DNA of 7,394 nucleotides. Source: a virus. Taxonomy: Duplodnaviria; Heunggongvirae; Uroviricota; Caudoviricetes. This document shows, one piece after another, positions 1 through 7,394 of this stretch. The stretch's first letter is position 1. The number at the start of each line of letters is the position of its first letter. The position numbers and the translations under genes were made by a program. The notes beneath the pieces are model-generated. The model made no database searches. It was not told the DNA's origin and saw nothing but the letters and a program-made list of their open reading frames with translations. Location: positions 1 through 7,394 of IMG/VR virus record IMGVR_UViG_2671180727_000001; one strand, given 5' to 3'.

Positions 1-1007
1 GTTGTGGCTGTTGAAGCAGACGATGCGGCACTTTCTGCCGATTTTCCGGCGGCGGTGGCACTGGCTGAGGCCTGCCCGGCACTTGTTGACGCGGCACTGG
101 CAGACGATGCAGCCGCTGTTTTTGAGCCTGCCGCAGCTGAGGCGCTCTGTCCCGCTGCCGTCTCAGAAGACCTGGCGTTCGTCTCGGACGTTTTTGCCGC
201 CTTCGCGGAATTTCCTGCCGCCGTTGCCGAGGAAGCTGCGCTACTGGCGCTCAAGGATGCGTTCGTTTCTGATGATTTCGCTGCCTCTTTTGAGGCCGCC
301 GCATCCCGGGCTGAGGTGGCAGCTTCTGACGCTTTCGTGGTCGCGGTGGATGCAGAAGTGGCTGCTGATTGTTGTGACGCTGCGGCATTCGTTTCAGATT
401 TTTTCGCAGCAGTTGCACTCGCACTTGCGGCACTTTGTGAGGATGCCGCAGCGGATGCACTTTGAGACGCTTGAGAGGCTTTTTCTCCAGCGGTATTGGC
501 GCTTTCTGCTGCTGCGGCAGCACTGGCCGCCGCCTCACGAGCTTTGTCGCCAGCAGCATCAATCGCGTCAGTGTTATTTTTATACCACTCAACGTTTTCG
601 TTGTGCTCGTTGACGATCTGCATTAGCGGCTTAACGGTTACTTCTGTACCGTCTTCACGCTCGATTGTCACCTCATCCAGAGCAGTCAACCAACTGCGCA
701 TAGACTTGGAATCAGCCGACATACGCGACATTAGTGCTGTAAAGCGCGCGCTAAACTGTGTTAAGTCGCCTTCATAGGTCGTAATGATTCGGCACGGAAC
801 TTCAGACTGAGTTTCGCCGGTATAAGGTTCTGAGAGAACAATGTTCGTATCACTGGTTACGCGCTTGATCTCATACAGTTTATTGTCGGGGCCAATGACG
901 ATCATCCCCGGCAACACACCATTAGCTGTTACGTTCCAGGCTGTCCCTGCCCCAACCAGAGTATTGCTACCCTGTGTAAATGTGATAGTACCTTCCCTGT
1001 ACCACAT
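1..1007 (-). CDS. stf: Side tail fibre protein, lambda Stf-like; N-terminal 335 codons only, 3' end lies beyond the window start
   Basis: Manual minus-strand translation from ATG at 1007..1005 is open for 335 codons to position 1 (MWYREGTITFTQGSNTLVGAGTAWNVTANGVLPGMIVIGPDNKLYEIKRVTSDTNIVLSEPYTGETQSEVPCRIITTYEGDLTQF...). From about position 540 downward it becomes an Ala/Ser/Thr-rich repeat region (...KKSETNAAASQQSAATSASTATTKASEAATSARDAAASKEAAKSSETNAS...) that is close to the repeat region of lambda Stf as I recall it. AAGGAG lies 10 nt upstream of the ATG. Not in the ORF track because there is no in-window stop. Confidence 0.8.
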   Translation of the reverse strand, partial: MWYREGTITFTQGSNTLVGAGTAWNVTANGVLPGMIVIGPDNKLYEIKRVTSDTNIVLSEPYTGETQSEVPCRIITTYEGDLTQFSARFTALMSRMSADSKSMRSWLTALDEVTIEREDGTEVTVKPLMQIVNEHNENVEWYKNNTDAIDAAGDKAREAAASAAAAAESANTAGEKASQASQSASAAASSQSAASASATAAKKSETNAAASQQSAATSASTATTKASEAATSARDAAASKEAAKSSETNASLSASSAASSATAAGNSAKAAKTSETNARSSETAAGQSASAAAGSKTAAASSASAASTSAGQASASATAAGKSAESAASSASTAT

Positions 1008-1028
1008 GTTGAATATGCTCCTTGATTT

Positions 1029-1065
1029 GGCGGGTTATCCTTGCCCGCCATTAAGTAATTACTTA
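1029..1065. promoter_or_regulatory. Intergenic inverted repeats between J stop and stf start: GGCGGG-N9-CCCGCC (1029-1049) and a perfect 14-bp palindrome TAAGTAATTACTTA (1052-1065)
   Basis: Read directly from the sequence. The GC hairpin sits immediately upstream of the stf Shine-Dalgarno on the minus strand. No U-tract follows it on either strand, so it is not a canonical intrinsic terminator. Function unknown. Confidence 0.3.
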
Positions 1066-1100
1066 CCTATTTTTACCGATATAAAATTTTTTTTCCACCA

Positions 1101-4100
1101 TCACAGACGGCCAATTCTTACTCGTAAGACGTTGTTATCGTCATAAACGTCAATCCGCTGACCATTTATAACCAATCGCCCATTGCCGCCGCTATTACCG
1201 TTGATCTCAAGCGTTCCATTTTTGCCGAACCGCCATCCAGATCTACCGCTAACAAAATTGGTAGATTGCAGATCGCCTACTTTTGCATTGGTGATTGTGC
1301 CATCCTTGATATACGCTCCATTCATATAGGCGATACTGTTTTCGATAACAAATGGCGTTGTGATCTTCCCGTTAACAGAGTTGACCAAACCAAACCTGTC
1401 CGCCTGAACCAAAAACTGAGATAGCCCAGTGGTGTCAATACCAAGCGCAATACCGGCAACATACTTCTGCCCTCCGCTCGTTGAAGTTTCCATTTTCAAC
1501 GTCCACGCGGTTGACACTTTTTTGTTGGTATCAGCAATAGCTGTTGCCTGCTGTTGAATTGTCGCGGTATTTCCATCCACCTCTGCTTTCAGAGTATCGA
1601 TTCGCCCACTCAGAGCATTATCTGCCTGCGTTCTCGCTGTCGTTTCAGTTGTTACCGCCGCGGAAATGTTGGCTGCCGTTTGAGACTCTAAGTTTGTGAT
1701 TTGAGTCGCCAATGCAGCATCTTGCTCTGTACGCGTTTTCGTTTCGGTTGCTACAGCCGCTTTAATATCCTCTTTGTATTGAGAGGTCAGCTTGGTGATC
1801 TGAGACGACAACGCCGAGTCAGCATCAGTTCGAGCCTGCGTTTCAACTGCAACGGCCGCACTAATATCTTTCGCTGTCTGTGCTTTTAAACTTGAAACCT
1901 CTTTTGTTAAAGCGGTATCACCATCTGCACGAGCCGTTGTTTCTCTGGCAAGAGACGCCTCGAGATCATTAGCTTTTGCTGTAAGAGACGTAATCTGGGT
2001 AGACAATGCACTATCGGCATCAGTCCTTGCTTTTGTCTCTACAGCAACCGCTGCGGCAATATCAGTTCCGGTTTGTGCTCGCAGGCTGTTAATTTCTCGT
2101 GAGAGCGCCTGGTCAGCACTTGCTCTGGCCTCCTGCTCCTGAGTGATGGCCGCGGATATATCACCGTCAACCTTTGACTGAAGCTGGTTTATTTGTTTGG
2201 CTAACGCAGAGTCCCCGCTTGCTCGGGCCTCCTGCTCACTACGTATTGCAGCAGAAATATCATCATCAACCTTTGCCTGAAGTTGGGTGATCTGGCTTGC
2301 CAGAGCCGAATCTTCCGTTGCTCGGGCTTCTTGCTCTTCCTTAATAGCTGCGACGATATCGTTGCTTACTTTCGACTCAAGCTGAGTGATCTGTGTCGTC
2401 AGAGCTTCATCGGCAGATGTACGAGCCTCCTGCTCTGTACTAATCGCCGCGCTGATATCTCCTTCAAACTTAGATTGCAGCTGAGTGACACGCTTTGCCA
2501 ACGCTTCATCGCCATCGGCACGAGCGGTGGACTCTTCCAGAATACTGGCCTTAATGTCTTCGCCAATTTCTACGCGAATTTCCTCAACCTTCGTGGCCAT
2601 TGCAGACATATCATCAGCAAAGGTTTTCTGTGTTGTTGCGATCTTCGCGTTATTGACCATCTGCTTGTGCTGGTCTTCATCTTGACGAAGAGCCAGGTCA
2701 ATATTTGTTTTGGCTAACGCCTCAATGTTCGTAGTCAGTTCTGCACTGGCACGATCGACCTCTGCAACCGTCTTTTTCATTTCTTCAACGGCAGCGGAGC
2801 TTTCCTCTACCGTTGACTGCAACACTTCCAGTTGTTTAGCGTTTGCAGCATCGCCTTCAACACGAGCCTCGCTTTCCTTAGCAATAAGAGCCGCCGCTTC
2901 ATCTCTTGCAGCCTTTATTGCCTCGACTGTATTAGCGAGAGCTTTATCGTGTTCAGATACGGTGTTTTCGATTTCAACAATTGCAGCATCAGTAGCATCA
3001 ATTTTTTCAAACGCTTCATTGACCTTGTCGATCGTTGCCGAAACCTCACCTTTAAGCTCGGTTTGTGCGTTCTCCAAAGCATCGCTACGCTCGTTGAATT
3101 TTATTTCAAAATCCGCGAGGTTATCGCTGAACTGCTTATCTAATTCAGCTATATCTTCCTTAACGTCGTTTACCGCCCCCTCCAAAGATTCGACGCTCTG
3201 GTTGATATGCTCATTTAACTCGTCAACTGCTTCTTGAGAGGCTTTGCTGTTGATGTCCTCAAGCAGAGCCTGACCAAGCTCGGAAGATGTAATTTTGCCA
3301 GTCAGGAACGACAGTACATCGCGAGTTGTCGCCTCTGTACCCAAGTTTGAGTTCGGAGGACTTAACATACCTCGCTTGTTCGATGCTCGAACCCAGTAAT
3401 ACCACGTTTCGCTATCCCCAAGACCAGCATGTGTAAAGGTGGTGCTTGCAGACTCTGCGATCAGTTTCGCCGTATCCAGATTGTTGGTCTGGGATGCGTA
3501 AACATTAATGTGATCAAGGTCTACCGAATCTGGATTAACCCAATTCAGTATCACATTACGATAGTCTCCAACGGCCGTTAATGACGTTGGGGCATCCGGC
3601 GGTGTCATTGTGCCCAACACCTGATAAACGGTACTGATAATCTCTGTTTTTTTACCGTTGAATGAAACCGCATACAGCTGGAAGTCGTAGCGTCCATTCT
3701 CCGCGACATTAACGATTTCGTATTGCTCTTCGGTTACACGCGCCGATTGCCAGTTCGATACATTGTTTTCATCAGAACGTCGCCAACTGATCCAATACTC
3801 TGGAGATTTCCCTTCCCATGTTGCAGTCAGTTTTACTGACAGGTTGCCCGGGCTTGAGAGATAAGTCCCTTCAGTGATTTGCAGATTAGATGGCTTGGAG
3901 TAAGTTGGGTCCAATACCGTCGTATTCTGCGGGATCAGCGTTGCACCATTGTCGATTGCCTCATATTTAGACGGATTGTTCTCAACAGCGGTGATGTCAA
4001 AGCTACCCGGCGTTTCCCCCTGCGCGATGTTAACGATGCGAACGCGCATAGGTTCGAGGTCTGGTTCTGTAATAGTCCAGACGCCGTTCAAAACAGGCGT

Positions 4101-5828
4101 TTCAGCCGAAGACAGGGCTTTTGAAAACGTAACTTTTGTTATATTTTCGCCAGTTTCAAGAACATCGCGTTCAACGATTTTGCCTTCCTGATTCAGTATT
4201 CGAATAAAGCAGCCGCCTTTGGCTAACGACACAGGCGCATCGAGTGTGACGCTGTTTTTGGTAAACGCCACAATTCGACCTGAGTTACGTTTGCCTGCGC
4301 GATATTTGTTCTGAATCAGAACGGTTTCACCAGGCATCAGAAATGACGCGTCTAAGCCGGCAGTAAATGTAATTACATCCGACTCCATTCTGGCGGTATA
4401 TAAAAGCCACAAACCAACTCGGTGAGCCTGCCCTCGGCTTGTACAGCCAAATGCTACGACTTCTGTTTTACGCTCACCATAACGGCGCATTGCGTCCTGA
4501 TCTTCGACGTACTCGATGTTTTGCTTATAACCGTCCTCCTTGTTGTTGTAGGTTACGAGCGCAACGGATGGGCGATCTTTACGCGCAGAACCTTTATAGG
4601 TAAACAATCCATCTTTGACGTTAGAGTTGGTAAACATCATTACCGGATCTGATGGGCTATCCTGCATGATGTTAACCATCCCACCAGCCCAAAACACCAT
4701 GCCGCGGAATGCTCCGGCAATATCCTGAATTAGCCGGTATGCGTCCTGTCGACTGGTGATCTGCGTATTGATTGCAAAGCGTTTCTCTTTGCCACCAAAG
4801 CCATCATCGACCTCTTCGTCACAATATCGACCAATCTGGTACAACTGGCCAAGGTCAATCATAGATTCCGACACATACTGACCAAGGCCATATCGAGCAT
4901 TGGTCAGCAAATCAAAGAGAATCCACGCGGGGTTCGAAGAAGACAACAGCTTAAAAGTGCCATCCCATACCCCAGCGTAAGTGTTACTGGACTCGTTATA
5001 GTTTGAAGGTACTCGAATTTTTAGGCCACGCACCAGATAAGAGCGAGATGGCATGGTGCTGCCGAATTGCTCAGAGTTTACCTTCAATCCAACCAAAACA
5101 GAGTTTGGATAGTTCATCGGTGTATCGACAATTTCCCCGATTGAATCCACCCATGTATCGTTATAGAGATACTGGCTACTGTTATCATCGGTAATACGGA
5201 CCACACGAACCTTGTATGCTCGTCCAGGCTTAGGCAGCTTCAGCTCATAGCTACGGTAATAAACGCCGGTCTTCTTTGCTGTTAGCTTAATGCCAACGCT
5301 TTTTTCACCTTCAGCGACCACATCTACAAATGTTGAGTCGCCATTTGCTATCTGGAACTTGTACTCAACAGTCGTACCGTTCGTGTCACCAGTTTTTTTA
5401 TCTATGCTTCGCAAAGAAGGAAACTTCATGATGACACGAACCCGATCAGCTTCATCGTTATCGATTGAAACCGTTACATAATGTGTTTTTTTTAACTGGA
5501 TATTGACGGATTTAGGCGTTTCAACGAAATCAAAGCCAGACATTGGAGTCTGGTCTTGTGAACCGTCGCGAAAATCCCATGTGATTCCGCTGAAGTTGGA
5601 GGAACCGTCTTCATTTACAATCGGCAGATCGTCGATAAAAATAGATCTTGCGCCATTTACCAAGCCGCCAATTACCCCTTCCCCAAGAAGATCGAGGATA
5701 GCGGCCATTGCACGAGAATTTACGGTATCGTCGGCTTCAACCGGTGTACGGCTAGAGCTTTTGCTGCTTTTTTTACCACCCGCACCTGCAATAAACAGCG
5801 GTAACTTTTTCTTCTTGAACTGTTCCAT
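1101..5828 (-). CDS. J: Host specificity / central tail fibre protein, lambda gpJ-like, with a greatly expanded coiled-coil insertion (about 1575 aa)
   Basis: ORF-track ORF 1101..5834 (TTG); I prefer the in-frame ATG at 5828, two codons in, with AAGGA upstream. The N-terminal ~880 aa match lambda J as recalled (e.g. NYPNSVLVGLKVNSEQFGSTMPSRSYLVRGLKIRVPSNYNESSNTYAGVWDGTFK against lambda CYPNTALVGVQVDSEQFGSQQVSRNYHLRGRILQVPSNYNPQTRQYSGIWDGTFK; also FGCTSRGQAHRVGLWLL and the GKITSSELG motif). The C-terminal GGQKYVAGIALGID...LSQFLVQADRFGLVNS matches lambda KHYVAGIGLSMED...LSQFLVAANRIAFID. Stop TGA at 1103..1101. Confidence 0.9.
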   Translation of the reverse strand: MEQFKKKKLPLFIAGAGGKKSSKSSSRTPVEADDTVNSRAMAAILDLLGEGVIGGLVNGARSIFIDDLPIVNEDGSSNFSGITWDFRDGSQDQTPMSGFDFVETPKSVNIQLKKTHYVTVSIDNDEADRVRVIMKFPSLRSIDKKTGDTNGTTVEYKFQIANGDSTFVDVVAEGEKSVGIKLTAKKTGVYYRSYELKLPKPGRAYKVRVVRITDDNSSQYLYNDTWVDSIGEIVDTPMNYPNSVLVGLKVNSEQFGSTMPSRSYLVRGLKIRVPSNYNESSNTYAGVWDGTFKLLSSSNPAWILFDLLTNARYGLGQYVSESMIDLGQLYQIGRYCDEEVDDGFGGKEKRFAINTQITSRQDAYRLIQDIAGAFRGMVFWAGGMVNIMQDSPSDPVMMFTNSNVKDGLFTYKGSARKDRPSVALVTYNNKEDGYKQNIEYVEDQDAMRRYGERKTEVVAFGCTSRGQAHRVGLWLLYTARMESDVITFTAGLDASFLMPGETVLIQNKYRAGKRNSGRIVAFTKNSVTLDAPVSLAKGGCFIRILNQEGKIVERDVLETGENITKVTFSKALSSAETPVLNGVWTITEPDLEPMRVRIVNIAQGETPGSFDITAVENNPSKYEAIDNGATLIPQNTTVLDPTYSKPSNLQITEGTYLSSPGNLSVKLTATWEGKSPEYWISWRRSDENNVSNWQSARVTEEQYEIVNVAENGRYDFQLYAVSFNGKKTEIISTVYQVLGTMTPPDAPTSLTAVGDYRNVILNWVNPDSVDLDHINVYASQTNNLDTAKLIAESASTTFTHAGLGDSETWYYWVRASNKRGMLSPPNSNLGTEATTRDVLSFLTGKITSSELGQALLEDINSKASQEAVDELNEHINQSVESLEGAVNDVKEDIAELDKQFSDNLADFEIKFNERSDALENAQTELKGEVSATIDKVNEAFEKIDATDAAIVEIENTVSEHDKALANTVEAIKAARDEAAALIAKESEARVEGDAANAKQLEVLQSTVEESSAAVEEMKKTVAEVDRASAELTTNIEALAKTNIDLALRQDEDQHKQMVNNAKIATTQKTFADDMSAMATKVEEIRVEIGEDIKASILEESTARADGDEALAKRVTQLQSKFEGDISAAISTEQEARTSADEALTTQITQLESKVSNDIVAAIKEEQEARATEDSALASQITQLQAKVDDDISAAIRSEQEARASGDSALAKQINQLQSKVDGDISAAITQEQEARASADQALSREINSLRAQTGTDIAAAVAVETKARTDADSALSTQITSLTAKANDLEASLARETTARADGDTALTKEVSSLKAQTAKDISAAVAVETQARTDADSALSSQITKLTSQYKEDIKAAVATETKTRTEQDAALATQITNLESQTAANISAAVTTETTARTQADNALSGRIDTLKAEVDGNTATIQQQATAIADTNKKVSTAWTLKMETSTSGGQKYVAGIALGIDTTGLSQFLVQADRFGLVNSVNGKITTPFVIENSIAYMNGAYIKDGTITNAKVGDLQSTNFVSGRSGWRFGKNGTLEINGNSGGNGRLVINGQRIDVYDDNNVLRVRIGRL
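1572..2558 (-). repeat. About ten imperfect tandem 99-bp (33-codon) repeats inside J, encoding DISAAIxxEQEARxxADxALxxQITQLxSKVxx-type units
   Basis: The translation shows consecutive 33-residue units (DISAAISTEQEARTSADEALTTQITQLESKVSN / DIVAAIKEEQEARATEDSALASQITQLQAKVDD / DISAAIRSEQEARASGDSALAKQINQLQSKVDG / ...). At DNA level a recurring motif appears at ~100-bp spacing (gctctggcctcctgctc near 2122, gctcgggcctcctgctc near 2220, gctcgggcttcttgctc near 2320, acgagcctcctgctc near 2421). Confidence 0.7.
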
Positions 5829-5846
5829 GTTCAAAAAAATCCTTGT

Positions 5847-6440
5847 TTACATTAGCTGGTCAATCGTGATTGAAGAACTCACAACCTGTGAGCCAACCAG
5901 AATTTCCTCGCCATAGATAAGTTGTACTGGGTTGCCCTGGTTTTCTGTATTTTGAGGGCCGTCGAAATAATAAGAGTTCGAGTTATCTGCCTGTCTCACA
6001 CTTTCGTTAGTGGCTTGCGGCGATATGATTTGTGATATGCCGCCCATCATCAGTGACAAACCGAGAGGTGCTAAAGCAGGCATCACTACCGCCGATACAA
6101 CCAACAAAGCGGCCCCTACTACCGTCTGAAACCACCCAAAAGCAGATCCACCGCTTCCTCGCGGAACAGGTGTAATGCGGATTTTGGCAATGTTGTCAGA
6201 CTGCCCCATCATCTGATATTCACTTTCGTCAACAGACCACTTGTGGCCCTGTTTATTGGTGATCTGGATGTGGTAACGGTCATAGGTTTTGATATTGCGC
6301 TTCATCCATGCTTTAAACCCAGGCTTGTTGGCCTCAATTAAATCCAGAGCCTGTTTTGTATTGCGCACCTTTAGATGCCAGTGGCGGCCAAAATGTTTGG
6401 CCATAGGGCCGCCAAGCTGCACATGAACTAACTCAGACAC
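5847..6440 (-). CDS. I: Tail assembly protein, lambda gpI-like (197 aa from GTG)
   Basis: ORF-track ORF; start is GTG at 6440..6438 with GGGAG upstream; a later ATG at 6404 is an alternative. The N-terminus VQLGGPMAKHFGRHWHLKVRNTKQALDLIEANKPGFKAWM resembles the recalled lambda gpI N-terminus (VRLYGDLADRFG...ANYPGFQSAM). The C-terminal half has a Gly-rich segment followed by a hydrophobic stretch (PRGSGGSAFGWFQTVVGAALLVVSAVVMPALAPLGLSLMMGG). Position between K and J matches lambda gene order. Confidence 0.8.
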   Translation of the reverse strand: MSELVHVQLGGPMAKHFGRHWHLKVRNTKQALDLIEANKPGFKAWMKRNIKTYDRYHIQITNKQGHKWSVDESEYQMMGQSDNIAKIRITPVPRGSGGSAFGWFQTVVGAALLVVSAVVMPALAPLGLSLMMGGISQIISPQATNESVRQADNSNSYYFDGPQNTENQGNPVQLIYGEEILVGSQVVSSSITIDQLM

Positions 6441-7225
6441 GTCTCATCTCCCTTGAGCAAGTCTCTGTGACGCAAGTGATGCGTCGTATGTTTCTGATAC
6501 ATTCCGCCGTAATAAGCACGACAACTAAGACGGTCGATCTGGTGATGAAGAATCATTCCATCGCCGATATAAACCGCGCAGTGATCTGGCATTTTCCCGT
6601 ATTGAATAAAGAAGACGTCCCCACGTTGAGGCTCTGTTCCAGGTGCAAGCCGTACCAATCCCTCGTTTCGGTAGTTCTGGTCGAGAATGTCGTTATCGCC
6701 GGTGTACCACGATGGAATATGCAGGTGTGCGTTCGGGTTAAGCTCGACGTTAAACTCACGCTTCAAATAGTCCCGACACAACATCCAGCAATCGAATACG
6801 CCAAATACATACGGTCTACCCAGGTATGGCATTTCGAAACCATCAGGTGTGATCACATTCATCTCGCTAAAATGGAAAGGGGCATCTCCCTCAACATTCT
6901 TGCGAATAGCCAGAATCATCCACGGAACTTCCGTCGCTTCACAGCCTGCACGATCGGCATCAGATGCTTCTGCTGATTCATCAGTATGTGAATGCCAGAT
7001 TGCGATTACGTCACCTGCATCCTCTGCCGCCATAATGTCGTCAACGTGCATTACAAAAGTGTTCTGCGGGTTCTCCGAAACATTTCGCGCTTCCATAAAG
7101 CGATATTTGTCGCCATTAGTTCTCACCAGAAAGCCACACGCTTCATTAGGGTAGCGATTTATGGCGCAGAGATAGATTTGCTGCATAACATCAGAGCCAA
7201 GCTCAGGGATTGCTTTATTACCCAT
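6428..7225 (-). CDS. K: Tail assembly protein, lambda gpK-like, with MPN/JAMM and NlpC/P60 domains (266 aa from ATG)
   Basis: ORF-track ORF 6428..7252 starts at TTG; I prefer the ATG at 7225..7223, which has GGAG 9 nt upstream. The JAMM motif H-x-H-x7-S-x2-D is present as HSHTDESAEASDAD, preceded by PNEACGFLV. NlpC/P60-like Cys and His contexts are present (GVFDCWMLCRDYL; HCAVYIGDGMILHH). The stop overlaps the I start by 13 nt. Confidence 0.85.
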   Translation of the reverse strand: MGNKAIPELGSDVMQQIYLCAINRYPNEACGFLVRTNGDKYRFMEARNVSENPQNTFVMHVDDIMAAEDAGDVIAIWHSHTDESAEASDADRAGCEATEVPWMILAIRKNVEGDAPFHFSEMNVITPDGFEMPYLGRPYVFGVFDCWMLCRDYLKREFNVELNPNAHLHIPSWYTGDNDILDQNYRNEGLVRLAPGTEPQRGDVFFIQYGKMPDHCAVYIGDGMILHHQIDRLSCRAYYGGMYQKHTTHHLRHRDLLKGDETCLS

Positions 7226-7294
7226 ATCGCGTAGCTCCAATAAACCCGCCAAAATGGATCACTCCGTTGGCAAAATAATTCCGACGCGCATTAC
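7218..7294 (-). pseudogene. L: 3'-terminal remnant (24 codons plus stop) of a lambda gpL-like tail tip assembly gene, truncated at the IS boundary
   Basis: Minus-strand frame reads ...NARRNYFANGVIHFGGFIGATRYG* and resembles the lambda gpL C-terminus as recalled (...KFRNNVGNFGGFLSINKLSQ*). Its TAA stop overlaps the K start (ATGGGTAA), as in lambda L/K coupling. The frame is cut at 7294/7295 by the IS end and no L N-terminus is present in the window. Confidence 0.55.
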
Positions 7295-7394
7295 TGAACC
7301 GCCCCGGGAATCCTGGAGACTAAACTTCCTGAGAAAGAGGTAAACAGGATGACTAAAAATACTCGTTTTTCCCCTGAAGTCCGTCAACGGGCAG
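7295..7394 (+). mobile_element. Left end (IRL plus leader) of an IS3-family insertion sequence, IS629/IS1203-like; continues beyond the window
   Basis: The sequence from 7295, TGAACCGCCCCGGGAATCCTGGAGACTAAACTTCCTGAGAAAGAGGTAAACAGGATG..., begins with the TG dinucleotide typical of IS3-family ends and matches my recollection of the IS629/IS1203 left terminus. It is followed by the orfA start. Only one end is visible, so the target-site duplication cannot be assessed. Confidence 0.8.
7359..7394 (+). CDS. IS3-family transposase OrfA, N-terminal 12 codons (partial)
   Basis: ATG at 7359 is preceded by GAGAAAGAGG (SD) with 8-nt spacing. The translation MTKNTRFSPEVRQRA matches the N-terminus of IS629/IS1203-type OrfA (HTH protein) as recalled. 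Not in the ORF track because there is no stop in the window. Confidence 0.8.
   Translation, partial: MLVFPLKSVNGQ

Follow-up and report, generated by a model that had tools for sequence, protein, structure and literature searches.

The central tail fibre gene of an SSU5-like phage-plasmid of E. coli encodes a J protein whose shaft is about 555 residues longer than that of lambda J (about 83 nm if fully helical), and the inserted segment is very probably the helical shaft of the F-type pyocin central-fibre family, in which this extended-shaft type was solved in 2026. The best explanation for its architecture, to which we assign a probability of roughly 0.6, is an expanded trimeric alpha-helical shaft joining the FNIII domains to the beta-prism, which would form a stalk, offer a docking site to the side fibres and switch its fold.

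Position and limits of the insertion in J

The window, that is, the whole stretch of 7,394 nt analysed here, is the K-I-J tail-tip module of the phage-plasmid, encoded on the minus strand (Table 1), and shows 98.8% identity to Escherichia phage Cyrano (pLF82). The J ORF runs from an ATG at 5828 to a stop at 1101-1103 and is annotated in Cyrano as the same gene, CYRAN_20; ORFs, Pfam matches and the Cyrano annotation place the K and I genes upstream. Two plus-strand ORFs inside J (2283-2717 and 2710-3237) were taken as antisense artefacts of a well-supported gene.

Table 1. Coordinates of the features in the window; residue numbers refer to the protein product.
Feature	Position (nt)	Strand	Basis
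Side tail fibre, Ala/Ser-rich proximal shaft; gene runs off the window	1..677	-	Translation
Side tail fibre, N-terminal ~110 residues: OB-like domain and helical stem	678..1007	-	phmmer vs PDB
J-like central tail fibre / tail tip protein gene, 1575 residues	1101..5828	-	ORF, translation
J, distal beta-rich tip, residues 1411-1575	1104..1598	-	Pfam Phage_Tail_Tip (PF09327) at 1423-1557, E=1.4e-41
J, 10 canonical 33-residue units (one has 32 residues), residues 1094-1422	1563..2549	-	Register, motif scan, unit HMM matches
J, inserted proline-free helical shaft, residues 860-1419	1572..3251	-	Composition, BLASTP insertion mapping, AlphaFold2, periodicity
J, conservation island in shaft, residues 1009-1095	2544..2804	-	Identity to five divergent relatives
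J, four degenerate 32/33-residue units, residues 948-1093	2550..2987	-	Reverse/forward motif pairs
J, non-repetitive proximal shaft, residues 860-947	2988..3251	-	Alignment of relatives, conservation profile
J, shaft start, residues 833-861, contains GKITSSELGQALLEDI	3246..3332	-	J 844-859 aligns with lambda 820-835
J, conserved hub and FNIII domains, residues 1-832, common to lambda J	3333..5828	-	Pfam at 102-236, 358-521, 745-824
Tail tip protein I homologue, 197 residues	5847..6440	-	ORF; Cyrano label 'Tail tip protein I'
Tail tip assembly protein K homologue	6428..7252	-	Pfam PF14464 + PF00877 (JAB/MPN, NlpC/P60); Cyrano annotation

In phmmer searches against the PDB, the full J protein matched lambda J (8iyk_J, E=2e-124) and the F2-pyocin fibre (25vf_A, E=1e-154), and residues 830-1575 alone still retrieved residues 882-1193 of 25vf_A at E=1.2e-24. 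Pfam recognised FNIII-A_GpJ, Phage-tail_3, fn3 and Phage_Tail_Tip, the score with the NCBIfam model lambda_TipJ was 527 bits, below its cut-off of 1950, and the hub/FNIII part had 10,227 matches in a library of 50%-identity cluster representatives.

The phmmer alignment paired J residues 19-861 with 3-837 of 8iyk_J and 1419-1547 with 840-971, and in BLASTP, J 859 fell on lambda 835 and J 1420 on lambda 841. From these pairings, the spacing between the motifs GKITSSELGQALLEDI (J residues 844-859, nt 3299-3252) and GGQKYVAGIALGID (residues 1452-1465, nt 1475-1434) is 611 residues motif to motif, on balance some 556 more than the 55 of lambda; the 592 residues between both motifs contain no Pro, 2.9% Gly and 18% Ala. 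An earlier, sequence-only reading of the window had proposed a coiled-coil insertion low in Pro and Gly, with about 590 residues between motifs that lie some 50 residues apart in lambda J, and had expected it to add tens of nanometres to the fibre. Both alignments bear out the homology of the flanking motifs and the insertion point; the separation and the composition were also as described, the motif coordinates were right to within about 25 nt, and some 555 helical residues would indeed add roughly 80 nm.

The shaft of lambda J is a three-helix bundle below FNIII-2, whose residues 841-861 turn into beta-strands when LamB binds (PMC11101478). J residues 833-861 are equivalent to the upper helix of this shaft (lambda 809-840), and J 1420-1440 align to exactly the piece that turns beta. 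These alignments place the extra residues within the lambda J helical shaft, at the very segment which LamB binding converts to beta-strands.

A predicted helical shaft with 33-residue units

AlphaFold2 was run on J monomers, with alignments of 58 and 105 sequences. Model 1 predicted a helix over residues 929-1407, as 929-1085, 1090-1249 and 1257-1407, and model 2, from a shorter construct and the alignment of 105 sequences, predicted residues 1225-1408 as one unbroken helix with pLDDT of 85-96. The breaks in model 1 lie at 1086-1089 and 1250-1256. They are, at least partly, fold-back artefacts of the modelling, because that at 1250-1256 was gone in the shorter construct. Hydrophobicity along the shaft showed a periodicity with a peak at 3.56-3.65 residues and a power of 113, versus at most 77 in 200 shuffles. 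The insert thus carries a coiled-coil-type signal, beyond chance or low complexity, and the helical, coiled-coil character claimed for the segment from its letters agrees with both the models and the periodicity. We assume a trimeric shaft by analogy with the C3 symmetry of solved J trimers. Searches with the insert alone yielded sub-threshold Pfam matches only (SF-assemblin, Baculo_PEP_C), and there is therefore no curated family for it; PHROGs returned only generic 'tail fiber' families.

The proximal shaft (residues 860-947) is acidic, has a best-fitting period of 3.6 and varies more from relative to relative than any other part, with an indel of 11 residues and identities of 4-54% over residues 877-943. 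From there, about 15 repeat units of 33 residues, with the consensus AAIxxExxARAxADxALAxxIxxLxAxV, span residues 948-1422. In the degenerate units, the reverse/forward motif pairs start at 948/963, 980/995, 1012/1027 and 1061/1076, and between 1038 and 1060 the phase is broken by 16 residues, a conserved feature; every relative shows the 49-residue gap. Every canonical unit contains one reverse and one forward copy of the motif SxSxxMxxLxS, and the canonical array has a hydrophobic period of about 3.65 residues (33 residues per 9 turns).

This is the motif described in the central fibre of the F7 pyocin, where a coiled coil of 163 residues switches to a beta-prism (He et al. 2026 preprint, PMC12874032). 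Scanning J for SxSxxMxxLxS yielded 46 matches, as compared with 16.2 ± 3.7 in 1000 shuffles (maximum 28), and the copies alternate regularly as reverse(+15)forward(+18). In the pooled units, the 'S' positions are occupied by small residues in 81-99% of cases and the 'L' positions by I/L/V in 90-96%, with E6 and R10 each at 91%; at the level of residue frequencies, the units fit the published motif rules (PMC12874032). In the covariation among 683 pooled non-redundant units, i,i+4 couplings prevailed, E6-R10 being the strongest, and a clear signal of beta-hairpin type was not seen, the i+j=27 antidiagonal being only marginally raised. A direct-coupling analysis for hairpin contacts in the 683 units and in 66-residue double units gave clear couplings of helix type alone, and was either underpowered or negative.

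AlphaFold2 predicted beta-strands from residue 1411 on, assigning the last one and a half units, together with the tip, to beta structure. The tip matched, in Foldseek, the open-state fibre of lambda (8xcj_F, 3e-7) and the tip fibre of SU10 (7z4b_EA, 5e-8), and this beta seed is closer to the lambda open state (E=3e-7) than to the closed A8 gpJ fibre (9wca_F, E=0.4); with the J models, Foldseek returned no pyocin entry from the PDB (entries to April 2026). J ends 18 residues past the Pfam tip domain and lacks a receptor-binding domain of the lambda type, the alignment to lambda J stopping at lambda residue 971.

These data bear on whether the repeats could already form a triangular prism of about 14-15 nm in the virion, the helix prediction then being a product of modelling monomers. 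The motif could also be accommodated in beta structure, the tip next to it is itself a prism, and He et al. (PMC12874032) report that, among related phage fibres, AF3 predicted a prism instead of a coil in 30%. Nevertheless, the i,i+4 couplings are the strongest and the E6-R10-D14 residues form a ladder, the helix is unbroken at pLDDT 90-96 with a 3.65-residue hydrophobic period, and those pyocin fibres that were solved in the pre-ejection state are coiled coils; we consider a native prism very improbable.

Relatives, side fibre and a candidate docking site

The long-shaft J is the standard architecture of SSU5-like phage-plasmids. The J of SSU5 (gp20) has 1385 residues and those of relatives 1353-1575, with motif-to-motif linkers of 389-611 residues in the E. 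coli and Salmonella phage-plasmids, the window's J being the longest allele among the E. coli set; natural alleles with linkers of 389, 422, 462, 545 and 611 residues occur. Relatives differ in shaft length by whole units of 33 residues, and one from Klebsiella (MCJ8600983.1) reaches 2138 residues and 22 units; J homologues with linkers of 117-3226 residues occur. The number of units is about 10-15 in the phage-plasmids of E. coli and Salmonella and 22 in that of Klebsiella.

Tandem repeats are prone to misassembly, and a long J ORF could in principle derive from this or from a gene fusion. The four diverged 99-nt DNA copies at 2088-2483 are, however, only 62-71% identical. A 1776-nt stretch of the window's J allele occurs, at 95% identity or more, on plasmids of 167 of the 5,426 complete E. 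coli genomes (3%), the exact protein cluster comprises 1980 sequences, and a long J is also present in the independent phage records Cyrano, CMS-2020a, SSU5 and PhiR41_1. Together, these findings effectively refute an artefact.

The substantial departure from the canonical tail tip proposed by the sequence-only reading therefore holds with respect to lambda (611 vs 55 residues), but not as something unique, since it is the norm in SSU5-like phage-plasmids and this allele is carried by 3% of complete E. coli genomes. That reading had asked whether the long form was both common and well described in its lineage: it is common, but we found no literature on the J shaft of SSU5, Cyrano or other SSU5-like phages, in a search to which the supplementary 24-phage list of He et al. 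did not belong. The published electron microscopy of Cyrano gives a tail of 259 ± 12 nm versus an expectation of 230 nm from the tape measure, a comparison too coarse to reveal a stalk. Beyond the earlier claims, our analysis adds the 33-residue repeats, the match to a fold-switch motif and a pyocin-like docking domain on the side fibre.

This side fibre gene starts only 93 nt (1008-1100, minus strand) beyond the J stop, and no counterpart of the distal adhesin genes of the PyoF11/F12 (PA0642) type lies between them. Its N-terminus matches residues 3-104 of the F2-pyocin side fibre 25ve_A, modestly as a single sequence (E=4e-4) and at E=7e-5 with a profile built from close relatives only, is 88% identical to the N-terminus of the SSU5 fibre, and has no similarity to the N-terminal collar domain of lambda Stf. 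Further along, residues 202-323 share 81% identity with lambda Stf 205-326, and nt 1-483 are 91-93% identical to stf genes of lambdoid prophages.

In F-pyocins, the side fibres' N-terminal domain docks on an acidic kink of the central-fibre shaft. The island at residues 1009-1095 of J is 80-95% identical to five divergent relatives, versus 35-60% in its flanks, and contains LALRQDEDQHKQ as well as the acidic, Gly-containing break VEIGED (1086-1091); the lowest-confidence stretch and a helix break of AlphaFold2 model 1 also fall within it. We tentatively propose this island as a candidate docking site for the side fibres, an assignment that we hold at somewhat under even odds.

Proposed mechanism and comparison with known fibres

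In the virion, the J shaft would form a three-stranded stalk of about 85 nm, keeping the tip domain at a long distance below the tail cone, and three side-fibre trimers would be attached to it by their pyocin-like N-terminal domains, with the island as the probable site. Receptor engagement would then turn residues ~948-1420 from coiled coil into a stacked beta-prism, as in the F7 pyocin, each 33-residue unit giving one beta-hairpin; lambda 841-861 would be a small-scale parallel for this switch. The length of the stalk would thereby fall from some 70 nm to some 14 nm, releasing the FNIII closure and opening the tip. For the switch of the motif-bearing shaft from coil to prism taken by itself, we see a real chance, though slightly short of an even one. 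In both AlphaFold2 runs the repeats came out as helix and not as a beta-prism, which is weak negative evidence because both were monomer predictions; the published dual-fold test of He et al. used trimers with deep versus shallow alignments (PMC12874032). Also counting against the proposal are the lack of a clear hairpin signal in the covariation, the 3.65 period of the canonical array beside a mainly heptad PA0641 shaft, the missing counterparts of PyoF11/F12, the modest homology of the side fibre and the distance of the island from the cone.

The same segment could instead be a passive spacer, a stable and rigid stalk that sets the reach of the tip (according to O-antigen, capsule or side-fibre length) and undergoes no change of fold. 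The high-confidence helix in both AlphaFold2 runs agrees with this, as do the helix-type covariation of the units and the free variation of shaft length by whole units, up to the 22 of the Klebsiella relative. A spacer, however, has no need for E6, R10, D14 and A16 to be 90% conserved, or for small residues to occupy the same six positions of each unit (1, 9, 11, 16, 18 and 26); these positions fit the published dual-fold motif; moreover, the homologous pyocin segment and lambda 841-861 both switch, and the motif of the last one and a half units is predicted as beta. We therefore regard a purely passive stalk as unlikely, albeit a serious alternative, and, given the motif match, the longer reach foreseen by the sequence-only reading as one likely role among others.

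More speculative, and in our opinion improbable, is an extension of the switching shaft to a modular contractile stalk, in which the collapse of about 15 units from ~70 to ~14 nm would reel the non-contractile tail some 55 nm towards the membrane, the number of units being selected for host surface-layer thickness, stroke and energy. SSU5-like phage-plasmids are widespread in Enterobacteriaceae; should an F7-type switch apply to them, it would operate in phages that replicate and whose shaft is about three times as long as that of pyocins, and the natural series of unit numbers would test how stored conformational energy and stroke scale with repeats. The pyocin-like docking domain on an otherwise lambda Stf-like fibre suggests that shaft-mounted side fibres extend beyond tailocins, and the sharp domain boundaries of this fibre would be useful for host-range engineering.

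Among known systems, lambda gpJ (8iyk, 8xcj/8xck) has in common with the window's J the K-I-J gene order, the hub and FNIII domains, the GKIT...LG motif at the top of the helical shaft and the beta-prism of the central straight fibre (Phage_Tail_Tip). It differs in its shaft, of about 53 residues versus about 575, and in its C-terminal receptor-binding domain (~990-1132, which binds LamB), missing from the window's J; likewise, the side fibres of lambda attach by a collar at the gpV-gpM junction, whereas that of the window is devoid of this collar domain. Two solved J-like proteins have an intermediate helical region: the 'putative tail fiber protein' 9l9p_S (1172 residues), in which the 33-residue unit occurs about three times (DIQASLTDIREVIATETEALSREIDQLKAQIGD) and which shares the C-terminal tip with the window's J, down to a final RVQIGRL, and the 'J-like tail tip protein gp24' 23gd_D (1148 residues). 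Their shafts, of about 150-190 residues, are far shorter than that of the window's J, and we found no papers describing either structure.

The central fibre of F-type pyocins (PyoF10/PA0641; F2, 25vf; F7) is likewise homologous to J, with a trimeric helical shaft that runs a long way from FNIII-2 to the beta-prism. Its repeats are of one family with those of the window's J: it carries SxSxxMxxLxS with E/R pairs, as does the window's J, and its sequence ASLQSEQTARANADSALAQRIDTVQA, in F2, fits the consensus of the 33-residue unit. The side fibres of these pyocins also begin with an OB-like domain homologous to that encoded beside the window's J. By contrast, the pyocin shaft has about 163-180 residues (some 5 units) as compared with about 560 residues and some 15 units; that of PA0641 is described as mainly heptad, versus the 3.65 period of the canonical array; and the candidate docking island is far more distant from the cone than the site used for docking in the pyocin. 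The pyocin is a tailocin with PyoF11/F12-like adhesins, whereas the element in the window forms a phage-plasmid virion and has no such genes after J, and the fold switch has been shown for the pyocin only, while for J we infer it. Finally, SSU5 gp20, CYRAN_20 and the J of PhiR41_1 and of pHCM2-type plasmids represent the same gene and architecture as the window's J, with an identical island and 49-residue phase break and a nearly identical tip domain, and these SSU5-like proteins differ from it only in the number of units and in the proximal stretch. The shaft of the window's J is a real, long and length-variable case of this recently described kind.

Position, size and distribution of the long J segment

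Over 7.3 kb, the window shares 98.8% identity with Escherichia phage Cyrano (pLF82), an SSU5-like phage-plasmid of E. coli LF82, and it is 79% identical to Salmonella phage SSU5; every gene lies on the minus strand. By megablast, similarity to Cyrano and its relatives ends at nt 7294; the remaining 100 nt (7295-7394), from the end of the upstream L gene, seem to diverge. The I homologue has no match in Pfam or NCBIfam; its long hydrophobic stretch, FGWFQTVVGAALLVVSAVVMPALAPLGLSLMMGGISQII, resembles helices predicted to insert into the membrane in lambda gpI and the pyocin tip plug protein.

Genes of the window and motifs of J matched to lambda J
Feature	Position (nt)	Strand	Remarks
K	6428-7252	minus	JAB + NlpC/P60 domains
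I	5847-6440	minus	
J	1101-5828	minus	1575 residues
GKITSSELGQALLEDI	3299-3252	minus	J residues 844-859
GGQKYVAGIALGID	1475-1434	minus	J residues 1452-1465
Side tail fibre	start 1007, runs off the window	minus	first 335 codons present

The sequence-only reading had proposed that J, the lambda-J-like central tail fibre protein, carries a coiled-coil insertion of about 590 residues between motifs given as roughly 50 residues apart in lambda J. The long segment is real. BLASTP against lambda J aligns J 859 to lambda 835 and J 1420 to lambda 841, confirming an insertion between these J residues, and phmmer against PDB sequences produces the same two-part split; from this pairing, the motif-to-motif spacing is 611 residues in J versus 55 in lambda J, so that the lambda spacing first stated, like the motif coordinates first proposed, was essentially right. 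Between GKITSSELGQALLEDI and GGQKYVAGIALGID lie 592 residues, which are proline-free and comprise 2.9% Gly and 18% Ala. At the nucleotide level, the window resembles Klebsiella SSU5-like phage-plasmids from nt 7294 down to 3222, where the similarity ends, coinciding (window 3222-3251) with the GKIT motif at the start of the shaft, which makes this motif look like a recombination boundary at which a shaft-plus-tip module may be exchanged.

Shaft length varies among SSU5-like phage-plasmids, in which such a shaft is standard, and the segment in J stands at the long end. The substantial departure from lambda first described is no isolated oddity. All 120 of the 120 closest protein clusters are long (1353-1575 residues). 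At the DNA level, 167 of 5,426 complete E. coli genomes carry this J allele, in each case on a plasmid (~105-115 kb) and never on a chromosome. The exact protein cluster of J has 1980 member sequences, and J measures 1385 residues in SSU5 and 1535 in PhiR41_1. Motif spacings in the closest clusters are 389, 422, 462, 501, 526, 534, 545 and 611 residues, several of them differing by 11, 33 or 66 residues, and alignment of relatives shows whole units gained or lost cleanly, in register. Some of the repeats are present in 227 of 50,697 phage records, only 8 of which cover at least 80% of the insert. The N-terminal region of J has 10,227 matches among 50%-identity representatives, with lengths up to 4353 residues, and the linker measures 117-3226 residues in representatives with the same tip domain. 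In Klebsiella pneumoniae, a protein of 2138 residues on a 102-kb contig (MCJ8600983.1) has 22 units, with 1089 proline-free residues.

Among 50%-identity representatives, those closest to the J N-terminus, P0241 (2930 residues, 106-kb contig, 85% identity in the N-terminal 843 residues) and P0243 (4233 residues), are two to three times longer still. Both have several proline-free blocks of 150-290 residues with other sequence between them and no canonical 33-residue units, and appear to represent another, still larger way of elaborating the central fibre among related phage-plasmids. In the E. coli plasmid NZ_CP020118.1 (41350-43901), an IS1 transposase annotated within the shaft-region match leaves J in two pieces, one called 'phage tail tip fiber protein' and the other 'host specificity protein J'; presumably, this phage-plasmid is infection-defective.

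Repeat units and helical state of the shaft

Printed in rows of 33 residues, the insert is visibly a tandem array. We scanned it in forward and reverse orientation for the 11-residue motif SxSxxMxxLxS, the signature of pyocin-shaft behaviour, with 24 siphophage fibres predicted alike (2026 papers), and obtained 46 matches versus 16.2 ± 3.7 (maximum 28) in 1000 shuffles. From residue 948 to about 1440 the motif alternates strictly, reverse(+15)forward(+18), giving ~15 units. Pooling 683 non-redundant units from 277 homologous proteins yielded the consensus AAIxxExxARAxADxALAxxIxxLxAxV, with E6 and R10 conserved at 91% each, D14 at 90% and A16 at 88%. In the DNA, no more than four 99-nt copies can be recognised, 62-71% identical; the array is therefore old and kept by protein-level selection. 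Units of this 33-residue type also occur in P0172, P0177, P0180, P0209, P0212 and others, whose sole precomputed Pfam domain is PF03906; if that domain marks podophage-type fibres, the unit is a module common to such fibres, beyond J-like proteins.

The long helical stalk foreseen by the sequence-only reading holds, on both AlphaFold2 and hydrophobic periodicity. Monomer predictions gave, for J 928-1575 (58-sequence alignment), helix at 929-1407 (pLDDT roughly 50-85, two short breaks) and beta-strands from residue 1411 on and, for J 1224-1575 (105 sequences), a single continuous helix at 1225-1408 (pLDDT 85-96). The periodicity is significant (power 113 versus at most 77 in shuffles), with a period of ~3.56 for J 860-1090 and ~3.65 for the repeat array, where 33 residues make nine turns. 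Because every solved J homologue is a trimer, we assume a trimeric shaft. At 0.1485 nm per helical residue and 0.48 nm per stacked strand, we estimate ~85 nm for the helical stalk and ~70 nm for the motif region, or ~14 nm were the latter a stack of ~30 strands.

The side fibre and a conserved island in the shaft

Over its first ~105 residues, the side fibre is similar to the N-terminal end of the F2-pyocin side fibre (25ve_A; E=4e-4 as a single sequence, 7e-5 with a profile), and no similarity was found to the N-terminal domain of lambda Stf, which in Ur-lambda makes a collar where gpV meets gpM. From residue ~200 on (~200-335) the protein is 81% identical to lambda Stf. The side tail fibre (1-1007, minus) is a mosaic, with a pyocin-like OB domain and stem (residues 1-~110) followed by Stf-like sequence. 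Together with 91-93% DNA identity of nt 1-483 to stf genes of lambdoid prophages and a GC content of 60% there versus about 47% in the remainder of the window, this points to a recent exchange between phage-plasmids and lambdoid prophages.

Within the shaft, J 1009-1095 is 80-95% identical across relatives, whereas the flanking shaft reaches just 35-60%. This island holds two breaks, a phase break of 16 residues that all relatives retain and VEIGED, which is acidic and contains Gly; side-fibre residues 1-120 are similarly conserved (88% identity to SSU5). From this shared conservation and the breaks, we propose the island as a candidate docking site for the side fibre.

A literature search found no publication describing the long J shaft in SSU5-like phages. 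Four points are new and most useful: the 33-residue unit with its variation in copy number, the fold-switch motif match across ~15 units, the conserved island in the shaft, and the pyocin-like docking domain, assigned by homology, on the adjacent side fibre.

Possible fold switching and the lambda and pyocin counterparts

The J shaft has both the motif and the homology that mark fibres whose coiled coil switches into a beta-prism, the behaviour reported for the F7-pyocin central fibre. Neither monomer prediction (J 928-1575 and 1224-1575) showed the main array in a beta form, and direct-coupling analysis of the pooled units was dominated by i,i+4 couplings, E6-R10 first, with a hairpin-type signal that was marginal at most; these results give good support to the helix as the selected ground state. 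By family membership, the shaft may nevertheless switch fold.

In lambda J, a three-helix bundle, 'AHS' (residues ~809-861), lies between FNIII-2 and the beta-prism fibre, and upon LamB binding residues 841-861 become two extra beta-strands atop the prism (PMC11101478). The insert of J sits exactly within this piece. In the AlphaFold2 prediction, the final one and a half units (J 1411-1440; window 1563-1598, 1500-1570) come out as beta-strand, whereas the aligned lambda 841-861 is helical when closed and beta only in the open, LamB-bound state. The predicted J tip matches open-state lambda chains (8xcj_F, E=3e-7; 8xci chains, 3.5e-6 to 6.6e-6) far better than it does a related fibre, A8 gpJ, in its closed state (9wca_F, E=0.4).

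The J shaft is of a type whose structure was recently solved in F-type pyocins; the shaft of their J homologue is a trimeric coiled coil about 163-180 residues long (three 2026 papers). There, three side-fibre trimers bind an acidic kink of the shaft via their N-terminal domains, and the mechanism ends with the tape measure protein being ejected (2026 papers). J 830-1575 matches the F2-pyocin fibre with E=1.2e-24, and the last unit of that fibre agrees with our consensus; PDB 9l9p_S contains three 33-residue units of the J-shaft type, and the pooled-unit statistics agree with the published rules for S, L and M positions, including the Glu-Arg pair.

Follow-up and report, generated by a model that had tools for sequence, protein, structure and literature searches.

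The J gene studied here belongs to an SSU5-like phage-plasmid, and the tandem repeats in its product form the helical shaft of the phage's central tail fibre. We favour the reading that this ten-unit array is a coiled-coil shaft of 'hairpin' modules, homologous to the shaft of the F-type pyocins, and that it can probably switch to a beta-prism on receptor binding. The repeat, the homology, the fit of every unit to the pyocin strand motif, the variation in copy number and the junctions at which copy number changes are all observed. The array belongs to an already known and widespread repeat family (1811 cluster representatives), and for its pyocin relative a refolding of the coiled coil to a beta-prism has recently been demonstrated.

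Gene J and its tandem repeats

The window, that is, the whole stretch of 7,394 nucleotides analysed (positions 1 to 7,394 of IMG/VR record IMGVR_UViG_2671180727_000001), holds the following tail genes:

1..1007, minus strand: 5' part of a side tail fibre gene, downstream of J and running off the window (translation; phrog_22609 tail fiber protein, E 2e-139; tail fiber protein CYRAN_21 in Cyrano)
1101..5834, minus strand: J (TipJ), the tail tip or central fibre protein gene, an ORF of 1577 aa with a TTG start at 5834
5847..6440, minus strand: gpI-like tail assembly or tip insertion protein, directly upstream of J (phrog_32, E 8e-62; annotated in Cyrano as tail tip protein I)
6428..7252, minus strand: K-like tail tip assembly protein with JAB/MPN and NlpC/P60 domains (Pfam Prok-JAB and NLPC_P60; K in Cyrano)

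The initial annotation, made from the sequence alone, had called the central gene J, and rightly so: its product is 99.7% identical at the amino acid level to the 'tail host specificity protein J' of Escherichia phage Cyrano, and it matches four Pfam families above their curated cut-offs, namely FNIII-A_GpJ (residues 104-238), Phage-tail_3 (360-523), fn3 (747-826) and Phage_Tail_Tip, also known as DUF1983 (1425-1559). Relatives of J are annotated from an ATG two codons further 3' (position 5828), giving 1575 aa. Sequence matches in the PDB are to the F2 pyocin fibre, T1 gp33 and lambda J, the last (8iyk_J) with a phmmer E value of 2e-124, and the hub domains, the FNIII and Phage_Tail_Tip domains and the gene order K-I-J-side fibre place the protein in the lambda-J-like class. 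Short plus-strand ORFs overlap the array, antisense within the J coding region, and we take them as by-products. Within J, we distinguish the following parts:

1572..2558, minus strand: the repeat array, ten head-to-tail units (aa 1093-1421 of J; 329 aa, or 987 nt)
2460-2558, 2361-2459, 2262-2360, 2163-2261 and 2064-2162, minus strand: array units 1 to 5
1965-2063, 1869-1964 (unit 7, 32 aa), 1770-1868, 1671-1769 and 1572-1670, minus strand: array units 6 to 10
2559..2657, minus strand: a degenerate 'unit 0' (aa 1060-1092, VNNAKIATTQKTFADDMSAMATKVEEIRVEIGE) that abuts the array upstream, with a motif pair at aa 1063/1078
2709..2996, minus strand: three older, diverged units at 32-aa spacing (aa ~947-1042), with motif pairs at aa 950/965, 982/997, and 1014
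1605..3287, minus strand: the whole predicted helical shaft, which contains the array (aa ~850-1410; AF2 models and alignment to the F2 pyocin coiled-coil shaft, the N-terminal limit being set from sequence only)
1104..1604, minus strand: putative beta 'seed' strands with the distal tip domain (aa 1411-1577, of which the Pfam match to Phage_Tail_Tip takes up window positions 1158-1562)

About ten units of 33 codons had been claimed for positions 1572-2558, and ten lie exactly there, all of 33 aa except unit 7, which has 32. DNA identity within the array at an offset of 99 is 0.48, against 0.289 +/- 0.013 in codon-shuffled controls and a maximum of 0.354 at any offset in 500 codon shuffles; the next-best offsets are 198, 393 and 297, and protein identity at an offset of 33 is 0.40. 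With a profile HMM built from the array units, all ten score 46-60 bits; run on J, the HMM also matches the older diverged unit at aa 982-1010 with 14 bits and does not detect 'unit 0' (aa 1060-1092), the motif pair of which was called with relaxed residue classes at a score of at least 9/10. The repeat is much weaker at the DNA than at the protein level. Its visibility in the DNA, as the initial annotation had it, is borne out by the offset statistics. Tandem Repeats Finder reports only 2.2 copies (2119-2336, 76% matches), and in its place we used offset identity and the unit HMM. Any two units are 39-65% identical in their DNA, the longest exact in-register match is 12 bp, and just 35% of identical residue pairs between units use the same codon.

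What do the units have in common? Their consensus is D-I-x-A-A-I-x-x-E-x-x-A-R-(A/T)-x-x-D-x-A-L-x-x-x-I-x-x-L-x-(S/A)-x-x-x-x, with small residues at positions 4, 12, 14, 19, 21 and 29 and G/N/D-rich turns at 15-18 and 32-33-1. A reverse motif, SxLxxMxxSxS, occupies positions 4-14 and its forward counterpart, SxSxxMxxLxS, positions 19-29, the two lying 15 residues apart in each unit, and all ten units fit the pair perfectly (10 of 10 positions), with the remaining 32 registers scoring 1.6-6.3 of 10. As the units are paralogues, these ten matches do not count as independent. The sequence is also so rich in A, S and T (non-motif positions are small in 40-85%) that a degenerate motif is easier to match, yet shuffles yield only ~3 perfect motif matches where 11-16 are observed. 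No unit of the array departs from E9, R13 or D17. Among 55 non-redundant units from 29 distant proteins, columns that are biased towards the consensus because the collecting HMM was built from these same ten units, E9, R13 and D17 are present in 98%, 98% and 87%, respectively, the S positions are small in 95-100%, I6 and L27 are hydrophobic in 93-100%, and the boundary positions 32-33-1 are G/N/D/P in 89-100%. We looked for a trend in beta propensity from unit to unit (units 6 and 8-10 have more T/V/I) and set it aside as too weak to be of use.

Kinship with the pyocin shaft and a possible fold switch

The shaft has a solved homologue. By phmmer, J aa 1243-1468, which take in the C-terminal units and the tip, align to residues 882-1108 of the F2 pyocin fibre (25vf_A, E 9e-10), full-length J aligns at aa 1277-1549 to residues 927-1193 of the same chain with 84.6 bits, and the N-terminal hub and FNIII region matches the pyocin central fibre over aa 20-861 (E 1e-154). 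A further stretch, aa 1140-1284, aligns to residues 893-1036 of T1 gp33 (9l9p_S), itself a 33-aa repeat. Two cryo-EM studies, independent of each other, found the F-pyocin shaft before ejection to be a trimeric coiled coil, on which the side fibres dock; the F7 shaft has also been solved as a beta-prism after ejection, and this refolding is required for killing. According to He et al. 2026, whose fold-switch work is a preprint, the motif SxSxxMxxLxS occurs in each strand of the F7 post-ejection prism, in alternating orientation. F7 also has a salt bridge between an acidic residue at the M position and an Arg at +/-4, buried in the coiled coil. Our rebuilt pyocin numbering matches all published residues (A987, A995, A998, V1010, A1011, A1017, E1039, R1043, L1050 and I1054), so that E9 of the unit corresponds to E1039, an 'M' position of F7, and R13 to R1043, its partner at i+4. 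The pyocin motif centres (990, 1007, 1022, 1039, 1054 and 1071) alternate between forward and reverse at spacings of 17 and 15, and thus the hairpin period is 32 aa. J has the sequence features of the fold-switching class, that is, homology of its shaft and tip to the C-terminal ~400 pyocin residues, the alternating motif and the acidic-Arg pair. The three pyocin papers discuss no repeat array, the word 'repeat' being absent from PMC12874032, and neither SSU5 nor a repeat analysis is mentioned in the main text of He et al.

Structure prediction gives the repeats as helix. With a 110-sequence alignment, an AF2 monomer model places aa 1227-1407 in one helix (pLDDT ~90-95) and strands from aa 1411 onwards (E188-196, E199-211, E217-228 and so on), whereas the single-sequence monomer run gives a helix over aa 1324-1440, including aa 1411-1440. 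The difference falls on aa 1411-1434, the second half of unit 10 and the next half-unit, which is beta with the alignment and helix at pLDDT >87 without it, an outcome that parallels the behaviour of the fold with deep and shallow alignments reported in PMC12874032. Both monomer runs have a low pTM (0.36-0.37), and neither predicts a beta-prism for any full unit. In a Foldseek search of the PDB with the model, the tip domain alone found matches (7z4b_EA, the tail tip fibre of SU10, with E 1e-7, and 8xcj, lambda gpJ, with E 3e-5), and the long helix gave nothing informative.

We infer for J a trimeric coiled coil and, above all, a fold switch, as follows. In the virion, the units are most likely one continuous three-stranded coiled coil, the core of which would hold I2, I6, L20, I24, L27 and V31 together with a buried E9-R13-D17 salt-bridge ladder; by standard helix geometry, 329 residues would give a shaft of ~49 nm. 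The units also bear a second code, in their G/N/D-rich turns and in the small residues at the six positions listed above, which would face solvent in the coiled coil. Because each unit carries the F7 prism-strand signature, it is most likely one beta-hairpin, that is, two strands, and because all ten units carry the paired motifs and the E-R-D ladder, the array is probably able to switch fold. On receptor binding, the shaft can probably zip up, starting at putatively permanent beta strands at its C-terminal end, into a short, wide beta-prism, the formation of which would help the tail tip to open. We entertain, more tentatively and without giving it even odds, a further step, in which each unit is a self-contained module worth either three turns of coiled coil or one prism hairpin, and the array is a 'spring' in which copy number sets both the stored energy and the stroke, ten units shortening from ~49 nm as helix to ~10 nm as prism.

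Copy number does vary among relatives, as the initial annotation had predicted. SSU5-type J orthologues (SSU5 gp20, Cyrano, PhiR41_1, pMT1 and others; 74-99.7% identity) share the array flanks, and among the matches listed those of the SSU5 family with the same flanks carry 1, 5, 6, 9, 10 or 11 units: one in an E. coli STEC388 plasmid, five in SSU5, Salmonella Tennessee and Enterobacter, and six in Y. pestis pMT1, whose J also has a different distal end. Should the STEC388 element, with its single canonical unit, be functional, a long switching region would be dispensable. We found four in-register events of unit gain or loss, three of which were mapped at the DNA level, with junctions at microhomologies of 3 bp, 10 bp and 12 bp. 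The J allele is present in 172 of 5426 complete E. coli genomes, and copy number differs in ~3 of 57 sampled near-identical alleles among the matches listed, which covered 60 of 286 PLSDB records and 60 of the 172 RefSeq E. coli records. The repeats had also been proposed as substrates for recombination. The array is a poor classical substrate because its units are so diverged, and the mapped junctions are short microhomologies. We rejected a hypermutable DNA contingency locus, given units only 39-65% identical, a longest match of 12 bp and ~3/57 variable alleles. Copy number most probably changes when units in register slip or exchange unequally where they share a short identical stretch; entire hairpins are thereby gained or lost, and both folds are left undisturbed.

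Alternative readings of the array

Is the period of 33 residues itself the defining feature? The initial annotation took 33 as 3 x 11, a length that would be selected for the geometry of a hendecad (11/3) coiled coil, near-straight or right-handed. Unit length is indeed a multiple of 11 in nine of the ten units, the nine candidate core positions per 33 residues of continuous helix average 3.67, an undistorted helix would let the hydrophobic stripe drift by +60 degrees per unit, slightly right-handed, and the hydropathy spectrum of the array contains a peak at 3.65-3.67. This peak is, however, one of several harmonics and does not reach significance against permutations of the 33 columns (p=0.23), a test we substituted for the Fourier analysis proposed earlier, which cannot separate heptad from hendecad because only harmonics of 33 carry power; a period of 3.5 is excluded by construction, since a 33-periodic sequence holds power only at 33/k, and the comparison with heptads is void. 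The strongest harmonic is a beta-like 2.06 (p=0.013), another at 16.5 fits two half-units, and aa 850-1092, upstream of the array, peak at 3.55 residues. The core spacing in the unit consensus (3,4,3,4,4,3,4,4,4) departs from a regular 3-4-4. Unit 7 and the three older upstream units have 32 residues, and in 139 diverse family representatives the spacing is mostly 32 (681 cases), followed by 36 (128), 33 (81) and 39 (59), the extra residues of the 36- and 39-aa units falling after position 31, in the inter-unit loop, and including P, G and N. The solved F-pyocin shaft is reported, by cryo-EM and SOCKET2, to be mainly in continuous heptad register with a stutter (bioRxiv 10.64898/2026.02.24.707460). 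The hendecad reading is thus only weakly supported and, as the defining feature of the array, improbable; our analysis shows that the period of 33 is here a variant of a 32-residue module and not the sign of an unusual hendecad coiled coil.

The reading that competes most seriously with a fold switch keeps the coiled coil and dispenses with refolding, making the array a static trimeric spacer that sets how far the receptor-binding tip reaches beyond the tail tip and side fibres, with copy number tuning this reach, for example to the thickness of the host surface polysaccharide. The confident continuous helix that both AF2 runs give for the units, the tolerance of 1-11 units between otherwise conserved flanks, and the homologous F-pyocin shaft, a coiled coil and side-fibre docking platform, all agree with a spacer. 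We nevertheless judge it unlikely, as it accounts neither for the small residues that 95-100% of the units from distant proteins have at six positions exposed to solvent in a coiled coil, nor for the two sites in each unit where G/N/D (in 39-aa units also P) are conserved although the helix is supposed to be continuous, nor for the dominant hydropathy period of 2, and its pyocin homologue refolds and needs to refold for killing. Could the array, at the other extreme, never be a coiled coil and form a beta-prism or a beta-helical fibre constitutively, already in the virion? The same hydropathy period of ~2, units rich in T/V/I/S, a motif that is that of prism strands, and the prism that AF3 gave for 30% of related central fibres would suit such a fibre, yet AF2 returns helix at pLDDT up to 95-97, the i/i+4 ladder of E9-R13-D17 and the I2/L20 core are coiled-coil features, and the pyocin shaft before ejection is a coiled coil in both cryo-EM studies, making this reading very improbable. 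A coiled coil that can refold, which we prefer, is not a property of all J-like proteins: lambda and T5 are without an extensive fold switch, according to He et al., and such a switch is therefore not universal among them.

Significance and relation to known central fibres

SSU5-type phage-plasmids are common and cultivable (Cyrano, SSU5 and PhiR41_1), and in their J proteins the switch motif recurs in a clean tandem array that varies naturally from 1 to 11 units, which offers an experimental handle. If the array does act as a spring, this series of 1-11 units in near-identical tails would be a ready test of whether a fold switch powers envelope penetration in a phage as against a tailocin. 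The array also shows how a repeat can keep a two-fold code, with length changes confined to the inter-hairpin loop and entire hairpins gained or lost in register. For annotation, the lesson is that the period of 33 in this array does not signal an unusual hendecad coiled coil.

Among known systems, lambda gpJ (PDB 8iyk, 8xcj and others) shares with the present J the hub, FNIII and Phage_Tail_Tip domains, the K-I-J gene order and the tip fold, which matches 8xcj, but at 1132 aa it is without a long repeat shaft. The J-like gp33 of T1 (PDB 9l9p chain S; E 1e-131), grouped here with the T1-like phages TLS and Shfl1, has near-perfect 33-aa tandem units of the same family as the J array (LSREIDQLKAQIGDDIQASLTDIREVIATETEA), though T1 has fewer of them than J. 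Only residues 13-820 of T1 gp33 are resolved, the repeat region being too flexible to see, and AlphaFold3 predicts for this region an alpha/beta-helix fibre of ~370 A (PMC11945409). The F-type pyocin central fibre (F7 CFP; F2 PA0641; PDB 25vf, 25vj and 26ci) resembles J in its hub and FNIII domains and in ending with a helical shaft and then a beta tip; in common with the J array, it has SxSxxMxxLxS motifs that alternate at spacings of 15 and 17, and a salt bridge between E and R at i+4. The pyocin is a tailocin, with distal partners PyoF11/F12 and side fibres docked on its shaft, whereas J comes from a phage, and the pyocin switching region comprises 163 residues with a hairpin period of ~32 aa and without an obvious tandem repeat at the sequence level. 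By contrast, the J array consists of ten clear units (329 aa) and about four degenerate ones, at least twice the length of the pyocin switching region.

The repeat array in the tail-tip protein

The window is the tail-tip module of an SSU5-type phage-plasmid, with all genes on the minus strand:

6428-7252, minus strand: K-like protein with JAB and NlpC/P60 domains
5847-6440, minus strand: gpI-like tail assembly protein
1101-5834, minus strand: J, a lambda-J-like tail tip/central fibre protein of 1577 aa (Pfam FNIII-A_GpJ, Phage-tail_3, fn3, Phage_Tail_Tip)
1572-2558, minus strand: repeat array, J aa 1093-1421
J aa 1060-1092: degenerate unit upstream of the array, motif pattern continuing
J aa about 947-1042: three older units 32 aa apart, motif pattern continuing
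1007-1, minus strand: start part of a side tail fibre gene

At the protein level J matches the Escherichia phage Cyrano 'tail host specificity protein J' at 99.7% identity, and its homologue in Salmonella phage SSU5 at 74%. The same allele is found in 172 of 5426 complete E. coli genomes, on plasmids, and on none of the chromosomes of those genomes. The longest J ORF starts at TTG 5834, but annotated relatives all begin at an ATG two codons downstream (MEQFKKKK; window 5828-5834), so residue numbers in public records are 2 lower. In plasmids NZ_CP085184.1 and NZ_CP020118.1, insertion sequences (IS1203 and IS1 family, respectively) break J in the region homologous to window 1300-2900, and these phage-plasmids are probably defective as phages. 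Among the neighbors, the gpI-like protein (5847-6440, minus strand) has no Pfam family match and contains a long hydrophobic stretch, GWFQTVVGAALLVVSAVVMPALAPLGLSLMMGGISQII, similar to the helices predicted to insert into the membrane in the pyocin tip plug and in lambda gpI (PMC12874032). In the side tail fibre N-terminus (window 1-1007, minus strand), ~190 aa are low in complexity and rich in Ala/Ser/Thr, and K-S-E-T-N-A-like motifs recur there; the protein's matches are phrog_22609 tail fiber protein and, in Cyrano, the 'P1 S homolog'. No other part of the window is as GC-rich as this stretch (0.60), and its AT skew is strong.

The coordinates assigned to the array by the initial annotation are exact: ten units lie head to tail, all of 33 aa except one of 32 aa. 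The repeat is maintained at the protein level, with identity of 0.40 at an offset of 33 residues, and DNA identity at an offset of 99 is 0.48, compared with 0.289 +/- 0.013 in codon-shuffled controls. Seven unit positions are invariant (A4, E9, R13, D17, A19, L20, L27) and eight more nearly so. Tandem Repeats Finder, proposed as a check, detects the repeat but only 2.2 copies of it, because the units have diverged as DNA: unit-to-unit identity is just 39-65%, no in-register exact match exceeds 12 bp, and the same codon is used in only 35% of identical-residue pairs.

Copy number among relatives

Both the repeat and the variation in its copy number are confirmed. As had been anticipated, relatives differ, carrying 1, 5, 6, 9, 10 or 11 units between conserved flanks (upstream ...KVEEIR.EIGEDI..., downstream G-N-x-A-x-I-Q-Q-Q-A...KKVS-x-AWTLKMETS).

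Unit number in J, counted between the conserved flanks
1 unit: E. coli STEC388 plasmid
5 units: SSU5, Salmonella Tennessee plasmid, Enterobacter hormaechei plasmid
6 units: Yersinia pestis pMT1
9 units: PhiR41_1, E. coli 2014C-3307, AH04/CT01, HCP30S3_I2
10 units: window, Cyrano, CMS-2020a SCU-175, Shigella sonnei pMHMC-002
11 units: E. coli CUPF06

We sampled 57 alleles with at least 97% identity to the window; the unit number departs from ten in three of them. In AH04 exactly 99 bp are deleted, so that the start of unit 4 now runs into the end of unit 5 at GAC; CUPF06 shows the reverse arrangement, a gained chimeric unit that begins as unit 5 and ends as unit 4, its junction lying about 13 nt upstream of that in AH04, within the 12-bp block GAGCAGGAGGCC, the longest identity of the array. 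HCP30S3_I2 has lost unit 4, with a junction in a 10-bp block common to the ends of units 3 and 4, and PhiR41_1 has lost one unit relative to its closest relatives. All four events preserve frame and register and fall in the units that resemble each other most (3-5), and so fit short-homology unequal exchange or slippage. This agrees with the proposal that the repeats are substrates for slipped or unequal recombination, at a modest rate and with divergent DNA units; we rejected a hypermutable locus.

The STEC388 J (plasmid pSTEC388_1, locus L011, 1736-5425) is 1229 aa long and has a single canonical 33-aa unit, with the upstream degenerate units and the same tip kept; it would be a natural minimal-shaft variant if the element still forms infectious particles. 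The SSU5-type J of Y. pestis CO92 pMT1 (locus L009, 2022-6653) differs at its distal end past the shared tip core, with about 170 extra C-terminal residues and a DUF4376 gene next to it.

Pyocin homology and the proposed fold of a unit

Searched against the sequences of solved structures, the array aligns to the F2 pyocin central fibre (25vf_A), at its C-terminal shaft, and to phage T1 gp33 (9l9p_S), whose near-perfect 33-aa repeats belong to the same family as the array units and are too flexible for resolution (PMC11945409). Two cryo-EM studies show the pyocin shaft as a three-stranded coiled coil (PMC13455828; bioRxiv 10.64898/2026.02.24.707460), and this coiled coil is metastable: upon cell contact, the 163-residue F7 shaft refolds into a triangular beta-prism, and Gln at its small 'corner' residues blocks killing while still allowing assembly (He et al., PMC12874032). 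Every prism strand follows SxSxxMxxLxS, forward or reverse along the chain, with a small residue at S, L/I/V at L, and at M either a hydrophobic residue or an acidic one paired with Arg at +/-4 (PMC12874032). When pyocin numbering is rebuilt from our alignment, each of the ten residues that the papers name is recovered; this fixes the register and equates array E9/R13 with pyocin E1039/R1043. Successive pyocin strands switch between forward and reverse orientation, their motifs centred at 990, 1007, 1022, 1039, 1054 and 1071, so a hairpin spans 32 residues.

In this register, both motifs are perfect in all ten units, the reverse one at positions 4-14 and the forward one at 19-29; the remaining 32 registers score 1.6-6.3 of 10. 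One unit would therefore correspond to one hairpin, predicted to run strand, turn (15-18, D/G/S-rich), strand, loop (30-33 plus position 1, G/N/D-rich). Across 55 non-redundant units from 29 proteins less than 50% identical to the window's J, gathered by an HMM made from this array and to be read against the A/S/T-richness of the whole sequence, small residues fill the six S positions in 95-100%, I6 and L27 are hydrophobic in 93-100%, E9 and R13 are present in 98%, and boundary positions 32-33-1 are G/N/D/P in 89-100%. A coiled coil alone would leave unexplained both the conserved helix-breaking residues and the strict smallness of the S positions, since these face solvent in a coiled coil.

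Why 33 residues? The initial annotation took the period as 3 x 11 and proposed a hendecad coiled coil. A continuous helix would indeed place nine core positions (2, 6, 9, 13, 16/17, 20, 24, 27, 31) in each unit, a mean of 3.67, with the hydrophobic stripe of an undistorted helix drifting +60 degrees per unit, but the spacing is irregular (3,4,3,4,4,3,4,4,4). Nor does the suggested Fourier analysis help, as periods of 3.5 and 3.67 are indistinguishable by it in a 33-periodic sequence; when the unit's hydropathy profile is tested against permutations of the 33 columns, 3.67 gives no significant harmonic (p=0.23), and the strongest is 2.06 residues (p=0.013), the alternation expected of strands. 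Multiples of 11 are not kept by the family: in 139 diverse representatives, successive units are spaced by 32 (681), 36 (128), 33 (81) or 39 (59) residues and never by 28 or 35, so a unit seems always to include a break from pure heptad register. In this sample of the wider family (proteins P0121-P0259) nearly all spacings take one of those four values, with 25 rare. In longer units the extra residues, with Pro, Gly and Asn, follow position 31, so length would vary in the inter-hairpin loop. The solved pyocin shaft, with its 32-aa period, is described as having a mainly continuous heptad register plus a stutter (bioRxiv 10.64898/2026.02.24.707460). On these grounds we rejected the hendecad as the best reading; the period of 33 is best read as the usual 32-aa module with a single added loop residue.

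Does J itself switch fold? With a 110-sequence alignment, an AF2 single chain forms one helix over aa 1227-1407 (pLDDT about 90-95) and beta from aa 1411, within unit 10, whereas without an alignment the helix extends to aa 1440. The modelled state of aa 1411-1434 thus depends on alignment depth, as He et al. reported for trimers (PMC12874032). Because neither single-chain model builds a hairpin for any full unit, we infer a switch from homology and the motif, and on the motif evidence put coil-to-prism behavior like that of the pyocin at about an even chance.

Comparison with known shafts

This kind of array is already known and widespread: among representatives of 50% identity clusters, ours matches 1811 at E<=1e-3, of which 118 reach E<=1e-30. 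Many of these proteins are 2000-2850 aa long with up to 26 units, up to 21 in tandem, so ten is ordinary; some metagenomic tail proteins have at least 20. What is new is the proposed one-unit-one-hairpin reading, the loop-confined length variation, and a natural 1-11 unit series with mapped junctions. Within the family of central-fibre shafts, the array counts as an expanded and cleanly tandem member.

What the first reader, a model, noticed from the sequence alone, without database searches (positions are those of the whole stretch)
1101..1520. J ends about 100 residues after the conserved YVAGI motif and lacks a lambda-type C-terminal receptor-binding domain
Lambda J continues for roughly 250 residues after the YVAGIGL...SQFLVAANR region, and its extreme C-terminus is the established LamB-binding determinant. 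Here the protein stops at ...NGRLVINGQRIDVYDDNNVLRVRIGRL, about 110 residues after the equivalent motif, and the last 30 residues do not resemble the lambda C-terminus as I recall it. Receptor recognition therefore probably differs: either a short novel C-terminal tip or reliance on the downstream Stf-like side fibre.
Basis: partly seen in the sequence, partly recalled or inferred. Interest (0 to 1): 0.5.

Follow-up and report, generated by a model that had tools for sequence, protein, structure and literature searches.

The report
Tail-tip protein J lacking receptor domain
The central tail-fibre protein J of this SSU5-like E. coli phage-plasmid is intact and ends in a widely conserved blunt "cap" instead of lambda's receptor-binding domain, a known design in which a separately encoded small protein is thought to bind the receptor, so the finding is real but ordinary.

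Summary
J (1101-5834, minus strand, 1577 aa) stops 115 residues after YVAGI. Lambda J runs 252 residues further and carries the Ig-like receptor-binding domain PF12421, which is absent here.

The stop is genuine. SSU5, PhiR41_1, CMS-2020a and hundreds of plasmids end the same way.

The tip is not novel. The last about 30 residues (G.GR..I.N....VYD.N.V.RV..G.L) close the PF09327 beta-prism. 139 of 176 homologues end within 8 residues of this motif, including T1 gp33, N15 gp21 and Nonagvirus J.

Twenty homologues diverge at residue ~1545 and add a lambda-like linker plus domain of 150-195 aa. These include close SSU5-like relatives in Klebsiella and Yersinia.

Cap-type J co-occurs with two small genes, phrog_557 and phrog_425, which the literature predicts to be tip receptor-binding proteins. 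In IMG/VR loci 44 of 55 cap-type J had the pair and 0 of 10 extended J did.

In this window the side-fibre gene follows J directly. The nearest relatives (Cyrano and 99.7%-identical plasmids) carry the pair 40-60 kb away.

Best reading: a non-covalent tip receptor-binding protein plus a lateral fibre. Docking itself is inferred, not shown.

This is a new member of a known kind, of modest interest.

The parts
1101..5834 (-). Gene J, the central tail fibre / tail-tip hub protein. It is 1577 aa from TTG 5834; the start is probably the ATG at 5828.
3252..5777 (-). J residues 20-861: hub domains and FNIII domains, collinear with lambda J residues 2-835 (32% identity).
   Evidence: Pfam FNIII-A_GpJ, Phage-tail_3 and fn3
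1572..3251 (-). J residues 862-1421: a proline-free, about 560-aa predicted coiled coil (extended alpha-helical shaft) that lambda J lacks.
1560..2549 (-). Ten tandem 33-residue repeats within the coiled coil (residues 1096-1425).
   Evidence: 48% identity at lag 33; 99-nt DNA period
1158..1562 (-). PF09327 Phage_Tail_Tip domain (residues 1425-1559), equivalent to the central straight fibre beta-prism of lambda gpJ 845-972.
1449..1463 (-). YVAGI motif (residues 1458-1462).
1191..1208 (-). Junction (residues ~1543-1548) where extended, RBD-bearing homologues diverge from cap-type homologues.
1104..1196 (-). Conserved terminal 'cap' motif, residues 1547-1577 (G.GR..I.N....VYD.N.V.RV..G.L).
1101..1103 (-). 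TGA stop of J, conserved in relatives.
1008..1100 (-). 93-nt spacer between J and the fibre gene. It holds no ORF for a tip receptor-binding protein and no consensus promoter or terminator.
1..1007 (-). 5' part of the tail-fibre gene (ATG at 1007; 1341 aa in Cyrano). The N-terminal ~200 aa are a non-lambda attachment domain; residues 202-323 are 81% identical to the lambda Stf shaft.
5847..6440 (-). Gene I (tail tip assembly).
6428..7252 (-). Gene K (JAB + NlpC/P60); the start is probably the ATG at 7225.
7218..7294 (-). Last 24 codons plus the stop of gene L, cut off from the rest of L by the IS element.
7295..7394 (+). Left end of an IS3-family element (IS629/IS1203-like).

Best explanation
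J here is a complete central tail-fibre protein of an SSU5-like phage-plasmid. From N- to C-terminus it has a lambda-like hub and FNIII domains, an unusually long (about 560 aa) coiled-coil shaft, and a beta-prism (PF09327) that ends in a conserved terminal cap instead of a covalently attached Ig-like receptor-binding domain.

The cap is one of two interchangeable endings of the J family. In cap-type phages the terminal receptor is most likely recognised by small, separately encoded proteins: a phrog_557 protein of about 90 aa and a phrog_425 'hand-like' protein of about 200 aa. These are thought to dock non-covalently on the cap, as pb5 does on pb4 in T5. The downstream long fibre provides primary, reversible adsorption (LPS core in SSU5).

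In this element the cassette is not next to J. In the nearest relatives it lies 40-60 kb away.

Shown here: intactness of J, its domain make-up, conservation of the cap, the two alternative endings, and the co-occurrence of cap-type J with the gene pair. Inferred: physical docking, the identity of the receptor, and signal transmission to the hub.
For: Domain make-up and absence of PF12421.

The stop is conserved.

Cap motif: 139 of 176 homologues end 0-8 aa after it, and G1550, G1552, R1553, D1565, R1571 and G1575 are each conserved in 86% or more.

Alternative ending: 20 of 176 homologues diverge at residues ~1543-1548 and add 150-195 aa. These include SSU5-like P0032/P0046, Klebsiella pJN2-26 (J of 4045 aa) and Yersinia pMT1.

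Fold: the AF2 model is all-beta (pLDDT 78). The only significant PDB matches are the SU10 needle beta-prism and the lambda gpJ central fibre. Sequence matches include T1 gp33, PyoF10, DEV gp56 and lambda gpJ 841-971.

Gene pair:
- N15 has gp21(cap)-phrog_557-phrog_425-Cor-fibre.
- JenP2 has the pair next to J.
- SSU5 has the pair plus Cor after the fibre genes.
- Cyrano has CYRAN_88/89 (phrog_557 E=6e-29, phrog_425 E=2e-70) remote from J.
- Plasmids 99.7% identical to the window also carry it.

Association: in IMG/VR loci with at least 2 kb downstream of the J stop, 44 of 55 cap-type J had the pair within 10 kb, against 0 of 10 extended J (Fisher p=2e-6, not corrected for relatedness). pJN2-26 lacks the pair at the syntenic site. 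By genus, Klebsiella has 513 J hits but 2 phrog_425 hits, Yersinia 61 and 0, Escherichia 204 and 183.

Literature: the BASEL preprint 10.1101/2021.03.08.434280; PMC12309495 (AF2-multimer places the hand-like protein on the J tip); 10.64898/2026.04.02.716166; PMC12892993 (DEV gp56 recruits gp55/gp54 and binds LptD); PMC13455828 (a pyocin J-like fibre without an RBD).
Against: No experiment or model here shows that phrog_557/425 proteins bind this J. Multimer modelling was not available.

SSU5 and the window have virtually identical J tips, yet their phrog_425 proteins share only 27% identity. Any docking interface must therefore be generic, or limited to the conserved N-terminal ~130 residues.

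In Cyrano-type genomes the pair sits among accessory or early-looking genes, and PHROGs labels these families 'moron/membrane protein'. A non-virion role such as exclusion is not excluded.

The only receptor reported for SSU5 is the LPS core, bound via the fibre adhesin gp22 (cited in PMC12312913).

No experimental structure resolves a cap-type J end. The T1, pyocin, DEV and SU10 models of this region are AlphaFold-based.
Confidence: 0.6

Rival explanations
1. The J tip carries no receptor-binding protein. Host recognition rests on the long side fibre alone, and the capped beta-prism acts as a needle or trigger that contacts or pierces the outer membrane non-specifically.
For: The fibre gene follows J directly, with no small ORF in the 93-nt spacer. 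The SSU5 receptor is reported as LPS core, bound via the fibre adhesin gp22 (PMC12312913, PMC4138488). The same cap-ended beta-prism ends the SU10 tail needle gp18, which is described as a membrane-penetrating needle with no attached receptor-binding protein.
Against: The nearest relatives keep an intact phrog_557/425 pair (99% conserved across many plasmids), and SSU5 also keeps Cor. Cap-type J and the pair co-occur, whereas extended J lacks the pair. BASEL reports that siphoviruses of Gram-negative hosts generally need a terminal outer-membrane protein receptor.
Confidence: 0.22
2. The conserved cap itself binds the terminal receptor directly.
For: It is the most distal part of the protein, and the 10.64898/2026.04.02.716166 preprint finds receptor-associated sequence features in GpJ tip domains.
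Against: The cap motif is nearly the same in phages of Escherichia, Klebsiella, Pseudomonas, Burkholderia, Vibrio and Ralstonia. That fits a structural or adaptor role, not a specificity determinant. SSU5 (Salmonella) and the E. coli elements have identical tips. AF2-multimer models of the cap with FhuA or BamA were poor (PMC12309495).
Confidence: 0.1
3. J is truncated by a premature stop or a sequencing error and once carried a lambda-type domain.
For: Some close relatives do continue past residue ~1545.
Against: Those relatives diverge about 30 residues before the stop rather than reading through it. The cap and the stop are conserved from SSU5 to distant phages. Translation beyond the TGA gives WWKKNF...* only.
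Confidence: 0.02

Closest known systems
Lambda gpJ (PDB 8IYK, 8XCK; PMC11101478)
   Same: The hub domains, FNIII domains, alpha-helical shaft and beta-prism central straight fibre are shared. Identity is 32% over residues 20-861 and 34% over the start of the prism.
   Different: [quoted passage not shown] It has about 560 extra coiled-coil residues and ends in the cap motif.
N15 gp21 with gp22/gp23/Cor; also T1 gp33 and the J proteins of Dhillonvirus, Nonagvirus and Drexlerviridae (BASEL)
   Same: J ends in the same cap (N15...GVLRVQIGKITGVF*; T1...RLRVQIGRL plus 4 residues). The phrog_557 and phrog_425 genes are present.
   Different: In those phages the cassette lies immediately downstream of J. 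Here the fibre gene does, and the cassette is 40-60 kb away in the nearest relatives. Their shafts are also much shorter.
F-type pyocin PyoF10 (PDB 25VF; PMC13455828)
   Same: A J-like protein with an elongated alpha-helical shaft and a beta-prism that lacks a receptor-binding domain, with separate receptor-binding proteins proposed.
   Different: Pyocin side fibres attach to the shaft through OB domains. Where the fibre attaches here is unknown, and the shaft here is longer and contains 33-residue repeats.
T5 pb4-pb5, and DEV gp56-gp55-gp54 (PMC12892993)
   Same: The working principle is the same: a trimeric central fibre carries a non-covalently bound receptor-binding protein at its tip. The DEV gp56 C-terminus matches J residues ~1516-1577.
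   Different: T5 pb4 shows no detectable sequence similarity. DEV is a podovirus and its fibre sits beside the tail plug.
SSU5-like J proteins of Klebsiella (pJN2-26) and Yersinia pestis pMT1
   Same: They belong to the same phage-plasmid lineage, with the same hub and the same prism up to residue ~1545.
   Different: They carry a covalent lambda-like linker plus a C-terminal domain and lack the phrog_557/425 pair.

Membership tests
Lambda-type J with covalent receptor-binding domain | N-terminal hub, Phage-tail_3 and FNIII-A domains | tested here: met
   Pfam hits PF24801, PF13550 and PF00041. BLASTP E=7e-116 to lambda J.
Lambda-type J with covalent receptor-binding domain | Central straight fibre (PF09327) | tested here: met
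   PF09327 at E=1.4e-41 covering the full profile. Foldseek matches 8xcj and 8xci.
Lambda-type J with covalent receptor-binding domain | C-terminal Ig-like receptor-binding domain (PF12421) after the prism | tested here: not met
   There is no PF12421 hit at E<=0.01, whereas lambda scores 4.5e-74. The protein ends 18 residues after the PF09327 match.
Cap-ended J with non-covalent tip receptor-binding protein (N15 / T1 / Dhillonvirus / Nonagvirus type) | PF09327 prism at the extreme C-terminus, ending in the conserved motif VYD.N.V.RV..G.L | tested here: met
Cap-ended J with non-covalent tip receptor-binding protein (N15 / T1 / Dhillonvirus / Nonagvirus type) | Receptor-binding protein genes (phrog_557 + phrog_425 or analogues) immediately downstream of J | tested here: not met
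   In the window the fibre gene follows J after a 93-nt spacer with no ORF.
Cap-ended J with non-covalent tip receptor-binding protein (N15 / T1 / Dhillonvirus / Nonagvirus type) | The same genome encodes a phrog_557/phrog_425 pair | tested here: inconclusive
   The pair cannot be seen in the 7.4-kb window. It is present in Cyrano (98.8% identical), CMS-2020a, PhiR41_1 and plasmids 99.7% identical to the window.
Cap-ended J with non-covalent tip receptor-binding protein (N15 / T1 / Dhillonvirus / Nonagvirus type) | Physical docking of the receptor-binding protein on the J tip, and binding to an outer-membrane protein | not testable with these tools
   Multimer modelling was not available, and the literature offers only predictions (PMC12309495, PMC12892993).
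Cap-ended J with non-covalent tip receptor-binding protein (N15 / T1 / Dhillonvirus / Nonagvirus type) | Cognate superinfection-exclusion lipoprotein (Cor-like) | tested here: inconclusive
   Cor is present in SSU5, N15 and the L034-type elements. It did not appear among the 30 listed hits for Cyrano, and the whole Cyrano genome was not scanned.
Lambda Stf side tail fibre (for the downstream gene) | N-terminal collar-forming domain (Stf residues 1-94) | tested here: not met
   BLASTP aligns only residues 202-323 to Stf 205-326. There is no Pfam hit in the first 335 aa.

The most novel reading that the evidence does not exclude
In the Cyrano-type SSU5-like phage-plasmids, to which this window belongs, the tip receptor-binding cassette has been moved out of the tail operon into a distant accessory region. 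Sister lineages keep it between J and the fibre, after the fibre, or replace it with a covalent domain. Host range would then be set by an unlinked, freely exchangeable two-gene cassette that plugs onto a universal J cap at the end of a coiled-coil fibre about 80 nm long. Its expression could also be regulated separately from the tail genes.
Probability: 0.15. Interest if true: 0.5.

Novelty: new member of a known kind. Interest (0 to 1): 0.3.

Why it matters
SSU5-like phage-plasmids are common in clinical Enterobacteriaceae and spread resistance genes, so knowing what sets their host range is useful.

The analysis shows that this lineage uses the same plug-in system as T1, N15 and Nonagvirus: a universal J cap plus exchangeable small tip proteins. 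Klebsiella and Yersinia relatives instead use a covalent domain. This gives a concrete candidate (CYRAN_89-type proteins) for the terminal receptor-binding protein.

It does not reveal a new mechanism.

Tried and rejected
- **Premature stop or sequencing error:** rejected, because the ending is conserved.
- **Similarity of the last 150 aa to lambda's receptor-binding domain:** none by Pfam, BLASTP or Foldseek.
- **The search for homologous proteins with the C-terminus:** it returned only short fragments, which were useful as an AF2 alignment but not for architecture statistics. The representatives search was used for that instead. Its top 150 are ranked by score to a cap-containing query, so the 139:20 ratio is biased towards cap-type proteins.
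- **AF2:** it could only be run as a monomer (pLDDT 78, pTM 0.46). The trimeric prism and any complex with receptor-binding proteins could not be modelled.
- **Promoter, terminator and hairpin scan of the J-fibre spacer:** nothing significant.
- **First-pass HMMs from four seeds:** they missed the divergent pair in the distant lineage. Iterated HMMs found it.
- **Original SSU5 receptor paper (PMC3911222):** not held.
- **Whether Cyrano has a cor gene:** left undecided.
- **Candidate receptor:** BamA or FhuA can only be guessed, from 61% identity of CYRAN_89 to the Stx-phage homologue and 83% to JenP2.

Full report
**What the window is.** The 7.4-kb window is 98.8% identical to Escherichia phage Cyrano, the SSU5-like phage-plasmid of E. 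coli LF82. It is 99.7% identical to many E. coli and E. albertii plasmids of 105-125 kb. All genes lie on the minus strand:
- the 3' end of L;
- K (JAB + NlpC/P60);
- I;
- J (1101-5834);
- after a 93-nt spacer, the start of a long tail-fibre gene (ATG at 1007; 1341 aa in Cyrano).

**Checking the observation.** J ends ...GRLVINGQRIDVYDDNNVLRVRIGRL followed by TGA at 1101-1103. YVAGI is residues 1458-1462, with 115 residues after it. Lambda has YVAGI at 876-880, with 252 residues after it. Pfam places PF09327 (Phage_Tail_Tip) at J 1425-1559, covering the whole profile, and finds no PF12421. Lambda J has PF09327 at 845-972 followed by PF12421, its LamB-binding Ig-like domain, at 1001-1132.

The comparison also shows a second difference from lambda. 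About 560 residues (862-1421) are inserted between the FNIII domains and the prism. This stretch has no proline, and its last 330 residues are ten 33-residue repeats, so it is predicted to be a very long coiled-coil shaft.

**Is the stop genuine?** Yes. SSU5 shares only 79% nucleotide identity yet ends ...RVRIGLL*. PhiR41_1 ends identically to the window. CMS-2020a is 100% identical over the last 160 aa, and 238 plasmid records match at 90% or more.

**Is the tip novel?** No. An exhaustive profile-free search with the last 160 aa found 1288 representatives. Among the 176 sequences retrieved:
- 139 end 0-8 residues after the same motif, G.GR..I.N....VYD.N.V.RV..G.L, in which six positions are conserved at 86% or more;
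- 20 diverge at J residues ~1543-1548 and continue for 150-195 residues. They carry a lambda-like linker (NNV.VRG...A..G.F.G...) and a terminal domain.

The extended group includes close SSU5-like relatives: P0032 (82% identical up to the junction), P0046 (2930 aa), Klebsiella pJN2-26 (J of 4045 aa) and Yersinia pMT1. A third variant has the cap plus 124 further residues (L048/L049). It matches the Salmonella plasmid hits in identity and extent, which I take, from memory and untested, to be pHCM2-like.

The ranking favours cap-bearing proteins, so the 139:20 ratio is not a frequency estimate. It does show that both endings are common.

**Structure.** The AF2 monomer model is all-beta (pLDDT 78). 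Its only significant PDB matches are the SU10 needle beta-prism, aligned over all 160 residues, and the lambda gpJ central fibre, aligned over about 125 residues that do not reach the cap. Sequence matches in the PDB are T1 gp33, pyocin PyoF10, a gp24 J-like protein, lambda gpJ 841-971, DEV gp56 and SU10 gp18. In the T1 and pyocin entries this region was not resolved, and in DEV and SU10 it is an AlphaFold model fitted to low-resolution density. The cap therefore has no experimental structure.

**What cap-type J proteins are thought to do.** BASEL proposed that J-like proteins either carry a C-terminal extension that binds the receptor or display dedicated, non-covalently attached receptor-binding proteins encoded next to J together with exclusion proteins. 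Later work extends this idea:
- AF2-multimer models put a 'hand-like' protein on the 'knife-like' J end in Dhillonvirus, Stx phage 24B and Littlefixvirus.
- DEV gp56 recruits gp55/gp54, which targets LptD.
- The pyocin J-like fibre has a long shaft and no receptor-binding domain.
- A 2026 screen ties the locus downstream of J to FhuA, BtuB, LptD and YncD.

**Evidence gathered here.**
- N15 has gp21 (cap) followed by phrog_557, phrog_425, Cor and then the fibre, with the adjacent genes gp21/gp22 and gp22/gp23 overlapping by one base.
- JenP2 has the pair beside J.
- SSU5 has phrog_557, phrog_425 and Cor after its fibre and gp38-like adhesin genes.
- Cyrano has CYRAN_88 (phrog_557) and CYRAN_89 (phrog_425; 83% identical to JenP2's, 61% to the Stx-phage protein). 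They lie 43-60 kb from J, between a phrog_5508 gene and a DUF4942 gene.
- Klebsiella pJN2-26, whose J carries the covalent domain, has both flanking genes but no pair anywhere in its genome.

In plasmids, phrog_425 homologues follow the cap-type genera. The counts are Escherichia 183, Enterobacter 40, Klebsiella 2 and Yersinia 0. The corresponding J hits are 204, 103, 513 and 61.

In 80 IMG/VR loci, counting only those with at least 2 kb downstream of the J stop, 44 of 55 cap-type J had the pair within 10 kb. That includes all 33 loci of a distant lineage. None of 10 extended J had it (Fisher p=2e-6, not corrected for relatedness). The 11 cap-type exceptions include the window-like loci, where the cassette is known from complete genomes to lie far away.

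Within SSU5-like elements the cassette occupies three positions: between J and the fibre with a Cor-like gene (L032-35, L080), after the fibre (SSU5 type), or remote (Cyrano type).

**Interpretation.** The best-supported mechanism is a two-step system. The long fibre gives primary adsorption; for SSU5 this is LPS core via gp22, as cited in PMC12312913. A small protein complex docked on the J cap then binds a terminal outer-membrane receptor and triggers opening of the hub, as in lambda and T5.

Docking is inferred, and several caveats apply:
- Identical J tips in SSU5 and the window pair with phrog_425 proteins only 27% identical. This requires a generic interface, and only the N-terminal ~130 residues are shared across phrog_425/3370.
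- In Cyrano the pair sits among accessory-looking genes.
- SU10 offers a precedent for a capped prism that works as a bare needle.

I therefore give 0.6 to the docking model, 0.22 to a fibre-only or needle model, 0.1 to direct binding by the cap, and 0.02 to truncation.

**Verdict.** The feature is an ordinary member of a known architecture, newly placed in the SSU5-like phage-plasmids. The displaced receptor cassette and the very long repeat-built shaft are its only unusual traits.

Noticed in passing
window 7295-7394 (and 7218-7294): The last 100 nt are the left end of an IS3-family element (IS629/IS1203-like, starting TGAACCGCCCCGGG). It is inserted in gene L, 24 codons before the stop. Homology to Cyrano and most plasmids stops at 7294. 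This copy of the phage-plasmid may therefore be tail-defective although J is intact.
   Followed up: partly
window 1560-2549 (J residues 1096-1425), within 1572-3251: There are ten tandem 33-residue (3 x 11) repeats inside a proline-free, ~560-aa predicted coiled coil that lambda J lacks. If fully helical, the shaft would be about 80 nm long. J length varies from 1385 aa (SSU5) to more than 4000 aa in relatives.
   Followed up: partly
window 1-1007: The downstream fibre is mosaic. Only residues 202-323 resemble the lambda Stf shaft (81% identity). Its N-terminal domain (MWYREGTITFTQGSNTL...) recurs at the start of fibres that follow the receptor-binding cassette in unrelated cap-type phages (L034, L064), which suggests a conserved attachment module.
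   Followed up: partly
L004:4675-5573 (Cyrano 81933-82831); L008:18543-19250 (pJN2-26): The phrog_557/phrog_425 pair in Cyrano is a clean insertion between a phrog_5508 gene and a DUF4942 gene. Klebsiella pJN2-26 has the same two flanking genes only 129 nt apart.
   Followed up: yes
L048, L049 (IMG/VR); plasmid NZ_CP029905.1: A third J ending: the cap motif is followed by about 124 further residues. It is seen in two IMG/VR loci (L048, L049) whose 68% identity and query range 1-157 match the Salmonella enterica plasmid hits. I take these to be pHCM2-like (from memory, untested). No phrog_425 pair is present within the 3-6 kb available downstream.
   Followed up: no
L010 (E. coli pSCU-306-2, NZ_CP053233.1): In this near-identical plasmid the match to the window spans 1.2 kb more than the query, and no J protein is listed. 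This suggests an IS insertion that disrupts J there.
   Followed up: no
window 5828-5834 and 7225-7252: The mechanical ORF starts (TTG 5834 for J, TTG 7252 for K) lie upstream of the ATG starts annotated in Cyrano. A 1-nt indel relative to Cyrano lies between 5828 and 6428.
   Followed up: no

Follow-up and report, generated by a model that had tools for sequence, protein, structure and literature searches.

IS629 left end next to a truncated minor tail protein gene L in a predicted SSU5-group Escherichia phage-plasmid

Tail genes and the interruption of L

The window, i.e., the whole analysed stretch of 7,394 nt, carries a series of phage tail genes on its minus strand and, at its right edge, the beginning of an insertion sequence on the plus strand. 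Three of the tail genes are intact: K (6428..7225, minus strand, 265 aa), encoding a tail tip assembly protein with JAB/MPN and NlpC/P60 domains (PF14464, PF00877; WP_001405045.1 in pSCU-306-2), I (5847..6440, minus strand, 197 aa), encoding a tail assembly protein (WP_001293195.1 in pSCU-306-2) with 0 differences from the locus L002 in this range, and J (1101..5828, minus strand, 1575 aa), encoding the tail tip or host-specificity protein with the Pfam domains Phage-tail_3 and FNIII-A_GpJ, the exact sequence of which is present in 1578 blocks of a public assembly collection. They are followed by the 5' part of a tail-fibre gene, stf (1..1007, minus strand), whose frame is open over 335 codons from an ATG at 1007 and is cut by the window start. 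The stretch 6400-7294 is 100% identical by megablast to many intact plasmids, including pSCU-306-2, and the gene order, with L overlapping K and the succession M-L-K-I-J, is matched in intact loci. This DNA identity with pSCU-306-2, together with the exact J protein and the open tail-fibre frame, bears out the earlier sequence-only reading, according to which K, I, J and the start of the tail-fibre gene looked intact.

The tail-fibre ATG at 1007 (MWYREGTITF...; window 624-1007, minus strand) lies 94 nt after the J stop and serves as the start in some gene calls (1341 aa); the PGAP start lies about 384 nt later, near 623, so that a 477-nt stretch lacks annotation. Past roughly residue 150 the tail-fibre translation is Ala/Ser-rich and of low complexity. 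The left end of the window was checked as well, and neither a repeat nor a divergence point was found there.

Upstream of K, the window holds only the 3' remnant of the gene for the minor tail (tail-tip) protein L (7218..7294, minus strand), corresponding to nt 623-699 of 699 and identical to WP_000511446.1. These last 77 nt of the gene run from two bases of codon 208 through codons 209-232 to the stop; the translation of 7218-7292 (minus strand), NARRNYFANGVIHFGGFIGATRYG followed by the stop, equals residues 209-232 of WP_000511446.1, which is annotated as 'phage minor tail protein L'. The two genes overlap by 8 nt, ATGGGTAA, a stretch that includes the K start (7225-7223) and the L stop (7220-7218). 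Translation and protein identity hence agree with the 24-residue L remnant and the stop-start overlap that had been described from the letters alone. The proposed similarity of this frame to the C-termini of gpL proteins likewise holds, since the intact WP_000511446.1 matches PF05100 (Phage_tail_L) with 6e-97 over profile positions 3-206 of 206, i.e., to the last position, and lambda gpL (PDB 8iyk_L) with 2e-44, aligned through residue 228. The likeness to lambda gpL thus comprises PF05100 over the full length of this L and all four cysteines of the intact protein (169, 178, 201 and 208), each of which aligns with a gpL cysteine. The gene is broken at nt 622/623, directly after the Cys208 codon; the last 24 codons are now cut off from whatever precedes them, and the conserved FGGF motif sits in this lost C-terminus. 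A protein cluster at 90% identity that holds L (232-243 aa) also contains K (265 aa, C40 peptidase), and the presence of these unrelated neighbours in one cluster suggests a fused or mis-called L-K product joining them.

The right edge of the window (7295..7394, plus strand) is the left end of IS629, covering the first 100 nt of the 1310-bp element. By sequence comparison it matches nt 1-100 of IS629 in LC567828 at 100/100 positions with 0 mismatches, this reference copy being 1310 bp long and annotated as IS3 family, IS629, with the TSD TAA; both IS629 copies of plasmid pSCU-306-2 are also identical to it at 100/100 positions. The alignment begins precisely at the IS terminus TGAACCGCCCCGGG, and the left terminal inverted repeat TGAACCGCCCCGGGAATCCTGGAGA (7295..7319, plus strand) is identical to the IS629 left repeat. 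In full copies, the left and the reverse-complemented right end of the 25-bp inverted repeat agree at 23/25 positions with two mismatches, as counted by eye from their 30-nt ends. The IS629 orfA starts at the ATG at 7349 (MTKNTRFSPEVRQRA...; 7349..7394, plus strand), as in the full pSCU-306-2 copy, and is cut by the window end; only 15 of its codons lie in the window, identical to orfA of full IS629 copies. The orfA runs opposite to the tail genes and points away from them. In full IS629 reference copies, the orfA product matches PF01527 (HTH_Tnp_1), the downstream frame is the rve integrase core, and the PGAP annotation marks a programmed frameshift. In the IS3 family, orfB carries the DDE (rve) domain and is made by -1 frameshifting as OrfAB, and IS629, a member of this family, transposes by a copy-out/paste-in route with a DDE transposase. 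The 100/100 match upholds the earlier assignment to the IS629 group of the IS3 family, the placement of the left end at 7295 and the orientation of the element. What can be seen of the window copy, its 25-bp left inverted repeat and the opening 15 codons of orfA included, does not differ from IS629; about 1210 nt of the element lie beyond the window, and 100 nt are too short to tell IS629 from its near-identical isoforms (IS1203/IS3411). A Rfam scan of the window gave no matches.

The host element

Positions 1-7294 are collinear with, and 99.7% identical to, the stf-J-I-K-L region of Escherichia plasmids of about 110 kb such as p20170902CC-1, from which they differ by 19 substitutions and one intergenic 1-nt indel over 7294 nt; E. 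albertii plasmids are equally close. The sole indel is an extra A at 5833 in the I-J intergenic spacer. Identity is 97% to the Escherichia phages Cyrano and PhiR41_1 and 82% to Salmonella phage SSU5, and 757 of the 784 matching PLSDB records are typed as non-mobilizable. A 400-nt probe with the insertion site in its middle detected the L-K site in 203 of 5426 complete E. coli genomes, in all cases on plasmids and uninterrupted, with 0 chromosomal copies. The plasmids carrying the module in complete genomes measure about 95-160 kb, and some 6 kb past stf, relatives carry ParA-like and toxin-antitoxin genes. Because 203/203 copies reside on plasmids and none on a chromosome, and because the window is collinear with plasmids of about 110 kb, the host element is, as judged from its sequence, an SSU5-group phage-plasmid.

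The earlier reading had pointed to a probable defective prophage. The disruption of L stands, whereas the implied chromosomal lambdoid frame does not, since all complete-genome copies are plasmid-borne; a chromosomal lambdoid prophage of the O157 type, with Sp/CP-933 tail modules, was rejected as the host because the L-K region has 0 chromosomal places in the 5426 genomes. The module shares the order M-L-K-I-J-stf with the lambda tail module Z-U-V-G-T-H-M-L-K-I-J; unlike lambda or a chromosomal lambdoid prophage, the element described here is a plasmid-borne relative. It also differs from the other SSU5-group phage-plasmids (e.g., p20170902CC-1, pSCU-306-2, Cyrano and PhiR41_1, with SSU5 as the prototype): L is uninterrupted at this site in 203/203 complete E. 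coli genomes with the module, whereas here it is cut.

An E. albertii plasmid that lacks an L annotation (NZ_CP099896.1) was considered as a second interrupted case and discarded, there being no room for an IS; it looks like an annotation gap. Two assembly contigs (383 kb and 221 kb) follow the plasmid up to locus positions 16299 and 16125, respectively, and diverge there. They carry an identical J and upstream tail module, followed by a different tail-fibre C-terminus and a tail-fibre assembly gene, and run on into chromosomal-looking genes for an MFS transporter, a mannitol dehydrogenase and an omptin. These contigs are either assembly chimeras via the shared tail-fibre sequence or rare integrations or recombinants.

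The junction and its origin

Only the first 100 nt of the IS fall inside the window, so that orfB, the right inverted repeat, the target duplication and the 5' 622 nt of L lie beyond its edge. In a simple insertion, IS629 would have landed directly behind codon 208, which encodes the last of the four cysteines of the gpL iron-sulfur site (Cys208), and the far side of the element would carry L nt 1-625/626 with a 3-4 bp duplication, so that the plus strand would read ...GGGGCGGTTCA, then TAC or TTAC, then AGGCGTCATAACG, with L nt ≤626. The left junction (26-33 nt) gave 0 matches in GTDB genome contigs, JGI metagenome contigs and IMG/VR, and so did the right-junction pattern in the same three collections, with a duplication of 2-5 bp allowed. 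Megablast with 6400-7394 returned no record that runs across the junction in complete E. coli genomes, PLSDB or phage records, and the junction-crossing 42-aa ORF (7259-7387, minus strand) is absent from protein records. At the protein level, the look-ups covered 15 products for duplications of 0-5 bp, at full length and, for the 3- and 4-bp duplications, also cut at typical assembler overhangs. A collection of 15 billion proteins contains none of the 12 products with IS-derived residues, among them the L(1-208)+IS fusion proteins predicted for duplications of 3 or 4 bp.

The bare L(1-208) truncation is on record: NCBI lists it as WP_181264207.1 ('partial'), and seven Logan/ENA contigs of unrelated samples also encode it. 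These contigs stop at L nt 624, 625 or 626, at the same spot as the IS join of the window, and hold 0 IS bases. Among 11 control truncations only three exist, i.e., lengths 203, 204 and 210 with 1-2 contigs each, and eight other lengths gave none. Codon 208 is a contig-end hotspot because neighbouring truncation lengths are rarer. A de Bruijn assembly with k = 31 of a homogeneous IS insertion is expected to keep about 30 IS bases. With k = 31, a T/G polymorphism that is common at nt 594 accounts for the contigs ending at 624 only. Possible causes of the codon-208 contig ends are a population mixture, the nt 594 polymorphism with k = 31, or another insertion. No tie of these truncations to IS629 was found, and we did not count them as evidence for the partner flank.

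Taken together, IS629 has probably transposed, recently and by simple insertion, into gene L of an SSU5-group Escherichia phage-plasmid. A join exactly at the first nucleotide of the IS is what transposition leaves behind. Moreover, a plasmid of this family, pSCU-306-2, carries complete IS629 copies that are simple insertions flanked by duplications of 3-4 bp. In O157 genomes, 62% of the IS629 copies lie in phage-derived DNA, a preference with which the present copy agrees, and the duplications measure 3-4 bp (PMC3271280). Against a simple insertion stands that neither the left nor the right junction nor L-IS fusion proteins occur in any searched collection. The sequence-only reading had offered either a recent insertion or continued selection on the tail genes, and the former is the better of the two, given a flank that is 100% identical over 895 nt, an IS end matching at 100/100 positions, and 203 uninterrupted sites at the same locus in complete genomes. 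The insertion looks recent because the 895-nt flank and the IS end are without differences and K, I and J are undecayed.

An IS629-mediated rearrangement is a less likely origin: during transposition or afterwards, the tail and head genes upstream would have been lost or moved elsewhere, by recombination between IS629 copies or by a deletion next to the element. The IS would in that case join K-I-J-stf to unrelated DNA, and the outcome might be a deleted phage-plasmid, a cointegrate with another replicon or a fragment integrated into the chromosome. Later IS-mediated deletion, inversion or cointegration is nevertheless a real alternative in view of the O157 genomes, in which only 21/47 IS629 copies keep their target duplication and more than half are without matching duplications (PMC3271280). 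Two IS629 copies about 10 kb apart coexist in the tail region of pSCU-306-2, and the failure to find L-IS right-end fusion proteins and right-junction DNA would also suit a rearrangement. However, the left junction is equally absent, so that the source is probably missing from the collections and these negatives weigh little; positive evidence for a foreign flank was not found, and every complete-genome copy of the module sits on a plasmid of about 95-160 kb, none on a chromosome. Far less credible is an assembly artefact, with tail reads misjoined to a multi-copy IS, or a minority variant beside which intact L persists. The uniqueness of the junction among everything searched speaks for it, and the short-read contigs from unrelated samples that end at L nt 624-626 without IS would fit populations with both intact and interrupted copies. 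Yet the join falls exactly on IS629 nt 1, a position that only about 1 in 1300 random chimeras would be expected to strike, and the flank is error-free.

Probable consequences for the tail, and related insertions

Lambda L is required for tail-tip assembly. The L frame is broken whether a simple insertion or a rearrangement is assumed, and by analogy with lambda, virion formation would be expected to fail; tail function and infectious virions should be lost. Under the preferred reading of a simple insertion, the truncated L would be non-functional, no infectious virions would be made, and the element would persist by plasmid replication and partition. The strain's SSU5-type phage-plasmid can thus probably not build tails and would spread only vertically, as a plasmid, and what the tail defect leaves would be an element maintained as a plasmid, not a chromosomal remnant in decay.

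The expression of the genes beyond the IS might be affected as well. The late-promoter expression of K-I-J-stf would probably be reduced, the K start would no longer be coupled to the translation of L, and Rho-dependent termination could act on 1.3 kb of antisense IS RNA that is not translated. The polar block of the tail operon proposed from the sequence alone is plausible but conjectural, above all as a complete block. On the antisense strand of IS629 we found no convincing intrinsic terminator, the best candidate being a weak 5-bp hairpin with a T-run that is not above chance, and a scan of the junction and the antisense IS detected no outward promoter above chance. K retains its own GGAG ribosome site, and with lambda-like antitermination of late transcription, read-through would be expected.

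Good descriptions already exist of IS629, of SSU5-group phage-plasmids and of tail proteins of the gpL type, and phage-plasmids decaying into plasmids are a pattern that has been discussed (PMC10879196). The insertion in L itself is undocumented in the searched collections and is a strain-specific case of a known process, adding one more case of IS elements inactivating phage structural genes. The probable inability to build tails would matter should the element carry resistance genes or be counted as an 'intact' phage.

Insertions in the same module were found in three complete sister plasmids (pSCU-306-2, p19KM1803_1 and the plasmid of strain 3385). In each of them an IS3-family element has independently entered J; the site differs among the three, and both orientations occur. 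These cases share the plasmid family, the IS family and the tail module with the window and differ from it in the gene hit (J) and in that the copies are seen complete. IS insertions in the tail module of the SSU5-group plasmid family are recurrent, and some highly similar plasmids of this group are reported to differ in nothing but the gain or loss of IS elements (bioRxiv 10.1101/2025.09.12.675607). The IS629 copy in L may also mark a transition from phage-plasmid to pure plasmid, or a fusion to another replicon or the chromosome via IS629 homology, a suggestion that we consider improbable; if true, it would, with the J hits in three sister plasmids, point to a recurrent and possibly selected loss of virions in Escherichia SSU5-group phage-plasmids.

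In pSCU-306-2, the IS629 copies lie at locus coordinates 4657-5963 and 14649-15958. The copy in J is flanked by a GTA duplication, as read on both sides; the other copy lies in a small gene that precedes the tape-measure gene. The IS3-family copies in the other two sister loci span 5649-6877 (p19KM1803_1) and 2207-3376 (plasmid of strain 3385).
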